A stretch of 64,000 bases of DNA. Origin: Bacteroidales bacterium (lineage in GTDB: Bacteria > Bacteroidota > Bacteroidia > Bacteroidales > VadinHA17). The DNA is taken from positions 7,561 to 71,560 of the forward strand of contig JALONV010000009.1 in assembly GCA_025454755.1 (NCBI GenBank), in the 5' to 3' direction. Of this stretch, positions 1-64,000 are shown piece by piece. The notes below the pieces were generated by a model that had not been told where the DNA came from, did no database searches, and was given only the letters and a program-made list of their open reading frames with translations. Position numbers and translations under genes: made by a program. Numbering within the stretch: position 1 is the first letter of the stretch; each line of letters starts with the position of its first letter.

Positions 1-254
1 TCTATTTCGACACGCATGGTAAACCGGTATTTGATTTTCTCATTGAAGGAGTGGTTGATCTGGAACCCCTTGCCACCAGGGATTTCTATGTCCCCTATGA
101 AGATAAAAGCGGAACGGGTGCAAATTTTCTGATTGAATGGATTTCTGCTGAGCGTGTCAGCGAGCCGCTGGTTGAATCGATAACAATCAGTCTAAAGCCT
201 AACCAGAGCGTTGCGTTTCTCAGCAAGGGCAGGGTGATAAGAGAAAGCAGATAA
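1..254 (+). CDS. DUF3124-family protein, 5'-truncated by the window edge
   Basis: Frame open from base 3: YFDTHGKPV...DKSGTGANFLIEW...EPLVES...GRVI, resembling the DUF3124 C-terminal pattern. Confidence 0.7.
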   Translation, partial: YFDTHGKPVFDFLIEGVVDLEPLATRDFYVPYEDKSGTGANFLIEWISAERVSEPLVESITISLKPNQSVAFLSKGRVIRESR

Positions 255-262
255 GACCAAAG

Positions 263-284
263 AGAGGCTGCCACAAAAGCCTCT
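263..284. terminator. Hairpin between convergent genes; also resembles a solo copy of the terminal repeat at 59616/59749
   Basis: AGAGGCT-gccacaaa-AGCCTCT with A/T runs nearby. Confidence 0.5.
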
Positions 285-317
285 TTATATCTTCAATAAT
301 TTGTACAGTAAATTTCC

Positions 318-608
318 CTATTTCTGAGGATCAGGGTTTGGTTCTTCAGGTTTCGGTTCATCTTGTGTCTTTTTCCTGATACCCTCAGCAAGATCTTCCA
401 GTTTATCGGCTGCCTTTACTGCAACTTTTTTACCGAACTCTTCAGCCTTGTCTAAAGAGTCTTTAATTTCACCGAAAGCCTTGCTTTTCTTTACCTTATC
501 AACCTTCTCATCGATGAAATCATCGGCTTCGTCTATCAGTTTCTTTGCTTTTTCGGCCCAACCCTCTTCTTCAGGTCCAACCGGTTCTTTTTTTGTTTCT
601 TCTTCCAT
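318..608 (-). CDS. Small highly charged hypothetical protein
   Basis: 96-aa ORF, E/K/D-rich helical composition, A-rich upstream region. Confidence 0.65.
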   Translation of the reverse strand: MEEETKKEPVGPEEEGWAEKAKKLIDEADDFIDEKVDKVKKSKAFGEIKDSLDKAEEFGKKVAVKAADKLEDLAEGIRKKTQDEPKPEEPNPDPQK

Positions 609-807
609 AATTTAAAGAGTTAAGTTATTTAGCAAAAGATTTAGTACCCTGAGGGGTGATATTAGCGTGAATGGTTAAAGTTATAAAAGATAGATCAGAC
701 CGGCAATGATAAATTGATAATTTTAGTTGTGGTATTTATAATCTTCAAATTCTGAAAAAACTGTTCAGACATATACAAAAATGATTTTTTATCTGCTAAA
801 AATAAAA

Positions 808-838
808 TTGACTTTAGATACTCGTTTTCGTAAATTTG
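808..838 (+). promoter_or_regulatory. Promoter TTGACT-N17-TAAATTTG
   Basis: Contains the Bacteroidota -7 box TAnnTTTG; same architecture as copies at 2440, 3050, 4365 and 5882. Confidence 0.7.
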
Positions 839-859
839 ACGGGACAAATCCTTCAGGTT

Positions 860-2335
860 ATGAAGAAATACATCTTTTCATTGCTTTTAATTTTGACAAT
901 AACTTCCTGCGTCAATAACAACAATAAGGCACGCTGGCCTCAGTTCCGGGGTCCTGACGGTTCAGGCGTGGCTGATAAAAAAGCCAGGCCTCCCGTCAGA
1001 TTTGAAGAAAACCTGAAATGGCAAACTGATCTGCCGGTCGGTTTTTCTTCGCCTGTTATCTGGGATGACAAAATATTCCTTACCGGATATATTGAAGAGA
1101 AAAAAGAGCTGGCGACGATCTGCTTAAACCGCGAAGATGGAAAAATCATCTGGCAAAAATCTTTTTCTCCTGACACACTTGAAAAATTTCATTCTGTGGC
1201 CAATCCGGCCCAGAGTACTCCGGCGACGGACGGCGAAAGGGTGGTTTCATATTTCGGCTCCTGCGGGCTGGTGTGTTACAACATGCAGGGAGAATTACTT
1301 TGGAAGTATTCAAAACCATGCACTAAATTTATGTATGGAAATGCAACATCGCCGGTAATTACAGATAGCAAAGTAATATTGATAAAGGATGAAGGGAGGA
1401 TCAGGTATCTTCTCGCAATTGATAAAACAACCGGAAAGGAAATATGGAGGGCCGGTTTTGAACGTGACACACTAATAGGATGGGCCGGTAACGCCACACC
1501 CTTGATCTATAAGGATAATGTTATTGTCCACAGGGTGGGAGAAGTTGCAGGCTATTCAGTTAGTGACGGAACATGTTTATGGAACTATAAAATCCTGACG
1601 GAAGCGTCCGGTTCTCCGGTCATAGCAGAAGACAAAGTCCTGATCAGCTGCTGGTATAATTTAAGTGATGATGCAGAACGCCCTGAAGTGCTTGATTTTG
1701 AGGGATTACTTCTGAAATCTGATTCAAATAAAAACGGTAAAATTGATAAAACCGAAATCCCTGGAGACCTCATGCTCTTTCAGAGACCAGAGATGAAAGA
1801 AATTGAAGGAACATCTTTTTCAGTTAAACCGTATTTTGATGGACTGGATATGAATGGAGATAAGGAACTTGATGATAAGGAATGGGAACAGGTACTTGAA
1901 TGGTTTAAAAATTATAGCAGGCCATCAGGTTTAATCGCGATCAGTCCCGATTCAAGGGGTACACTGAACGACAGTGCTGTCCTTTGGAGAGTGACTAAAT
2001 ATATATCAGAAGTCCCATCTCCGATTTATTACAAAAAGAGAGCTTACATGATAAAAGACGGAGGTTTTGTGACATGTGTAAATCCGGGAACTGGAAATAT
2101 AATTTATCAGACAAGAGTTGGGACCCCCGGACCTTACTTTGCATCTCCTGTGGCTACCAACGGTCTTTTGTATCTATTTGCATTCAATGGCAGACTTACA
2201 ATAATAAAAGCCGGAGACGAACCGAAAATAGTCGCCAAACATGATTTTAAGGATAATATAGCGGCTTCGCCTGCGATTATAGGGAATACGATCTATATTC
2301 GTACAAAAAAAGGCCTTCTGGCCTATTCTAATTGA
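860..2335 (+). CDS. PQQ-binding-like (BamB-like) beta-propeller lipoprotein with EF-hand-like insertion
   Basis: MKKY...ITSC lipobox; WPQFRGP, SSPVI, STPATDG, ASP repeats; loops DSNKNGKIDKTE and DMNGDKELDDKE; start moved to ATG 860. Confidence 0.85.
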   Translation: MKKYIFSLLLILTITSCVNNNNKARWPQFRGPDGSGVADKKARPPVRFEENLKWQTDLPVGFSSPVIWDDKIFLTGYIEEKKELATICLNREDGKIIWQKSFSPDTLEKFHSVANPAQSTPATDGERVVSYFGSCGLVCYNMQGELLWKYSKPCTKFMYGNATSPVITDSKVILIKDEGRIRYLLAIDKTTGKEIWRAGFERDTLIGWAGNATPLIYKDNVIVHRVGEVAGYSVSDGTCLWNYKILTEASGSPVIAEDKVLISCWYNLSDDAERPEVLDFEGLLLKSDSNKNGKIDKTEIPGDLMLFQRPEMKEIEGTSFSVKPYFDGLDMNGDKELDDKEWEQVLEWFKNYSRPSGLIAISPDSRGTLNDSAVLWRVTKYISEVPSPIYYKKRAYMIKDGGFVTCVNPGTGNIIYQTRVGTPGPYFASPVATNGLLYLFAFNGRLTIIKAGDEPKIVAKHDFKDNIAASPAIIGNTIYIRTKKGLLAYSN

Positions 2336-2439
2336 TTCTTAAATCATATTGTAATTGTAATCACATTAAAGTAGATCTTTATAAAGCTTTCTTCTTTTCT
2401 GTCGCGGAATATCCACTTCGTTACGATCTCCTTAATAGT

Positions 2440-2470
2440 TTGACTTTGGTCTTTTTCTGTCGTAAATTGG
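2440..2470 (+). promoter_or_regulatory. Promoter TTGACT-N17-TAAATTGG
   Basis: Member of the five-copy conserved promoter motif. Confidence 0.65.
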
Positions 2471-2518
2471 ATCAATAAAACAACGACTCATTTAAATTAA
2501 CAATTAAAGCCTGAATTC

Positions 2519-2962
2519 ATGGACAACTTAATTATTAGAACCCGGTATCCTTTGTCCAAAAAAATAATTTATGGCGGAGGAATGATTTTAGTGGCTGTTG
2601 TAATGATAGTTTTAAGCATCACACTGCATATTAAGTTTTTAGCCGGATCGATGATTCCTCTTCTGGGAACAGGAGTATTATTTTTTACTCCTCTTATGGG
2701 TTCATATAATACACAGATTTATGCAGCTAATGGGTTTCTTAAGATAAGATGGCCTGACAGGGCTAAAATAAATGTGCTGGAATCTGAAATTGAAAGGATT
2801 ACCTTATCGACTAATTATATTTTTATTTTCAGAAAAGTCAGGAAAAATATTAAACTTACGCTATATGATAAAGATCAAAAAGCTCAGGTCTTTAAATTTT
2901 TTACTGAATATGCAAAAGAAAAAAATATTCCCCTGGTTAACCAGGATGAACAGAAGCATTAA
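2519..2962 (+). CDS. Hypothetical membrane protein (two N-terminal TM helices plus a small soluble domain)
   Basis: 147-aa ORF with hydrophobic N-terminal segments and its own promoter. Confidence 0.7.
   Translation: MDNLIIRTRYPLSKKIIYGGGMILVAVVMIVLSITLHIKFLAGSMIPLLGTGVLFFTPLMGSYNTQIYAANGFLKIRWPDRAKINVLESEIERITLSTNYIFIFRKVRKNIKLTLYDKDQKAQVFKFFTEYAKEKNIPLVNQDEQKH
2912..2960 (+). repeat. 49-bp direct repeat copy 1 (3' end of ORF 2519..2962)
   Basis: 45/49 identical to 4249..4297; contains palindrome CCTGGTTAACCAGG. Confidence 0.9.
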
Positions 2963-3049
2963 ACATATCTTTTATCTCCCCTTTTTTATCTTTTTCATCC
3001 ATTTCCGAAGATGTAAAAAACTGGTGCAGATTCGCCACTAAAAATAAAT

Positions 3050-3080
3050 TTGACTTAGGCTTTTTGCTGTTGTAACTTTA
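3050..3080 (+). promoter_or_regulatory. Promoter TTGACT-N17-TAACTTTA
   Basis: Member of the five-copy conserved promoter motif. Confidence 0.65.
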
Positions 3081-3155
3081 CATTTTCTGATGGTTAACAA
3101 GCCATAATGATATTCTGATCGAATTGATTTTATTGTTTTCTTATACTTTGCCACT

Positions 3156-4163
3156 ATGAAACAATTAAGTTATTTGCTCTTCATTTTCATTTTGTTACTT
3201 TCAGGATGTGACAGGAACGATAATGGTGATGAAAATAATAATGACTCACCAAAATGGACTAAATACACAGGCAATCCGGTAATGATTCCCGGTGCTTCAA
3301 CTGATTGGGACAGGGAATTTGTAGGCTTGGGATCGGTGATTTATCATGGAGACGTATTCAAAATGTGGTATTCCGGAGGAAGTATGACCAACACCAGTTC
3401 ACCTTTACGAATTGGTTATGCCACATCCCCTGACGGGATCACCTGGTCGAAGTACAATAATAATCCGGTTTTAAATAAAGGATCAGATGGAAGCTGGGAT
3501 GATAATTCAGTTCATTCTCCCTGTGTTTTAATCATTAATGACAAATTTCATATGTGGTATACCGGACACAAAGGATCTGATTCAAGTATTGATTTTCAGA
3601 TAGGTCATGCCACTTCGTCAGACGGTATTGCCTGGACAAAAGATCCAAATAATCCGGTTCTGAAAAGGGGAATAATAGGAGACTGGGATTATTATTGGGT
3701 CTCAGTTGGATCAGTCTTATATGACGGCACCGAATATCATTTATGGTACACAGCCAGTGGCACTAGTGGAATAAAGATTGGGCATGCCACATCTCCGGAT
3801 GCACTGACCTGGTCAAAAGATCCTTCAAATCCCGTTGTTATTCCGGGAAGCTCGGGAAGCTGGAACTATCCAAGAGTTGACTTTCCGACAGTTATATATG
3901 ATGGCACTATTTATGAAATGTGGTACTCCGGTGGTGGTGGTTTTAATTGGCGTATTGGTCATGCCAGATCCTCAAATGGTAGTACCTGGACGAAAGATGC
4001 TTATGGGGTAATAACTGTCGGTCCCGTAGGAAGCTGGGATTCGAGATCGGTAGCCTGCATGTCAGTAATAGATAGTTCAGATGTAAAATATAAAATGTGG
4101 TACTGGGGAAGCGACAATGCAAATCTGGCAAGTATCGGATATGTCACTAAGCTGCATGAATGA
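3156..4163 (+). CDS. Five-bladed beta-propeller glycosidase-like lipoprotein (GH43/32/130-like)
   Basis: LSGC lipobox; five repeats of NPV...WD...MWY.G...IG(H/Y)A.S.DG..W.K. Confidence 0.8.
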   Translation: MKQLSYLLFIFILLLSGCDRNDNGDENNNDSPKWTKYTGNPVMIPGASTDWDREFVGLGSVIYHGDVFKMWYSGGSMTNTSSPLRIGYATSPDGITWSKYNNNPVLNKGSDGSWDDNSVHSPCVLIINDKFHMWYTGHKGSDSSIDFQIGHATSSDGIAWTKDPNNPVLKRGIIGDWDYYWVSVGSVLYDGTEYHLWYTASGTSGIKIGHATSPDALTWSKDPSNPVVIPGSSGSWNYPRVDFPTVIYDGTIYEMWYSGGGGFNWRIGHARSSNGSTWTKDAYGVITVGPVGSWDSRSVACMSVIDSSDVKYKMWYWGSDNANLASIGYVTKLHE

Positions 4164-4248
4164 AAGATATGATACAATTCCGCTAATTTTAGTTGGGAAT
4201 TTTTTTTTACTCCCGTTTTGAGCTCATATAAGACAGAGCATAAGATTG

Positions 4249-4297
4249 GCAAAAGAAAAGAATATTACCCTGGTGAACCAGGATGAATAGAAGCATT
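4249..4297 (+). repeat. 49-bp direct repeat copy 2 (non-coding relic)
   Basis: 45/49 identical to 2912..2960. Confidence 0.9.
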
Positions 4298-4364
4298 GAA
4301 GCAGATTCCACGCTTCACTTCGTTACACTCCCGGAATTTAATAATAAATCGACCTTAAAAAAAT

Positions 4365-4395
4365 TTGACTTTGGCTTTTTACCGGTGTAACTTTG
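4365..4395 (+). promoter_or_regulatory. Promoter TTGACT-N17-TAACTTTG
   Basis: TTTG (-33) plus 20 nt plus TAACTTTG (-7), canonical Bacteroidota spacing. Confidence 0.75.
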
Positions 4396-4417
4396 CATTA
4401 AACTAAACTTGCTGGAT

Positions 4418-5836
4418 ATGAAAGCCTTAGTTAAATTTCTGCCAATTATTCTTGTTCTGACAGCGATTATCAGTTTTTCATCATGTGAAAAGAAGGATGC
4501 TGGGTCTGAAAAGGGAATGCTTGAAATCTCTCTGAATTTACCTGACGAGACAAGTTCTTCCAAATCGGGTGTGAACACCGACAGCAGTGGAGTAGTTTCA
4601 TATCATTTAATGATTTCCATTGAAGATATGGAAGGTAATCTGGTTATGAATGATTCTATGATTCCACTTTATACTTTCGGAACAGGTTTTGTCAGTAAGA
4701 ATGTAGAACTGAAAACCGGAGAGTACAAGCTGTCCAAATTCATGGTGATTAATCCATCCGGAAAGGTTGTTTTTGCAACACCGGTTGAAGGTGCTCCTCT
4801 CGCATACCTTGTCAACAGACCGCTTCCATTGACTTTTAATATCCTGCCCGTCCAGGTTACCAGAATAATACCTGAAGTGCTGGCAGTCGGAGATAATTCT
4901 CCAACCCGGTTTGGATATGCCAGCTTTGGCATTCAGATCATTATGCCGCTTCATTTCTGGACAATATGCATACCAGATAATCCATTAGCGACGGCCATCT
5001 CACAACTTACAGCAGCAAAACTTACTATCTATGCTGAAAATGGCTGGCATTATACTTTTAGGCTGGAGGCAGCAGTAAATCATCTGATAATCAGGGGAGG
5101 ATCGCAGGTATATTATTTTCTGCTGGAAAAGGAGGGTTATCAGCCAAAGAAAATGCTGTTCACGGCAGAACAATTAATGTCAACCACCAGGGAAAATCCC
5201 CTCATTCTGAAAATTCCATCGGTCAGCGCTACAGTTAATTTAAAAGAAGGATTAGTTGCATATTACCCTTTTGTCGGAAATGCAAGTGACATTAGCGGGA
5301 ATAATCATAATGGAATTGTTCATGGTGCAACATTAACCTCTGACCGGTTCGGAAATATGAATAATGCTTACTGCTTTAATGGAGTTGATACATTTATTGA
5401 TCTGGCTAATACTGATACTCTGAATATGTTTTCAGGATTTACACTTTCTGCATGGGTTAATTTTAAAACCAGTAATGGCGGTTCAATAGTATCTAAGCAT
5501 ATTAATTATTTCTATAATTCTTTTACGATGGCAGCTACTAATTGTAATGCTGTTCTCACAACTGATAACTCACACTATTATATTGCAACAACAGAAAAGT
5601 ACAATGATGGAACCTGGCATTTGTTCACTGGTGTTTTCACCGGAACCAGGTTATTAATCTATGTAGACGGATTATTAAAAGTATCTGGCAATGCAAGCTA
5701 TACAACGGGGAATGATAGGGAAATAAGAATAGGAGCAGATTCAGAATTATCGTTTTTTAATGGAAAAATTGATGACGTCCGGATCTGGAACCGTGCATTG
5801 AGCGAGAACGAAATTTTTGCTTTATCTAAAGAGTGA
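4418..5836 (+). CDS. Lipoprotein with C-terminal LamG/concanavalin-like domain
   Basis: FSSC lipobox; GLVAYYPF...DRFG...FTLSAWV...WHL...IYVDG...FNGKIDDVRIWNRALS LamG signature. Confidence 0.85.
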   Translation: MKALVKFLPIILVLTAIISFSSCEKKDAGSEKGMLEISLNLPDETSSSKSGVNTDSSGVVSYHLMISIEDMEGNLVMNDSMIPLYTFGTGFVSKNVELKTGEYKLSKFMVINPSGKVVFATPVEGAPLAYLVNRPLPLTFNILPVQVTRIIPEVLAVGDNSPTRFGYASFGIQIIMPLHFWTICIPDNPLATAISQLTAAKLTIYAENGWHYTFRLEAAVNHLIIRGGSQVYYFLLEKEGYQPKKMLFTAEQLMSTTRENPLILKIPSVSATVNLKEGLVAYYPFVGNASDISGNNHNGIVHGATLTSDRFGNMNNAYCFNGVDTFIDLANTDTLNMFSGFTLSAWVNFKTSNGGSIVSKHINYFYNSFTMAATNCNAVLTTDNSHYYIATTEKYNDGTWHLFTGVFTGTRLLIYVDGLLKVSGNASYTTGNDREIRIGADSELSFFNGKIDDVRIWNRALSENEIFALSKE

Positions 5837-5881
5837 AGATTGGATCTAAATACTTATGACAGGATGCTCATTAAAATGAAA

Positions 5882-5912
5882 TTGACTCTGGCTTAAAGAA
5901 AGTGTAACTTTA
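5882..5912 (+). promoter_or_regulatory. Promoter TTGACT-N17-TAACTTTA
   Basis: Member of the five-copy conserved promoter motif. Confidence 0.65.
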
Positions 5913-5980
5913 TTATATGTAACTATTAATAAAAGATATTCAATTCAACATCAATTTATTACTACTATATCAAAATAAAA

Positions 5981-6394
5981 ATGGAAAGTATTAAGGACAC
6001 CTCACAGGAAGGATTTATAAATGTGAAATTTAATCTTACTTACTCTGTTTTGATGATTCTATTTGGAATAGCGTTTGTCATTTGGGCTTTATGGCCTGAT
6101 CGGGATGTCTTTCTAAAATATTATTTCCTTATATTGGGACTGATTGTATTAGCACATGGCATTTACGCAATATCAGGTGGAAGATATTTCAGATATTATC
6201 TGGCTGATAAGAAAATTATTTTTTCCGGACTCTTTATGATAATCGGCAGAACCGTAAAATTTGACAAATTATTTATTAAAGGTAAAGACCTTTATAGAGT
6301 AATAAACGGAAAAGTAAGATACATAAACCTTATAAAGTATCAGTGCAATAAAAAAGATCTTGATATCTTCTTTCAAGAAATCAATAAGGGGTAG
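5981..6394 (+). CDS. Hypothetical membrane protein
   Basis: 137 aa, two TM segments, AT-rich. Confidence 0.7.
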   Translation: MESIKDTSQEGFINVKFNLTYSVLMILFGIAFVIWALWPDRDVFLKYYFLILGLIVLAHGIYAISGGRYFRYYLADKKIIFSGLFMIIGRTVKFDKLFIKGKDLYRVINGKVRYINLIKYQCNKKDLDIFFQEINKG

Positions 6395-6628
6395 TCCTTA
6401 ACAAGCTTTACGGAGCAAAAACAAATTTAAATCCTTTTTGCACTTGTAGTATTGCAGCAAGATATATTTATTCCAAATTAGAGATACCGCTACTCTTTTG
6501 TATTACGTAATTAGTTCCAACTATTTGGATATAATAAAATATATTTTCTGATCAAAGAAAGGTTTCCGAAATTTGATACAGAAGGCAATGATCGTAATAA
6601 AGATTACCACAACATTAAACTAAATTGT

Positions 6629-7075
6629 ATGAAAACATTACGAATTATTACTGCAATTTGTTTCTTCCTGGTTTCAACCTCAATCGCTTATTCACAAGAC
6701 ACCGCAATGTTCAAAGCTAAAATTCACAAGTATCAAAACAAGGTGCGAAATGGCAAGATATTAACAATTACTGGTACTCCTTTAATTGCAGTTGGCGGGA
6801 TACTTTTTGCCGTCGGGAATCATAATTTGCAACTTTCTAATGATTATAGTATTTTTTCAGATGAGAGCCAGAGATATTCAATCAGAGGAACAAATTATGA
6901 AGTGCTTGGGCTCCTGATTGGAGAAGCCGGAATTGCTTTAACGGTAACCGGCATAATTAATAGGAGTATTGGGAAAAGAAAAATTACCCAGTATAAAATT
7001 AAACTTGACAATGCAAGATCAGGTTTTTACTATAGACCTGACCAGGCAGGATTAAGGCTGGCATTTAAGTTTTAA
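6629..7075 (+). CDS. Hypothetical exported/membrane protein
   Basis: Signal peptide (AYSQ), two hydrophobic segments, C-terminal GLRLAFKF. Confidence 0.7.
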   Translation: MKTLRIITAICFFLVSTSIAYSQDTAMFKAKIHKYQNKVRNGKILTITGTPLIAVGGILFAVGNHNLQLSNDYSIFSDESQRYSIRGTNYEVLGLLIGEAGIALTVTGIINRSIGKRKITQYKIKLDNARSGFYYRPDQAGLRLAFKF

Positions 7076-7205
7076 GACTATCAGTTAGTTTAATATATCG
7101 ATTTTATATCCGTAAACCGGCTCCTTCTCAACTTTTATCTTTTGCCTTTTGTTCCGCTGTGCGGAATTTCCTCACTTCATTCGTCAATCTTTAATTTTAT
7201 TTCAA

Positions 7206-7287
7206 TATCTTTGGTAAGTGTTTCCAAACGTGCTAAATAATTTTGGATATGCTAATAAGAACATTTGCCAGTGCCGTTACCGGTATT
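7206..7287 (+). pseudogene. Duplicated promoter and first 13 codons of comM (relic)
   Basis: 7249..7287 is 38/39 identical to 8016..8054 (MLIRTFASAVTGI); upstream GTGTTTCC and GTGCTA are also shared; TATCTTTG -7 box at 7206. Confidence 0.9.
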
Positions 7288-7350
7288 TTTGATTCTGTCG
7301 TTGACATTTCTAATTTAAATCCTCAAACTGATAAATGGCCAATACAATTT

Positions 7351-7375
7351 AACTGGTCGCAATTTGCGACCAGTT
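7351..7375. promoter_or_regulatory. Perfect 25-bp palindrome upstream of ORF6N gene, candidate operator
   Basis: AACTGGTCGCAA-T-TTGCGACCAGTT, ending 17 nt before the ATG at 7393. Confidence 0.6.
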
Positions 7376-7392
7376 CATAATTAGCTGTCTTT

Positions 7393-7920
7393 ATGATAAG
7401 CAAACTAATAAAAGCAGATTATAAATCTCTGATATTTGAGTTCAGAGGGTACAAAGTAATGGTTGATTTTGACCTTTCAATATTATATGGTATTGAAACA
7501 AAACGTTTGAAGGAACAAGTAAAGAGAAATATCAGAAGATTCCCGGAAGATTTCATGTTCGAATTAACCAGGGAAGAAAAGGAACACTTGTTAGTGACTT
7601 GTGAACGGTTATCAATGCTTAAACATTCTTCGGTCAGTCCGATGGTTTTTACCGAACAGGGGGTAGCTATGCTTTCATCTGTGCTCCATTCAGAAAAAGC
7701 TATCAGCATCAATATTGAAATTATGAGAGCTTTTTCTCATTACAGAGCATTGTTATATGAAAATAATGAGCTCAGAAGAGAAATTAAAAACCTAGATAAG
7801 AAGATTAATACGGCATTCAGGTTTCTGCTTAGCCGAATAGATGAACTTCACCAAAAGAAAATTGCAAGAAAACCGATAGGATATAAAAATTATGCGGATG
7901 GAGAAAAAGAATCTGATTGA
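7393..7920 (+). CDS. ORF6N domain DNA-binding protein
   Basis: FRGYKVMVDFDLSILYG.ETKRLKEQVKRN..RFPEDFMFEL...FTEQGVAMLSSVL.S..AI.INIEIMRAF; C-terminal RKPIGY. Confidence 0.9.
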   Translation: MISKLIKADYKSLIFEFRGYKVMVDFDLSILYGIETKRLKEQVKRNIRRFPEDFMFELTREEKEHLLVTCERLSMLKHSSVSPMVFTEQGVAMLSSVLHSEKAISINIEIMRAFSHYRALLYENNELRREIKNLDKKINTAFRFLLSRIDELHQKKIARKPIGYKNYADGEKESD

Positions 7921-8015
7921 AACTATATCCGAGGTATTTCAAGAGTATATTTTGTTAATAAATAATTTCCTATATTTAGAAGGTGTTTCCTTGAAGTGCT
8001 AGTAAACTTAAAATT

Positions 8016-9554
8016 ATGCTTATAAGAACATTTGCCAGTGCCGTTACCGGTATTGACGCAGTGACAGTTACCATAGAGGTTAATGTGTCGCGCGGGATCC
8101 GTTTTTTTCTTGTAGGACTGCCAGATGTTGCAGTCAAGGAGAGCCAGCAGAGAATTGAATCTGCCCTCCGTTCGTTAGGTCATAAATGGCCCGGCAAACA
8201 GGTACTGATAAACATGGCCCCTGCAGACATCAGGAAAGAGGGATCATCATACGACCTTCCCCTTGCAATGGGCATACTTACTGCCGATGAAAAAGTAGTA
8301 AAAGACGAAATAGAATCCTATATATTGATGGGAGAGCTTTCCCTTGACGGAACTCTTCAGCCGGTGAGAGGTGTGCTGCCTATCGCTCTCAGGGCACGTG
8401 AGGAGAAGTTCAGGGGTGTCATAGTCCCCGTAAAAAATGCACGCGAAGCAGCTGTGGTAAATGGTCTGGATGTTTTTGGTATGGAGAATCTTGGTGAAGT
8501 GGTCGATTTCTTCAATGGCATGAAGAAATTCGAACCGGTTAAAGTCGATCTGATGGAGATCTTCAACAATGAAGCAAACAAATATGATGTTGATTTTTCT
8601 GATGTCAGGGGACAGGAAAATGTCAAGAGGGCCCTGGAGGTGGCTGCCGCAGGCGGCCACAACATACTTATGATCGGCCCTCCCGGCGCAGGCAAAACGA
8701 TGCTGGCAAAAAGGATCCCTACAATAATTCCGCCTCTGACCCTCGAGGAAGCCCTGGAAACCACCAAGATACACTCTGTCGCGGGAAAGATCGACGACCA
8801 TACTGCCCTCATGACCCGAAGACCTTTCCGGTCGCCACACCATACTATTTCAGATGTTGCGCTTGTTGGCGGAGGAACATTCCCCCAGCCGGGAGAAATA
8901 TCTCTTGGCCATAACGGAGTACTTTTCCTCGACGAACTGCCGGAATTCAAGCGTACTGTGCTCGAAGTAATGAGACAACCTCTTGAAGACAGGGTTATAA
9001 CTATCTCCAGGGCTAAATCGACAGTGGATTATCCTGCTTCATTTATGCTGGTAGCAAGCATGAATCCCTGTCCGTGCGGATTCCATAACCACCCGGAAAA
9101 AGAGTGCATGTGCTCTCCCGGTATGGTTCAAAAATACCTTAACAGGATCTCTGGTCCTCTGCTTGACAGAATAGATATACATATCGAGGTTGTCCCCGTG
9201 AAATATGACAAACTGACAGAATCAGGAAAAACTGAGAAATCAGCTGTTGTAAGGGAAAGAGTGGTAAAGGCCAGGGCAATACAGGCAGCCAGGTTTGCTA
9301 CAATAAAGGGAGTCTATTCGAATGCACATATGTCATCGTCAATGCAGAGAAGATATTGCCAGCTCGATGAAACGGGAGGAAGGCTTCTTAAGACTGCCAT
9401 GGAGCTTAGAGGATTATCGGCAAGAGCATACGACAGGATTCTGAAAGTGGCGCGTACTATTGCCGATCTGGCTGAATCGGAAAATATTACATCTGAACAT
9501 ATTTCTGAGGCAATCAACTACAGGAATCTCGACAGAGAAGGCTGGGCTGGCTGA
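8016..9554 (+). CDS. comM: YifB/ComM Mg-chelatase-like AAA+ ATPase
   Basis: NMAPADIRKEGSSYDLP, GELSLDG, GPPGAGKT, FRSPHHT, LFLDELPEF, MNPCPCG, SGPLLDRID, LSARAYDRILKVARTIADL. Confidence 0.95.
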   Translation: MLIRTFASAVTGIDAVTVTIEVNVSRGIRFFLVGLPDVAVKESQQRIESALRSLGHKWPGKQVLINMAPADIRKEGSSYDLPLAMGILTADEKVVKDEIESYILMGELSLDGTLQPVRGVLPIALRAREEKFRGVIVPVKNAREAAVVNGLDVFGMENLGEVVDFFNGMKKFEPVKVDLMEIFNNEANKYDVDFSDVRGQENVKRALEVAAAGGHNILMIGPPGAGKTMLAKRIPTIIPPLTLEEALETTKIHSVAGKIDDHTALMTRRPFRSPHHTISDVALVGGGTFPQPGEISLGHNGVLFLDELPEFKRTVLEVMRQPLEDRVITISRAKSTVDYPASFMLVASMNPCPCGFHNHPEKECMCSPGMVQKYLNRISGPLLDRIDIHIEVVPVKYDKLTESGKTEKSAVVRERVVKARAIQAARFATIKGVYSNAHMSSSMQRRYCQLDETGGRLLKTAMELRGLSARAYDRILKVARTIADLAESENITSEHISEAINYRNLDREGWAG

Positions 9555-9558
9555 GTTC

Positions 9559-9654
9559 GGCTTCGCTCACTCAGACCAGCCCAGGCTTCGCTCACTCAGA
9601 CCAGCCCAGGCTTCGCTCACTCAGACCAGCCCAGGCTTCGCTCACTCAGACCAG
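9559..9654 (+). repeat. Tandem repeat, 25-bp unit GGCTTCGCTCACTCAGACCAGCCCA, 3 full copies plus 21 bp
   Basis: Read directly from sequence; units are identical. Confidence 0.97.
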
Positions 9655-9679
9655 GTTATAATTAGTTTGCTGCAAATCC

Positions 9680-10048
9680 ATGAAAAGACTTTATGTATAT
9701 ATTTTAGAATGTGCAGATGATAGCTTTTACGTAGGAGTTACTAATAATGTCGGAAGACGGTTTATTGAACACATGACTGGTATAAAAGAGAATTCATACA
9801 CTTTCAACAGAAGGCCTTTGAAATTAGTGTTTTGCAGGGAATTTGAGCGGCCAATGAAAGCAATTAATTATGAGAAACAGGTAAAAGGTTGGACAAGAGC
9901 CAAAAAAATGGCACTCATCAATTCGGATTTTAAGCTCTTACATGAATTAGCTAAATGTAAAAACGAAACATCTCATACAAATTACATGGTCAGAGTGAGC
10001 GAAGCCGAACGAGGACCATGTAAGCGAAGCCGAACGAGGACCATGTAA
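9680..10048 (+). CDS. Small GIY-YIG nuclease (UPF0213/YazA-like)
   Basis: YVYILECADDSFYVG, RRFIEH, EKQVKGWTRAKK; the last ~20 aa are encoded by the downstream repeat. Confidence 0.9.
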   Translation: MKRLYVYILECADDSFYVGVTNNVGRRFIEHMTGIKENSYTFNRRPLKLVFCREFERPMKAINYEKQVKGWTRAKKMALINSDFKLLHELAKCKNETSHTNYMVRVSEAERGPCKRSRTRTM

Positions 10049-10092
10049 GCGAAGCCGAACGAGGACCATGTAAGCGAAGCCGAACGATGACC
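9998..10092 (+). repeat. Tandem repeat, 25-bp unit AGCGAAGCCGAACGAGGACCATGTA, 3 full copies plus a partial copy
   Basis: Read directly from sequence. Confidence 0.97.
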
Positions 10093-10100
10093 CAGTTACA

Positions 10101-10178
10101 GGAGTGATTTTCCTTTGTGCTCTTAGTGGTTAAAATTTAAAATCATTTTATTCCTCAATTTCAAGCTAAAATCACTCC
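10101..10178. repeat. 78-bp segment bounded by 11-bp perfect inverted repeats
   Basis: GGAGTGATTTT (10101) and AAAATCACTCC (10168). Confidence 0.6.
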
Positions 10179-10280
10179 CAATCCTCTTAATACTTAAATC
10201 GATATTAATATTGGTTTTATTTGCAGTCTTGTTAATTTTTGTTAATTTTATCTTGTTAAAACCTACCTGATTAACCCGGC

Positions 10281-11396
10281 ATGGATCTCACCCGCAAGAT
10301 TCGCACCATGTTGATGGAGCAGCGCCTTATGTTTGTATACAGAGGCATTGTAACAAATGATAATTCCATACCCCTGCTGATGCTTCTTGAAAAAGAGATG
10401 GAGACCGCTGAATTCGGATTTGTAGGCCGTAAAAGACTTTTTATGTTTGTTCTGGAGAGCCTTCAGAATGTTTCACGACACAGCAACGGGACGGTTCATT
10501 CAAATATGTCGCTGGTTGTCTATTCCAAGCAAAGTGGAGGTTATACCGTTACGACCGGGAATGTCATTTCCACTGCCAATATAGAAGATCTTAAGAAGCG
10601 CCTCGATGAGATAAACAACCTGGCCACCGATGAGATCAGGAATGTGTACAGGCAAATGCTGAGTAATTCAGAATTCAGCAGTAAGGGCGGCGCCGGGCTG
10701 GGCCTTATTGAAATGGCCAAGAAAACAGGAAACAAACTCGATTATGACTTCCTGAAGCTCGACGATCAGAACTCATACTTTATCCTGAGCAAAACTGTTG
10801 ATTCTGAAGGAACCGGTGTTCATTTCAGTAACAACGAAAAACCTTTTCACGGGAAGGCCGTGTCACAACTCGAAAGAATCATGGCAGATAACAATATCTA
10901 TCTTCTCTGGTCGGGACATATTACTCCGGATGTCGGAAAAGAGGTTATTTCATTTACCGAGACGAAGCTCTCTGAAGATGATATTGAAGCAAACCTGAGA
11001 AGGAGGGTATTCAGCATTCTTGTCGAGATAATAGAGAATGTGGCAAAATACAGTCCGGGGAAGGAGGCTGAAGAGAAATTCGGAATGCCTGTGGCAATGA
11101 TAAGGTTTGAGAATAAAACATACTCTCTTACAACAGGCAACCTTATCCTTAATGAAAAAGTCGCTCATCTGAAGGAAAAACTCGAACTGATCAATCAGTA
11201 CGACAAAATAGGACTCAAGGAATTATTCAGGAAATCTCTTTCAGGCCAGACAATAAATTCTGAAAGCACCGGCAACATGGGTTTGATAGATATGGCAAGA
11301 AAATCAGGGAGCAAGCTGGCATACGAATTTGAAGAAATAAACGACCAGTTTTCCTATTACACCCTTACCGTTAAGGTTGAGGATAGACCTCTTTAA
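10281..11396 (+). CDS. SiaB-family (GHKL-like) protein kinase, tandem two-domain form
   Basis: Two homologous halves: ESLQNVSRHS...TTGN...GGAGLGLIEMAKKTG and EIIENVAKYS...TTGN...TGNMGLIDMARKSG. Confidence 0.8.
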   Translation: MDLTRKIRTMLMEQRLMFVYRGIVTNDNSIPLLMLLEKEMETAEFGFVGRKRLFMFVLESLQNVSRHSNGTVHSNMSLVVYSKQSGGYTVTTGNVISTANIEDLKKRLDEINNLATDEIRNVYRQMLSNSEFSSKGGAGLGLIEMAKKTGNKLDYDFLKLDDQNSYFILSKTVDSEGTGVHFSNNEKPFHGKAVSQLERIMADNNIYLLWSGHITPDVGKEVISFTETKLSEDDIEANLRRRVFSILVEIIENVAKYSPGKEAEEKFGMPVAMIRFENKTYSLTTGNLILNEKVAHLKEKLELINQYDKIGLKELFRKSLSGQTINSESTGNMGLIDMARKSGSKLAYEFEEINDQFSYYTLTVKVEDRPL

Positions 11397-12139
11397 TCAA
11401 AAATTATGAGATTCAGGGTATTGCCATCCCATTCGGCATAACTGCTGTGTTTTATCCAGTCACCGAGAAAAATAATTTCTCCATCCTCTTTCATTTGGTA
11501 TGTCATTGCCATGTGTCGATGTCCGAAAACGAAATAATCCATTTTTTCCTTTGCTGAAACAGATGAAGCGTACCTGATCAGATCCTCTTTATCTTCTCCC
11601 AGAAAATCAAGCGAAATGCCTTTTCCAAGTCTCGAGCTGAGAGACCATTTGTGCCCGATACCAACACCGATTGAGGGATGAAGTGCTGAATAGAGAATCC
11701 TGAGAGGTCTGTTGTGGAATATCCACAGGAGTATCTTATAACCAACGCTTTTCGATCCGAGTCCCTCACCATGGGCCAGATGAAATTTCTTCCCGTTAAA
11801 GGAAGTTGTCAGCGGACCGGTATGCACAATGATCCCGCACTCTTTTGTAAGATAATCGCCAACCCACATGTCATGATTTCCGGTAAAGAAATGGACCGGA
11901 ATGCCTGAATCGGTAATTGAAGCAACCTTACCCAGGAATCTCGTAAATCCGCGCGGAACGACGAGTTTGTACTCCCACCAGAAATCAAAAATATCGCCCA
12001 TCAGGTAAATCTCTTCAGCTTCCCCGGCAACCGTGTCGAGCCAACCGACAATTTTCTTCTCCCGCTCAATAGGTGAGGTGCCTGCGCTGAGGCCAAGATG
12101 AAAATCGGATGCAAAAAATATTTTTCCGGGATGGGCCAT
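11393..12139 (-). CDS. lpxH: UDP-2,3-diacylglucosamine diphosphatase
   Basis: SDFHLG, GDIFDFW, GNHD, AHGEG, FGHRH, LGDWI metallophosphoesterase motifs. Confidence 0.9.
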   Translation of the reverse strand: MAHPGKIFFASDFHLGLSAGTSPIEREKKIVGWLDTVAGEAEEIYLMGDIFDFWWEYKLVVPRGFTRFLGKVASITDSGIPVHFFTGNHDMWVGDYLTKECGIIVHTGPLTTSFNGKKFHLAHGEGLGSKSVGYKILLWIFHNRPLRILYSALHPSIGVGIGHKWSLSSRLGKGISLDFLGEDKEDLIRYASSVSAKEKMDYFVFGHRHMAMTYQMKEDGEIIFLGDWIKHSSYAEWDGNTLNLIIFD

Positions 12140-12147
12140 GCCTGTTA

Positions 12148-13308
12148 TCAGTTGTTGAGTAATTGTAAAAGTCTAAGCTGAAGCGCTTTTCCGTGAAGGT
12201 TTGATTCAATGATATTTCCTTTCGGATCGAACAGGTAATTGGCAGGAACGGATTTTACATTGAACAGCAATGCATTTCTTGGATTTTCCGGATCATCTTC
12301 CCTCGTGCTTATCCATGGAAGCTCATCGAACTTTACTGCAGCCTTCCATTTTGCCTCATCGGTATCGAGACTGATCTGGTATATCTCGAATCCCTTTTTA
12401 TTGTAGATTTTATAAAACTCTTTCAACTGCAAATTTTCAGCAATACAATCCCTTGATTCTGACGACCAGAAAGCCAGCAGGACATATTTCCCCCTCAGGG
12501 ATGACAGAGCTACGATCCTGCCGTTTATATCCTTCAATACCGGATCAAGCTTTGTTTCAGGAAGATTCTCAACCAGCTGATTCAGCTTTATGGCATTCAA
12601 TTCCCTTATTCCCTCCTCCAAAGATTTAACCAGCGCTTTTGTATGTCTTGAGTCTGGATAATAACGTGTTAGTGAATCAGAAGCGATTTTCAGATACTGA
12701 AGATCATATTTGTCATAAAGCACATAAGTCTTGTCATTCAGTTTCTGGTAGAGAGCTTTTATCGTGGCAAGGGATGTGATATTTTTGACCACAAATTCAA
12801 TATTGAAACGTCTTTGAGCCTTTGCAATAGCCAGAGCTTCCTGTGAAAGCTTTTCCTGGACAGCAGCCGCTTCCGGTTCCGTGGATGCTTTTTTGAACAG
12901 TATATCGAGCGAGTCCAGCTTTCGCCTGGTATCAAGCAGTTTATAATCAAGTGTCTGAACCAGTTCAGAACCCTCAGAACCTTCAACAGCATAATTCAGA
13001 TAGAGATTTTCATCAGCAAATGTCAGGTTTATTTTCTCCCCGGGTTCTGCAAGAAGAGTCATAAAATTGGTCGGAGAGAAACCTGCCTGGTAGAAATCGG
13101 GTTCTGTAGCTTTTATCCTGATCCTGAATCTTCCATTACTGCTGATCTTTGCTGAATCGATGAATTCTATGCTATTGATATCAACTTTAGTTATAGTAAT
13201 ATATTCATGAGTGTGGTCCTTTATTGTCCCATTTACAGTAAACGAATCATTCTTCCTGCATCCGGAAAGGATGGCAAGAGGGATTAGAAGGAGCAGTATT
13301 TTTTTCAT
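12148..13308 (-). CDS. DUF4369 plus TlpA/AhpC-TSA thioredoxin-like lipoprotein (SXXC variant)
   Basis: LSGC lipobox; LRGKYVLLAFWSSESRDC, GFEIYQISLD, VPANYLFD. Confidence 0.85.
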   Translation of the reverse strand: MKKILLLLIPLAILSGCRKNDSFTVNGTIKDHTHEYITITKVDINSIEFIDSAKISSNGRFRIRIKATEPDFYQAGFSPTNFMTLLAEPGEKINLTFADENLYLNYAVEGSEGSELVQTLDYKLLDTRRKLDSLDILFKKASTEPEAAAVQEKLSQEALAIAKAQRRFNIEFVVKNITSLATIKALYQKLNDKTYVLYDKYDLQYLKIASDSLTRYYPDSRHTKALVKSLEEGIRELNAIKLNQLVENLPETKLDPVLKDINGRIVALSSLRGKYVLLAFWSSESRDCIAENLQLKEFYKIYNKKGFEIYQISLDTDEAKWKAAVKFDELPWISTREDDPENPRNALLFNVKSVPANYLFDPKGNIIESNLHGKALQLRLLQLLNN

Positions 13309-13346
13309 CAGCTAATTATTAAAAGCAGAGCTATGTATCTGATTTT

Positions 13347-14516
13347 TCAATTTTTGAACAGTTCGGCAAGTTTTCTCTGCAGCATTTCGCCTCGCAGGTT
13401 GGACGCAATCACACGGCCTTCCCTGTCGAGAAGAAAATTATTTGGTATTTGCTCCAGCTTATATAACGGTACAACCACCGATTGCCAGTATTTAAGATCG
13501 CTTACATGTATCCATCTGTCCAGATTATCTTCCCGGATACCTTTGATCCAGGCTTCTTTCGTCTTGTCGAGCGATACCTGGTAGATCTGGAATCCACGGT
13601 TATGATATTTATCGTATGCATCGACAAGATTCGGATTCTCATCCCTGCAGGGTTTGCACCATGCTGCCCAGAAATCCAGCAAAACAATATTTCCTCTCGT
13701 TGAGGAGAGCTTAACCGTATCACCCTCTGTATCAGGCAAGGCGATCTCAGGCGCCTGAACACTCTCATATAGCACAGGAGATCTTAGCTTTTGGGCTTCT
13801 ATTTCTGATTTCAGTCCCTGGACCTGTTCATGAAGTGATTTTACCGGTTCATAATCAGGATATAAGCGGGAAAGCGAAGAGTCAACCTTAATGAAATATT
13901 CGATATCTTTTTCAGGATGAAGTATATACTCGCCGGGAGCCACCTGCTGGTACAGGGCAACCAGGCTGACAAGAGAATTCAGGTTATTATCAATATATTC
14001 CTTTGTATACCTGTTCAGATCGTCAATCTGGATCTGTGCCAGGCTGTCGAGCCTGTCCATTACCACCGCCAGCTGGTCGGCTCCAAGGTTCTGGATGTAA
14101 ACGTCATAAAGCTTCTTCAGCTGGTTGATTGTTTTCAGAAGGCGCTTGTTATATTCGTTCATCAGCTCAGTGCCCTTTGATCCGGTAATTGATGCAGGAT
14201 AATTGAGTGAATCCTGGTATGATTTTACAGTTATGTTCTGTCCGGGTTCCAGGAGCATTGTAAGGAAATTAGTCTCATCTGTCTTTATAAGGTAAAATGA
14301 GGGATACTCTATCTTCCTTCTGAATAAAAATGTACCATCTTCCTCAATAATTGCCGAGTCGACTGTTATAAGTTCAGTGGACCTGAGTTCATCGAGATAT
14401 AGAAATACCCCGTTTGCGGGAGCTAAAAGTTTGCCGTTAATCTCAATATTGTTATTTTTACAGCCTGCAGCAATCAGGGCAGTCAATAACAAGAAAGTGG
14501 CTATTTTAATCATCAA
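13347..14516 (-). CDS. DUF4369 plus TlpA disulfide reductase lipoprotein
   Basis: AAGC lipobox; DFWAAWCKPC, GFQIYQVSLD, IPNNFLLD. Confidence 0.9.
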   Translation of the reverse strand: MMIKIATFLLLTALIAAGCKNNNIEINGKLLAPANGVFLYLDELRSTELITVDSAIIEEDGTFLFRRKIEYPSFYLIKTDETNFLTMLLEPGQNITVKSYQDSLNYPASITGSKGTELMNEYNKRLLKTINQLKKLYDVYIQNLGADQLAVVMDRLDSLAQIQIDDLNRYTKEYIDNNLNSLVSLVALYQQVAPGEYILHPEKDIEYFIKVDSSLSRLYPDYEPVKSLHEQVQGLKSEIEAQKLRSPVLYESVQAPEIALPDTEGDTVKLSSTRGNIVLLDFWAAWCKPCRDENPNLVDAYDKYHNRGFQIYQVSLDKTKEAWIKGIREDNLDRWIHVSDLKYWQSVVVPLYKLEQIPNNFLLDREGRVIASNLRGEMLQRKLAELFKN

Positions 14517-14692
14517 TCAGCAGGTTAATTAGTACTCTTTTAAAATTATTGAACTGCAAAGTTATTCATTTTTTTCACCGGCAGGCATGAGGGAAAAACT
14601 ATTAATTTTTTTCCCCTTGTGCAGAGGGTTTGCAATGTTGGAGAAAAAATGTTATCTTAAAAGACTTTTTTGTTAATACAAATTGTAATTAT

Positions 14693-16639
14693 ATGAGTTA
14701 CATCAAGTTCGAAAAAGGACAAATTGTAAACCTGGAATATTCACTGGGAAGGGAAATGCTCCGGACAAACAGGGCCGGAACATATGCTTCCACAACAATT
14801 GTAGAATGTAATACCCGCAAATACCACGGATTGCTTATTTGTCCTGTCGATGAGCTTGGCGGAGGCAGATTTGTGCTGCTCTCCTCTCTTGATGTCACAG
14901 TAATTAATGAAAACCAGAGCTTTAACATAGGGATCAGAAAATATAAAGGAGACTATTTCAGCCCCAAGGGACATAAATATCTTGAGGACTTTGCAACAGA
15001 GATCATACCGATGCGTATATTCCGGGTGGGCAATGTACTGCTGAAAATGGAACGACTCCTTGTTCATTATGAGGAACAGCTGATTGTAAGATATACAGTT
15101 CTTGAAGCCAGCGAAAAGATGAAACTGCAGTTAAGGCCCTTTCTGGCTTTCCGCAGCATCCATGAGCTTACTCATGCAAATCTTTCCGCAAATACCAAGA
15201 TAGAGCCGGTAAAGAACGGTATACGGTCGAAACTGTATGACGGATTCCCTTATCTGAACATGCAATTTTCAACAAAAGCCGAATTTGTTCATGTTCCCGA
15301 CTGGTACCTCGGCGTTGAATATCTGGAGGAGCAAAGAAGGGGCTACGACTATTCAGAAGATCTCTTTACTCCGGGTTTCTTTGAACTGGAAGCAAAGAAA
15401 GGCGATGAAATCATATTCTCTGCTTCCACAAAAGAGGAGAGCCCTGCAGGCTTAAAAGCTAAATTCGAAAAGAATATTACAGGAAAAATCCCACGCGACA
15501 ATTTTGTCGATTGCCTGAGGAATGCCGCCCAGCAGTTTGTTGAAAAAAGGGGAGGCGATACGCTTATTATTGCAGGCTATCCATGGTTCGGAGCCTGGGG
15601 ACGGGATACATTCATCTCACTGCCGGGCATTGCACTCGCGCGCCGCAAACTTGACCTTTATGGTGATGTTCTTGACACACAGGTAAAAAGAATGAAGGAC
15701 GGATTGTTCCCGAATATGGGAACAGCCGGTCATTATGCATTCAATTCCGTTGATGCTCCGCTCTGGTTTTTCTGGGCACTCCAGCAATATGTGCTGAATG
15801 GCGGAAAGGATTGCATCAAACGCTATGGGGAAGCTGCAAAATCTGTCCTTAATGCCTATAAAAACGGAACAGCCTATAATATACATGTGAGGGAAAATGG
15901 TCTGGTATATGCCGATGCCCCGGGTAAATCTCTTACATGGATGGATGCCGTTGTCAACGGAGTTCCTGTTACACCGCGACGCGGATATGCAGTTGAAATA
16001 AATGCCCTCTGGTATAATGCCGTATGTTTTACCATTGAAATGGCAAAATCGGAAAAAGACAAACAGTTTATTAAGGAATATGACTATCTGCCGGAACTCA
16101 TTAAAAAATCCTTTCTTGACTTGTTCTGGGATGAGAAAAAAGGATACCTGGCCGATTATGTAAATGATCAGGAGGGAAAGAACTTCTTTAAGAGACCCAA
16201 TATGGTAATTGCCGTTTCACTTCCCTGGTCTATGCTCGATAAGGAACAGATGAAAAAAGTTCTTGATGTTGCTGATAAAGAACTTGTGACGCCAAGAGGA
16301 CTCAGAACTCTTTCTCCGGGCCATAAATTATACAAAGGTATCTATTACGGGAACCAGGAGGCCAGGGATAATGCGTATCATCAGGGTACGGTGTGGCCCT
16401 GGTTGTTTGGACCTTTCTGCGAAGGATGGCTGAAAGTTTATGGCAAACAGGGAGTTCAGAAAGTGAGGAACCTGATATTCGGACTCGAAGAATGTATGAG
16501 TGAACATGGTGTCAGCACGTTGTCAGAAATACACGACGGTGATCCGCCTCATGCACCCCGCGGAGCAATCTCACAGGCATGGAGTGTTGGCGAGGTGCTG
16601 AGGATCATAGAGTTGCTGGGGAACGATTATTCTAATTAG
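14693..16639 (+). CDS. Glycogen debranching enzyme (amylo-alpha-1,6-glucosidase)
   Basis: TRKYHGLL, IIAGYPWF..WGRDTFISLPG, SVDAPLW, LTWMDA, AYHQGTVWPW, SQAWSV; start moved to ATG 14693. Confidence 0.92.
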   Translation: MSYIKFEKGQIVNLEYSLGREMLRTNRAGTYASTTIVECNTRKYHGLLICPVDELGGGRFVLLSSLDVTVINENQSFNIGIRKYKGDYFSPKGHKYLEDFATEIIPMRIFRVGNVLLKMERLLVHYEEQLIVRYTVLEASEKMKLQLRPFLAFRSIHELTHANLSANTKIEPVKNGIRSKLYDGFPYLNMQFSTKAEFVHVPDWYLGVEYLEEQRRGYDYSEDLFTPGFFELEAKKGDEIIFSASTKEESPAGLKAKFEKNITGKIPRDNFVDCLRNAAQQFVEKRGGDTLIIAGYPWFGAWGRDTFISLPGIALARRKLDLYGDVLDTQVKRMKDGLFPNMGTAGHYAFNSVDAPLWFFWALQQYVLNGGKDCIKRYGEAAKSVLNAYKNGTAYNIHVRENGLVYADAPGKSLTWMDAVVNGVPVTPRRGYAVEINALWYNAVCFTIEMAKSEKDKQFIKEYDYLPELIKKSFLDLFWDEKKGYLADYVNDQEGKNFFKRPNMVIAVSLPWSMLDKEQMKKVLDVADKELVTPRGLRTLSPGHKLYKGIYYGNQEARDNAYHQGTVWPWLFGPFCEGWLKVYGKQGVQKVRNLIFGLEECMSEHGVSTLSEIHDGDPPHAPRGAISQAWSVGEVLRIIELLGNDYSN

Positions 16640-16654
16640 TTAAAGAGGCAGGAT

Positions 16655-17947
16655 ATGCGTGTGTTAATGTTCGGATGGGAATTTCCGCCTCATATCTCAG
16701 GCGGATTGGGGACGGCAAGTTACGGCCTTACAAAGGGTATGACCACACTCGATGACCTGGAGGTGATATTCGTAGTGCCTAAAACATGGGGCGATGAAGA
16801 TCAGAGTGTTGTCAGGCTGATCGGTGCCAATAAAGTGCCAGTTGCATTCAAACATATCTATTACAAGGGTATCAGAAGGCCAATTGAAAAAATTGAAGTC
16901 TCCTCTAAAATCATACCATATACCGATCCGGAAGATTTTTGGAAAGTCACAAGATCAGAAGTAACAGGGCACAAATTATATATCCAGACTAACAGAAAAG
17001 GCATGGTGGATTTCTCCGGCAGGTATGACAGCAACCTGCTGGATGAGATCTATAAATATTCGATTGTCGCATCTGTCATTGCCGAAGAGAATGAATTTGA
17101 TGTCATCCATGCCCATGATTGGCTTGCATATCCCGCAGGGATAGCAGCCATGGAGGTTTCAGGCAAGCCGCTTGTGATCCATGTTCATGCTACTGACTTT
17201 GACAGAAGCGGAGGAAATGTCAATCCCGACGTATACCGTATTGAAAAACAGGGCATGGATGCCGCATCCAAAATAATCACGGTAAGCAACCTGACAAGGG
17301 ATATAGTCATAAACAAGTACGGGATACATCCCGACAAGGTTGAAACAGTATATAATGCCGTTGAACCTGTCAATTTCACAGAGGATATTGTTGTAAACAA
17401 GGGTTTTGATGAAAAGGTGGTCACATTTCTCGGCAGGATAACCCTGCAAAAGGGACCGGAATATTTTATTGAGGCTGCATATAAAGTCCTCAAGGTGATG
17501 AAGAATGTAAGATTCGTAATGGCCGGTTCCGGCGATATGATGGAGAGGATGATGAGAAGAGCCGCCTCACTCAGGATAACAGACCGGTTTCATTTCACCG
17601 GATTCCTGAAGGGAAAAGATGTCTTTACCATGCTGACAATGAGCGATGTTTATATAATGCCATCTGTGTCAGAACCTTTTGGCATCTCTCCCCTCGAAGC
17701 CATGCAGTCAAATGTGCCTGTCATTATTAGTAAGCAATCGGGAGTGGCTGAGATACTCACTCATGCAGTGAAGACCGATTTCTGGGATATTGATGCGATG
17801 GCAGATGCTATCTATGGCATATTGAACTATCCGGCGCTGTCAAACATGTTCATAAAGAATGGCAAGGAAGAGGTTATAAGGCTGAAATGGGACAACTCGG
17901 CAAGACATGTAAAAGATATTTACGAAAGAGTCATTTGGCATAAATAA
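16655..17947 (+). CDS. GT4 glycosyltransferase
   Basis: MRVLMFGWEFPP..SGGLG, HAHDW, GRITLQKG, SEPFGISPLEAM. Confidence 0.92.
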   Translation: MRVLMFGWEFPPHISGGLGTASYGLTKGMTTLDDLEVIFVVPKTWGDEDQSVVRLIGANKVPVAFKHIYYKGIRRPIEKIEVSSKIIPYTDPEDFWKVTRSEVTGHKLYIQTNRKGMVDFSGRYDSNLLDEIYKYSIVASVIAEENEFDVIHAHDWLAYPAGIAAMEVSGKPLVIHVHATDFDRSGGNVNPDVYRIEKQGMDAASKIITVSNLTRDIVINKYGIHPDKVETVYNAVEPVNFTEDIVVNKGFDEKVVTFLGRITLQKGPEYFIEAAYKVLKVMKNVRFVMAGSGDMMERMMRRAASLRITDRFHFTGFLKGKDVFTMLTMSDVYIMPSVSEPFGISPLEAMQSNVPVIISKQSGVAEILTHAVKTDFWDIDAMADAIYGILNYPALSNMFIKNGKEEVIRLKWDNSARHVKDIYERVIWHK

Positions 17948-17956
17948 GAATAAATC

Positions 17957-19501
17957 ATGAGTGCAGCAGGCAAAAAAGCAGTATGCTTATATTTTCAGGT
18001 TCATCAGCCTTTCAGGCTTAAACGGTACAGGTTTTTCGACCTGGGACATGATCATTACTATTATGATGACTTTTCAAATGAATCGATCTTGAGAAAAGTG
18101 GCGGATAAATGCTATCTTCCTGCCAACAAGATTATCCTTGACCTGATCCAGAAACATAAGGGTAAATTCAAAGTCACTTTTTCTCTTACAGGAATAGTAA
18201 TAAACCAGTTCAGGCTTTATGCCCCTGAAGTCCTTGAATCTTTCAAACAGCTTGCTGAAACCGGCATGGTTGAGTTCCTTGCCGAAACCGATTCGCACTC
18301 TCTCTCATCTCTCAAAAACAAAGCCGAATTTGAACGACAGGTAGAGATACACCGTGAGATGATGCGCCAGTTTCTTGGCGTTGAGACAACATCCTTCAGG
18401 AATACAGAACTGATCTATTCCGACCAGATTGGATCATGGGTAGCCGATATGGGCTTCAAATCAATGCTTACAGAAGGAGCAAAGCATGTTCTTGGATGGA
18501 AGAGCCCCAATTACCTGTATTGCAATGCCATAAATCCCCGTCTTAAAGTTTTGCTCAGAAACTTTGTGCTGAGCGATGATATTGCTTTCAGGTTTTCGAA
18601 TAAGCAGTGGAGCGCATGGCCACTGACTGCTGATAAATATGCCTCATGGCTCAATAAGCTTGCGCCTAAAAGTGAACTGATAAATGTTTTTCTCGACTAC
18701 GAGACTTTTGGCGAACATAACTGGAAAGAGACAGGTATATTCGATTTTCTCCAGCATCTGCCGGGGGCTATTTTGAAAAAAACACCATACAAGTTCATGA
18801 CTCCCACGGAAGTTGCCGATTCTCTTCAGCCTGTTTCTGCAATAAGTATCCCTTCTCCCATATCATGGGCCGATGAAGAAAGGGATATAACGGCATGGCT
18901 GGGCAACGAACTTCAGGTTGCGGCGCTCGATAAGCTTTACGAATTGTCCGACAGGGTGTTTAAATGCAATGATAAACTGATGAATAAAGACTGGGAATAC
19001 CTTCAGTCGAGCGATCATTTTTATTATATGGCAACCAAGTTCTTCTCTGATGGCGCTATCCACGCTTATTTCAATCCTTATGATACTCCCTATGATGCCT
19101 TTATGAACTATATGAACATATTGAGCGATTTTGAAATAAGAGTTAAAAGATGCTTCCCGATAACAAGCGAGCAGGAACATATATTGAGACTTGAAAACAT
19201 TATTAAGGAGAAAGATATTGTCATAGAAAAACAAACCGCTGAAATACAGAAGCTTACCGGTAAAACGGAGAAAACTGTCAAGCGCGGTCGTCCGGCCGCC
19301 AGGAAGGAAAATCAGCCTTCCCTTAAAGAGCTTGCAGCCAAATTGGCTGAAACAAGCCTTAAGAAAGCTCCGGCAAGAAAGAAAACGGCAACTTCGAAAA
19401 GCAAATCAAAAACAACAAAAACTGCTGCAAAAAAAACTGCAACAAAGAAAACAACTGCAGGCAAAACTGTAAAAAGAGTCAGCAGGACAAAAATAAAGTA
19501 A
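17957..19501 (+). CDS. GH57 alpha-amylase-family protein with Lys/Ala/Thr-rich C-terminal tail
   Basis: FQVHQP, FRNTELIY, DYETFGEH, LQSSDHFYYM. Confidence 0.92.
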   Translation: MSAAGKKAVCLYFQVHQPFRLKRYRFFDLGHDHYYYDDFSNESILRKVADKCYLPANKIILDLIQKHKGKFKVTFSLTGIVINQFRLYAPEVLESFKQLAETGMVEFLAETDSHSLSSLKNKAEFERQVEIHREMMRQFLGVETTSFRNTELIYSDQIGSWVADMGFKSMLTEGAKHVLGWKSPNYLYCNAINPRLKVLLRNFVLSDDIAFRFSNKQWSAWPLTADKYASWLNKLAPKSELINVFLDYETFGEHNWKETGIFDFLQHLPGAILKKTPYKFMTPTEVADSLQPVSAISIPSPISWADEERDITAWLGNELQVAALDKLYELSDRVFKCNDKLMNKDWEYLQSSDHFYYMATKFFSDGAIHAYFNPYDTPYDAFMNYMNILSDFEIRVKRCFPITSEQEHILRLENIIKEKDIVIEKQTAEIQKLTGKTEKTVKRGRPAARKENQPSLKELAAKLAETSLKKAPARKKTATSKSKSKTTKTAAKKTATKKTTAGKTVKRVSRTKIK

Positions 19502-19534
19502 CATCTAGAAATCAATATTAATCATATTCTTAAA

Positions 19535-22500
19535 ATGAAGGTTGAATTTATTTTCGAAACCAGCTGGGAAGTCTGCAATAAAGTCGGCGGAATCCATACT
19601 GTAATCTCAACAAAAGTCCTGAACATTGTAGATGAACTTGGCGATAATTACATACTTATTGGCCCGGATGTTTGGAGGGAAGATGTAAAGAATCCGGAAT
19701 TCATCCCTGATGAATCGCTCTTTGTGGAATGGAAAGCAAGAGCTGCTTCTGAAGGTCTGAGGGTGAAAACAGGGCGATGGAATATTGCCGGAAAACCAAT
19801 CGTGATGCTGATTGATTTTACTCCGTATTTTGGTCAGCAGAATGAGATATTCGCAAAATTCTGGGAGACTTACAAGCTCGACAGCATCTCCGGTCAGTGG
19901 GATTATGTTGAACCTGCTCTTTTCGGATATGCCGCCGGTAAACTGATCGAAAGCTTCACATCATTTTACCATGATCATCATAACATTGTTGCTCAGTTCC
20001 ATGAATGGATGACCGGCATAGGTATTCTTTACCTGAAAAAGCAGGCGCCATGGATATCTACATCATTTACAACTCATGCTACTGTTTTGGGTCGTTGCGT
20101 CGCAGGAAATAACAGACCTCTGTACGGGAAGATGAAAGAATATGTCCCCTCACAGGTTGCACGCGAGTTCAATGTTATTGCAAAACAGTCACTGGAAAAA
20201 ATCTCTGCAGCCGAAGCAGATGTCTTCACTGCGGTGAGCCAGCTAACCGGAAAGGAATGCAGCCACTTTCTCGGAAAGGACGTAGATATTGTCACTCCAA
20301 ATGGTTTTGAAGATTCATTTGTACCTCCGTCCGATGTCTTTGAGGAAAGAAGACATACTGCAAGAGCGAAACTTAAGAATGTGGCAGAAGCAATTCTTGG
20401 TTATAAGCTTCCTGATGACTGTGTCCTGATTGCAAACAGCGGCCGGTATGAATTCAGGAACAAGGGGGTTGATATTTTCATTGATTCCCTCGGAGAAATG
20501 AATAAAAAGGAAAAACTTAACAAACAGTGCGTTGCATTCATTCTGATGCCGGCATATCATAAAGGTCCGCGCCAGGACGTAGCTGACATACTTTATAATA
20601 ACGGACCGGCAAATGGCGGCGACAAATATCTTACCCACAGCCTTCATTATCCTTCAACCGATCCCGTACTGAACAGGATAAACGCCAATAATCTTCATAA
20701 CGACGAAAAATCACAGGTCAAGGTTATTTTTGCCCCTTCCTACCTGAATGGAAATGATGGTATATTCAATATGCCATATTACGACCTTCTCATTGGATTC
20801 GACCTCTCTGTATTTCCATCCTATTATGAACCATGGGGATATACACCACTGGAAAGCCTGATGTTCTCGATACCCACCGTGACAACATCACTTTCGGGTT
20901 TCGGCCTCTGGGTAAGGGATTATTTCCAGAATCCGGGGAACGGCATTGCTATAGTTGAAAGGACTGATAACAACGAAAATAAAGTTATCAGCGAAATAAG
21001 GCAATTTATGGCTATGTTCGTCGGCCTTAATGAAAATGAGATCAGGGAGGCAAGAGCTAAAGCTCATGAGATCTCACGTATTGCAATGTGGGACAGTCTG
21101 GTTCAGCATTATTTCACCGCCTATGATATGGCCCTTGAAAAGAGCGGTGAGAGAAGAGAAGAACCCCGTGAGTTTGTCGGATTCGTTGAGGCTCCGGGTG
21201 TGCCTGTACGCAAACCGCACCAGGTACCCGTATGGAAAGACATTTATGTTCAGAGCGACGTTCCTGAAAAACTCGCTTCTCTCAAGGAGCTTTCCAATAA
21301 TCTGTGGTGGTCGTGGAACACTGAAGCAGAATTGTTGTTCAAGCGGATGGATCCGTCGCTTTGGGAGGAGGTAAAGCATAATCCAAAGTTGCTGTTAGAG
21401 AAGATAGATTATAAGAGACTCCTCGTCCTTGAGGATGATGAGGAATTTGTCGCCGACCTCGAAAAAGTAACCGGCAAATTCAGAGAATACATAAACCGTA
21501 CTGACGATCCTGAAAAACCAACCATTGCATATTTCAGCATGGAGTTCGGGATACATCCCTGCCTGAAGATATATTCCGGCGGATTGGGAATTCTGGCAGG
21601 TGACTACCTTAAGGAAGCAAGTGATTCAAACATTCATATTATCGGTATCGGACTTCTTTACCGGTTCGGCTATTTCAGACAAAAGCTGGGACCAAAGGGA
21701 GAACAGCTTGCCATTTATGAGGCTGAAGAATTCTCAAGACTACCGATTAATCCTGTGAAGGATGAAAAAGGTAACCACATGTCGGTCAGCATGGTATGGC
21801 CGGGAAGAACGGTGAAGATACGTGTATGGGAGGCCAAAGTAGGCAAGGTGAGCCTTGTACTTCTTGACACCGATTTTGATGATAATACTCCCGAGGACCG
21901 TACTGTTACACACCATCTTTATGGAGGTGATATTGAAAACAGACTACGGCAGGAGCTTATTCTGGGTATCGGTGGTATTCGGGCGATGGTTGCAATGGGA
22001 CTGAAACCTGATGTATACCACAGCAATGAAGGCCATTCCGCATTTATCAGCCTTGAAAGACTCAGGACTATGATTGAGGAGCACCATCTCACCTTCAGCC
22101 AGGCACTTGAAGCTGTCAGAGCTTCAACTCTTTTCACAACACATACACCGGTGCCGGCCGGGCATGATGCCTTTGAAGAAGATTTACTGAGAAAATATAT
22201 CAGTCATTATCATAGCCGCCTGAATATTACATGGGATGAGCTTATGGCCCTGGGCCGTTGCGAGACCGACATGGACAGGAAATTTAACATGAGCTACCTT
22301 GCCACACGGATGTCGCAGGAAGTCAATGGAGTAAGCAAACTTCACGGAGAAGTAAGCCAGGGAATGTTCAACAAACTTTGGCCCGGTTATCTCAAGGAAG
22401 AGCTTTTCATCGACTACGTCACCAACGGAGTTCACCATCCTACCTGGACTGCACCGGAATGGAAAGAAGTTTATAAGGAGATCACCGGAAGCGATAGTTT

Positions 22501-23758
22501 CGACCAGACGAACAGGGATCTCTGGGAAAAACTCTATAATGTCGAAGACAAAAGGATCTATGATATAAAGAGCGGACTTAAAAAGGTTCTTTTTGAGAAT
22601 ATCAGAAAAAGACTTCAGACCGACATGATGCAAAGGCATGTGAGTCCCAGGACACTGATGAACATCAGCAGTCATCTCGATGAGAAAGCGCTTACAATAG
22701 GCTTTGCCCGGCGTTTTGCAACATATAAAAGAGCGACACTGATCTTCAGGGATCTTGACAGGCTTGCCCGCATTGTGAACAATCCCGAGAAACCCGTTCA
22801 GTTCATTTTTGCAGGAAAGGCTCATCCGCATGACGGAGGAGGCCAGGACCTGATAAGAAGGATTCTCGAAATTTCACAGATGCCTCAGTTTACCGGCAAG
22901 GTCATTTTCCTGGAAAATTATGATATCGAACTTGCCAAATACCTGGTGAGAGGTGTGGATATATGGCTCAATACACCGACAAGGCCTTTGGAAGCATCAG
23001 GCACAAGCGGTGAAAAAGCAGTGATGAACGGGACAATACATTTCAGCGTTCTCGATGGCTGGTGGGTTGAAGGTTACAGAGCTTATGCAGGCTGGGCGCT
23101 TCCGAAGAAGAAATCATTTGAAAACCAGGATCTTCAGGATGATGTAGACGCAGAGACGATCTATAACATGCTCGAATTTGAAATAATCCCGGCTTATTAT
23201 TCATTTGACAACCAGGGCGTTCCCGTAGAATGGGTCAGCCTTATCAAGAACACCATGATCAAGATCGCTCCTGAGTTTACGATGAAACGCCAGCTCGACG
23301 ATTACTGCGAAAAATATTACTACAAGCTGTTTACACGTAGTAAATATCTCATTGCCAACAATTTTGACAAGGCAAAAGAGATGGCTGTATGGAAGAAGAC
23401 AATGAAAGATGAGTGGGATAACATAGAGGTACTGAATTACAGCTTTGAGAAACCCGGCGAAAATATTTATCATTCAGGCCATGATTATAAAGCTGAAATA
23501 GCACTACATGTCCACAAAATACCAAAGGAAAATGTAGGTGTCGAGTTTATCATCACTCATATGAGCAAGGAGGGCGAGCATGAGTTTGTGGCAAGCAATG
23601 AATTTGTACTTGTAAGCAGCAGGAGCGGGAAATGCCTGTACAGGGCAAACCTGGTTCCGGAAAAAGCAGGCACATTCTTCTATGGCATAAGGATATACCC
23701 CAAACATAAGGATCTTCCGCACAAGCAGGATTTCTATCTGCTGCGCTGGATCGATTAA
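19535..23758 (+). CDS. glgP: GT3 glycogen synthase / GT35 alpha-glucan phosphorylase fusion
   Basis: N-half EVCNKVGGI, GRYEFRNKG, PSYYEPWGYTP; C-half YSGGLGILAGD, NEGH, GFARRFATYKR, EASGTSGEK. Confidence 0.92.
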   Translation: MKVEFIFETSWEVCNKVGGIHTVISTKVLNIVDELGDNYILIGPDVWREDVKNPEFIPDESLFVEWKARAASEGLRVKTGRWNIAGKPIVMLIDFTPYFGQQNEIFAKFWETYKLDSISGQWDYVEPALFGYAAGKLIESFTSFYHDHHNIVAQFHEWMTGIGILYLKKQAPWISTSFTTHATVLGRCVAGNNRPLYGKMKEYVPSQVAREFNVIAKQSLEKISAAEADVFTAVSQLTGKECSHFLGKDVDIVTPNGFEDSFVPPSDVFEERRHTARAKLKNVAEAILGYKLPDDCVLIANSGRYEFRNKGVDIFIDSLGEMNKKEKLNKQCVAFILMPAYHKGPRQDVADILYNNGPANGGDKYLTHSLHYPSTDPVLNRINANNLHNDEKSQVKVIFAPSYLNGNDGIFNMPYYDLLIGFDLSVFPSYYEPWGYTPLESLMFSIPTVTTSLSGFGLWVRDYFQNPGNGIAIVERTDNNENKVISEIRQFMAMFVGLNENEIREARAKAHEISRIAMWDSLVQHYFTAYDMALEKSGERREEPREFVGFVEAPGVPVRKPHQVPVWKDIYVQSDVPEKLASLKELSNNLWWSWNTEAELLFKRMDPSLWEEVKHNPKLLLEKIDYKRLLVLEDDEEFVADLEKVTGKFREYINRTDDPEKPTIAYFSMEFGIHPCLKIYSGGLGILAGDYLKEASDSNIHIIGIGLLYRFGYFRQKLGPKGEQLAIYEAEEFSRLPINPVKDEKGNHMSVSMVWPGRTVKIRVWEAKVGKVSLVLLDTDFDDNTPEDRTVTHHLYGGDIENRLRQELILGIGGIRAMVAMGLKPDVYHSNEGHSAFISLERLRTMIEEHHLTFSQALEAVRASTLFTTHTPVPAGHDAFEEDLLRKYISHYHSRLNITWDELMALGRCETDMDRKFNMSYLATRMSQEVNGVSKLHGEVSQGMFNKLWPGYLKEELFIDYVTNGVHHPTWTAPEWKEVYKEITGSDSFDQTNRDLWEKLYNVEDKRIYDIKSGLKKVLFENIRKRLQTDMMQRHVSPRTLMNISSHLDEKALTIGFARRFATYKRATLIFRDLDRLARIVNNPEKPVQFIFAGKAHPHDGGGQDLIRRILEISQMPQFTGKVIFLENYDIELAKYLVRGVDIWLNTPTRPLEASGTSGEKAVMNGTIHFSVLDGWWVEGYRAYAGWALPKKKSFENQDLQDDVDAETIYNMLEFEIIPAYYSFDNQGVPVEWVSLIKNTMIKIAPEFTMKRQLDDYCEKYYYKLFTRSKYLIANNFDKAKEMAVWKKTMKDEWDNIEVLNYSFEKPGENIYHSGHDYKAEIALHVHKIPKENVGVEFIITHMSKEGEHEFVASNEFVLVSSRSGKCLYRANLVPEKAGTFFYGIRIYPKHKDLPHKQDFYLLRWID

Positions 23759-25788
23759 ATATCGGTTGCTTTCCTGATAGCCTCCCTTTTGAATACAATG
23801 GCTGTTCTTGAAGGCAGGTACAAATAGAGCTGGAAGGGAACATTCAATGTTGTCCTTTCTGCTTTTCTGACAGATGTATATACTGATCTTCTGTCTATAC
23901 GGTCGAATCCTCCAAATTCGGGATTATCGGAATCAATGATCATACTGAATTTTCCCTTAACTGGTATTCCATAGTCGGTAAATGAGCGGGTTGGATTGAA
24001 GTTGAAAACGAAAAGCAGATCGCCTCTTGTGAAAGCAATGATCTTGTCATTGCTGTTCTCTGTTAATCTTCCGATATAAAGGTCGTCGAGTATCCTGTAA
24101 TTATGCTGAAGTGCAGTCATTTGCCTGTCGAACCTGGCAAGGAACTGGTATTTGAGATCATTGTTTTCCAGGAGCTGCCATTGCCTGAGCGCATATTTGT
24201 AACTCCAGTTGTTTCCTTCACGGGGAAAATCAATCCACTCGGGATGCCCGAACTCGTTTCCCATGAAATTCAGATAACCACCGCCTGCAGTGCTGAAAGT
24301 CAGGAGGCGGATCATTTTATGAAGAGCAATGCCACGGTCGATATTAAAGCTGTGGTGTGATTTTGTCATACCGGTGTACATCTCGGCATCTATCATTCTG
24401 AAAATAAGTGTCTTGTCTCCGACGAGTGCCTGGTCGTGCGATTCACAGTACGAAATTATTTTTTCTTCAGGGCGGTGCTGTGTAAGCTCATGCATCAGAT
24501 GTCCCATATCCCAGTTCTCATCCATGGTCTCCTTGATAAGTTTGATCCAGAAGTCGGGAACGCCCATAGAAAGCCTGTAATCAAACCCATAACCCCTTTT
24601 TGATGTTTCTGCTGCAAGACCAGGCATTCCGCTCATCTCTTCCGCGACAGTAATTGAATGTGGCCTGAATTCATGGATCATTTTATTAGCCAGGTAGAGG
24701 TATACAAGCGCATCAACATCCTGCCCTGCGTCAAAATATTCACCATAGGAAGTAAAATTCTTTCCCAGTCCATGGTCATAATAGATCATACTGGTAATGC
24801 CATCGAACCGGAATCCGTCAAACTTATATTCTTCCAGCCAGTAGCGGCAGTTGGATAACAGGAAATGTATCACACTATCCTTGCCATAGTCGAAGCAGAG
24901 CGAATCCCATGCTATATGATTTCTGCGATTTCCCGTGTGGAAATACTGGCCGGGAGAACCATCGAAAAGACCCAGTCCCTCGTTCACATTCTTGACGGAA
25001 TGGGAATGAACAAGATCCATGATGACCCGCAGGCCCGCCTTATGTGCGTTGTCAATCAGCTCTTTAAGCTCTTCGGGTGTCCCGAAGCGCGATGAGGCTG
25101 CAAAGAAATTGGCAACGTGATATCCGAATGATCCATATAAAGGGTGTTCCTGGACGGCCATCAGCTGGATTGTATTATAACCTGCCCTGGCAATTATGGG
25201 AATAATATTATCAGTGAATTCCCTGTACGTCCCTGTTTTCTCCAGAGGAGTGGCCATACCTACATGAGCCTCATATATCACCGGGGTTGTTGCTTCTGAA
25301 ACAAAAGTTTCAATTTGCCATTTATAGGATTTTTCAGGAATCCAGACCTGGGCGGAGAAGATCTTAGTCCTGTCGTCCTGAACCACACGGTTTGCATAGG
25401 AAGGGATACGCTCTCCCTTACCGCCATGCCAGTGAACACTAAGCTTGTACAGGTCGCCATGGTTCATCGCCTGAATCGGGAATATTATTTCCCAATCGCC
25501 ATGCTGATTGATCCTGGTCATCCTGAACTCAGGCTTCTCCTTCCAACCCGTAAATGTTCCTTTCAGGAAGATATCAGTTGCATTAGGCGCATGCTCCCTG
25601 AAGATCCAATTGTCTTTGTCCCTGTGAAGGCCGTAATAGAAATGTCCCATGGCAAATCCGGAGAGAGTTCCACTGCCGGCAAGCTGCCTTTCTTTCTGAT
25701 GACATTTGCTTATCCGTTCATCAATTATTTCTGTGAATGGTTTCAGCCAGGGATCGACAGTATAAAATTTTGCAGCACCAGTCTTCAT
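23755..25788 (-). CDS. glgB: 1,4-alpha-glucan branching enzyme (GH13)
   Basis: YEAHVGM, SFGYHV, MDLVHSH, GFRFDG, AEEMSG, ESHDQ, FMGNEFGHPEWIDFPR. Confidence 0.93.
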   Translation of the reverse strand: MKTGAAKFYTVDPWLKPFTEIIDERISKCHQKERQLAGSGTLSGFAMGHFYYGLHRDKDNWIFREHAPNATDIFLKGTFTGWKEKPEFRMTRINQHGDWEIIFPIQAMNHGDLYKLSVHWHGGKGERIPSYANRVVQDDRTKIFSAQVWIPEKSYKWQIETFVSEATTPVIYEAHVGMATPLEKTGTYREFTDNIIPIIARAGYNTIQLMAVQEHPLYGSFGYHVANFFAASSRFGTPEELKELIDNAHKAGLRVIMDLVHSHSVKNVNEGLGLFDGSPGQYFHTGNRRNHIAWDSLCFDYGKDSVIHFLLSNCRYWLEEYKFDGFRFDGITSMIYYDHGLGKNFTSYGEYFDAGQDVDALVYLYLANKMIHEFRPHSITVAEEMSGMPGLAAETSKRGYGFDYRLSMGVPDFWIKLIKETMDENWDMGHLMHELTQHRPEEKIISYCESHDQALVGDKTLIFRMIDAEMYTGMTKSHHSFNIDRGIALHKMIRLLTFSTAGGGYLNFMGNEFGHPEWIDFPREGNNWSYKYALRQWQLLENNDLKYQFLARFDRQMTALQHNYRILDDLYIGRLTENSNDKIIAFTRGDLLFVFNFNPTRSFTDYGIPVKGKFSMIIDSDNPEFGGFDRIDRRSVYTSVRKAERTTLNVPFQLYLYLPSRTAIVFKREAIRKATDI

Positions 25789-25883
25789 GGATTGGATATA
25801 TTAGCATAAAAATACAAAAACTAAATCATAATTAACTGCCATATTGCAATGCTTTGCTAATTTTGCGGCGATATATTCCATGT

Positions 25884-26813
25884 ATGGAAATTCACGAAGG
25901 ATACTATAACCTGGATCTGAAAAAGCCTGTCGTCACCATGGGTATTTTCGATGGTGTCCATCGAGGACACAGGATTCTTCTTGATACACTTGTGAATTGC
26001 GCTGCTGCTTCAGGAGGTGAATCCGTCGTTATCACTTTTGACCCGCATCCGCGGCTGGTGTTGGACAAGAACAAAAAGAAACTGTCATTCCTTTCTGATA
26101 TGGATGAGAAAAGACAACTTCTTGAAAAAGCACATGTCAATCATCTGATTATTATCAGTTTCACTCCCGCATTCAGCAGAATGACTGCCAACGATTTCGT
26201 CAGGAAAGTGCTTGCCGAAAAAGTAAAAACCAGGTACCTTATTATCGGCCATGACCATCATTTCGGATACCATGGCGAAGGTAATTTTGATACTGTCAAT
26301 AAATGCGCGTCCTCGATGGGATTTGTTGTCGAACAGTTACGGGGACTTAAGTCCAGGGAAGGTGTCATCAGCTCATCACTCATACGCGAAGCTCTGCTGA
26401 CTGGAAACCTTGATAATGCAAACAAATGGCTTGGATACTGTTATTCGCTTAAGGGACAAGTTGTTAAGGGAAGAGGAATCGGAAGGAAACTGGGATTTCC
26501 CACAGCAAACCTTAAACCATGCTACAGATATAAACTAATTCCTGCCGACGGTGTTTATGCTGTGGAAGTAAAAGTGAATAATGAAATAAAACCGGGTATG
26601 CTGAGCATTGGTACAAATCCAACAGTAAGCAAAGAACCCGGAAGGAGATCGGTAGAAGTAAATATTTTTGATTTCGGGAGAGATATTTACGGGATGGAAA
26701 TTGAGGTAATGTTCAGATATCGCCTGCGCAACGAGATCAGATTTGAGACTGTCGGACAGCTTTCTCTGCAAATGCAGCAGGACAGGGCGGTGGCTCTCAC
26801 CCTTCTGGTATGA
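25884..26813 (+). CDS. ribF: Riboflavin kinase / FAD synthetase
   Basis: GIFDGVHRGH, ISSSLIR, GRKLGFPTAN; start moved to ATG 25884. Confidence 0.95.
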   Translation: MEIHEGYYNLDLKKPVVTMGIFDGVHRGHRILLDTLVNCAAASGGESVVITFDPHPRLVLDKNKKKLSFLSDMDEKRQLLEKAHVNHLIIISFTPAFSRMTANDFVRKVLAEKVKTRYLIIGHDHHFGYHGEGNFDTVNKCASSMGFVVEQLRGLKSREGVISSSLIREALLTGNLDNANKWLGYCYSLKGQVVKGRGIGRKLGFPTANLKPCYRYKLIPADGVYAVEVKVNNEIKPGMLSIGTNPTVSKEPGRRSVEVNIFDFGRDIYGMEIEVMFRYRLRNEIRFETVGQLSLQMQQDRAVALTLLV

Positions 26814-26863
26814 ACAACAACCGGTATATTTTGTTAAATTTGCAGGCTTAACATGAAATAAAG

Positions 26864-28279
26864 ATGACATTAGTAAAGGAAAAAATGGAATATAAAGTAA
26901 AAGATATCTCCCTTTCCGATTTTGGAAGAAAGGAGATAAAAATAGCTGAAAAGGAGATGCCTGGACTTCTGGCAATAAGGAAGAAATATGCAGCTGAAAA
27001 GCCGCTTAAGGGAGCACGGATCACGGGTTCTCTTCATATGACAATCCAGACTGCCGTTCTGATTGAGACTCTGAAAGAACTTGGAGCTGACGTTCGCTGG
27101 GCAAGCTGCAATATTTTTTCGACTCAGGATCATGCCGCCGCCGCGATAGCAAAAGCCGGAATCCCTGTATTTGCATGGAAAGGAGAGTCCCTTGAAGAGT
27201 ACTGGTGGTGCACTGCGCAGGCGCTTTCATTTCCGGAAGGCAAAGGCCCGAATCTCATTGTTGATGATGGCGGTGATGCATCTCTTCTTGTTCATCTTGG
27301 CTATAAGGCGGAAAATGATCCTTCGATTCTCGAAAAGAAACCATCCAGCCGCGAAGAAGCAATTATCTTTTCAACCCTTAAAAATATCCTTGCAGACGAA
27401 CCGGGCAAATGGCATCGTGCAGTTGCTGAACTCAAAGGCATTTCGGAAGAGACAACAACGGGTGTTCACAGGCTTTACCAGATGCTCGACAACAATGAGT
27501 TGCTGGTGCCGGCAATAAATGTTAACGATTCGGTAACAAAATCCAAGTTCGATAATCTTTATGGTTGCCGCGAATCACTTGCCGACGGAATAAAAAGAGC
27601 CACTGATGTGATGATTGCAGGCAAAATTGTTGTAGTCTGCGGTTATGGCGATGTAGGCAAGGGCTGTGCAAAATCGATGAGAGCTTACGGGGCAAGGGTG
27701 ATAATCACAGAGATCGATCCGATCTGTGCTCTCCAGGCATCCATGGAAGGCTTTGAGGTAAAAACTATTGAAGATACACTGGATGAGGGAAATATTTTTG
27801 TCACCGCAACCGGTAACCGTGATATAATAACTGTTGAGCACATGAAGAAAATGAAGGACCAGGCTATCGTTTGCAATATTGGTCACTTCGACAACGAGAT
27901 ACAGGTTGATGGATTGAATGATTTCAAAGGCATCAATAAAATTAATATCAAGCCGCAGGTTGACCAGTATGTATTCCCTGACGGGCATGCTGTTTTTATT
28001 CTTGCAGAGGGCAGGCTTGTGAACCTGGGTTGTGCCACGGGTCATCCTTCATTTGTGATGAGCAACTCATTCAGTAACCAGACTCTTGCACAGATCGATC
28101 TTTGGAAAAAAGATTATAAGATCGGCGTTTACAGGCTTCCCAAATATCTTGATGAGGAGGTCGCAAGGCTTCATCTTGGCCAGCTTGGAGTAAAGCTTAC
28201 GCAGCTTACGAAAGAACAGGCTGATTATATTGGTGTACCGAAGGAGGGACCTTATAAACCGGAGCATTACCGATATTAA
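26864..28279 (+). CDS. ahcY: Adenosylhomocysteinase
   Basis: [47 protein letters not shown]. Confidence 0.97.
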
Positions 28280-28749
28280 TAATTCTGAACAGTCAGGTAT
28301 CTGCCATTCAGAATAGTTCTATAGTTTTTCAACGGGTATCTGCCAGGACCTGATGCAGGAGTCCCGGATGCGGCAAGTGCATATGTAGTATTGCATTTTG
28401 GGCATCTGGCGATCGTAAAATCAATAATTACTTTTACGCTCTGTCCGTTATCGACATATTCATGAGGGCAGGTCCTGTCATATGCATAATATCCATCAGC
28501 ACCGGAAAATATTATTATGCCATTCCCATTATATCCGCCTGCATACCTGGCATAATCGATCCTTTGATCGCCTGCATCAACTGTATCAGATCCAACCAGA
28601 TTGTAAATGTTCGGAAAATCCAGAAGATCTATGGTGAAGTCGACATACTCATACGGTATCACATCATTTTTATTCTTTTCGCATGAAATCAGCAGAGAAG
28701 TAATTACCAGTATAAGGAAAAAATATTTTAATTTTGGGCTTGTGGGCAT
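28276..28749 (-). CDS. Lipoprotein with Rieske-like Cys motif
   Basis: LISC lipobox; YAYDRTCPH...CPKCNTTY...LKNY; start estimated at 28749. Confidence 0.7.
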
Positions 28750-28829
28750 TTCCGGTTTAATTTTCGGTAAAATTAGCATTACCGGTGGAAATGTAACGAA
28801 AAACAATATGTGTTTATTTTAATTATCTT

Positions 28830-29222
28830 ATGATGAACAGACTCGCTATCAGAAAAATCCTTGTTTTATCATTTAGCTTCTTTATCACTATTACATTTTG
28901 CGAAAGCCGATCATATGGCCGTACAATAGTTACAGGCCATTTGATTAGCATGTCAGACATGCCGGTTCAACAAAAGAAGTCAAAAGTAAGTAGACCCAAA
29001 TCAGCCAGGAAAGTACAGAAGGAAGCGGATAAGAAAGAAAAAAAGCAGGATAAGGATTATGCAAAGTTCGTAAAGGAGAATCAGAAAAGGTCGATTGAGA
29101 TACAAACGCCTGAGGTTAAGGCCCGTATGAAGCAGAACGTTAAAAATGCCAATGCAAACTACAAGGCAAAAAAGAAGAACAATGCTTCCAGGACAAAACA
29201 GGCCGGGAAAAAATACAGGTAA
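28830..29222 (+). CDS. Hypothetical basic exported protein
   Basis: Signal-like N-terminus, Lys-rich helical C-terminus (IQTPEVKARMK). Confidence 0.65.
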   Translation: MMNRLAIRKILVLSFSFFITITFCESRSYGRTIVTGHLISMSDMPVQQKKSKVSRPKSARKVQKEADKKEKKQDKDYAKFVKENQKRSIEIQTPEVKARMKQNVKNANANYKAKKKNNASRTKQAGKKYR

Positions 29223-29307
29223 AGACAAATAAAAAAATATGATTTTGTAAACATCTTATTTTCAGGTTTTTTTTGGATTTATTTTAAGAATTTATTATAT
29301 TTGTCTT

Positions 29308-29347
29308 ATGAAGAGTTCCGGAAACCCCGGAATTCTTCATGTTTTTT
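29308..29347 (+). terminator. Intrinsic terminator-like hairpin just upstream of greA
   Basis: ATGAAGAGTTCCGG-aaacc-CCGGAATTCTTCAT followed by GTTTTTT. Confidence 0.7.
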
Positions 29348-29363
29348 AATATAACAGCTTACC

Positions 29364-29837
29364 ATGCCGGAGGTTTTATACAATACGGAAGAGGGTCTTC
29401 AGAAGTTGAAAGACGAACTTGAACAGCTCAGGGCTGTTGAAAGACCTATGATAGCAAGGATGTTATCCGATGCAAGGGCTCAGGGCGACCTGACCGAGAA
29501 TGCCGAATATGCTGCTGCAAAAGAGGCACAGGCTATGCTTGAGGCAAAGATTGCAAAGCTTGAAGATCTTATTGCCAGGTCAAGGATTATTGACGAATCT
29601 AAAATTGACACCAAAACGGTAAGAATACTTAACAAGGTCAGGATCCGGAACAAGGTGAATAACACTGTAATGGAGTACCAGCTTGTCCCGGAAAGCGAAG
29701 CTAACCTGAAACTGGGCAAAATTGCCGTTAGTTCACCTATTGCCCAGGGACTCATTGGCAGGAAAGTAGGAGAGGTGGTGGAGATAAAAGTCCCGTCAGG
29801 CATTATTCCTTTTGAGATTGTTTCTATCTCACTATAG
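29364..29837 (+). CDS. greA: Transcription elongation factor GreA
   Basis: ARAQGDLTENAEYAAAKE, SSPIAQGLIG. Confidence 0.95.
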   Translation: MPEVLYNTEEGLQKLKDELEQLRAVERPMIARMLSDARAQGDLTENAEYAAAKEAQAMLEAKIAKLEDLIARSRIIDESKIDTKTVRILNKVRIRNKVNNTVMEYQLVPESEANLKLGKIAVSSPIAQGLIGRKVGEVVEIKVPSGIIPFEIVSISL

Positions 29838-29855
29838 TTATTTGATATTAGTCAT

Positions 29856-30254
29856 ATGGCATCTGTTTTTACAAGGATCATCAATGGGGAAATACCTTGT
29901 TATAAGGTGGCTGAAGATGACAGGTATTTTGCATTTCTCGATATCAATCCGCTGAGAGAAGGCCATACTCTTGTTGTGCCCAAACAGGAAACTGATTACA
30001 TTTTTGATCTTGACGACGACACGCTTTCAGGAATGATCATGTTCTCGAAAAAAGTCGCCGCTGCAATCAGCGCAGCAATACCCTGTGCCAGGATCGGAGT
30101 GGCTATTCTGGGCCTTGAGATTCCGCATGCACATATTCACCTGGTGCCTATGAATTCAATGGAGGATGTGAATTTCAAGAATCCAAAGCTGAAACTTACT
30201 CCGGAAGAATTCAAAGCAATAGCAGAAAAAATCAGTTCGAAAATAATACTATAG
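29856..30254 (+). CDS. HIT family nucleotide hydrolase
   Basis: FLDINP, GHTLVVPK, HAHIH triad. Confidence 0.93.
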   Translation: MASVFTRIINGEIPCYKVAEDDRYFAFLDINPLREGHTLVVPKQETDYIFDLDDDTLSGMIMFSKKVAAAISAAIPCARIGVAILGLEIPHAHIHLVPMNSMEDVNFKNPKLKLTPEEFKAIAEKISSKIIL

Positions 30255-30291
30255 ATACTTCGTTGCACAAATTGAACTACATTTCAAGCTG

Positions 30292-30502
30292 AGGAGATTC
30301 CTCACTTCACTTCGTTCCGTTCGGAATGACATCGAATTTTTAAAGAGAAGGGGACAGAAGCGGCGATTCGCAGGCTGATTTATTATAGATCAAATTTTCT
30401 TGCGAATAGCCGCTTCTGTCCTATGATCCTAAAAGAGCTACTGTCATTTCGAGCGCTTTGGGCACCGAAGCTTTAGCGAAGGTGACCAGCGAGAAATCTC
30501 CT
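30292..30502. repeat. 211-bp nested fold-back REPIN/MITE-like element
   Basis: Three nested inverted-repeat pairs: 30292-30303/30491-30502, 30318-30331/30442-30455, 30352-30374/30399-30421. Confidence 0.85.
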
Positions 30503-30615
30503 TAATTCATAAGGAGTTATCCATTATACGATTGCTTTTTTATAAGCAATTTCAAAAAAACATGGAGGTGGTTCTTTCAAATTTCTTATCTTTATATAAT
30601 AATTCAGCTCGCTGC

Positions 30616-31317
30616 ATGAGTTATCTTTATGATCTCTGGGACGATGTCATCAGTCTCCTCTTTCCGAGGCTTTGCTATGCCTGTGGAAATCATCTTCTCA
30701 GGAATGAAAACCTTATATGCACGGAATGTTATGTTCTCATTCCGCGGACAAATTATCACCTTGAAGAAGATAATCCGGTTGCACGTCTCTTCTGGGGTCG
30801 CTGCAGGATCGAAAAGGCTGCGGCATTCTCCTTCTATAACAGGGACAGCAGGTTAAGGAGGTTGATTCATAATCTTAAATACAAGGGGATCAAGGAGATA
30901 GGTTATGAGCTGGGGACGATTTATGGCAACACTCTTTTAGGGACGGAATTCTTAAAGGATATTGATCTTATAATCCCTGTTCCTCTTCATCCTTCAAAAA
31001 AACGGATAAGAGGCTTTAACCAGAGCGACATTATAGCCTGTGGATTCTCAGAAGCGACAGGATTGCCTGTAGGAACAGGCATTCTGGAAAGAGTGGCTCT
31101 GTCCGATACACAGACTAAAAAGTCGAGATATGACAGATGGGTGAATGTGGAAGGGATCTTCAAGGTTGCAGATCCCGGGAATCTTATTGGCAAACATGTC
31201 CTGGTTATTGACGATGTCATTACTACAGGATCTACCCTGGAATCGTGTGCTGTCGAGCTTCTTAAAGCTGAAGCGGTAAAAGTAAGTGTTGCTGCAATTG
31301 CAGTTGCTGTAGTCTGA
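30616..31317 (+). CDS. comF: ComF family amidophosphoribosyltransferase-like protein
   Basis: FPRLCYAC...ICTEC, PVPLH...RGFNQS, VIDDVITTGSTL; start moved to ATG 30616. Confidence 0.9.
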   Translation: MSYLYDLWDDVISLLFPRLCYACGNHLLRNENLICTECYVLIPRTNYHLEEDNPVARLFWGRCRIEKAAAFSFYNRDSRLRRLIHNLKYKGIKEIGYELGTIYGNTLLGTEFLKDIDLIIPVPLHPSKKRIRGFNQSDIIACGFSEATGLPVGTGILERVALSDTQTKKSRYDRWVNVEGIFKVADPGNLIGKHVLVIDDVITTGSTLESCAVELLKAEAVKVSVAAIAVAVV

Positions 31318-31326
31318 AGGATTTTT

Positions 31327-31887
31327 CTATTTAATCCTTCCCGGATTCTTTTTCATAAAATCTTTCCACCCTGAATAGGCTTTTTCAGAAGAAGGGTTAT
31401 TTGACTGGTAAAAATGACACAAAGCAGCTGCAAGACCATCGGTGGCATCGAGCTTCATATCCGATTTTCTGAACTTCAGAATGTTCATCAGCATTGCAGC
31501 AACCTGCTCCTTTGATGCCGCGCCCTGTCCCGTGATCGACATCTTTATTTTTCTCGGTGCATATTCGAAGATAGGGACAGAACGTGTAAGCGCGGCTGCA
31601 ATAGCGGCGCCCTGAGCTCTGCCCAGCTTAAGCATCGACTGTACATTCTTGCCATAGAATGGGGCTTCAATTGCCAGCTCATCGGGATGATATTCATCAA
31701 TGATACCGATTGTCCTGTCGAATATATGCTTGAGCTTGATATAATGATCGCCTGATTTTGAGAGATCTATAAGACCAATAGTTATCAATTCAGGTTTTGA
31801 GCCGACAGCCCTGATCACGCCATACCCGGTAATGTTTGTTCCGGGATCAATTCCCAGGATGATCCTCTCTTTTGGTTTCCTCTTCAA
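31327..31887 (-). CDS. ruvC: Holliday junction resolvase RuvC
   Basis: ILGIDPGT, AIEAPF, ITGQGAASKEQV, DATDGLA. Confidence 0.95.
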   Translation of the reverse strand: MKRKPKERIILGIDPGTNITGYGVIRAVGSKPELITIGLIDLSKSGDHYIKLKHIFDRTIGIIDEYHPDELAIEAPFYGKNVQSMLKLGRAQGAAIAAALTRSVPIFEYAPRKIKMSITGQGAASKEQVAAMLMNILKFRKSDMKLDATDGLAAALCHFYQSNNPSSEKAYSGWKDFMKKNPGRIK

Positions 31888-31930
31888 TTTTTTGATATCT
31901 AAACTATTCTTTAATACAAAGATAACAAAA

Positions 31931-32821
31931 TTACATCCTGCCTTGTTTGCGGTTCTGAAGCCATATACCTGCTATTATAAGCAGTAAACCCAAAGGTGTG
32001 GTATAATAAACCGGCTCGTGAAGAATGAAGTGCACAAAAATGAGTGAAAGAAAAGGAGCAAGATATACAAGATTGCTCACCTTATCGGTTGTTTCTGCCA
32101 TCTGAAGCGCTTTAAGCCAGAACAAAAATGTAATGCCCATCTCAAAGAGTCCTATATAAACTGCGGCAAGCAATCCTTTCGTACCGGTTCCGGATACCTG
32201 CCATTCTTTTGTAATCAGCAAAGCAATAATCAGATACAGGTAGCCAAAAAGGAAATTCAGGAATAGTTTTATTACTTCATCCCTTTTATCTCTGACATTA
32301 AGGATAAAATAGAGAGCCCAGAACAAAGAGCTGCCTGTCGCCAGCATTACTCCCCTGACATCTGCATGTCCGGTTTTGAGAAGATTACCCTGCGAAGAGA
32401 TTACATATACCCCTATAAAACTTATAAACAGGGCTATGAAGCTTCTGGTTTTTATTTTCTGCCGGAGAATCGGAACAGAAAGGAAAACCAGGATTATAGG
32501 CCAGATCATATTAAGGGGTTGTGCAATCTGAGCAGGAAGAAGAGTATAGGCATTCAGAAGAATAATATAATAGATGAATGGATTGATTAAACCCAGAAGG
32601 GCAGATCCCAGCAATTCTTTCCACGAATTTTTGAAAAGCAGATAAGTTTTCTTTTCTGCTATTATGATGGCAAGCAATACGGAAGCGGATGTGCCTGATG
32701 CGATAGCCAGGATAGGCAGAATGCCAAGTTCCTTCAGACTAATCTTGAATGCGGTAGGTACTGTAGCCCAGAGGAGTATGGCAAGGAGGGCATAGATATA
32801 TGATTTACGTCTCTTATCCAT
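31931..32821 (-). CDS. DMT/EamA family transporter
   Basis: About 10 TM helices in two EamA repeats; true start MDKRRK at 32821. Confidence 0.88.
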   Translation of the reverse strand: MDKRRKSYIYALLAILLWATVPTAFKISLKELGILPILAIASGTSASVLLAIIIAEKKTYLLFKNSWKELLGSALLGLINPFIYYIILLNAYTLLPAQIAQPLNMIWPIILVFLSVPILRQKIKTRSFIALFISFIGVYVISSQGNLLKTGHADVRGVMLATGSSLFWALYFILNVRDKRDEVIKLFLNFLFGYLYLIIALLITKEWQVSGTGTKGLLAAVYIGLFEMGITFLFWLKALQMAETTDKVSNLVYLAPFLSLIFVHFILHEPVYYTTPLGLLLIIAGIWLQNRKQGRM

Positions 32822-32830
32822 AATTCGGTG

Positions 32831-32922
32831 ACCCCCCTGCCCCCCTGAAGGGGGGTTATAGACCCACCTAAATATCTTGATTAGTAATGGGTTTGAACCC
32901 CCCTTTAGGGGGGATGGGGGGT
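32831..32922. repeat. REPIN-like pair of inverted C/G-rich palindromes
   Basis: ACCCCCCTGCCCCCCTGAAGGGGGGTT ... AACCCCCCTTTAGGGGGGATGGGGGGT. Confidence 0.85.
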
Positions 32923-32924
32923 AT

Positions 32925-34199
32925 TCAATCAATAAATTCAAATCCGGTATACGGCACCAACACCTCCGGCACTTTGATTCCGTTTTCGGTCTGATTGTTT
33001 TCGAGTATAGCAGCAACGATCCTTGGAAGAGCCAGTGCGCTCCCGTTAAGTGTATGGACGAGACGGGTCTGCTTGTCGCCCTTTTCCTTGTACCTGCATT
33101 TCAGCCTGTTTGACTGGAACGATTCAAAATTGGAAGTTGAGCTTACCTCCAGCCATCTTTTCTGTGCTCCCGACCATACTTCGAAATCGTAGGTAAGCGC
33201 TGAAGTAAACGACATATCACCTCCGCAGAGCCTCATTATGCGGTATGGAAGTCCAAGCTTGGCAATGAGTCCTTCCACATGGCTGACCATTTCCCCGAGA
33301 GACTCATAGGAATGGTCAGGATGTGCTATCTGCACTATCTCAACTTTATCGAACTGGTGAAGCCTGTTGAGTCCCCTGACATGTGCGCCCCAGGATCCTG
33401 CTTCTCTTCTGAAGCATGGAGTGTAGCCTACGTTTTTTATTGGCAGCTCGTCGGCGCTGAGAATCACATCCCTGTAAATATTCGTTATCGGCACTTCAGC
33501 CGTGGGGATAAGATAAAAATTGTCGATGCCCACATGGTACATCTGGCCTTCCTTATCAGGCAGCTGACCGGTTCCAAAACCTGAGTCCTCATTCACCATT
33601 ATCGGAGGCATAACTTCCCTGTATCCTGCTTTCCCTCCCTCATCGAGGAAAAAGTTGATCAGCGCTCTTTCAAGTTTTGCACCTTTGCCCTTATATACAG
33701 GAAAGCCGGCACCTGTAAGTTTTATTCCGAGGTCGAAGTCGATGATATCATATTTTTTAATGAGATCCCAGTGGGGGAGTGCAGTTTCGGGAAGAACCGG
33801 AATTTTTCCTCCTTCACGAACTTTTACGTTATCGTCTGCACCATGACCCGGAGCAACGGATTCATTAGGCAGATTGGGCAGCTTAACGATCTCATTCTTC
33901 AGCTCATTATCTAAAGGGATAAGCTTATCGGAGAGTGCCTTTATTTCTTCTTTCAGCTTGTAGGTTTTCTCCTTGGCAGCCTCAGCCTCATTTTTCTTTC
34001 CCTCCTTCATCAGGGAACCGATCTCTTTGGAGATCCTGTTCATTTCTCCCTGCATCTGGTCTGCACGTGTTTGAATGTCGCGTCGTTCGGTATCGAGTGA
34101 TATTATTTTGTCGAGAATTTCCTTTGCGTCAAAGTTCTTTACTTTTAAGCGTTCGCTGATGAAATCCTTTTTTTCACGGATCAGGCTGATGGTAAGCAT
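32925..34199 (-). CDS. serS: Serine--tRNA ligase
   Basis: LIPTAEVP, FRREAGS, RLHQFDKVE, EVSS.SN, HTLNGSALA. Confidence 0.97.
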   Translation of the reverse strand: MLTISLIREKKDFISERLKVKNFDAKEILDKIISLDTERRDIQTRADQMQGEMNRISKEIGSLMKEGKKNEAEAAKEKTYKLKEEIKALSDKLIPLDNELKNEIVKLPNLPNESVAPGHGADDNVKVREGGKIPVLPETALPHWDLIKKYDIIDFDLGIKLTGAGFPVYKGKGAKLERALINFFLDEGGKAGYREVMPPIMVNEDSGFGTGQLPDKEGQMYHVGIDNFYLIPTAEVPITNIYRDVILSADELPIKNVGYTPCFRREAGSWGAHVRGLNRLHQFDKVEIVQIAHPDHSYESLGEMVSHVEGLIAKLGLPYRIMRLCGGDMSFTSALTYDFEVWSGAQKRWLEVSSTSNFESFQSNRLKCRYKEKGDKQTRLVHTLNGSALALPRIVAAILENNQTENGIKVPEVLVPYTGFEFID

Positions 34200-34217
34200 A
34201 GTATAAAAATTATTAAT

Positions 34218-34243
34218 AAAAAAGCAGGCTTCAGTAAGCCTGC
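34218..34243 (-). terminator. Intrinsic terminator after rpmA
   Basis: GCAGGCTT-actg-AAGCCTGC followed by TTTTTT on the minus strand. Confidence 0.75.
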
Positions 34244-34254
34244 CGTATATGTGG

Positions 34255-34515
34255 CTACTCGCTTACCGGCTTCACCGATACATAAGACCTGTTATCTTTT
34301 CTTTTCCTGAATTCAACTTCTCCGTCGGCAAGAGCAAAGAGTGTATGATCTTTTCCAAGTCCAACGTTCAGACCCGGATTATGCTTTGTACCGCGCTGGC
34401 GGACAATGATATTCCCGGCTTTGGCGATCTGACCGCCGAAGAGCTTAACGCCCAATCGCTTGCTTTGGGAATCGCGACCGTTGCGTGAACTGCCTGCTCC
34501 TTTCTTGTGTGCCAT
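34255..34515 (-). CDS. rpmA: 50S ribosomal protein L27
   Basis: [30 protein letters not shown]. Confidence 0.98.
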
Positions 34516-34552
34516 AATTATTAATATTTAAATGTATTCAGATTTTGGTTTT

Positions 34553-35059
34553 TTATTTGCCTGATTTTTTTGTTTCAGACTTTTTTGTTGCCGGTTTCTT
34601 TTCAGCCGGTTTTTTTGTCGCTGTTTTCTTTGCAGCAGCTTCAGGTTTTTTTGCAGCCGGTTTTTTAGCTTCAGCTTTCTTTTCTTTTACAGGTTCGTCG
34701 GCTACCGGTGCGGCTTCTTTCTTTGGTGACTGTTTCTTTGATGATGTTTTGCCGTTAATGCTTATAATTTCAACCTGCGTGAAGTTCTGGCGATGCCCGT
34801 TTTTTACCCTGTATCCTTTTTTTCTTTTCTTCTTGAAGACAATGACTTTCTGCCCTCTTACCTTTTCAATGACTTTTGCCTGAACTGATGCATCCTTTAC
34901 GGTAGGTTCCCCGACAGTTACTTTACCATCTTCCTCGATTAAGAGGACATGATCAAAATCAATTTTCTTGCCATCCTCAACATCAAGCCGATGAACAAAA
35001 ATCTTCTTCCCCTCTTCTACTTTGAATTGCTGACCTGCAATTTCTACGATTGCGTACAT
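34553..35059 (-). CDS. rplU: 50S ribosomal protein L21 with Lys/Ala/Pro-rich extension
   Basis: MYAIVEIAGQQFKV...FKKKRKKGY..KNGHRQ. Confidence 0.97.
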   Translation of the reverse strand: MYAIVEIAGQQFKVEEGKKIFVHRLDVEDGKKIDFDHVLLIEEDGKVTVGEPTVKDASVQAKVIEKVRGQKVIVFKKKRKKGYRVKNGHRQNFTQVEIISINGKTSSKKQSPKKEAAPVADEPVKEKKAEAKKPAAKKPEAAAKKTATKKPAEKKPATKKSETKKSGK

Positions 35060-35290
35060 TTTATTCTCTGTTATGTTACTCCGTGAGGCGTATCCGGCTC
35101 TTCGTCAGATAACTTTCTTTGGCCCCGGCGGATTTCTTTCAATTTGGACTGCAAAGATATATAAAATAGATTATTAACAAACCACTTAGGATAATTTTTT
35201 TGAATCAAACTGTCATGCTACCTCTATAATAGCTATATTTGTTGAACACAGCAGGAGAGCCTGAATAATATCTGCGCATAATTAGTTGAT

Positions 35291-35884
35291 ATGAAACGAG
35301 TTAAACTTAAGGTAATGGGGATGTCTTACAGCCAGACTCAGTCGGGAGCATATGCGCTGCTTCTGATAGAGGAGAATGGCGAAAGACGCATCCCAATAAT
35401 AATCGGAGGTTTCGAAGCTCAGGCTATTGTCATAAAACTCGAAAATCTGGAGCCACCAAGGCCTCTTACACATGACCTTTTCAAGAAATTTGCCGATCAG
35501 TTTAATATTACTGTAACCGAAGTGATGATCCATAAGCTTGAAGATGGCGTTTTCTTTTCAAGGCTGGTTTGCAATGATGGTAAAAATGAATATTCTATCG
35601 ACAGCAGAACATCCGATGCAGTTGCCATCGCACTTAGGTTCGCCTGCCCCATCTACATTTCCGAAGAAATTCTTGAGAAGGCTCAGCTTACAAACAGCCC
35701 CACGGATGCAGATGTAACTGCCACGAATGAGGCCGATATTAAATATGAGCCAAACGGCAGATATGAAACTTTTACTGATGAAGAACTTTATAAAATGATC
35801 GATGATGCGGTGAAGACAGAAGACTACGAACGTGCTGCAGCAATCAGGGATGAAATCGATAAAAGAAAAAAGAAAAAAAGGTAA
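35291..35884 (+). CDS. Bifunctional nuclease family (DUF151) protein with UvrB/C motif
   Basis: IPIIIGGFEAQAI, PRPLTHDL, IDSRTSDAVAIA, EDYERAAAIRDEI. Confidence 0.9.
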   Translation: MKRVKLKVMGMSYSQTQSGAYALLLIEENGERRIPIIIGGFEAQAIVIKLENLEPPRPLTHDLFKKFADQFNITVTEVMIHKLEDGVFFSRLVCNDGKNEYSIDSRTSDAVAIALRFACPIYISEEILEKAQLTNSPTDADVTATNEADIKYEPNGRYETFTDEELYKMIDDAVKTEDYERAAAIRDEIDKRKKKKR

Positions 35885-35969
35885 CCTCTGTTTCAGAATG
35901 CTTAAAGATACCGCTTATCAAAACAGGCTGCTCCAAAGCATTAATCATAATTACAATTAATTCTTAAAG

Positions 35970-37916
35970 ATGAAACGGATTATTTCAGGAATTCTTCTCC
36001 TGTTTGTTTTTACAACATATTCTTTTACAAAGGACTACAAACTTTTTTCACCTGACGGGAAAATATTGGTAACCATAAAGGCAGGTCCGGGATTTGTGTG
36101 GTCAGCCGCTTATAACGGAAAAAGTATTATATCTTCTGCTGAGGGAGGAATGATTCTTGGGACCGGAGCTATACCTGGAGAAACTGAAATGGTAAAAAAA
36201 GCGGTTTATAGCACTATCAACCAGGAGCTTATTCCTGTTGCACCCAATAAGAGATCGAAAATTACTGATAACTGCAATACGCTGTTAATTAGTTTTAGAT
36301 CAGGCATTAACGTTCAGTTCAGAGCTTATAACGATGGTGTGGCATACAGGTTTGAGACTTCTTTCAGAAATGACATTATTGTAAAAGATGAAGTCACCGG
36401 CATTGAATTTCCTCCAGGCTCATTTTCATGGTATCCTCTTGAAGAGAGCTTCATGTCGCATAATGAAAGAGTTTACAGGTATTGTTCTCTCGACACTCTT
36501 GGCGAGAACCACCTTGCAAGCCTTCCCGCTCTGTTCGTTGCAAATGGCATCAATGTTCTGCTTACGGAATCAGACATTTCTGATTATCCCGGGATGTGGC
36601 TCAGCGACACAGGTCCCGGAAAGGTGAAGGGAGTACATCCATTTTATCCTGCTGAAGAAAAACTGCAAGGCGACAGGGATCTGGTCGTCACGAAGACGAA
36701 GGATTATATTGCTTCCACAAAAGGAGCCAGAACATTTCCATGGAGGGTTTTTGTGATCGCAGAGAAAGACGGACAGCTGATTGAAAGCGACCTGGTGTAC
36801 AAGCTTGCCGCTCCATGCAAAATCAACGATACAAAGTGGATAAAACCCGGTCAGGTTGCATGGGACTGGTGGAATGCCAATAATATATATGGTGTTAATT
36901 TCAGGGCCGGTATAAATACTGAAACGTATAAATATTATATCGATTTCGCATCATCGAACGGTATCGAATATGTGATCCTTGATGAAGGGTGGTATAAAAA
37001 AGGAACTGTCCTGGAGTCGATACCTGAAATTGATATGCCGGAGCTTTGCAGATATGGGGAAAGCAAAAATGTAGGCGTTATACTCTGGGTCGTATGGAAA
37101 ACATTCTGGGACAAAATTGATGACGCAGTTGCCTTATATGAAAAATGGGGCGTAAAGGGTGTAAAAGTTGACTTCATGCAAAGAGATGACCAGCCTTTGG
37201 TCAACTTTTACCACGAAGCAATGCAGAAAACTGCAGAACATCATCTGCTTATCGATTTTCACGGAGCCTATAAGCCTGACGGAGCAGGTCGTACATGGCC
37301 TAATGCGCTTACGAGAGAAGGAGTAAAAGGACTGGAAAACAGCAAATGGAGCAAGGATATTACTCCCGATCACAATCTCATGCTTCCTTTTATCAGGATG
37401 GTTGCAGGTCCGATGGATTATACACCCGGCGCCATGCTGAACTTTGAGAAGAATAATTTCACCCCAATTTTCAATCGTCCCGGAAGCCAGGGTACCAGGG
37501 TGCATCAAATGGCACTTTATGTGATCTTTGAAAGCCCGCTTCAAATGCTCGCAGACTCTCCGACTAACTATATGAAGGAGCAGGAGTGCACAGACTTTCT
37601 TGTGAAAATTCCGGTTGTATGGGACGACACCAGGGTGCTCGATGCGAAGATCGGAGATTACCTGCTTATTGCACGCAAATCAGGGGATGACTGGTTTGTG
37701 GGAGCATTGACCGACTGGACAGCACGTGAGATGGAACTTGATCTGTCATTCCTGCCGGCTGGGAATTATTCCATTGAAATATTCAGGGATGGAATAAATG
37801 CCGACCGGCATGCACAGGATTACAAGCATGTTACACAGGAAGTCAGGGCAGGAGAAAAGATAAAAATAGATATGGTTTCGGGCGGTGGATGGGTAGCAAA
37901 AATATCTCCGGAATAA
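35970..37916 (+). CDS. GH97 glycoside hydrolase (alpha-glucosidase-like)
   Basis: SPDG, FRAYNDGVAYR, WIKPGQVAWDWW, GVKVDF, DFHG, GPMDYTPG. Confidence 0.93.
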   Translation: MKRIISGILLLFVFTTYSFTKDYKLFSPDGKILVTIKAGPGFVWSAAYNGKSIISSAEGGMILGTGAIPGETEMVKKAVYSTINQELIPVAPNKRSKITDNCNTLLISFRSGINVQFRAYNDGVAYRFETSFRNDIIVKDEVTGIEFPPGSFSWYPLEESFMSHNERVYRYCSLDTLGENHLASLPALFVANGINVLLTESDISDYPGMWLSDTGPGKVKGVHPFYPAEEKLQGDRDLVVTKTKDYIASTKGARTFPWRVFVIAEKDGQLIESDLVYKLAAPCKINDTKWIKPGQVAWDWWNANNIYGVNFRAGINTETYKYYIDFASSNGIEYVILDEGWYKKGTVLESIPEIDMPELCRYGESKNVGVILWVVWKTFWDKIDDAVALYEKWGVKGVKVDFMQRDDQPLVNFYHEAMQKTAEHHLLIDFHGAYKPDGAGRTWPNALTREGVKGLENSKWSKDITPDHNLMLPFIRMVAGPMDYTPGAMLNFEKNNFTPIFNRPGSQGTRVHQMALYVIFESPLQMLADSPTNYMKEQECTDFLVKIPVVWDDTRVLDAKIGDYLLIARKSGDDWFVGALTDWTAREMELDLSFLPAGNYSIEIFRDGINADRHAQDYKHVTQEVRAGEKIKIDMVSGGGWVAKISPE

Positions 37917-37936
37917 TAGTTTTTATTCTGATTTGA

Positions 37937-38731
37937 ATGAAGCAATATCTCGATCTTCTTGATCATGTAATCAGGCATGGTATACATAAAGAGGACCGGA
38001 CAGGCACCGGGACCATCAGTGTTTTCGGTTACCAGATGAGGTTTAACCTTGAAGCGGGTTTTCCTCTGCTGACCACCAAGAAACTCCATGTGAAATCGAT
38101 AATTCATGAGCTGCTCTGGTTTATAGCCGGGGATACCAACCTCAAATACCTGAATGACAATGAAGTAAGTATCTGGAACGAATGGGCAGACAATGACGGC
38201 AATCTTGGGCCGATATATGGATATCAGTGGCGATCATGGCCGGCAGCCGATGGCAGAAAAATCGACCAGATCTCAGAGGTGATCAGCAGCATAAAGAAGT
38301 CGCCTGACTCAAGGCGACATATTGTAAGCACCTGGAATGTAGGTGAACTTGAAAAAATGGCACTTCCTCCATGCCATGTTATGTTCCAGTTTTATGTGGC
38401 AGGAGGTAGACTTTCATGTCAGCTCTACCAGAGAAGCTGTGATCTCTTCATTGGAGTGCCCTTCAATATTGCATCATATTCCCTTCTTACACTGATGGTT
38501 GCACAGGTAACAGGACTTAAACCGGGAGATTTTATCCACACCCTCGGTGACGCTCACATCTACCTGAACCATATTGAGCAGGTAAAGCTTCAGCTCACTA
38601 GAGAACCATATCCTTTGCCAAAAATGAAAATTAATCCCAAAGTTGATGATATTTTAAAATTCAGGTTCGGGGATTTCGAGCTGACTAATTATGTGTCACA
38701 CCCTCATATTAAAGGAGAAATATCGGTATAA
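37937..38731 (+). CDS. thyA: Thymidylate synthase
   Basis: DRTGTGT, PDSRR, ALPPCH, YQRSCD, PFNIASY, HIYLNH. Confidence 0.98.
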
Positions 38732-38736
38732 AATCA

Positions 38737-39231
38737 ATGTCTATGATCTCAATAATTGTCGCTGTTTCAGAAGACCTGGGTATCGGAAAGAACAATGATC
38801 TTTTATGGCACCTGCCTGAAGATATGAAAAGGTTCAAGAGGCTTACCACAGGCAATACTGTGATTATGGGGAAGCGAACATGGGAGTCGCTCCCGAAAAG
38901 GCCTCTTCCGGGGAGGAAAAATGTAGTGATCACCGATATTCCCCACGAAAACTTTGAGGGAGCAGTAGCGGCATATTCCATTGATGATGCAGTAGCCAAA
39001 TGCAAAGGAGACAATGAGATATTCATCATGGGGGGAGGCAGTATCTACAGACAGTTCATGCCGCTGGCCGACAGGCTTTATATTACACATGTGCATAAAA
39101 GTCAGGACGCAGATGTATATTTCCCGAAGATCGACCCTGAAATCTGGGAAGTAGTTGAGAAAGAAGAATTTAAGGAAGAAGGTGAGGGGATACCGTATAC
39201 CTATGTAATATACGAACGGAAGAAAACCTGA
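38737..39231 (+). CDS. folA: Dihydrofolate reductase
   Basis: IGKNNDLLWHLPED, MGKRTWESL..RPLPGR.N, GGGSIY, ADVYFP. Confidence 0.96.
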   Translation: MSMISIIVAVSEDLGIGKNNDLLWHLPEDMKRFKRLTTGNTVIMGKRTWESLPKRPLPGRKNVVITDIPHENFEGAVAAYSIDDAVAKCKGDNEIFIMGGGSIYRQFMPLADRLYITHVHKSQDADVYFPKIDPEIWEVVEKEEFKEEGEGIPYTYVIYERKKT

Positions 39232-39339
39232 TAGAGACTGAAAAATATCCCTGAAAAAAACCTGTTTCCGATTAAACCTTTTAATGCGACTATCATCTAA
39301 ATGGTTGTTGATCGGAATTATTCACTTAAAATATGATTT

Positions 39340-40179
39340 ATGAAAACAAAGATTTTCTTAATGATTGCAGCACTTGCAATATTTTCATTTACATCATGCG
39401 ACAAGCAGTCAGACATCGACCAGACAAGCATTGACCTGGCCAATGATGATGCAGTAAGCGATGCGATTTATGAAGATGTATTCAGCTCTGTCGATAATGC
39501 CGACATTATTCTTGATAACTACATGAAGAGCGGCTATGCAAAATCTGCAGTCGCCGATTCTTGTCCTCTTGTAACAATCGATCATCCCGATGATGCGAAA
39601 TGGCCGAAAACGATCACAATTGATTTCGGAACGCTGTGCACTGGATTATATGACAACACCAGGTCAGGAAAAATAATCACTGTCGTAACTGGCCCGAGGC
39701 TTCAGCAAGGATCCAAGAAAACCGTCACATTCGATAACTATTATGTCAACGGAATCAAAGTTGAAGGCACAAAAGTGATTGAAAACATGGGTTACAATAA
39801 CAACCAAAACATGGTTTTTACAGCTACACTCACAGGCGGCAAACTTACCCTTGTTAATGGCAGAACAATTGAACGTTCATTCACCCATGAGCGTGAATGG
39901 ATTGCCGGGTTGCTGACAAAGTACATTTGGGATGACGAATGTTTCATTACCGGAACAGCAAATGGCATTACATTAAAAGGAGTAAGTTTTACCAATACCA
40001 TCACCTCTGCGCTTCACTGGAAACGTGTATGCAGGTTTATTGTAAGTGGTGTTGTAAAAATCGAAAGGGAAGGACTTGAACCTGTTGTACTGAACTATGG
40101 CGAAGGTGAATGTGATGCTAAAGCAACTCTTACCATGGGCGATCAGACAAAAGAGATACTGCTTAAATACCACAGGTAA
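39340..40179 (+). CDS. Hypothetical Bacteroidota lipoprotein
   Basis: FTSC lipobox; IDFG..C...RSGKI and YG.G.CD motifs. Confidence 0.8.
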   Translation: MKTKIFLMIAALAIFSFTSCDKQSDIDQTSIDLANDDAVSDAIYEDVFSSVDNADIILDNYMKSGYAKSAVADSCPLVTIDHPDDAKWPKTITIDFGTLCTGLYDNTRSGKIITVVTGPRLQQGSKKTVTFDNYYVNGIKVEGTKVIENMGYNNNQNMVFTATLTGGKLTLVNGRTIERSFTHEREWIAGLLTKYIWDDECFITGTANGITLKGVSFTNTITSALHWKRVCRFIVSGVVKIEREGLEPVVLNYGEGECDAKATLTMGDQTKEILLKYHR

Positions 40180-40193
40180 TATTAGTGCAAAAT

Positions 40194-40224
40194 AAGGGGG
40201 TTGAAATTTCAGCCCCCTTTTTTT
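40194..40224. terminator. Bidirectional terminator between convergent genes
   Basis: AAGGGGGTTGAA-at-TTCAGCCCCCTT followed by a T-run. Confidence 0.8.
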
Positions 40225-41440
40225 ATGATACCCTGAGCACCTTCATATCTATTCTTTCGAGCTTGCTGTTCGCATAGTCGAGTGTAATTGTCAGCTCATC
40301 TTTGCCTATCGAAGGCATATCGAACATAGCATCGAGCATAATGGTTTCGCATATCGATCTGAGTCCGCGTGCACCAAGCTTGAACTCGACAGCTTTATCC
40401 ACAATAAAATCCAGCACGCCGTCAGCAAAGGTAAGTTCGATGTTGTCCATCCTGAAAAGCTTTACATATTGCTTGACAAGTGCATTTTTTGGTTCGGTAA
40501 GGATAGCCCTGAGAGCTTTTTTATCAAGCGGATCAAGATGGGTCACTACCGGCAGCCTTCCTATGATCTCGGGGATCATTCCATAAGCCCGCAGATCCTG
40601 CGGTGCTATATATTTCAGAAGATTATCCTTGTCGACCTTTTCCCTGTTCTTTGATGCTCCATATCCTACAATCTGGGTATTAAGCCGTTGTGCGATTTTC
40701 TTTTCAATGCCGACAAAAGCCCCGCCGCATATAAATAGGATATTCTTGGTATCGACAGGTATCATCTTTTGTTCGGGATGCTTTCGTCCGCCCTGTGGAG
40801 GCACATTAACTATCGATCCTTCAAGGAGTTTCAGCAATCCCTGCTGTACACCCTCTCCGGATACATCGCGTGTTATGGAAGGATTATCGCCCTCTTTCCT
40901 TGCAATTTTGTCGATCTCGTCGATGAATACAATGCCTTTTTCGGCTGCCTTTACGTCATAATCGGCGTTCTGCAGAAGACGTGTGAGAAGGCTTTCTATA
41001 TCTTCGCCGACATAACCGGCTTCGGTAAGCACCGTCGCGTCGACTATGGTGAAGGGGACGTGCAGCATTTTTGCAACAGTTCTGGCCAGAAGGGTTTTCC
41101 CCGTTCCTGTTTCTCCTGCCAGAATTATATTCGATTTTTCGATCTCGATATCCTCGGGATCAGGTTTCTGCATCAGCCTTTTATAATGGTTATATACGGC
41201 TACGGATATAACCTTCTTGGCCATATCCTGTCCGATAACATACTGGTCGAGGAAATTCTTTATCTCGGTGGGTTTAAGAAGATTAATTGTGTCGAATGAC
41301 ACATTCTTTTTAGTACCGAGCTCTTCATTCATTATGCCATAGGCCTGTTCAATGCAATGGTCGCATATATGGCCCTCGAGACCAGCTATCAGTATGTTGG
41401 CCTCTTTTTTTGTCCTGCCGCAAAATGAACACTTATCCAT
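40223..41440 (-). CDS. clpX: ATP-dependent Clp protease ATPase subunit
   Basis: CSFCG zinc finger, [39 protein letters not shown]. Confidence 0.97.
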
Positions 41441-41442
41441 TT

Positions 41443-42126
41443 TTATTTATGATCGTTTCTTACAAGGATCTCATCAATCATGCCGTAATCCTTTGCTTCC
41501 TGTGATGTCATCCAGTGATCCCTGTCGGAATCTTTTTCGACTTTTTCAACGGGATTACCCGAGTGGAGAGCAATGATCTCATAAAGTTCCCTTTTGATTT
41601 TCATGATCTCGCGTGCCTGGATTTCAATATCTGAAGCCTGACCTTCAACGCCGCCCATAGGCTGGTGGATCATTATGCGTGAATGTTTCAGTGCTGATCT
41701 TTTTCCCTTCGTGCCCGCTGTAAGGAGGACAGCTCCCATTGAAGCGGCCATCCCGGTGCAGATGGTTGCAATGTCGGAAGAGATATACTGCATTGTATCG
41801 TATATGCCAAGTCCTGCATTGACAGATCCTCCCGGTGTATTGAAATAGATCTGGATATCTTTACCGGGGTCTGAAGAATCGAGGTACAGAAGCTGTGCCT
41901 GAACGATGTTTGCAACATAATCGTCAATCGGAAGGCCGAGGAAAATAATCCTGTCCATCATCAGCCTTGAGAAGACGTCCATGGATGCTACATTTAACTG
42001 TCGTTCCTCTATGATTGTAGGAGATATATAGGCGTCGGCAATTATGGAAGAGTACCTGTGAAGGGAGAGGCTGCTTATTCCGCGCCTGCTTCGTGCAAAT
42101 CTGCCAAAATCGTCAATAATATTCAT
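41443..42126 (-). CDS. clpP: Clp protease proteolytic subunit
   Basis: [30 protein letters not shown]. Confidence 0.97.
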
Positions 42127-42191
42127 TTCACTCTGTTTTAGGATTAAGGATCAAAGATATGAAAATTATAAATATGATCGTAATCAGCTGA

Positions 42192-43544
42192 TTACGATTC
42201 AAAAAGCTTGTTGAACTCTTCCGCGGTAATCTTTTTGTCCTCTGTTTTTACAATCTCTTTCAGCTTCACCAGAACTTTATCTTCCAGGATCTTATCGGCA
42301 ATTCTTTTAGCATCGTCTTCTCTCTTGAGGGTCTCTTTTGCATAATTTCCTATCTGCTCATCGGTAGCATAAAATAGCCCGTACTGCCTGAACTGGTACC
42401 TTGTAATATTCTCAGCCTCTTTCTGAAGCTCCTCTTCACTGATCTTCATTTCATTATCTTTTGCGACCTTATTCCTTATCAGCTGCCATTTCAGGTCCTG
42501 CCTGAAGCTGTCGAATTCTTTTTCTATCTGTTCGCCGGTAGTGTTCTCGTTAACCTTAAGGAGCCATTTTTTCAGGAAATTTTCAGGAAGGCTGAATTCG
42601 GTATTATCCAGGATGAGCTTCTTGATATCCTGCATCAGTTTGAAATCGCTTTCGCGATTTAGACTGGCAGCTATTTCCTCTTCGATCTTCTTCATGAATT
42701 CCTCTTCAGAGTTTACCACTCCTTCGCCGTAGATCCTGTTAAAAAGCTCCTGGTTAAGATCAGCACCGTGGAACCTTGATATTTCTCCTATGGTAAACCT
42801 GAATTTGCCTTCGAGTCCTTCAACTTCCTCTTTCTTCCTGCCAAGCAGACCTGCAATCTCAGAATCATTCGGGAATGCCTTTTTTATATCAAAATCGATC
42901 GATTCATTTTCCTTTTTTCCAATGAAATCCTTCTTTATTTCTTCGTCTTTGATGATATCGACTGCGAGAGTTGCCTTTTCATTTGTGATGCCATTGGTTT
43001 TTGGATTGCCCTGATCATCGAGAGCTTCAATCTTTCCCTTCAGGATATCCTTATCTTCGGCAATCTCCTCCTTTTTAAATTCACCATAACGGCGGGTATA
43101 GTTGGCCAGATAGTCATTTTTCATTTTTTCGTCGATGGTTATCTCATACAGATTGACCTTGTTTTTTTTGCCAAGGGTTATTGTAATTGCAGGTGCAAGT
43201 CCCAGTTCAAATGAGAAGTTGAAGTCATCCTGTTTTTCAAAATCGATCTTTTCCTGTTCATCAGATTTCGGGAGCGGATCTCCAAGAATTTCGATCTTTT
43301 CATCGGCGATGTATTTATGTATATTCTCGCTGACTGTTTTATTTATCTCATCAACCTTTACAGCAAAGCCATACATTTTTCTGATCAGGTCAATAGGCAC
43401 CATGCCCGGACGGAATCCCTTGATATTGGCTTTTTTACGATAGTCTCTAAGCACTTTCTCGACTTTCTCCAGGTAATCATTTTTTTCGATCCTCACTTTC
43501 AGAACTGCATTCAGATCATCGATGTTTTCTCTTGTGATATTCAT
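42192..43544 (-). CDS. tig: Trigger factor
   Basis: GFRPGMVP ribosome-binding motif; start MNITRE at 43544 (the longer ORF overlaps the tRNA). Confidence 0.93.
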   Translation of the reverse strand: MNITRENIDDLNAVLKVRIEKNDYLEKVEKVLRDYRKKANIKGFRPGMVPIDLIRKMYGFAVKVDEINKTVSENIHKYIADEKIEILGDPLPKSDEQEKIDFEKQDDFNFSFELGLAPAITITLGKKNKVNLYEITIDEKMKNDYLANYTRRYGEFKKEEIAEDKDILKGKIEALDDQGNPKTNGITNEKATLAVDIIKDEEIKKDFIGKKENESIDFDIKKAFPNDSEIAGLLGRKKEEVEGLEGKFRFTIGEISRFHGADLNQELFNRIYGEGVVNSEEEFMKKIEEEIAASLNRESDFKLMQDIKKLILDNTEFSLPENFLKKWLLKVNENTTGEQIEKEFDSFRQDLKWQLIRNKVAKDNEMKISEEELQKEAENITRYQFRQYGLFYATDEQIGNYAKETLKREDDAKRIADKILEDKVLVKLKEIVKTEDKKITAEEFNKLFES

Positions 43545-43566
43545 ATTTCTGTTTTTGATTTTATTT

Positions 43567-43611
43567 AAAAAAACCGCCAACTCACATTTTGCTGAGGTTA
43601 TGGGCGGTTTT
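43567..43611 (-). terminator. Terminator-like hairpin between tRNA-Leu and tig
   Basis: AAAACCGCC...GGCGGTTTT stem with a T-run on the minus strand. Confidence 0.55.
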
Positions 43612-43619
43612 CGTTGTTG

Positions 43620-43702
43620 TGCGGATGAAGGGACTCGAACCCCCACGTCATTAAGACACAAGATCCTAAGTCTTGCTCGGCTACCAATTACGACACATCC
43701 GC
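43620..43702 (-). tRNA. tRNA-Leu (anticodon TAG)
   Basis: Minus strand GCGGATG...TAATTGGTA...CAAGA-CT-TAG-GA-TCTTG, long variable arm, GGGGGTTCGAGTCCCT, CATCCGC-A; no encoded CCA. Confidence 0.96.
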
Positions 43703-43754
43703 GTAAAACCGGTGCGAAAGTACAGAATTTTATTGTTTTAACAAAGAGGAGCGG

Positions 43755-44480
43755 CTATCTGCGGAGCTCAAAGTTCTTTCCGAGGTACACCGTTCTGACA
43801 TGTTCGTCTTCAGCCAGCTGTTTTGAGGTGCCGGATTTAAGTATTTTTCCTTCGAACAGCAGGTAAGCGCGATCGGTGATTGACAGGGTTTCGTGGACAT
43901 TATGATCAGTGATCAGTATCCCGATGTTCTTATTCTTCAGGTGCGATACGATACTCTGGATATCCTCAACGGCAATGGGATCGACTCCTGCAAAGGGTTC
44001 GTCGAGAAGTATAAATTTAGGTTTAAGGGCAAGGGCTCTTGCTATTTCGGTTCTTCTTCTTTCGCCGCCTGAAAGCTGTATCCCTTTGCTTTTTCTGATC
44101 TTCTGCAGGCCGAATTCCTGAAGAAGGTTTTCCATCCTTTCTGTCTGTTCTTTTTTCGGGAAACCCGACATTTCAAGCACTGCCTTCAGGTTATCTTCAA
44201 CCGACAGGTTCCTGAATACTGAAGCCTCCTGGGCCAGGTATCCGATGCCCTTGCGGGCACGCTTGTAAACAGGCAGGGTGGTGATATCCTCATCATCAAG
44301 GAATATCTTTCCTTCCTTTGGCCTTATCAAACCAACAATCATGTAGAAAGAAGTCGTCTTTCCGGCGCCATTCGGCCCAAGCAGACCTACTATTTCTCCC
44401 TGCTCAACATCAATAGAAACATGGTCGACAACAGTTCTGTTGTGATATCTTTTAACCAGGTTTTCAGTGTAAAGTTTCAT
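43755..44480 (-). CDS. lptB: LPS export ABC transporter ATP-binding protein
   Basis: [48 protein letters not shown]. Confidence 0.96.
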
Positions 44481-44488
44481 GGGAAATA

Positions 44489-45388
44489 TTATTTTGTTAC
44501 TGCCGACTTTTCAGTCTTTTCCTCATTGCTCATGAACTCGTCATGTTTTTTCTGCTTCGATCTCATTACTCCTGCCGAAATGAAAATACTTATCTCATAA
44601 AGCACAAGCAGCGGAATAGCTACCAGCATTTGTGAGAAAACATCGGGAGGAGTGATTATCGCCGCCATGATGAAAATAACGACAATAGCATGCTTTCTGT
44701 ATTTTCTCATAAAAGCCGGCGTAATGATCCCTATCTTTGTGAGAAAAAATGCGATTATCGGAAGCTCAAAAACTATACCTGTCGCAAAGCAGACCGAAGT
44801 GAGCGTGCCAATGTAGGATCTTATATTAATTTGATTGAGTACATTAGGGCTCACCTGGTAAGAGGTAAGGAAATGAATCGAAAGAGGTGCAAGTAAAAAG
44901 TATCCGAAGAGAACTCCCGTGAAAAACAGCAAAGTAGAAGCAAGAACCGCCCCTCTTGCGTGTTTTGCCTCGTTGGAATGCAGGGCAGGTCTGAAAAAAG
45001 CCCAGAATTCCCTTATTACGAAAGGAAAAGCAAGAATTAATCCGGATACCAGTGCTACAATAATGTGGGTCGTGATCTGACCAGCCATCTTAATGCTTAT
45101 CAGCTGAAATGGGTTCCCTGTGTTTATACAGAGGATATCAGGATTCCTGGTAATTCCGACGGAAGCCAGGTAGTTTCCAAACTGACAAAACAAACGGTTC
45201 GTAATAAAATCAGATTGGGAAGGCGCAATTAAAATCGTGTCGAAGAGCAGAGATTTAAAGCAGAATGCCACTATCATGAAAGACACAATTGCCACCAGTG
45301 ATCTTATTATATGCCACCTTAGTTCCTCGAGATGTTCCAGAAATGACATCTCTGCTTCCCCTTTCCTGCTCTTCCATTTAAACGCCAT
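44489..45388 (-). CDS. tatC: Twin-arginine translocase subunit TatC
   Basis: [19 protein letters not shown]...[14 protein letters not shown]. Confidence 0.96.
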
Positions 45389-45596
45389 CTGTAGCCACCT
45401 GTTTTGAAATTCAGCGTGTAAAGATGATAAATCTTACAATTCAAAACAACAACAGCATCATGTAATGTTCTATTTATGGGGAACAATTGTGTTAATTATT
45501 TATTAAAACTAGCAATTGATAAGTAAAATTATTAATTTAGATAAACTGTTGAAATGAATAAACTGATATACAGATGTTTATTCTATAAAGAATTGA

Positions 45597-47777
45597 ATGG
45601 TAAGTGACAAGACGACACATGATTACCTGAAAAGGTATTTCGGATTCGACACCTTCAAGGGAAACCAGGAACATATCATTAGAAATGTCCTGGAAGGGAG
45701 AGATACGTTTGTACTTATGCCCACAGGCGGAGGCAAATCGCTTTGCTATCAGCTTCCTGCAGTGATGGGAGAAGGGACTGCAATCGTGATCTCTCCGCTG
45801 ATAGCCCTCATGAAAAACCAGGTTGATGCCATGCGTAACTTCAGCACCAACGACGACGTGGCCCATTTCCTTAATTCATCTCTCACCAAAACAGAAATAG
45901 CAAGAGTAAAGAAGGATGTTCTCGACCATCAGACAAAATTGCTTTATGTTGCCCCCGAATCGCTTACCAAAGAGGAAAATATAGATTTTCTCAAGAATAT
46001 TAAGGTGTCGTTTTATGCTGTCGATGAGGCGCACTGCATATCGGAATGGGGGCATGATTTCAGACCCGAATACAGGCGCATAAGGCCGATAATTGATACT
46101 ATCGGCCGTTCTCCGATAATTGCTCTCACGGCAACGGCAACACCAAAAGTTCAACATGATATCCAGAAAAACCTGGGCATCCTTGAAGCAGATGTCTTCA
46201 AGTCGTCATTCAACAGGCCAAACCTGTATTATGAAGTGAAATCGAAGCAGGACGTCACAAAAGAGATCATAAAATACATTAAGAATAATTCAGGAAAATC
46301 GGGGATCATCTATTGCCTGAGCCGCAAGAAGGTTGAAGAGATGGCTGAGGTTCTGAAAGTAAATGGCATCAAGGCGCTACCATATCATGCCGGCATGGAT
46401 TCCTCAACACGGACACAGAATCAGGACAAGTTCCTCATGGAAGAGGCGGATGTGATTGTAGCCACCATTGCTTTCGGGATGGGGATTGACAAACCCGATG
46501 TGCGATTCGTGATCCATTACGACATACCGAAGAGCCTGGAAGGCTATTACCAGGAAACCGGGCGTGCCGGCCGTGACGGAGGGGAAGGCAACTGTATTGC
46601 CTATTACAGCTATAACGATATTGTCAAGCTTGAGAAATTCATGCAGGGAAAACCTATTGCCGAACAGGAAATAGGGAAACAACTACTTCTTGAAACGGTA
46701 TCATATGCTGAGTCTTCAGTATGCAGGAGGAGACTGCTCCTTCATTATTTTGGCGAAGAGTATCCGAAAGACAATTGCGAAGCATGTGATAACTGCCTCC
46801 ATCCCAAGGAGCAGTTCGAAGGCAGTGAAGCAGTTGTCAACGTTCTGGAAACGATTCTTGCAGTCAAGGAAAAATTCAAGGCCGATCATATTGCACATAT
46901 TCTTTCAGGCAAAGTCACATCAGCAATAAAGTCGTATAAACATAACAAGCTTGAATATTTCGGAATCGGGGAGGATAAGGATGAGAAATTCTGGAACATG
47001 GTCATCAGGCAGGCCCTGATAGCAAAATTCCTCACCAAGGACATTGAGAATTATGGCCTGCTGAAGGTAACGGAAAAAGGGATGGAATTCATTGAAAAGC
47101 CATCCTCATTAATGCTTGCAGAAGATCATGATTATGCAGATACTGCAGACGAAGAGAATGCTTTCGGCGCCAAGACTGCCGCTGTCGACGAGGAGCTCTT
47201 CAGCATATTGAAAGATCTGCGGAAGAAAATTTCAAAGCAAAAAGATGTGCCTCCATTTGTGATCTTCCAGGATCCTTCACTGGAGGATATGGCTATACAG
47301 TATCCGATTACCCTCGACGAACTGCAGAATATTTCGGGTGTAGGTGCCGGCAAAGCACAACGTTACGGAAAGGAATTCGTGGATATAATCAAAAAATATG
47401 TCGAGGAAAAAGAGATAATAAGGCCTCTCGATATGGTGGTCAAGTCGGTGGTGAACAAATCAGGGATAAAGGTTTACATTATCCAGAGCATCGATATGAA
47501 GCGGCCGCTGGAGGATATTGCAGAGGCCAAGGGACTGGAGATCGGGGAGGTTATTTCAGAAGTTGAGGCGATAGTGAATTCAGGAACCCGCCTGAATCTT
47601 GATTATTATATAAATACGGTTATTGATGAAGATCGTCAGCATGACATATTTTCCTATTTCAGGGAAGAGGCCCAGACCGATTCACTGGAAGAGGCTATCA
47701 AAGAGCTGGGCAATGAATTTGAAGAAGAGGAGATAAGGCTGATGAGGATCAAGTTCCTGTCGGAGATGGGGAACTAA
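45597..47777 (+). CDS. recQ: DNA helicase RecQ
   Basis: MPTGGGKSLCYQ, VDEAHCISEWGHDFRP, QETGRAGRDG, CRR...C..CDNC, HRDC. Confidence 0.97.
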   Translation: MVSDKTTHDYLKRYFGFDTFKGNQEHIIRNVLEGRDTFVLMPTGGGKSLCYQLPAVMGEGTAIVISPLIALMKNQVDAMRNFSTNDDVAHFLNSSLTKTEIARVKKDVLDHQTKLLYVAPESLTKEENIDFLKNIKVSFYAVDEAHCISEWGHDFRPEYRRIRPIIDTIGRSPIIALTATATPKVQHDIQKNLGILEADVFKSSFNRPNLYYEVKSKQDVTKEIIKYIKNNSGKSGIIYCLSRKKVEEMAEVLKVNGIKALPYHAGMDSSTRTQNQDKFLMEEADVIVATIAFGMGIDKPDVRFVIHYDIPKSLEGYYQETGRAGRDGGEGNCIAYYSYNDIVKLEKFMQGKPIAEQEIGKQLLLETVSYAESSVCRRRLLLHYFGEEYPKDNCEACDNCLHPKEQFEGSEAVVNVLETILAVKEKFKADHIAHILSGKVTSAIKSYKHNKLEYFGIGEDKDEKFWNMVIRQALIAKFLTKDIENYGLLKVTEKGMEFIEKPSSLMLAEDHDYADTADEENAFGAKTAAVDEELFSILKDLRKKISKQKDVPPFVIFQDPSLEDMAIQYPITLDELQNISGVGAGKAQRYGKEFVDIIKKYVEEKEIIRPLDMVVKSVVNKSGIKVYIIQSIDMKRPLEDIAEAKGLEIGEVISEVEAIVNSGTRLNLDYYINTVIDEDRQHDIFSYFREEAQTDSLEEAIKELGNEFEEEEIRLMRIKFLSEMGN

Positions 47778-47816
47778 ACGGCGCAAAGGCTCAACGGCGG
47801 AGGGGCATAAAGGCTT
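47777..47816 (+). repeat. Degenerate 8-bp tandem repeat, 5 units
   Basis: aacggcgc aaaggctc aacggcgg aggggcat aaaggctt. Confidence 0.6.
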
Positions 47817-47826
47817 TTACAAAATA

Positions 47827-48909
47827 TTACCAGCGGTTTCCACTGTAAACTGCTTTCGAAACAACCCTTAATATATAATAAGTATATAAGAACTGCGAAG
47901 GTATAAACCACCGCATCAGTTTTTTTCTTCCGTATCTGGAGGTTGTGTTTCGAAGGATCAAATAATCCGGGATCGACTTTAATCCAAATGCAACAAGAAA
48001 TACCAGCAGGAAAACAGGATAAAAGATCCCTGCCACAAGCAACGCCGTTAACATTAAAATTGTAACAAATGTTACAAATGCAAGAAGGACAGTTAAGCTG
48101 TCGCTATACGATCCGGCCTTGGATATCCATCGTGCCCTCTGGCTTATAAATGACGACCAGGTCTCCGATGTACAGGTCGTTACAAGAGCATCGGTTGATT
48201 CAAGCCAAATGATCTTACTGCTCTTATTCTCCTTCAGGTTGTGAAGAAGGAAAATATCATCGCCGCTGACTTTATCTTCATGCAGATCGAGGGAGTGGTT
48301 TTTATAAGCCTCCTTTGTATATGCCAGGTTAGCTCCGTTGCACATTACGGGATCTCCTATAGCTGCAGTTCCGGCAGTGACTCCCTGCAAACTCAGGAAT
48401 TCAAGTTCCTGGAATCGCTGAAAAAATCCTCTGTCTCCTTTTAAGGCAACCGGCCCGATTATCATGTCAGGTTTATTTTCGGAGTAGTATGAAACAATTG
48501 TCTTTAACCAGTTTTTGCCCGGTCTGCAGTCAGCATCTGTCGTAACCACAAGTTCTCCTGAGCCGACACCGATGCCTGATTTAATTGCAATTTTTTTCCC
48601 TGTCCCTGGGTTTTTGATGACTTTCAGATTCCTGATTCCGCCATAGTCTGATGCTATGTTAAATGTTGAGTCGGTGGAATTGTCATCAATTATGATCAGT
48701 TCAAGCTTATCGGGATTATAATCCTGCGAAGCAATACCTGAAAGGAGTGAAGTAATGTTCTTTTCTTCATTGCGGCATGCAACTATCACTGAAACAGAAA
48801 TATCCGGTGTTGATTGTGGTTTAAAGGATTTGATCCTGACAAGACCTGCGTATATCCTGATCAGGATATACAGATAAGGAAGAAGTAATATCAAGGCAAG
48901 CCATTGCAT
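47827..48909 (-). CDS. GT2 membrane glycosyltransferase
   Basis: DDNSTD, TTDAD, CNGAN, SGDD, QRARW. Confidence 0.9.
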   Translation of the reverse strand: MQWLALILLLPYLYILIRIYAGLVRIKSFKPQSTPDISVSVIVACRNEEKNITSLLSGIASQDYNPDKLELIIIDDNSTDSTFNIASDYGGIRNLKVIKNPGTGKKIAIKSGIGVGSGELVVTTDADCRPGKNWLKTIVSYYSENKPDMIIGPVALKGDRGFFQRFQELEFLSLQGVTAGTAAIGDPVMCNGANLAYTKEAYKNHSLDLHEDKVSGDDIFLLHNLKENKSSKIIWLESTDALVTTCTSETWSSFISQRARWISKAGSYSDSLTVLLAFVTFVTILMLTALLVAGIFYPVFLLVFLVAFGLKSIPDYLILRNTTSRYGRKKLMRWFIPSQFLYTYYILRVVSKAVYSGNRW

Positions 48910-48912
48910 AGA

Positions 48913-49362
48913 TCATTTCCTCATCCATTCATAAAAGTTGTAATGTTCTGAACTCATTCCCAGTGCCTCGTAGGTCTTCTGCGCTCTTATGTTTTTTGTT
49001 TCAACATAAAGTCTCAGTCCGGCAATATCCTGTTCTTCGGCCAGCTGTCTGATATGATTGTACATTTTCCTGAATACTCCCTTTCTGCGGAATTCAGGTA
49101 CGACATAAACTGACTGAAACCACCATACGCTGCAATTACGCCAGTCGCTCCATTCAAAGGTAATGAGCAGGGAAGCAATTATGCGGCTATTGTCTTCAGC
49201 CACATAATATTGACCGCGGGAATGGTCTTCAAAAACTGCCTGAACGCCCTCCGTTACTATTTCAGGTATAAGCTTCATCTCTTCTGTTTCCCATGCCATT
49301 TTCAGCTGGAAATCGATGATCGATGTAGCATCTGTTGATTTTGCTTTACGGATAAAGATCAT
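48913..49362 (-). CDS. GNAT N-acetyltransferase
   Basis: QSVYV.PEFRRKGVF, RLYVE..N.RAQ.TY..LGM. Confidence 0.9.
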   Translation of the reverse strand: MIFIRKAKSTDATSIIDFQLKMAWETEEMKLIPEIVTEGVQAVFEDHSRGQYYVAEDNSRIIASLLITFEWSDWRNCSVWWFQSVYVVPEFRRKGVFRKMYNHIRQLAEEQDIAGLRLYVETKNIRAQKTYEALGMSSEHYNFYEWMRK

Positions 49363-49385
49363 ATATTAATATTTTAAAATCTCTT

Positions 49386-49428
49386 TTTAACCACGGATTA
49401 CACGGGTCTCACGGAAATGTCACGGAGA
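49386..49428 (+). repeat. Degenerate CACGG-core short repeat, 4 units
   Basis: CACGG at 49392, 49401, 49410 and 49421, preceded by TTTAAC. Confidence 0.6.
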
Positions 49429-49443
49429 AATATCTCCCCATTT

Positions 49444-49611
49444 TGCCCTCACACCCTCTCGCCCTCACGCCCTCTCGCCCTCACGCCCTCTCGCCCTCAC
49501 GCCCTCTCGCCCTCACGCCCTCACGCCCTCACGCCCTCACACCCTCTCGCCCTCACGCCCTCACGCCCTCTCGCCCTCACACCCTCTCGCCCTCACGCCC
49601 TCTCGCCCTCA
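49444..49611 (+). repeat. Octamer tandem repeat C(G/A)CCCTC(A/T), 21 units
   Basis: 168 bp parsed into 21 consecutive 8-bp units, ending 3 nt from the carB stop codon. Confidence 0.97.
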
Positions 49612-49614
49612 TTC

Positions 49615-52600
49615 TTATTTATATTCATCCCAGCTTTTAATCGCCAACTGATCCTCGCTCATCCTGCAGAAGGCAAGGATAAAGGCGCTGGCGAGCCGGG
49701 CATTTGTTATCAGAGGAACATTAAAATCGACTGCGCTCCTGCGGATCGAATAATCGTTGTTGAGCTCTGCATCGGAAAGATCTTTCGGGATATTTACCAC
49801 CAGATCAACTTCGCGGGACTTTATAAGCTCAATTGTGTTGGGCGATTTATCTTCGTCAGGCCAGTATGCCACTTCGGCTTCGACACCCGCATTCTGAAGG
49901 AATTGCTGAGTTCCTCTTGTGGCATAGAGCTTATGTCCCCTGTCCCTTAATGCTTTTGCGCTGTTGAGAAGTTCCACCTTGGAACGTGCTGGCCCTGTTG
50001 AAAGAAGGATGCTTTTTTTTGGCACCCTGTATCCGACCGAGAACATAGCCTTCAGAATTGCCTCATAAAATCCTTCACCTATGCACCCCACTTCTCCTGT
50101 AGATGACATATCAACACCGAGGACGGGATCGGCCTTTGCAAGTCGCGAAAAGCTGAATTGCGGCGCCTTCACGCCAACATAGTCAAGCTCAAAAACCGAC
50201 TTATGCGGTTTCTCTGCCGGCATGCCAAGCATTACTTTTGTCGCAAGTTCTATCAGATTGGATTTAAGAACTTTAGAAACGAAAGGCATGCTCCGGCTTG
50301 CCCGAAGATTACACTCAATCACTTTTATATCATTATCCCTTGCCAGGTACTGGATATTGAACGGACCGGTAATGTTAAGCTCTTTTGCGATCTGACGCGA
50401 GATACGCTTTATACGCCTTACGGTCTCAAAATAGATCTTCTGGGGCGGGAAAACTATAGTTGCATCGCCTGAATGAACGCCTGCAAACTCGACATGTTCG
50501 CTAATTGCATAGGCAAGGATTTCTCCTTCACGTGCTACGGCATCAACCTCAATCTCTTTTGCATTTTCAATGAATTCGGAGACAACCACAGGGTACTGTT
50601 TTGAAACCTTGGCAGCAAGCTCGAGGTAATGAGTAAGCTCACTCTTGTTGGATACCACGTTCATTGCGGCACCGGAGAGAACATATGAAGGACGTATAAG
50701 AACCGGAAAGCCTATCCTGTCGACAAACTCAAAGATATCTTCTATTGCGGAGAGCTCTTTCCAGCGTGGCTGGTCGACTGAGAGATTGTCGAGCATCTTT
50801 GAGAATTTATGCCTGTTCTCAGCCCTGTCTATCGAGAGAGGCGATGTGCCCAGCACCGGAACATTCTCCCTGAAGAGCCTCAATGCAAGGTTGTTGGGGA
50901 TCTGTCCGCCAACCGAAACAATAACTCCACCGGGATTTTCCAGGTCGATAATGTCAAGCACCCTTTCGAATGTGAGCTCATCGAAATAGAGCCTGTCGCA
51001 TGTGTCATAATCGGTGCTGACAGTTTCCGGATTGTAGTTGATCATTATTGCCCTGAGTCCTTGTTTCCTGATCGTCTCAATTGCATTTACCGAGCACCAG
51101 TCGAATTCAACACTGGAACCTATTCTGTATGCCCCTGAGCCTAGAACGATTATCGATTTCTTGTCTTTCTCAAATCTGATATCATGTTCGGTGCCGCTGT
51201 AAGTCAGGTACAGATAATTGGTCACAGCAGGATATTCGGCTGCAAGGGTGTCTATCTGTTTCACATAAGGGACGATGCCCAGCATTTTTCTATGCTCCCT
51301 TACTTTTAAAAGATCTTCGTTGATATTTGCCGGACCTGATCCCATCACATGCCTGGCTATCTGGAAGTCGCTGAATCCGTTTACTTTAGAATGAGCCAGA
51401 AGATCAGCAGGAATAGTATTAAGGGATTTGTACTTACATAATTCATCCTTTATATTTATTATATTCCTGAGCTTGAAAAGGAACCATTTATCAATTTTAG
51501 TCAATTCATGGATCCTGTCGACAGAGATGCCTTTATCCAGGGCTTCAGCTATGGAAAAGATCCTCATGTCGGTGGGTTCTGCAAGCTCTTCTTCGATCTC
51601 CCTGAATTTCAATTCCCTGTTGCCGGTGAATCCGTGCATGCCCTGTCCGATCATCCTGAGACCCTTCTGGATAGCCTCTTCGAAATTTCTTCCTATGGAC
51701 ATCACCTCTCCGACACTTTTCATGCTGCTTCCAATTGCATGTGATACACCTTCGAATTTGTTAAGGTCCCAGCGTGGTATTTTGCATACTATATAATCAA
51801 GTGCCGGTTCGAAGCATGCAGTAGTGGTTTTTGTGACCGAGTTCTTCAGTTCATGGAGGCCATAACCTATGCCGAGCTTTGCAGCAATGAAAGCAAGAGG
51901 ATAGCCGGTTGCTTTAGATGCCAGCGCACTCGACCGGGAAAGCCTTGCATTGACTTCAATGACCCGGTACTCTGCCGAATCGGGAGAGAGGGCATACTGA
52001 ACATTGCATTCTCCGACAATGCCAATATGCCTGATGATCCTTATTGAGAGTTCCCTCAGTTCATGGTATTCACTATTCGTAAGAGTCTGAGAAGGAGCAA
52101 CGACGATGCTCTCGCCGGTATGAATACCCAGAGGATCGAAGTTTTCCATGTTACACACGGTGATGCAATTGTCATATTTATCGCGAACCACCTCGTATTC
52201 AACCTCTTTCCATCCTTTGAGAGATTCTTCAACAAGTATCTGGTCAGTATAGGAGAATGCTTTTGCAGCCAGTGTTTTAAGTTCAATTATGTCTGAAGCA
52301 AATCCGCTTCCCTGGCCTCCAAGAGTGTATGCAGCCCTTATGATCACCGGGAAACCCAGATTTTTTGCAGCTTCGAGTGCTTCGTCAACACCCTGAGCGG
52401 CAATGCTTCGGGGCGTTTTTATATTTATCTGGTCAAGTTTTTTTACAAAAAGCTTGCGATCCTCAGTGTCCATAATTGCAGCGACAGGTGTCCCCAGCAC
52501 CTTCACTTTGTATTTTTCAAATACACCTGCCCTGAATAACTCTGTGCCACAGTTCAAAGCTGTCTGTCCGCCAAAGGAGAGAAGAATGCCATCAGGTCTC

Positions 52601-52836
52601 TCTTTTTCTATGATTTTTTCAACATAATAAGGAGTGACCGGAAGAAAGTATATTCTGCCAGCAAGTTCCTCGGAAGTTTGTACTGTAGCGATATTAGGAT
52701 TAATAAGGACTGTTTTTATTCCCTCCTCTTTCAGGGCTTTAAGAGCCTGTGATCCTGAATAATCGAATTCTCCGGCTTCACCTATTTTGAGAGCTCCGGA
52801 TCCCAGGATCACCACCTTTTTTAACTTATCTGTCAT
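49615..52836 (-). CDS. carB: Carbamoyl-phosphate synthase large subunit
   Basis: GSGALKIGEAGEFDYSG, GIHTGES, IEVNARLSRSSALASKATG, duplicated ATP-grasp, MGS domain. Confidence 0.97.
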   Translation of the reverse strand: MTDKLKKVVILGSGALKIGEAGEFDYSGSQALKALKEEGIKTVLINPNIATVQTSEELAGRIYFLPVTPYYVEKIIEKERPDGILLSFGGQTALNCGTELFRAGVFEKYKVKVLGTPVAAIMDTEDRKLFVKKLDQINIKTPRSIAAQGVDEALEAAKNLGFPVIIRAAYTLGGQGSGFASDIIELKTLAAKAFSYTDQILVEESLKGWKEVEYEVVRDKYDNCITVCNMENFDPLGIHTGESIVVAPSQTLTNSEYHELRELSIRIIRHIGIVGECNVQYALSPDSAEYRVIEVNARLSRSSALASKATGYPLAFIAAKLGIGYGLHELKNSVTKTTTACFEPALDYIVCKIPRWDLNKFEGVSHAIGSSMKSVGEVMSIGRNFEEAIQKGLRMIGQGMHGFTGNRELKFREIEEELAEPTDMRIFSIAEALDKGISVDRIHELTKIDKWFLFKLRNIINIKDELCKYKSLNTIPADLLAHSKVNGFSDFQIARHVMGSGPANINEDLLKVREHRKMLGIVPYVKQIDTLAAEYPAVTNYLYLTYSGTEHDIRFEKDKKSIIVLGSGAYRIGSSVEFDWCSVNAIETIRKQGLRAIMINYNPETVSTDYDTCDRLYFDELTFERVLDIIDLENPGGVIVSVGGQIPNNLALRLFRENVPVLGTSPLSIDRAENRHKFSKMLDNLSVDQPRWKELSAIEDIFEFVDRIGFPVLIRPSYVLSGAAMNVVSNKSELTHYLELAAKVSKQYPVVVSEFIENAKEIEVDAVAREGEILAYAISEHVEFAGVHSGDATIVFPPQKIYFETVRRIKRISRQIAKELNITGPFNIQYLARDNDIKVIECNLRASRSMPFVSKVLKSNLIELATKVMLGMPAEKPHKSVFELDYVGVKAPQFSFSRLAKADPVLGVDMSSTGEVGCIGEGFYEAILKAMFSVGYRVPKKSILLSTGPARSKVELLNSAKALRDRGHKLYATRGTQQFLQNAGVEAEVAYWPDEDKSPNTIELIKSREVDLVVNIPKDLSDAELNNDYSIRRSAVDFNVPLITNARLASAFILAFCRMSEDQLAIKSWDEYK

Positions 52837-52896
52837 CTGCAGGATTTGGTGTCAAAAATAGCACAAATATTTTATCGTGACTTGCAATTAATAAAA

Positions 52897-52935
52897 AATG
52901 AATATATTTGCAAAATAAATGAATAAATATGCAAA
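52897..52935. promoter_or_regulatory. Tandem ARG boxes (ArgR operator)
   Basis: AATGAATATATTTGCAAA-ata-AATGAATAAATATGCAAA: two 18-bp boxes with a 3-bp spacer, overlapping the TATATTTG -7 box and the argR ATG. Confidence 0.85.
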
Positions 52936-53408
52936 AAGCAAAAAGACTTCCTGCAATTGAAAAGATTATTACCGGGGAGATCATTTCATCTCAGGAAGCA
53001 CTTCTTAAGAAGCTCAGGTCAAAAGGGATAGCCTGCACTCAGGCAACATTATCCCGAGACCTGCGGCAGCTTGGGGCCGGCAGGATTTCTGACGGCCAGG
53101 GAGGCTATAAGTATGCCCTGCCGGAAAGTCCGGCAGATCTCCAGCCGGATTATAGCAGATTACAGATGCTCCCGGTAATACGGGATCTTGTCGACGCAAA
53201 AGGCTTGCTGGTAATAAGGACACTTCCCGGAAATGCAAACAATACGGCAATCTATATAGATAACACATTAAGATTTGAAATTGCCGGAACAATTGCAGGT
53301 GATGATACAATACTGGTGATACCACGCGACGGAATCACAAACAACCAGGTTCATACATGCCTGGAACTGATTTTACCGGGATTACATGAAAAGATAAAAG
53401 GTAAATAA
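52929..53408 (+). CDS. argR: Arginine repressor
   Basis: SQEAL...TQATLSRDL, TLPGNA, IAGTIAGDDT. Confidence 0.95.
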   Translation: MQKAKRLPAIEKIITGEIISSQEALLKKLRSKGIACTQATLSRDLRQLGAGRISDGQGGYKYALPESPADLQPDYSRLQMLPVIRDLVDAKGLLVIRTLPGNANNTAIYIDNTLRFEIAGTIAGDDTILVIPRDGITNNQVHTCLELILPGLHEKIKGK

Positions 53409-53417
53409 GAGACCAGA

Positions 53418-53504
53418 TACCCCCTTTCCTTTTTTTCTCAAGGGGGACCCCTTCCCCCGTGGGGGAAAGCCTGCCCCGCTTCGGCGGGGGCTGGGATGGG
53501 GGTA
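53418..53504. repeat. Nested C/G-rich REP-like palindromes
   Basis: ATACCCCC...GGGGGTAT outer pair enclosing TTCCCCCGTGGGGGAA and CCCCGCTTCGGCGGGG hairpins. Confidence 0.75.
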
Positions 53505-53547
53505 TTAAGAAATAAGAAAGTAACAATTTAAACAAAAATTTAAAAAG

Positions 53548-54780
53548 ATGAAAGAAAAAGTAGTGCTGGCATACAGTGGGGGGCTTGATACTTCAGTGAT
53601 TCTCAAATGGCTTATCGACAAGGACTATGATGTGATAGCATTCATTGCAGACGTTGGCCAGAAGGAGAATTTTGAAGAGTGCAGAAAGAAAGCTCTGGCA
53701 TTGGGAGCAACAAAAGTCATTATCGCCGACCTGAAGAGGGAGTTCGTTGAAGATTATGTTCTCAAGGCAATAATGGCAAATGCCATCTATGAAGACAGGT
53801 ACCTGCTGGGTACGGCACTCGCAAGGCCTCTGATTGCAAAGAAACAGATTGAGGCTGCCAAACAGGAAGGTGCACTTGCTGTGGCACACGGAGCAACCGG
53901 AAAAGGCAACGACCAGGTTAGATTCGAGCTCTGCTATTATGCACTTATGCCTGGTGTGAAAGTGATATCTCCATGGAAAGACAAGGAGTTCCTTGCACAG
54001 TTCAAGGGGCGGACCGACCTTCTGAAATATGCAGCTGAAAAGAATATTCCGGTTAAAGCAAGCATTGATAAGCCTTACAGTGAAGATGATAACCTCATGC
54101 ATATCAGTCACGAAGCCGGTATACTTGAAGATCCCATGTACACTCTCCAGAAAAGCATGCTCGAGAAAATGGTAATGCCGCAGGATGCACCCGACATTGA
54201 AACAAGAATTGTGATACATTTTAAGAACGGGCTTCCGGTAAAGCTTATAAATAAGGAAGACGGTACTCTTAAGGAAGATGCATATGATATGTATGTATAT
54301 CTGAATGAACTGGCTGGTAAGAATGGCATAGGCCTGCTCGACATGGTCGAGAACAGATTCGTGGGCATTAAATCGAGAGGCGTTTATGAAACACCGGCTG
54401 CAACTGTTCTTCACATTGCCCACAAGGATATCGAAGGTATCGCAATGGACCGTGAAGTAATGAGACTCGTAAACATGCTCACCCCGAAATTTGCAGAAAT
54501 AATCTATAATGGTTTCTGGTTCAGCCCTGAAATGGACTTCCTTATGGCCGCAATCGGAAAGAGCCAGGAACTGATCGATGGGAGTGTTCATCTGTGCCTC
54601 TATAAGGGAAATGTGATTGTGGAGGGACGCGAATCGCCTTCTTCATTGTATAACAAGAAGCTTTCGAGCATGGATATTGAAGGGGGCTTTGATCAGACCG
54701 ACAGCAGGGGATTCATCAGGATCAATGCAATAAGACTTATGGCTCACAGGGCAATTGTGGAAGAGAGTAAGGAAAGGTAG
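53548..54780 (+). CDS. argG: Argininosuccinate synthase
   Basis: [50 protein letters not shown]. Confidence 0.98.
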
Positions 54781-54787
54781 ATAACTA

Positions 54788-54900
54788 GCCCCCCAACCCC
54801 CCTAAAGGGGGGCTAATACTCATCTAATTATGTAAAAAACAAGCTTTTAACACTTAATTAATCCCCCTTTAGGGGGAAGGACGCGAAGCGACCAGGGGGC
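54788..54900. repeat. REPIN-like pair of inverted CCCCCTAAAGGGGG palindromes
   Basis: GCCCCCCAACCCCCCTAAAGGGGGGC ... CCCCCTTTAGGGGGAAGGACGCGAAGCGACCAGGGGGC; same family as 32831..32922. Confidence 0.85.
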
Positions 54901-54938
54901 ATTATAATGGAATTGGATTTATAATTTAATATATCGTT

Positions 54939-56279
54939 ATGAAACTCTGGGAAAAAGGTATCAATCCCGAACCTGCAATAATCGAGTTTACTGCGGGCAA
55001 AGACAGGAAAACAGATCTTCATCTTACAAAATGGGACATTGTCGGATCAATGGCTCATGTGATAATGCTTAATGATGTGGGACTTATCCTGGAAGAGGAG
55101 AGAAATGACATGCTTAAAGCGCTTCATTCCCTTTTCGTATGGGATGAAGAAGGGAGCCTGGTTATCGAGAAGGATGTGGAGGATATCCATTCCCAGATCG
55201 AAAAAGAGATGGCATCAATCCTGGGAACAACCGGCAAGAAGATCCATACAGGAAGGTCGAGGAACGACCAGGTTCTTGTCGACATCAGGCTTTATACAAG
55301 GGAAGAGATCGACAAGCTCGCAGATCTTATAAACAGTCTTTTTACACGATTGCAGTCGCTCAGCGACCAGTATAAGGATGTACTTCTGCCCGGCTACACA
55401 CATATGCAGCCGGCAATGGTTTCATCCTTTGGATTATGGTTTGGTGCTTATGCCGAATGTTTGTCCGACGACCTGCTGCTTCTTTCAACAGCAAGGGCAC
55501 TGAATAATAAAAATCCTCTCGGAACAGCAGCCGGCTTCGGAACCACACTGCCATTAAACAGAAAACTGACATCGGAGCTGCTTGAATTTGATGATCTTCT
55601 TTACAACTCTGCTTACGCCAGCCTGAGCAGGGGCAAGGTGGAAATGGCCATTGCTTCTGCGCTGGCCTCAGTAGCCCAGACACTTTCGAGATTCTCAATG
55701 GATATCTGCCTGTATATGACTGCGGAATTCAGGTTCATCGACTTCCCCGACGAATACATCACGGGATCCAGCATAATGCCACAGAAAAGAAATCCGGATG
55801 TTTTCGAACTTATCAGGGGCAGATCAAATGTGATCCAGACTCTGCCGAATGAAATAGCAATGCTGACATCAAATCTTCCTTCAGGCTATAACCGTGATCT
55901 TCAGCTGCTTAAACAGGTTGTCTTTGATTCCTTCGACGAGATGAAAGAATGCATTGAGATCATGCTGTTAATGCTGAATAACATTAAGGTGAAAAAAAAC
56001 ATTGCCGAAAATCCACTCTACAACACGATTTTCAGCACCGAAGAAGTTAACAGGCTCGTAAAGCAGGGCATACCATTCAGGGATGCCTATAAGGCAGTTT
56101 CAGAAATGGTAAAGGGTTCATCTTTCTCCAGGACATCGGTTAATGATTATGTTCATGAGGGAAGTATCGGCAATCTGTGCAACGAAGAGATTGCTGCCAT
56201 CTTTAATGAAAGGATGAAATTCTTCAAGAATAAGTCAGCTGCAGAAATGGCTGAGAAGATGATGGGGTATGTTAAATAG
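54939..56279 (+). CDS. argH: Argininosuccinate lyase
   Basis: HTGRSRNDQV, PGYTHMQ.A, GSSIMPQKRNPD, GIPFRDAY. Confidence 0.97.
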   Translation: MKLWEKGINPEPAIIEFTAGKDRKTDLHLTKWDIVGSMAHVIMLNDVGLILEEERNDMLKALHSLFVWDEEGSLVIEKDVEDIHSQIEKEMASILGTTGKKIHTGRSRNDQVLVDIRLYTREEIDKLADLINSLFTRLQSLSDQYKDVLLPGYTHMQPAMVSSFGLWFGAYAECLSDDLLLLSTARALNNKNPLGTAAGFGTTLPLNRKLTSELLEFDDLLYNSAYASLSRGKVEMAIASALASVAQTLSRFSMDICLYMTAEFRFIDFPDEYITGSSIMPQKRNPDVFELIRGRSNVIQTLPNEIAMLTSNLPSGYNRDLQLLKQVVFDSFDEMKECIEIMLLMLNNIKVKKNIAENPLYNTIFSTEEVNRLVKQGIPFRDAYKAVSEMVKGSSFSRTSVNDYVHEGSIGNLCNEEIAAIFNERMKFFKNKSAAEMAEKMMGYVK

Positions 56280-56281
56280 AC

Positions 56282-56329
56282 AACCCCCCCTTTTAGGGGG
56301 CGAGCCACGCGTCAGCGTGGCTGGGGGTT
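56282..56329. repeat. Single REP-like palindrome between convergent argH and carA (may also act as terminator)
   Basis: CCCCCCCTTTTAGGGGG followed by AGCCACGC-gtca-GCGTGGCT and GGGGGTT. Confidence 0.75.
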
Positions 56330-57405
56330 TATTGCCTTTTAATATTCTCAATAAATTCATCAAACAAATAATCCGTATCAGTCGGACCACCAGAGGCTTC
56401 AGGATGAAACTGTGTTGAGAAGAAAGGTTTTGTCTTATGTTTCATCCCTTCATTTGTCTTGTCATTTATGTTTATGAAAAGAGGATCCCACTCCTTGCCA
56501 AGAGTTGTATTATCGACTGCAAAACCATGGTTCTGTGAAGTGATGTATGCTTTATTGGTCCCAACCTGGATAACAGGCTGGTTATGGCTGCGATGACCGT
56601 ATTTGAGCTTGTAGGTATCAGCGCCGGAAGCAAGGGCCATAAGCTGGTTTCCCAGACAAATACCGAAGACAGGCTTTTCTTTTTCAAAGGAGTTCCTGAT
56701 GTTTTCAATTGTTGCCATGCACATCTTCGGATCGCCGGGACCGTTTGAAAGAAAGAGCCCGTCAAACTCTTCCCGGTGATAATCATAATCCCATGGAACC
56801 CTTATAATGGTGGTATCCCGCTTCAGGAGGTTCCTTATAATATTGTATTTAACACCGCAGTCGACAAGCACGATTCTGTATTTCCCGTTTCCGTAAGTCT
56901 TCTTTTCGCGGGTGCTGACTTCGGCAACCAGGTTTACCTTGTTGGGATCGTAGAAAGAAACCTCTTCTCCTTCAGGTTCAACTTTGCCAAGCATCGCTCC
57001 CTTTTCACGAATTCTTTTGGTGAGCGCCCGTGTATCGATTCCATATACTCCGGGGACCTTGTTCCTTTTAAGCCATTCGTCAAGACTTTCGGTTGCGTTC
57101 CAGTGGCTGTACTCGAAAGAATAATCTGATACTATAAGTGCTGAAATATGTATAGAGGATGATTCATAGAACCGGTAAAGATCATTTTCCTCACTTTTTG
57201 CAGGTGCTCCATAATTGCCCACCAGCGGATAGGTAAGACAAAGTATCTGTCCGCGGTATGAAGGATCAGTGAGACTTTCAGGGTAGCCGGTCATAGCCGT
57301 ATTGAATACAACCTCGCCTGCTACAGCCACAGTTGCGCCAAATGATTTTCCATAGTAGACTGTTCCGTCTTCAAGTGTCAGCTTAACCTTGATCTTTTCT
57401 TTCAT
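56329..57405 (-). CDS. carA: Carbamoyl-phosphate synthase small subunit
   Basis: GEVVFNTAMTGY.ESLTDPSY, SNGPGDP, GICLG, SQNHGF, QFHPEA. Confidence 0.97.
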   Translation of the reverse strand: MKEKIKVKLTLEDGTVYYGKSFGATVAVAGEVVFNTAMTGYPESLTDPSYRGQILCLTYPLVGNYGAPAKSEENDLYRFYESSSIHISALIVSDYSFEYSHWNATESLDEWLKRNKVPGVYGIDTRALTKRIREKGAMLGKVEPEGEEVSFYDPNKVNLVAEVSTREKKTYGNGKYRIVLVDCGVKYNIIRNLLKRDTTIIRVPWDYDYHREEFDGLFLSNGPGDPKMCMATIENIRNSFEKEKPVFGICLGNQLMALASGADTYKLKYGHRSHNQPVIQVGTNKAYITSQNHGFAVDNTTLGKEWDPLFININDKTNEGMKHKTKPFFSTQFHPEASGGPTDTDYLFDEFIENIKRQ

Positions 57406-57429
57406 AAGTTCATAGTTCTGAATTCGAAT

Positions 57430-57461
57430 GCTTTGCCATCCATAGCTTTAGCGAAGGATGG
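57430..57461. repeat. Small hairpin REP-like element (AGCTTTAGCGAAGG core)
   Basis: GCTTTG-CCATCC-atagctttagcgaa-GGATGG; second copy at 30455..30487. Confidence 0.7.
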
Positions 57462-57464
57462 TTC

Positions 57465-58646
57465 TTACTTCTTTCTTATCTGTATTACAGCGTTTTCTAT
57501 CTGTTCCATTGCCCTTGATATTGTGGCACGTGGTGCTCCAAGGTTCATCCTCATGAAGCCTTCTCCTCCGGGACCGAATGCTGAACCTTCATTCAATCCT
57601 ACACCTGCCCTGTGAACAAAAAAATCCTGCAATTCTTTTCCTGTCATTCCGAGTTTCCTGCAGTCAAGCCATATCATATAAGTTGCTTCCGGTTTCACGG
57701 GAATTATTTCAGGAATATGATCATTGCAGTATTTCTGAACATATTCCACATTTCCCTTTAAATATTCCATAAGTTCATCGACCCATTCATGACCAGAGGT
57801 ATAGGCAGCCGTTGATGCGGCGTTGCCGAATATGTTCCCGTTACCAACGTGCAGGTCGTCTATCTTCTTGTTGAAATATTTTCTCAGCACCGGATTGGGA
57901 ATGATGACTGAAGATGTTGAAAGTCCTGCAAGATTGAATGTTTTGCTTGGTGCAATGCAGGTAACGGTGATGTCGGCTATTTCTTCAGATATACCGGCTA
58001 TGGGGATATGTTTAAAGCCCGGGAGGATAAGATCGCAGTGGATCTCATCGGAAAGTATCAGTATTTTATTCTTCAGGCATATTTCAGACAGGCTATTTAA
58101 TTCTTCAGATGTCCATGCCCGGCCCACAGGATTATGAGGATTCGAAATGATGATCATTTTTGTGTTTTCAGAGACCGACGTCCTGAGGGATTCGAAGTCC
58201 ATAGTCCAGGTGCCCTCTTTTTCAATGAGTGGATTAAAAACAATAGTGCGGCCATGGTTTTCTATTGCAGAGAAAAATGGAGTATATACCGGCGGTTGAA
58301 CTATAACCGAATCACCCGGGCGGGTAAAAGAAAGCGTACACAGGTTAAGCGCCGGGACAATCCCCGGGCAGAAGCTTATCCATCCTTTTTCGACCTGCCA
58401 TTTGTGCCTGACCGACAGCCATTTAACTATTGAATTGAAATAGTCTGATGCACGGAATGAGTAACCATATAATTCATGTTCTGCGCATTCACGGATCTTG
58501 CTGACAATGAACTCAGGTGTCTTGAAATCCATATCTGCCACCCACATAGGAATGACATCTCTTCTGCCAAATGTCTCCTCTCTAAGGTCATATTTGATAC
58601 AGTCTGTGCCTTCTCGTTGAGCAGCTTCATCAAAATTCCATCTCAT
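57465..58646 (-). CDS. PatB/MalY-family PLP-dependent C-S lyase
   Basis: PMWVADMDF, NPHNPVGR, SDEIH, APSKTFNLAGL, EATYMIWLD; start estimated at 58646. Confidence 0.9.
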   Translation of the reverse strand: MRWNFDEAAQREGTDCIKYDLREETFGRRDVIPMWVADMDFKTPEFIVSKIRECAEHELYGYSFRASDYFNSIVKWLSVRHKWQVEKGWISFCPGIVPALNLCTLSFTRPGDSVIVQPPVYTPFFSAIENHGRTIVFNPLIEKEGTWTMDFESLRTSVSENTKMIIISNPHNPVGRAWTSEELNSLSEICLKNKILILSDEIHCDLILPGFKHIPIAGISEEIADITVTCIAPSKTFNLAGLSTSSVIIPNPVLRKYFNKKIDDLHVGNGNIFGNAASTAAYTSGHEWVDELMEYLKGNVEYVQKYCNDHIPEIIPVKPEATYMIWLDCRKLGMTGKELQDFFVHRAGVGLNEGSAFGPGGEGFMRMNLGAPRATISRAMEQIENAVIQIRKK

Positions 58647-58776
58647 GGAAATTGGGATCATTTCAGGGGCTCAAAGATAAGAAGAAGTATTTTGGATGCT
58701 ACCGCCCTATTTTCAATATATTTTATTATTTTTATCCGCAGTTTTGATAATTGATTATAATTTAAAAAGAGCGGGT

Positions 58777-59598
58777 ATGAAAAAGGCAGTTGCATTATTG
58801 ATAATTCCAACACTCCTGATTGGTTTTTCCGGATTAACCGGGTGCAAAAATAAATCAGAAAAGAAAGAACAGAAGAAAGTTGAACTTGAACAGGTTGGTA
58901 CCATAGAGGAAAAGATCGAAGAGAATGTATACCCTCTGCCTACTTCAGCGGAAGTCATTAAAATGCTTACAGAACTTGAAGTCGGGTATCAGTTTGGAAT
59001 TTCAAATTCTGTTGAAAATGTAACCAAGTACATCAGCAGCAGTTCAAGAGCGATAAATATGGGAGTTTTCGGAGCTGATTTAAGTTATTGTACAATATAT
59101 AATATTAATCAGGAAGTGATTAATTATCTTAATGCAATCAGGACTCTGGCCAATGAGCTTAACATGTCGAAGATCTATGATGAAACGCTTTATGAGAAGA
59201 TCAAGGCCAACTTCGACAATAAGGATGAGCTTGTCAAAGTACTGACAGATGCTTTCAACCAGACATATAACTACCTTGCAGAAAATGAACAGCAGAATCT
59301 CGCATTACTTGTAGTAGGCGGAGCCTGGGTCGAAGGGATGTACCTTACATGCAATGTATCAGAAGCAGCTTACCAGGTGGCAGGAATCTCAAAAAACCTT
59401 CTTGAGCAGAAGAAATCTTTTGAACTGTACCTGGAATTAACAAAGCCATATGAAACTGATCCCAATGTTGCTGAATTTGTCAAAAAGCTTGATCCTGTTA
59501 AGAAAGTCTATGAAGGATTGGGAACAAGCCTGACAATGAATAATATAATGGATATCACGAAAGCCATTAATGAAGTTAGAACACAGATAGTACAGTAA
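58777..59598 (+). CDS. Hypothetical helical lipoprotein
   Basis: MKKA...LTGC lipobox; AINMGVFGADLSY, GGAWVEGMY; start moved to ATG 58777. Confidence 0.8.
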   Translation: MKKAVALLIIPTLLIGFSGLTGCKNKSEKKEQKKVELEQVGTIEEKIEENVYPLPTSAEVIKMLTELEVGYQFGISNSVENVTKYISSSSRAINMGVFGADLSYCTIYNINQEVINYLNAIRTLANELNMSKIYDETLYEKIKANFDNKDELVKVLTDAFNQTYNYLAENEQQNLALLVVGGAWVEGMYLTCNVSEAAYQVAGISKNLLEQKKSFELYLELTKPYETDPNVAEFVKKLDPVKKVYEGLGTSLTMNNIMDITKAINEVRTQIVQ

Positions 59599-59615
59599 TT
59601 TAAATAAGCATACAT

Positions 59616-59749
59616 GAGGGTGTCTCAAAAGCCTGATTCTTGCCCCCTGTCCCGCCTAAGCGGGATTCTTTAAATATCAGAGAATCAGGATGTTCCGCCT
59701 TGCGGAATTTAGGGGCAATAAAAAAGAGAGGGGCTTTTGAGACAGCCTC
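59616..59749. mobile_element. 134-bp MITE-like element with 18-bp terminal inverted repeats
   Basis: GAGGGTGTCTCAAAAGCC and GGCTTTTGAGACAGCCTC (17/18 match); several internal hairpins. Confidence 0.75.
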
Positions 59750-59769
59750 TTTTTTTATAAGTTGTTGAT

Positions 59770-62700
59770 ATGAGGGAATCAGTTTTATTAGCGCTGATCC
59801 ATATTTTCGCAATTGTATCTACCGTAAATCCTGCTGGTATTACATCGCGCGGACGAAAAATACTTCGCAGCTATCTCAGACGGTATCTCAACAGAGAGCT
59901 TGAGGAAGAATACTATGCTCTTTTTGAGAACAACCTTGAGTTCTATTCAAATGAACTCAAAAGAGTCGATCGTGCGGAACTGGCCGATGAAGATTCCCTG
60001 ATCTCCTTCCAGATCACAAATATATGCAGGCAGATAAAGAAAGGCCTGTTTATCGATGAGCGGATGCTGGTGTTTCTCCAGCTGATGGAGTTTGCCTTTG
60101 AGGATGGAATGATCTCCGAGCAGGAAAAAACAATTGTCGACATTGTCGCCAGGACATTCAGTATCGCAAAAAAGGAATATGATAATGCCTACGCATTCAT
60201 GATCGACAGGGCATTTGACCATATATCGCCCGATTGCGTCCTGATAATCGAGAGTGATGAACCGGATTCATCAGGAGCAGCAGCTTATAAAAATTATGAA
60301 CACTGGAGGCATATCCGGATAAAAGGATTCAAAGGACAGCTTATGGTGCTTCATATCGAAAGCACCGCTACACTGCTTCTGACCTATGACGGTCCGCTTG
60401 CACTTTATTTCAAGGGAAGGGATTTAATCGCATGCCGGCCTTACCTGCTTGAACGTGGCGTTAATATTAAAGGGATAGGCATCGAGCCTATCTATTATTC
60501 GAAAATCTATAAAAAATTTGTCTCAAGGAATTTCCCCGAGAAGGTGGTCTTTGAAGGGCACGATATAGAATACATGTTCAGGAATTCCGATAACGGAGTC
60601 AGAAAAATGAACTTCAGGGTAGAATCAGGTAACATGATTGGAATTATGGGCGGCAGCGGCGTAGGTAAAACTACAATGCTGAACCTTCTCCATGGCAAGA
60701 TAAAGCCCACTACCGGGAACCTGTATATTAACGGATACGATATTAATTCAAATGCCGGAGAGATAAAAGGCCTCATAGGGTATGTGCCTCAGGATGATAT
60801 GCTGATTGAAGAGCTTACCGTTTACCAGAATCTTTATTTCAATGCACGTCTCTGTTTTGGTGAATATACAGAGGAACAACTTAACAATACTGTCGATAAA
60901 GTCCTTGCAGATCTTGACCTTTTTGACATAAAGGATCTGCAGGTCGGGGACATTATGAATAAAAAAGTAAGCGGAGGCCAGCGCAAGAGGCTGAATATTG
61001 GCCTTGAGCTTATGAGAGAACCGGTAGTGCTATTCATAGACGAACCCACCTCAGGGCTGTCATCATTTGATTCCGAGAAGGTTATGGTATTGCTGAAAAA
61101 TCAGGCTCTCAGCGGAAAGCTTGTATTTGCAAATATTCACCAGCCCTCTTCGGATATACTTAAGATGTTCGACAAGCTCTGGATTCTCGACAAGGGAGGC
61201 TATATGATCTATGATGGCGATCCCGTAGAAGCACTTGTGTATTTCAAGACAGAAACATCACAGGCCAATGCAGCTGAAAGTGAATGCCCTAACTGCGGTA
61301 ACATTGAGACGGAAAATATACTCCATATTGTTGAGGTCAAGGTGATTGACAACGAAGGATTGCCAGGGAAGGAGAGACAGGTTAGCCCCAGGGAGTGGTA
61401 CGATAAGTATAAGAAAAAAATGATGCCTGCATCTTTGCCCTCACCCGGGGAATTACCCGTATCTCAAAGCAATTTTAAAGTTCCCGATAAATCAGGCCAG
61501 ATAAGGACATTCATTAAGCGAAACCTCACACGGAAGCTGGCCGACAAGCAATATATGGTAATAAATTTGCTTGAAGCGCCTCTCCTGGCTCTGATCCTGG
61601 GATATATCTCAAAGTACAGCGAAGACGGGAAATACCTCTTCTCAACAAATATTAACTATCCGGTTTTTCTGTTCATGTCGATAATTGTGGCACTTTTCAT
61701 AGGACTTACGGTGAGCGCTGAAGAGATATACAGGGACAGGAAAATCCTTGAGAGAGAGAAGTTTTTGAGTCTGAGCCGTTTAAGTTACCTGCTTTCCAAG
61801 ATAAATTTCCTGTTTGCATTATCGGCTATACAAACATTATCATTCGTAATCGTAGCCAGCCTGATACTGGAGGTGCGGGGAATGCTCTTTCAGCAATGGC
61901 TTATTCTTTTTTCGGTAGCCTGCTTTGGCAATATACTTGGATTGAATATATCTGCAGGTATGCGTTCTGCAGTCAGCATATATATACTTATTCCATTACT
62001 GCTGGTTCCTCAGCTGATCCTTGGAGGTGCCATGATCAAGTTTGATGACCTGCACAAGTCATTTACAAGGAAAATATATGTTCCGGTTATAGGAGATATT
62101 ATGGCAACGCGCTGGGCATATGAAGCTCTGAGTGTGGAACAGTTCAGAGCCAATGGTTTTGAGAAACCATTTTTCATGTACGACATGAAACTCTCCCAGG
62201 CTGAGTGGAACTACTCTTTTCTTATTCCGACACTTAAGGTTAAGGTTGATGAATGTTTAGCTGCGGGGAAAGAACCTGAATACAGGGAATTTTCGGAAAA
62301 CAACTTCGTAAAACTGAATTATCATTTAAAGGACCTTTCCGAAAAGACAGGAATTAAAACCGGGCCATGGATGAAGGAACTTAATTATTCCAGCTTCAGT
62401 GATGTGACGGGAGATAATGCAAAGACATATCTCGACAGTGTGAGAACATGGCTAAGAAAGGAGACAAGGATATGGACCGCACGGCGCGATTCAGTTTATG
62501 AAGTAAAAACCTCTCAGACAGGGGAAGGTAAATTTCTGCGGCTCCGGGAGAGCGATTATAATGACCGCCTGGCAGATTATGTTCTTAATCGTTTGGCTAC
62601 AAGCAAGATATACGAGTCTAACAGAAGGCTTATACAAAAAGCCGATCCGATATTTATGCCCCCGGGATCAAAATACGGAAGAGCACATTTTTATGCACCC

Positions 62701-62883
62701 TATAAGCTCCTGGGGAATCTAAAAATAGGCACTCTTATCTTCAATGCGACAATTATATGGCTTATGACCATGGGACTTTTCGTAACGTTATATTATAATG
62801 TTCTGAAACGTTTCATCATCTGGCTCGGGAAGTTCAAGCTGCCCATCTGGAGAAAATTCGGCAGAGAGCTCCTTCAGATTTAG
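59770..62883 (+). CDS. ABCG/White-like fused ABC transporter (N-terminal TerB-like domain, ATPase, ABC-2 permease)
   Basis: GGSGVGKTT, GYVPQDD, VSGGQRKR, DEPTSGL, IHQPSSD, six C-terminal TM helices; ATPase precedes permease. Confidence 0.88.
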   Translation: MRESVLLALIHIFAIVSTVNPAGITSRGRKILRSYLRRYLNRELEEEYYALFENNLEFYSNELKRVDRAELADEDSLISFQITNICRQIKKGLFIDERMLVFLQLMEFAFEDGMISEQEKTIVDIVARTFSIAKKEYDNAYAFMIDRAFDHISPDCVLIIESDEPDSSGAAAYKNYEHWRHIRIKGFKGQLMVLHIESTATLLLTYDGPLALYFKGRDLIACRPYLLERGVNIKGIGIEPIYYSKIYKKFVSRNFPEKVVFEGHDIEYMFRNSDNGVRKMNFRVESGNMIGIMGGSGVGKTTMLNLLHGKIKPTTGNLYINGYDINSNAGEIKGLIGYVPQDDMLIEELTVYQNLYFNARLCFGEYTEEQLNNTVDKVLADLDLFDIKDLQVGDIMNKKVSGGQRKRLNIGLELMREPVVLFIDEPTSGLSSFDSEKVMVLLKNQALSGKLVFANIHQPSSDILKMFDKLWILDKGGYMIYDGDPVEALVYFKTETSQANAAESECPNCGNIETENILHIVEVKVIDNEGLPGKERQVSPREWYDKYKKKMMPASLPSPGELPVSQSNFKVPDKSGQIRTFIKRNLTRKLADKQYMVINLLEAPLLALILGYISKYSEDGKYLFSTNINYPVFLFMSIIVALFIGLTVSAEEIYRDRKILEREKFLSLSRLSYLLSKINFLFALSAIQTLSFVIVASLILEVRGMLFQQWLILFSVACFGNILGLNISAGMRSAVSIYILIPLLLVPQLILGGAMIKFDDLHKSFTRKIYVPVIGDIMATRWAYEALSVEQFRANGFEKPFFMYDMKLSQAEWNYSFLIPTLKVKVDECLAAGKEPEYREFSENNFVKLNYHLKDLSEKTGIKTGPWMKELNYSSFSDVTGDNAKTYLDSVRTWLRKETRIWTARRDSVYEVKTSQTGEGKFLRLRESDYNDRLADYVLNRLATSKIYESNRRLIQKADPIFMPPGSKYGRAHFYAPYKLLGNLKIGTLIFNATIIWLMTMGLFVTLYYNVLKRFIIWLGKFKLPIWRKFGRELLQI

Positions 62884-62907
62884 AAAACTGAGCATAACAG
62901 AAGATCA

Positions 62908-63690
62908 ATGAGCAGAGTACAGGCAAAGAAAAATCTCGGACAACATTTTCTGAAAGACAGGAGCACAGCTTCAAGGATCGCATCCTCACTTACGGGAGAA
63001 GGATACGGATCGGTTTTAGAGATTGGCCCGGGGACCGGCATTCTTACCGGATTTCTGATTGACAGGAATTTTCACGATTTCAGGGTTATTGAAATAGATA
63101 ATGAATCGGTTCATTTCCTGAGAGAAAACTTCCCTGCGATCAAAGAAATTATCAGAGGCGATTTCCTTACAATGGACCTGGGAAGAAAATTTACCGGGAA
63201 GCTTGCAGTGATTGGCAATTTTCCGTATAACATCTCAACACAGATCCTTTTCAGGGTGCTTGAGAACAGGGATAAAGTTGTTGAGGTTTGCGGGATGTTC
63301 CAGAAAGAGGTGGCAGAAAGGATCTGTGCATCGCCGGGCAATAAGATTTATGGTATTATAAGTGTCCTCCTGCAGGCTTATTACGATACGGAATATCTGT
63401 TTACTGTGCCGGAACATGTTTTTTCGCCTCCTCCTAAAGTTAAGTCAGGAGTTATAAGGTTAAGGAGAAACAGCATAGTGGACCTCGGATGCAGTGAAGC
63501 GCTCTTTTCCAGGGTTGTAAAGGCAGGTTTTAACCAGAGAAGAAAGACTTTACGGAACTCAATAAGATCGGCATTTAACCTGAAGAGGGAAGATTACAGG
63601 GATTTTGGGTTGAGGCCCGAGCAACTATCTGTCGAACAGTTTGTTGAACTTACAAACTGGGTTGAAGAGAACCGTATTCTAAGTGAATGA
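62908..63690 (+). CDS. rsmA: 16S rRNA m6,2A dimethyltransferase
   Basis: KKNLGQHFL, EIGPGTG, GNFPYNIS, F.PPPKV.S, F.QRRKTL. Confidence 0.97.
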   Translation: MSRVQAKKNLGQHFLKDRSTASRIASSLTGEGYGSVLEIGPGTGILTGFLIDRNFHDFRVIEIDNESVHFLRENFPAIKEIIRGDFLTMDLGRKFTGKLAVIGNFPYNISTQILFRVLENRDKVVEVCGMFQKEVAERICASPGNKIYGIISVLLQAYYDTEYLFTVPEHVFSPPPKVKSGVIRLRRNSIVDLGCSEALFSRVVKAGFNQRRKTLRNSIRSAFNLKREDYRDFGLRPEQLSVEQFVELTNWVEENRILSE

Positions 63691-64000
63691 ATAACCTATG
63701 GCATCGACCGGATTCATCTTTGCAGCTGCATAGGCAGGTGCATACCCGGCGACTATCCCTATTACTCCGGAGATAACAACTGCCACAATAGTATTTCCAA
63801 ATGTCAGGTACATATTCAATTCCCAGAGATAGTTTACAAACAGGGTTGCAATGAATATCAGGAATACTCCAAGCAAACCACCGATTATTGAAAGCAACAC
63901 TGATTCAGCCAGGAACTGAAAAAGAATGAATGTGCGTTTTGCCCCAAGCGCCTTCTGAATACCTATTATATTAGTTCTTTCTCTAACTGATACGAACATT
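63679..64000 (-). CDS. ABC transporter permease (MacB/FtsX-like), 5'-truncated by the window edge
   Basis: SVRERT.IIGIQKALGA...QFLAES...PA..AAKMNPVDAI. Confidence 0.88.
   Translation of the reverse strand, partial: MFVSVRERTNIIGIQKALGAKRTFILFQFLAESVLLSIIGGLLGVFLIFIATLFVNYLWELNMYLTFGNTIVAVVISGVIGIVAGYAPAYAAAKMNPVDAIGYSFT

What the first reader, a model, noticed from the sequence alone, without database searches (positions are those of the whole stretch)
9542..10092. GIY-YIG nuclease gene enclosed by inverted REP-like repeats, each amplified into a 25-bp x ~4 array: candidate nuclease-driven selfish element
Seen: GTTCGGCTTCGCTCACTCAGACCA (9555-9578) starts at the base after the comM stop codon. 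Its inverted copy TGGTCAGAGTGAGCGAAGCCGAAC (9987-10010, 1 mismatch) lies in the nuclease 3' end. Both sides are expanded into tandem arrays with the same period (25 bp) and the same copy number (3 full plus one partial) but different variable parts. Known: REP/REPIN elements flank their RAYT (HUH) transposase genes in this layout; GIY-YIG is a different catalytic fold. Inference: a REPtron-like unit in which a minimal GIY-YIG nickase, not an HUH enzyme, acts on and propagates its own palindromic repeats. It could be a source of the many orphan palindromes in this window.
Basis: partly seen in the sequence, partly recalled or inferred. Interest (0 to 1): 0.88.

Follow-up and report, generated by a model that had tools for sequence, protein, structure and literature searches.

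The report
Small nuclease gene inside hairpin repeats
A 100-residue GIY-YIG nuclease gene sits between two inverted copies of a very stable DNA hairpin, each recently expanded into a short tandem array, and the same gene-plus-hairpin pairing recurs across several bacterial phyla, which suggests a nuclease-linked repeat element of a kind that I did not find described.

Summary
There are two 25-bp x 3.8 arrays, at 9559-9654 and 9998-10092, and a 24-nt inverted repeat. They bracket a GIY-YIG (UPF0213-type) ORF that starts 125 nt after the comM stop.

The repeat is a hairpin with an 8-bp covarying stem and a conserved 12-nt apex, GAGCGNAGYCGA. The apex contains the published "mini-hairpin DNA" motif GCGNAGC.

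This is a family trait, not a one-off:
- 28 of 31 loci encoding relatives at 50% identity or more carry the apex within 350 bp. These come from Bacteroidales, Flavobacteriales, Ignavibacteria and one Halanaerobiales MAG.
- 13 of those 31 also carry short-period arrays.
- Nuclease clades match apex types.
- In some genomes the hairpin is dispersed at 23-66 copies, as singlets and inverted doublets.

Several results point to a mobile cassette:
- The comM-linked cassette is patchy within the genus.
- It occurs beside a much more divergent comM.
- It decays to gene-less doublets.
- This genome's second paralog is a 699-bp insertion with an exact 64-nt target duplication, and congeners have the empty site.

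Not supported: dispersal of this exact repeat in this genome, and its being the source of other palindromes in the window. Nuclease activity on the hairpin is inferred, not shown.

Verdict: the REPtron-like reading is partly supported. This looks like a new variant of a known kind and is of high interest.

The parts
8016..9554 (+). comM/YifB-like Mg-chelatase-family ATPase gene (neighbour). Its last codons form the 5' arm of the left hairpin.
   Evidence: Pfam Mg_chelatase E 2.8e-97, ChlI, Mg_chelatase_C; pairing with 9576-9592 (I6-I8)
9537..9589 (+). Left founder hairpin, with the apex in reverse orientation (apex 9555-9570). The stem is built from the comM 3' end and the sequence after the apex.
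   Evidence: DNA fold -22.5 kcal/mol, z -6.3, 0 of 200 shuffles as good. In relatives the 3' arm follows each species' own comM codons.
9559..9654 (.). Left tandem array, 25 bp x 3.8, 100% identical units. Each unit is part of the apex plus the right stem arm.
   Evidence: TRF; the repeat finder D2; raised word depth in Logan contigs
9680..10048 (+). GIY-YIG nuclease ORF of 122 aa. The conserved UPF0213-type domain spans about residues 1-100. The tail from about 9986 is read-through into the hairpin and array.
   Evidence: PF01541 E 4.8e-16; PDB 1ZG2 (UPF0213 BH0048) E 5.2e-12; 246 homologs, mostly 106 aa; invariant Y5, Y7, Y17, G19, R27, H31, E65 in 30 sequences
9982..10023 (+). Right founder hairpin (arms 9982-9991 / 10014-10023), with the apex in forward orientation (9995-10010)
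   Evidence: the repeat finder I23, 10 nt 100% complementary; DNA fold -7.7 kcal/mol, z -3.4
9998..10092 (.). Right tandem array, 25 bp x 3.8, 98% identical. Each unit is part of the apex plus the right stem arm.
   Evidence: TRF; the repeat finder D1; raised word depth
10093..10214 (.). Tail of the inserted segment, holding an 11-nt perfect inverted repeat (10101-10111 / 10168-10178). Function unknown.
   Evidence: A relative's contig in run X5 joins 9547 to 10215 with 15 other letters between, i.e. an empty comM-DUF6272 site. The inverted repeat is I22. Part of the tail is shared with the G052 cassette.
10281..11396 (+). DUF6272 gene (downstream neighbour, not part of the element)
   Evidence: PF19788 E 1.9e-65. 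It directly follows comM in G022 and in the X5 relative.

Best explanation
The locus is one copy of a widespread cassette. A minimal (~100 aa) UPF0213-type GIY-YIG nuclease gene lies between two inverted copies of a REP-like hairpin. The hairpin has a variable but covarying 8-bp stem (consensus GTCAnnnT / AnnnTGAC). Its conserved 12-nt apex, GAGCGNAGYCGA, contains the extraordinarily stable mini-hairpin DNA motif GCGNAGC.

Shown:
- The hairpin architecture.
- Its tight and clade-specific linkage to the nuclease gene.
- Gain, loss and decay of the cassette at the comM site.
- Its presence beside a divergent comM.
- Dispersed singlets and gene-less inverted doublets in other genomes.
- Recurrent short tandem arrays of hairpin halves next to these genes.
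- A recent insertion of the sister-clade cassette in this same genome, with a 64-nt target duplication.

Inferred:
- The nuclease recognises and cuts its cognate hairpin when the hairpin is extruded or single-stranded.
- Host repair and replication then do the copying. This could be homing-like copying of the gene between hairpin copies. It could also be recombination or slippage at microhomology that amplifies hairpin halves into arrays.
- The two 25-bp arrays here (100% and 98% identical units) are very recent products of that process.
For: Linkage between gene and hairpin:
- The apex lies within 350 bp in 28 of 31 loci whose GIY protein is at least 50% identical, and in 4 of 19 below 50%. 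Density is 2.85/kb near the gene against 0.09/kb distally. One locus of 51 (L113) was dropped because it held only a 16-residue fragment.

Hairpin structure, from 132 distinct apex contexts in 45 loci:
- Inner stem pairs are formed in 121, 104 and 109 of 132, against shuffle means of 65, 50 and 58, with all four Watson-Crick types.
- 804 of 1056 cells pair in register, against 380-433 when slid.
- The apex N position takes all four bases.
- This matches GCGNAGC mini-hairpin DNA (PMC13037366; abstract and passages seen).

Cognate specificity, on a tree of 92 GIY ORFs:
- 34 of 35 rows with the bulged-C apex lie in the half of the tree that holds the window's clade.
- The no-bulge apex (GAGCG N1-2 AGCGA) is in 7 of 7 cases inside one clade with 99% SH-aLRT support. 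That clade holds this genome's second paralog and has no bulged-C apex (0 of 21).
- The labels need 13 changes against a shuffled mean of 34, with 0 of 200 shuffles as low.

Dispersal:
- 40, 50 and 23 copies in three Ignavibacteria genomes, against 0-1 for the control pattern.
- 42 copies against 2 in a complete Sphingomonas genome, mostly as doublets 32-58 bp apart. There the GIY gene lies inside a doublet 320 bp apart.
- Bursts of 41, 51 and 66 copies in 3 of 41 genus genomes.

Mobility:
- The comM site is filled in 4 of 30 genus genomes, truncated in 1, and holds a gene-less doublet in 2. It holds a solo hairpin or half-hairpin in 4 (three by the pattern, plus G022's one-mismatch copy read by eye).
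- Presence needs at least 9 changes on 36 rows.
- L064 has comM C-terminal identity of 64-70% but GIY identity of 70-82% to the others.
- A relative's contig shows a clean empty site.
- The paralog cassette on C36 is a 699-bp insertion flanked by exact 64-nt direct repeats. G051 and G022 show the single-copy empty site in an alignment, and the match coordinates point the same way in 4 further genus genomes.

Arrays:
- Short-period arrays lie within 400 bp in 13 of 31 close loci, at 0.53/kb against 0.114/kb distally.
- The orthologs have other periods and copy numbers: G005 has 38 bp x 6.5 and 10 bp x 10.9, and G051 has 24 bp x 2.7.
- Whole-gene tandem units occur at x2 and x7.

Precedent:
- The free-standing GIY-YIG endonuclease SegB drives segmental amplification through cleavage plus microhomology recombination (PMC13096335; abstract and Discussion read).

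No rival enzyme:
- None of the 3 Y1_Tnp genes of this genome has such a hairpin within 7 kb.
Against: - No biochemical or expression data exist. Cleavage of the hairpin is inferred from linkage only.
- In this genome the exact repeat occurs nowhere else, so there is no sign of current proliferation here.
- The 12-mer apex occurs only 11 times in this genome against 3 for the control pattern.
- Genus genome G012 has 41 apex copies but no match to this nuclease with this query. It has only one small GIY gene, 4 kb from a cluster. So copy number does not simply track the gene.
- The ~100-aa protein has no separate DNA-binding domain, unlike characterised homing endonucleases.
- GIY-YIG enzymes form no covalent intermediate, so they cannot themselves transfer strands.
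- Both arrays here extend in the same chromosomal direction although the hairpins are inverted. That fits replication slippage at a stable hairpin as well as, or better than, strand-specific nicking.
- Rows on the tree are related, so the clade-apex statistic overstates independence.
- The comM tree is poorly resolved (2 of 32 inner branches starred).
Confidence: 0.6

Rival explanations
1. This is an ordinary, vertically inherited housekeeping nuclease gene beside comM. The hairpins are structural or regulatory elements of the two transcripts, such as 3' stabilisers or terminators. The arrays arise by plain replication slippage at a very stable hairpin, with no role for the nuclease.
For: - Synteny with comM is seen in 4 of 30 genus genomes (plus one truncated copy) and in 6 named MAG records, one of which duplicates a genus genome.
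- GIY identity roughly tracks comM identity within the genus.
- The left hairpin starts at the comM stop codon and its 3' arm follows each species' own comM codons.
- Both arrays extend in the same chromosomal direction.
- The exact repeat is not dispersed in this genome.
Against: - No terminator-like site was found (0 found, no T-run) and there was no Rfam match.
- Hairpins occur upstream and downstream of the gene in both orientations, and in unrelated contexts across phyla.
- Distribution is patchy and the L064 copy is incongruent with its comM.
- Nuclease clades match apex types, including two different types beside the two paralogs of this one genome.
- The paralog cassette is a fresh insertion with a 64-nt duplication.
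Confidence: 0.2
2. The hairpins are REP-type elements moved by some other enzyme, such as a RAYT/IS200-type HUH transposase or host factors. The small GIY-YIG genes are only passengers, or preferred landing sites.
For: - This genome encodes 3 Y1_Tnp proteins.
- Hairpin copy number does not track GIY gene presence in G012.
- REPs are known to be mobilised by RAYTs (listing and abstracts seen).
Against: - None of the 3 Y1_Tnp genes lies within 7 kb of a GAGCG-apex hairpin, while both small GIY genes have one within 150 bp.
- 28 of 31 close GIY loci carry the apex, against a background of 0.09/kb.
- The clade-specific apex match is not expected for passengers.
- Di Nocera et al. report that RAYT genes are never flanked by CGTC-type REPs (PMC3733652; passages and section 6 read).
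Confidence: 0.12
3. The arrays are assembly or sequencing artefacts of a metagenome-assembled genome.
For: - The genome is a 160-contig draft.
- Mini-hairpin sequences are reported to disturb sequencing (PMC13037366 abstract).
- Only contigs, not raw reads, could be laid.
Against: - Each array is about 95 bp long.
- Independent Logan assemblies of two coded runs break exactly at the arrays, with 2.6-4x word depth.
- Similar arrays flank the gene in independent assemblies from other projects, in 13 of 31 loci.
Confidence: 0.03

Closest known systems
REP / REPIN - RAYT systems (REPtrons)
   Same: - Short palindromic hairpins dispersed at tens of copies per genome.
- Frequent inverted doublets.
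- A nuclease gene flanked by inverted copies of its own repeat type.
- Enzyme clade matches repeat type (REPIN/RAYT listing and abstracts).
   Different: - The enzyme is a ~100-aa GIY-YIG (UPF0213) protein, not an HUH Y1 transposase. It cannot make a covalent DNA intermediate.
- The apex, not the stem, is the conserved part.
- The gene is often multi-copy, patchy and tandemly amplified, whereas RAYTs are reported as single-copy and vertical (abstract of PMC5581495 seen in the listing).
- In this genome the repeat is not dispersed.
CGTC-tagged REPs (Di Nocera, De Gregorio and Rocco 2013, PMC3733652)
   Same: - Described with a CGTC/TGTC end, 8-9 bp stems and mostly head-to-head dimers.
- Found in Alphaproteobacteria, Chlorobi and Bacteroidetes.
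- 'Apparently lack a dedicated transposase'.
- This genome's dispersed hairpins begin TGTC/CGTC followed by AT.
- Sphingomonas copies are mostly doublets.
   Different: - The paper's Figure 2 with the consensus sequences could not be seen, so identity is not established.
- Here GTCA/TGAC is mostly paired (78-93 of 132), not an unpaired tag.
- Here the unpaired region is 12 nt if the GNA mini-hairpin is not counted as stem.
- The paper does not mention GIY-YIG (0 occurrences).
Free-standing GIY-YIG homing endonucleases (phage T4/T6 Seg family; SegB)
   Same: - A GIY-YIG gene that is present or absent at a fixed intergenic site.
- Apparent horizontal arrival at the same site.
- Association of sister clades with tRNA genes (7 of 30 loci).
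- Tandem segmental amplification that includes the endonuclease gene (PMC13096335).
   Different: - Seg enzymes carry DNA-binding domains and act in phage genomes. This protein is the catalytic domain alone, in bacterial chromosomes.
- It is flanked by a dedicated hairpin repeat.
- Relatives show long direct target duplications of 64 nt, which homing does not produce.
UPF0213 / COG2827 small GIY-YIG proteins (solved structures 1ZG2 and 1YWL)
   Same: Sequence membership: E 5.2e-12 and 2.8e-08 over about 80 residues.
   Different: The depositors' names give these family members no function ('hypothetical UPF0213 protein'). The linkage to hairpin repeats was not found in the literature searched.
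IS200/IS605 and other hairpin-ended single-strand transposons
   Same: Subterminal hairpins flank a small nuclease gene. The structure is probably recognised at the level of single-stranded DNA (abstract of PMC6006769 seen in the listing).
   Different: - There is no HUH enzyme.
- No defined cleavage tetranucleotide has been identified.
- Target duplications of tens of bases occur in relatives.

Membership tests
GIY-YIG nuclease superfamily (Pfam PF01541) | Profile match above the curated cut-off | tested here: met
   59.3 bits against a cut-off of 22.6, E 4.8e-16, residues 5-76
GIY-YIG nuclease superfamily (Pfam PF01541) | Conserved GIY and YIG tyrosines, Arg, and metal-binding Glu | tested here: met
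   Y5, Y7, Y17, G19, R27, H31 and E65 are invariant in 30 aligned homologs. Assigning these to catalytic roles is from recall of the family, not from a call.
UPF0213 / COG2827 | Domain-only protein of about 100 aa with sequence similarity to BH0048 / EF2693 | tested here: met
   phmmer against PDB: 1ZG2 E 5.2e-12, 1YWL E 2.8e-08. Most homologs are 106 aa.
REP/REPIN-RAYT system | Short palindromic repeat forming a hairpin | tested here: met
   Covarying 8-bp stem in 132 contexts; folds
REP/REPIN-RAYT system | High copy number dispersed in the same genome | tested here: not met
   The exact repeat occurs only at this locus. The apex 12-mer occurs 11 times against 3 for the control in G000. The feature is met in other carriers: 23-66 copies against 0-2.
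REP/REPIN-RAYT system | Inverted doublets (REPINs) | tested here: met
   Gene-less doublets at the comM site in G041 and G007. Doublets 32-58 bp apart in G060 and G058.
REP/REPIN-RAYT system | The associated enzyme is an HUH Y1 (RAYT) transposase flanked by the repeats | tested here: not met
   The flanked gene is GIY-YIG. The 3 Y1_Tnp genes of G000 have no such hairpin within 7 kb.
CGTC-tagged REPs | CGTC/TGTC end, 8-9 bp stem starting AT, 4-5 nt loop, head-to-head dimers, no flanked transposase | tested here: inconclusive
   Consensus GTCA at -8 to -5 and C or T at -9 (39 each of 132). G000 copies begin TGTC/CGTC-AT. Doublets predominate in G060. The paper's consensus figure could not be seen.
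Free-standing homing endonuclease gene | Presence/absence polymorphism at one site, with phylogenetic incongruence | tested here: met
   Filled in 4 of 30 genus genomes, with empty, truncated and doublet states also present; at least 9 changes on 36 rows; L064 incongruence
Free-standing homing endonuclease gene | Cleavage of the empty allele at a long specific site, with a DNA-binding domain | not testable with these tools
   No assay was possible. The protein has no domain beyond the catalytic one.
Insertion sequence / transposon | Terminal inverted repeats plus target-site duplication plus a transposase | tested here: inconclusive
   A 24-nt inverted repeat is present. No direct duplication was seen at this locus. 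The paralog cassette has a 64-nt duplication. GIY-YIG is not a known transposase fold in bacteria (recall).

The most novel reading that the evidence does not exclude
UPF0213-type GIY-YIG proteins may be the dedicated enzymes of a second, HUH-independent REP/REPIN-like world, possibly the 'orphan' CGTC-type REPs. Each nuclease clade would recognise the GNA mini-hairpin apex of its cognate hairpin in extruded or single-stranded DNA and nick it. Host repair synthesis would then copy hairpins, doublets and the nuclease gene itself to new sites. This would leave long target duplications and tandem arrays as by-products, across Bacteroidota, Ignavibacteria and Alphaproteobacteria.
Probability: 0.35. 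Interest if true: 0.9.

Novelty: new variant of a known kind. Interest (0 to 1): 0.8.

Why it matters
UPF0213/COG2827 is a large family of tiny nucleases with solved structures, but the depositors' names give them no function. REP-type hairpins of the CGTC kind were reported in 2013 as lacking any dedicated enzyme.

A clade-specific physical coupling between the two would do three things:
- Give both a testable function.
- Add a nuclease fold other than HUH to the REP/REPIN paradigm.
- Offer a natural system in which a structure-specific nuclease and a hyperstable DNA mini-hairpin generate insertions, long target duplications and rapid tandem amplification.

It also explains a common annotation nuisance: variable, repeat-encoded C-terminal tails on small GIY-YIG proteins.

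Tried and rejected
- **Rfam.** Only two far sub-threshold miRNA-model hits on 9300-10400. Nothing but a tRNA in 7 related loci.
- **Terminator and promoter scan.** 0 terminator-like sites. Promoter-like sites were at chance level.
- **Dispersal of the exact repeat in the own genome.** None found.
- **'Source of other palindromes in the window'.** The 12 strongest short-range inverted repeats share no core with this one.
- **Simple correlation of apex copy number with GIY gene count in the genus.** No clear relation.
- **comM C-terminal tree.** Too poorly resolved to date gains and losses.
- **NCBIfam.** Only a sub-threshold group I intron endonuclease match.
- **Read laying.** Only Logan contigs were available, so array-length heterogeneity, strand and expression could not be read. 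Parts without cover in X2, X3 and X5 say nothing.
- **Literature searches.**
  - GIY-YIG + YhbQ: 0 papers.
  - GIY-YIG + repetitive extragenic palindromic: 0 papers.
  - GIY-YIG together with RAYT/REPIN terms: none of the 15 listed papers (of 58 found) holds GIY-YIG.
  - UPF0213/COG2827: 3 unrelated papers.
  - GIY-YIG + Bacteroidetes + repeat + mobile: nothing relevant among 13 listed. One passage read concerned a different protein.
  - The library lacks most subscription journals, and supplements were closed, so prior description cannot be excluded.
Full report
**Observation**

- Tandem Repeats Finder reports 9559-9654 (period 25, 3.8 copies, 100% matches) and 9998-10092 (period 25, 3.8 copies, 98%).
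- The repeat finder reports the inverted pair 9555-9578 / 9987-10010 (24 nt, 96%).
- The enclosed ORF 9680-10048 is a GIY-YIG domain protein (PF01541, E 4.8e-16).
- Upstream lies a comM/YifB-like gene (8016-9554) and downstream a DUF6272 gene.
- The left repeat begins at the base after the comM stop codon.

**What the repeat is**

Each flank holds one complete 'founder' hairpin followed by partial units.
- On the left, the last codons of comM pair with the sequence after the apex (9537-9589). As single-stranded DNA this folds at -22.5 kcal/mol, z -6.3.
- On the right, 9982-9991 pairs with 10014-10023.
- In both arrays the repeated unit is part of the apex plus the right-hand stem arm, so both arrays grow in the same chromosomal direction.

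I pooled 132 distinct contexts of the core from 45 related loci.
- The consensus is GTCAnnnT - GAGCGNAGYCGA - AnnnTGAC.
- The three inner stem pairs are formed in 121, 104 and 109 of 132 contexts. Shuffle means are 65, 50 and 58. All four Watson-Crick types occur.
- 804 of 1056 cells pair in register, against 380-433 when the partner is slid.
- So the stem covaries while the 12-nt apex is conserved, and its N position takes all four bases.
- The apex contains GCGNAGC. A 2026 review describes this, together with GCGNNAGC, as 'mini-hairpin DNA': extraordinarily stable and nuclease-resistant (PMC13037366; abstract and passages read).
- No Rfam family matches and no terminator-like site is present.

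**The protein**

- It belongs to the UPF0213 group of domain-only GIY-YIG proteins (PDB 1ZG2 E 5.2e-12, 1YWL E 2.8e-08).
- There are 246 close homologs in metagenomes, at 65-92% identity among the 119 homologs listed. Most are 106 aa.
- Their C-terminal tails differ and read the same DNA core in different frames (for example ...VSEAER against ...SERSRT). The DNA is conserved, not the peptide.
- The 122-aa ORF here is therefore about 100 aa of domain plus read-through into the array.
- Y5, Y7, Y17, G19, R27, H31 and E65 are invariant in 30 sequences. That is compatible with an active enzyme, though assigning these residues to roles is from recall.

**The pairing is a family trait**

I took 51 loci found by protein similarity alone in a species-level genome collection. 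One (L113) was dropped as a 16-residue fragment.
- The apex GAGCGNAGYC lies within 350 bp of the gene in 28 of 31 loci whose protein is at least 50% identical, and in 4 of 19 below that.
- Density is 2.85/kb near the gene against 0.09/kb in the distal parts of the same loci.
- The carriers are labelled Bacteroidales, Flavobacteriales, Ignavibacteria, one Halanaerobiales MAG and a Sphingomonas.
- Only six of these loci are beside comM.
- Short-period arrays (17-74 bp, mostly 19-26) lie within 400 bp in 13 of the 31 close loci (16 of all 50), at 0.53/kb against 0.114/kb distally.
- The orthologs beside comM carry different arrays. G005 has 38 bp x 6.5 on the left and 10 bp x 10.9 on the right. 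G051 has about 24 bp x 2.7 on the left and 1-2 units on the right.
- The perfect 25-bp arrays here are therefore recent and lineage-specific. Their equal period and copy number may be coincidence.

**Cognate specificity**

I built a tree of 92 GIY ORFs from all loci in hand. Rows left out: duplicate views of the same locus, the gene-less comM loci and the Y1 loci.
- The bulged-C apex (GAGCGNAGYCGA) flanks 35 rows, and 34 of these lie in the half of the tree that holds the window's clade. By clade it is 14 of 14, 15 of 20 and 4 of 6.
- The no-bulge apex (GAGCG N1-2 AGCGA) flanks 7 rows. All are inside one clade with 99% SH-aLRT support, which holds this genome's second paralog. The bulged-C apex is 0 of 21 in that clade.
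- The two clades whose loci include the tRNA-linked ones have neither apex.
- The labels need 13 changes against a shuffled mean of 34, with 0 of 200 shuffles as low.
- Relatedness inflates this statistic. Even so, within this single genome the two paralogs each sit beside their own apex type, although the no-bulge type is by far the commoner one genome-wide.

**Dispersal**

- The apex 12-mer occurs 40, 50 and 23 times in three Ignavibacteria genomes, against 0-1 for the reversed control pattern. Copies occur as singlets and as inverted doublets 40-50 bp apart.
- A complete Sphingomonas genome has 42 copies against 2, mostly as doublets 32-58 bp apart. Its GIY gene lies inside a doublet whose arms are 320 bp apart.
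- In the window's genus most genomes have 0-6 copies, but three have 41, 51 and 66.
- In the window's own genome the exact repeat is confined to the locus. The other strong palindromes in the window are unrelated.

**Mobility**

I examined the comM 3' flank in 30 genus genomes.

| State of the site | Genomes |
|---|---|
| Cassette present | 4 (G000, G051, G005, G052) |
| 5'-truncated gene | 1 (G049) |
| Gene-less inverted doublet | 2 (G041, G007) |
| Solo hairpin or half-hairpin | 4 (three by the pattern, plus G022's one-mismatch copy read by eye) |
| No pattern match at the site | 19 (two of them, L046 and L053, show a degenerate look-alike read by eye) |

- G022 is the closest relative by comM.
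- G009, the sister of filled G052 (98% SH-aLRT), has no trace of the cassette or hairpin.
- Presence needs at least 9 changes on a 36-row comM tree, but that tree is poorly resolved.
- A MAG labelled Bacteroidaceae (L064) has a comM C-terminus only 64-70% identical to all the others, which are 81-92% identical among themselves. Its GIY protein is 70-82% identical to theirs, and the same hairpin lies at the same junction. This points to horizontal arrival at the same site.
- A contig of a relative in coded run X5 joins 9547 to 10215 with 15 other letters between. That is a clean comM-DUF6272 site.
- Most directly, the sister-clade cassette on contig C36 of this genome is a 699-bp insertion bracketed by exact 64-nt direct repeats. 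The insertion holds a hairpin doublet plus the GIY gene.
- G051 and G022 show the single-copy empty site in an alignment. In 4 further genus genomes the matches to the two flanks abut or overlap in the same way.
- Other clades sit just downstream of tRNA or tmRNA genes (7 of 30 loci, all co-oriented), with duplicated tRNA fragments and whole-gene tandem units of x2 and x7.

**Mechanism**

The anatomy and population pattern above are shown. The rest is inferred.
- The nuclease recognises its cognate apex when the hairpin is extruded or single-stranded, and cuts there.
- Repair then copies the gene between hairpin copies, or recombines at microhomology to amplify hairpin halves.
- The closest experimental precedent is the free-standing GIY-YIG endonuclease SegB. 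Its cleavage, followed by recombination at microhomology, amplifies a segment containing its own gene and a tRNA gene (PMC13096335; abstract and Discussion read).

Points against a simple nicking model:
- The two arrays share a chromosomal polarity despite the inverted hairpins, which fits replication slippage at a hyperstable hairpin.
- G012 has 41 apex copies but no match to this nuclease.
- The protein has no DNA-binding domain.

**Comparison with known systems**

- The layout is that of REP/REPIN-RAYT, but the defining HUH enzyme is absent. The three Y1_Tnp genes of this genome have no such hairpin within 7 kb.
- Di Nocera and colleagues described CGTC/TGTC-tagged REPs in Alphaproteobacteria, Chlorobi and Bacteroidetes. 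These are mostly head-to-head dimers that 'apparently lack a dedicated transposase' (PMC3733652; passages and section 6 read).
- The dispersed hairpins of this genome begin TGTC/CGTC-AT and may be the same family. The paper's consensus figure could not be seen, so this stays open.
- I found no paper linking GIY-YIG or UPF0213 to REP-like repeats. The library lacks most subscription journals and supplements were closed.

**Verdict**

- This is a new variant of a known kind.
- Confidence is about 0.9 in the described association and about 0.6 that the nuclease acts on its hairpins.

Noticed in passing
G000 contig C36:4084-4320 (locus L002, about 1295-2121 on the minus strand): The second small GIY-YIG gene of this genome lies in a 699-bp insertion flanked by exact 64-nt direct repeats that include the 3' end of the upstream gene. 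G051 and G022 have the single-copy empty site in an alignment, and the match coordinates suggest the same in 4 further congeners.
   Followed up: yes
Loci L010, L013, L015, L018, L025, L028, L029; L114-L117; L121: Other clades of small GIY-YIG genes sit directly downstream of tRNA or tmRNA genes. They are followed by duplicated tRNA fragments whose anticodon or T-loop region is replaced by a short hairpin. Whole gene-plus-fragment units are tandemly repeated (x2 in G057-G059, x7 with a 364-bp period in G045).
   Followed up: partly
G000 contig C91:10380-10581: A 50-bp x 5 tandem array of the commoner TGTC-type hairpin (GAGCGAAGCGA apex). I saw no GIY gene match there. Neighbours were not examined.
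   Followed up: no
G000 genome-wide: There are 83 hits of the relaxed apex, by my reading about 60 of them in TGTC/CGTC-AT... hairpins of several stem subfamilies. Only 26 of the 83 have an uninterrupted stem of 5 bp or more next to the apex. This is a REP-like population that may correspond to the published CGTC REPs.
   Followed up: partly
window 49445-49611: An 8/16-bp tandem repeat (GCCCTCAC-type, about 21 copies of the 8-mer) listed by Tandem Repeats Finder. It is unrelated to this finding.
   Followed up: no
window 7393-7920: An ORF6N-domain protein gene lies just upstream of comM. The short ORF at 7243-7380 begins with nearly the same peptide as comM, which suggests a duplicated comM 5' end flanking an inserted gene.
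   Followed up: no
L052 (G047), downstream of comM: A long run of almost pure C/G follows the comM stop. It looks like an assembly artefact in that record.
   Followed up: no
window 10101-10178: An 11-nt perfect inverted repeat with a 56-nt spacer lies in the tail of the inserted segment. Part of this tail is shared with the G052 cassette. Its function is unknown.
   Followed up: partly

Follow-up and report, generated by a model that had tools for sequence, protein, structure and literature searches.

Small, single-domain GIY-YIG nucleases of the Ssn type are encoded by genes with hairpin repeats on either side, which the enzymes bind as single-stranded DNA and cut a few nucleotides upstream; according to the Discussion of the same paper, cleavage also takes place when the two halves of the hairpin lie on separate oligonucleotides (Chenal 2025, PMC11893778; this and the other papers cited below are drawn on in excerpt). 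SsnA of Neisseria meningitidis has 94 aa, the repeat is present in hundreds of copies in Neisseria, and Supplementary Data 4 includes cd10448 homologues that lack SRM enrichment, from Ignavibacterium and Tenacibaculum (PMC11893778). The Discussion itself likens the Ssn repeats to REP/RAYT systems (PMC11893778). REP sequences and BIMEs with their RAYT (Y1) transposases, together with the ends of IS200/IS605 elements, share with the locus described here a set of extragenic hairpin repeats tied to a nuclease of single-stranded DNA hairpins, and REP/BIME repeats also form clusters and arrays, as at this locus. The enzymes nevertheless differ, being GIY-YIG here and HUH/Y1 in the REP/RAYT and IS200/IS605 systems, as do the arrays, which consist of direct half-hairpin repeats here but of alternating whole REPs in REP/BIME clusters.

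The locus described here lies in a window of 64,000 nucleotides (the whole stretch of DNA that was analysed) from a Bacteroidales draft genome. As in the Ssn NTS/SRM system, inverted hairpin repeats enclose a small single-domain GIY-YIG gene, the repeat takes its orientation from a conserved GTC tag 5' of the stem, and each paralogue has its own hairpin type (PMC11893778). Of the five GIY-YIG paralogues in the Sphingomonas genome G041, the four whose flanks were examined each have a hairpin class of their own, and the published SRM pattern matches beside the gene of the fifth (L186); the SRM-flanked paralogue matches the window's nuclease at E 4.7e-6 only. In contrast, the window's hairpins, of the form GTC[A/T]GAGTGAGCGAAGCCGAAC, are not matched by the published degenerate pattern: the SRM regular expression (PMC11893778, Methods) has one unrelated match in the window, 17 in the genome and none at the locus, and among homologue loci any match is found in only 2 of 51. 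The outer stems here are locus-specific and partly coding, unlike those of the Ssn system, and the core occurs at a single locus of the genome, unlike the Ssn repeats of Neisseria. One-sided half-hairpin arrays find no mention in the excerpts of the Ssn paper drawn on here, and its Supplementary Data 5 gives genomes only, without repeat sequences (PMC11893778); a text search of one literature library with four 13-mers of the core returned no occurrences, although the logos of the Ssn paper may still cover the hairpin. By analogy, the locus is probably a variant of the Ssn nuclease/hairpin system, classed by layout and not by cd10448 membership. Its tandem arrays are probably amplified halves of the two hairpins that bracket the Ssn-like nuclease gene, the match of the units to their flanks being that of a hairpin stem.

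A nuclease cassette next to comM

A cassette composed of a hairpin, a small GIY-YIG nuclease gene and an inverted hairpin occupies the short spacer that follows comM; the nuclease gene stands between comM and the gene that comes next, bracketed by two inverted copies of the core (Table 1). Both complementarities and both arrays named in the original prediction were recovered, and on both sides the tail of the unit is complementary to the DNA that lies 5' of the array.

Table 1. Features of the cassette after comM, in window coordinates. Unit counts come from assembled contigs and not from raw reads, 3.8 being the assembled copy number.
Feature	Position	Strand	Details
comM (Mg-chelatase/ComM family ATPase)	8016..9554	+	ORF; Pfam Mg_chelatase 2.8e-97, ChlI, Mg_chelatase_C; TGA stop at 9552-9554; final codons (9542-9554) also form the left hairpin's proximal arm
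Left hairpin	9542..9584	-	Arm CTGGGCTGGCTGAG (9542-9555) pairs with arm CTCAGACCAGCCCAG (9570-9584), 14 pairs, A bulged at 9575; loop 9556-9569
Left hairpin core, GTCTGAGTGAGCGAAGCCGAAC	9555..9576	-	22 nt
Left tandem array, unit GGCTTCGCTCACTCAGACCAGCCCA	9559..9654		TRF period 25, 3.8 copies, 100% matches
Small single-domain GIY-YIG nuclease gene, Ssn-like	9680..10048	+	ORF, 122 aa; Pfam domain at residues 5-76
Right hairpin	9982..10023	+	Arm TTACATGGTC (9982-9991, in the nuclease ORF) pairs with arm GACCATGTAA (10014-10023), 10/10; loop 9992-10013
Right hairpin core, GTCAGAGTGAGCGAAGCCGAAC	9989..10010	+	
Right tandem array, unit AGCGAAGCCGAACGAGGACCATGTA	9998..10092		TRF period 25, 3.8 copies, 98% matches

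GIY-YIG is the sole domain detected by Pfam in the 122-aa protein, for which an NCBIfam search gave no match above the cut-off; among proteins of solved structure, the closest to it in sequence are the UPF0213 proteins 1zg2 (5e-12) and 1ywl. The 3' end of the gene extends into the right hairpin and the right array, and in the orthologue L121 a TGA within the distal arm of the hairpin ends the frame to give a protein of 111 aa (as read from the printed sequence).

When compared in inverted orientation, the left and right cores are identical at 21 of 22 positions. Folded as single-stranded DNA, the hairpins have -18.1 kcal/mol (z -5.9) on the left and -7.7 kcal/mol (z -4.1) on the right, and 0 of 200 shuffles folded as well in either case. 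A 14-mer common to both sides occurs five times in the window against 0.01 expected; neither this 14-mer nor the core is found elsewhere in the 2.9-Mb draft genome (160 contigs), and a genome-wide REP family is ruled out by the confinement of the core to one locus. Each hairpin may be described as having three layers, namely the 22-nt core (the tag GTC[A/T] and then the loop GAGTGAGCGAAGCCGAAC), a short inner stem and a locus-specific outer stem. The proximal arms of the outer stems lie in the coding 3' ends of comM (left) and of the nuclease gene (right), and the distal arm corresponds to what the original prediction had called the variable part of each unit. The heptamer GCGAAGC occupies a mid-loop position, and in the predicted folds it makes up the small stem on the inside. 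G10, T11 and C12 of the tag are invariant in nine of nine right and six of six left hairpins.

The left unit consists of the non-coding arm and part of the loop, and on the sense (minus) strand of the core the left array reads as repeats of the 5' arm with part of the loop, followed by the full hairpin; the right unit consists of the distal arm and part of the loop. Both arrays stand on the right, non-coding side because each hairpin has coding sequence as its left arm, and duplication of the other half would disrupt the comM or nuclease frame. The last unit of the right array has diverged (CGATGACCC...) and retains TGAC where the window's own hairpin has GGAC, TGAC being present at that position of the right hairpin in eight of nine aligned orthologues. 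Microhomology at the array junctions of the window amounts to 1 nt, which lends simple slippage little support.

Hairpins and arrays in related genomes

An exact 17-mer scan of 596 Gb of genome contigs gave at least 120 matches, against about 70 expected by chance (our own estimate); these fell mostly in unrelated coding sequence, and only L013, L026, L038, L080 and L116 were informative. The eight closest homologue loci (70-91% amino acid identity) have the layout of the window; the end of comM lies just upstream of the nuclease gene in seven of seven homologue loci that hold upstream sequence, and the right hairpin is kept in seven of the eight, being degenerate in L123. The terminal codons of comM (R-E/D-G-W-A/T-G-stop) are found in all 12 same-genus loci displayed, five of which are empty sites that keep the comM codons and have neither core nor palindrome; these five comM ends rule out that the core was inserted into a palindrome already present.

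Both hairpins are retained at orthologous loci, where their arms differ in sequence and compensate. Across nine orthologues of the right hairpin, 12 of 17 pairs have changed on both sides, and 71.9% of cells are paired versus at most 38% with slid partners, a value that 0 of 500 shuffles reach. Across six orthologues of the left hairpin, 82% of cells are paired, with one pair appearing as CG in three, UA in two and GC in one, and the distal arm follows a synonymous Ala codon (T-A, C-G and G-C pairs). On both sides, the arms in the window exceed those of its relatives in length and exactness, for which a templated process would account more readily than drift.

Half-hairpin arrays are likewise found beyond the window. 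The closest relative, L121, has a diverged 24-nt version of the left array; independent arrays built of other units stand at the same places in L173 (38 nt), L128 (19 nt), L123 (26 nt) and, with 25-nt units of other sequence, in L122 and L125; and the pattern recurs with this hairpin class in many lineages, distant ones among them. A TRF census of the fetched loci yielded 53 motif-bearing arrays, which were assigned to classes by eye: 15 consist of repeats of the 5' arm and loop followed by the hairpin, seven of the hairpin followed by repeats of the loop and 3' arm, and eight of full-hairpin tandems; one was ambiguous, and 22 that were GC-rich and resembled coding sequence were left aside. 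As both polarities occur (15 versus 7 by eye), a strict polarity rule is ruled out, and a bias of the arrays to the 5' half of the hairpin is possible.

Origin of the arrays

The window comes from a draft genome in 160 contigs, and read depths in run X1 point to fewer units than were assembled (about one unit fewer in the right array, and a mixture in the left); it is nonetheless very improbable that the arrays are an artefact of assembly or amplification, with a true sequence of one unit per side. At both arrays the Logan contigs of X1 fall apart into 40-45-nt pieces made of repeat only, which have 1.0-2.1 times the flank depth overall and 1.7-2.1 times in the left array, and cyclic contigs of this kind, with as much as 2.1 times the flank depth, require more than 2.2 tandem units, as judged by simulation. 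In addition, 55 nt of the left array, equal to 2.2 units and free of differences, are present in run X2 from another study, and independent assemblies have comparable arrays at both of these positions; runs X3 and X4 contain only diverged comM-like pieces and are uninformative on the arrays. It has also to be considered that the hairpins act as RNA, serving as terminator, attenuator or stabiliser of the comM and nuclease mRNA, in which case the arms would co-vary under RNA selection and the nuclease gene would be incidental. Such a role would suit the location of the hairpins, each at the 3' end of one of two co-oriented genes, as well as the inclusion of G-U cells, few in number, in the right-hairpin covariation, but we find it quite improbable: no T-run terminator is found within 9400-10400 (0 terminator-like sites), the best matches in Rfam 15 reach 27 bits versus gathering scores of at least 95 and are to eukaryotic miRNA models, the opposite orientation of the core on the two sides would entail differing loop sequences in the transcripts, the same hairpin class accompanies the nuclease gene family across phyla in both orientations, and RNA is not acted on by the Ssn enzymes published so far (PMC11893778).

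The original prediction attributed the arrays to a nick, snap-back at d(GCGAAGC), self-templated copying of some 10 nt of the 5' flank and several rounds of re-priming, with the arrays recording the context of their insertion. Several observations are in keeping with this account. In both window arrays the sequence does restart at the heptamer (GCTTCGC at 9585, GCGAAGC at 10024), and the 38-nt array of L173 restarts at the equivalent GCTCCGC; in the right array, the internal units are an exact complement of the flank (10/10) and the last unit is not; and the presence of the comM arm in empty sites implies that the distal arm was fitted to it. Moreover, d(GCGNAGC) mini-hairpins are unusually stable (PMC13037366), and template switching lengthens the identity that imperfect inverted repeats share between their arms (PMC7202029, PMC3820800). 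The known property of the mini-hairpin is stability in vitro, its role in re-priming here being putative. A quasi-palindrome template switch corrects or extends arms and, by rewriting one arm as the complement of the other, represents the defensible core of the fold-back idea. To our knowledge, such a switch does not build tandem arrays. The complete fold-back scheme is in our judgement unlikely. The letters beside the heptamer (TCA vs TTCG) are non-complementary, and the bulged A of the left hairpin belongs to the conserved GTC[T/A] core tag, both of which speak against a clean snap-back; restart at the heptamer does not hold as a rule, the junctions of other arrays falling, as read by eye, after core positions 8, 12, 15 and 20 or later, plus 9 and 17, so the arrays are not tied to the mini-hairpin. 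Complementarity of tail and flank is likewise imperfect in relatives, with only eight of nine tail letters pairing and the rest of the tail unpaired in L122, and one mismatch in L125. The window's genome has no further hairpin copy for a comparison of tail with flank; in the relative G595, 19 dispersed copies of the same hairpin class, in a version of its own, have intrinsic arms whatever the flank, an outcome that the original prediction had itself named as speaking against it. Slippage, finally, accounts for the remainder once two units exist. The non-coding arm does track its coding partner, but the tail is the distal arm of a hairpin and probably not a record of insertion.

In the reading that we prefer, amplification of hairpin halves, the hairpins would serve as single-stranded DNA sites that the nuclease binds and cuts beside, by analogy with SsnA and its NTS. 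Each 25-nt array is probably a tandem amplification of a half-hairpin (the distal arm and part of the loop). The first duplication would most likely have arisen through nascent-strand misalignment or template switching at the hairpin, with endpoints in the loop and at the stem base, possibly aided by a nick from the cognate nuclease, and ordinary slippage would subsequently expand and homogenise the units. The complementarity of the arms could be held by compensatory change, either through selection on point mutations or through quasi-palindrome template switching.

Meaning for the nuclease family

A closer involvement of the enzyme, with the half-hairpin arrays as a product or working part of the nuclease system and not the result of passive slippage, appears rather unlikely but can be imagined in two versions. 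The arrays may be scars left where the Ssn-like enzyme nicked the stem base time and again, with strand-displacement synthesis then stalling in the loop; if true, this would make a nuclease-driven mechanism of tandem duplication visible in genomes. Alternatively, they may be reservoirs of half-sites, the locus-specific arms of which pair in trans with complementary single-stranded DNA and rebuild a cleavable hairpin, for example with incoming comM-end DNA during transformation, a link that the conserved place next to comM would fit.

Relative to what the excerpts of the Ssn paper describe (PMC11893778), the locus adds a widespread hairpin class (GTC tag, loop GAGCGAAGYCGAA) that is missed by the published pattern and that accompanies a Bacteroidota/Ignavibacteriota/Sphingomonas branch of small GIY-YIG genes. 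It further adds recurrent one-sided half-hairpin arrays, which point to a specific instability of the sites, and a conserved post-comM cassette for which filled, remnant and empty sites exist among species of one genus, a natural series in which to follow how such cassettes are gained, decay and are lost. Should the arrays be caused or used by the nuclease, they would provide an in-genome read-out of nuclease activity; otherwise, the locus would be a tidy example of a known system.

Hairpins of the comM-nuclease cassette

The cassette that follows comM, composed of a hairpin, a small GIY-YIG nuclease gene, and an inverted hairpin, probably represents a new form of the Ssn nuclease/hairpin system (a GIY-YIG nuclease family with NTS/SRM hairpin repeats; Chenal et al., 2025) and bears half-hairpin arrays. 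Both hairpins contain a common 22-nt core, GTC[T/A]GAGTGAGCGAAGCCGAAC, in inverted orientation and with 21 of 22 letters identical; no further copy of the core was found elsewhere in the window's own genome (2.9 Mb, 160 contigs). Folded as single-stranded DNA, the hairpins reach -18.1 kcal/mol on the left (z -5.9) and -7.7 kcal/mol on the right (z -4.1), values that no shuffle among 200 matched on either side.

Features of the cassette and its surroundings (window coordinates)
Feature	Position	Strand	Description
comM	8016-9554	+	Pfam Mg_chelatase, 2.8e-97
Left hairpin	9542-9555 with 9570-9584		CTGGGCTGGCTGAG (last comM codons and TGA stop) pairs with CTCAGACCAGCCCAG; 14-nt loop
Core, left copy	9555-9576	-	
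Left array	9559-9654		25-nt unit GGCTTCGCTCACTCAGACCAGCCCA x 3.8, 100% identity
Nuclease ORF	9680-10048	+	122 aa; sole domain GIY-YIG, residues 5-76
Right hairpin	9982-9991 with 10014-10023		TTACATGGTC (near the nuclease ORF 3' end) pairs with GACCATGTAA; 22-nt loop
Core, right copy	9989-10010	+	
Right array	9998-10092		25-nt unit AGCGAAGCCGAACGAGGACCATGTA x 3.8 (98%)
Candidate dispersed repeat	10104-10139		~30-nt stretch just 3' of the right array
Short repeat	10229-10249		10-nt unit TTGTTAATTT x 2.1, upstream of the DUF6272 gene
DUF6272 protein gene	10281-11396		Next gene; outside the feature

The flanks of the eight closest nuclease homologues (70-91% amino acid identity) were inspected for comparison. 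The comM end, ...NLDREGWAG-stop, lies just before the nuclease gene in all seven loci with upstream sequence, and the right hairpin is kept in seven of the eight, each time in the form outer arm, GTCA, 3-4 nt, TGAGCGAAGCCGA, A, 3-4 nt, TGAC, outer arm. Species differ in outer-arm sequence yet keep the arms complementary: when nine right hairpins are aligned without gaps, both sides change in 12 of 17 pairs and 71.9% of cells are paired, versus at most 38% with slid partners, and none of 500 shuffles reached the observed values. Among six left hairpins, 82% of cells are paired, and the one variable stem position tracks the third letter of the comM Ala codon (CG in three, UA in two, GC in one); in locus L124, which has a GCA codon, that pair is broken. 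The variable part of each unit had been described as complementary to the 5' flank, and is so on both sides; since the outer arms of orthologues are complementary and covary, comparative evidence identifies this part, the array tail, as the distal arm of a conserved, covarying hairpin.

Several smaller observations were made at these loci. The window units read CGA GGA CC where the distal arm of the hairpin in the related locus L121 reads CGA TGA CC, its TGA ending the nuclease frame there; the window ORF is 11 codons longer than the L121 frame, reaching into the array (10011-10048), and the last, diverged unit of the right array retains the TGA. The stretch at 10104-10139 matches other places in same-genus genomes (four in G016, two in G022, one in G001) and looks like one more small dispersed repeat, and the 10-nt motif also occurs in L121 and L174. 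In one public MAG contig (L127:1300-1500), the comM end passes into homopolymer runs of C, A, and T, which most likely reflect misassembly.

Half-hairpin arrays

Each array consists of a duplicated single arm plus part of the loop. Sequencing run X1 contains 0.90 of the sampled words, and its Logan contigs are interrupted at both arrays, leaving pieces 40-45 nt long that consist of repeat alone, with 1.0-2.1 times the depth of the flanks. Both arrays are real, because such cyclic pieces require more than 2.2 units in simulation; together with the folding of the hairpins relative to shuffles, this confirms the tandem arrays and flank complementarity originally described. In the simulation, the expected depth is 3x and 2x with 3.8 units and falls to 2x and 1x when one unit is removed; the X1 depth fits about 2.8 units at the right array and a mixture at the left. 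The X1 contig carrying the nuclease gene matches the window perfectly except at 9629-9651 (seven substitutions, five missing letters), a pattern suggesting that a near-identical strain carries a diverged terminal repeat unit. Near-identical strains seem to differ at the gene-proximal end of the left array.

Relatives carry independent arrays, with different units, at the same two places: on the left, units of 38 nt in L173, 19 nt in L128, 26 nt in L123, and a diverged 24 nt in L121, and on the right, 25-nt units in L122 (x 5.9) and L125 (x 3.3). The half-hairpin pattern also occurs in distant loci (L134, L148, L150, L298, L333, L355, L357, and L359). In a TRF census of the inspected loci, whose filter did not pick up the left array of the window or the orthologous arrays of L121, L123, and L173, 53 motif-bearing arrays were classed by eye: 15 in which repeated 5' arm and loop precede one full hairpin, seven in which a hairpin precedes repeated loop and 3' arm (three being the right array of the window and orthologous arrays), eight full-hairpin tandems, one ambiguous case, and 22 set aside as GC-rich, coding-like repeats. 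Both window arrays extend rightwards, most simply because each hairpin has a coding left arm (comM, nuclease tail) and duplication of that half would damage a gene. Judged by eye, the arrays have junctions after positions 8, 9, 12, 15, 17, and 20 or later of the core; the restart described at the heptamer (GCTTCGC/GCGAAGC) holds on both sides of the window and in L125 and L173, but is not general.

Origin of the arms

The original prediction attributed the arrays to nicking, snap-back, flank-templated extension, and re-priming at the mini-hairpin, such that the repeats would record their insertion context. Among 24 other same-genus genomes, the comM end was matched in 21, and the nuclease gene also matched only in G005. 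Eleven loci from other genomes were inspected. Five (L176, L179, L180, L182, L183) are empty, with comM ending in ...GW(A/T)G-stop followed by unrelated sequence, and both core and palindrome are absent there; four (L174, L175, L177, L178) hold a lone core or hairpin, displaced past the stop in L178; in L181, left core and right hairpin adjoin without the gene, the same arrangement as in L013 from another assembly; and L173 has the gene and a left array. In G022, the DUF6272 gene directly follows comM with a lone hairpin between. As the comM arm occurs without the element, the non-coding arm was fitted to it, and to this extent the fold-back idea stands. The fitting may have proceeded through selection on point mutations or through template switching in an imperfect palindrome, a known mutational process (PMC7202029; PMC3820800), between which the sequence cannot tell.

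In favor of some templated process, no orthologue has arms as long or as exact as those of the window on either side, and the internal units of the right array agree with the flank at 10/10 letters, unlike the terminal unit. The specific nick, snap-back, and re-priming scheme is mostly unsupported: beside the heptamer stand non-complementary letters (TCA versus TTCG), the bulged A of the left hairpin is part of the conserved tag, and in L122 eight of nine tail letters pair with the flank and the remainder of the tail does not. Moreover, the genome of a relative, G595, has 19 copies of its own hairpin version at more than 10 places (versus 0 for a reversed control pattern), whose arms are the same or compensated irrespective of flank, which speaks against the repeats as records of insertion context. 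A role as a terminator or structured RNA is disfavored by the lack of a T-run terminator, the lack of an Rfam family match, and the opposite orientations of the core on the two sides, which together argue for hairpins that would act at the DNA level.

Relation to the Ssn family

Ssn nucleases are described as small single-domain GIY-YIG proteins whose genes lie beside NTS/SRM hairpin repeats, often with repeats at both ends; the proteins recognize the repeats in single-stranded form and cleave a few nucleotides upstream, three letters 5' of the palindrome being important for the cut, and SsnA reduces transformation by repeat-bearing DNA in Neisseria (Chenal et al., 2025; PMC11893778). The window cassette shares this architecture and the GTC tag, but its hairpins fail the published degenerate SRM pattern, which has no match at the locus hairpins, one unrelated match in the window, 17 in the genome, and matches in 2 of 51 homologue loci. 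Ignavibacterium album and a Tenacibaculum appear in Supplementary Data 4 of the same study with cd10448 homologues that lack SRM enrichment (PMC11893778). The solved structures nearest to the window protein by sequence are UPF0213 proteins.

Five small GIY-YIG paralogues in a Sphingomonas genome (G041, L184-L188) match the window protein. Among the four inspected, the closest match (E 4e-19) has CGTTCGTCCTGAGCGAAGTCGAAGGACG-type hairpins on its flanks, and each of the other three has its own hairpin type; the distant fifth, L186 (E 4.7e-6), has published-pattern matches beside the gene. One paralogue, L185, shares a 364-codon open frame with a downstream protein. A homologue at E <=1e-25 occurs in 23 of 401 genomes sampled from the order, the window's own among them; none of the 30 families itemised contributes more than one, and the flanks of these homologues bear the same hairpin class as the window. 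In at least six of 24 order-level loci (L339-L362), the gene lies within ~500 nt of a contig end, as would be expected if flanking repeats break assemblies. Outside the window, its genome contains another GIY-YIG gene (C36:4087-4317, minus strand), which shares 42% identity with the window gene over 78 aa and is preceded by a different inverted pair, of GTCATCCCGAGCGTTAGCGAGGGATC type, enclosing a 23-bp perfect palindrome (C36:3700-4700).

Taken together, these comparisons indicate that the nuclease of the window probably belongs to a sister or sub-branch of the Ssn family that has a hairpin class of its own. In natural transformation, ComM acts as a helicase, and given the position of the nuclease gene directly after comM, a functional link to transformation is possible.
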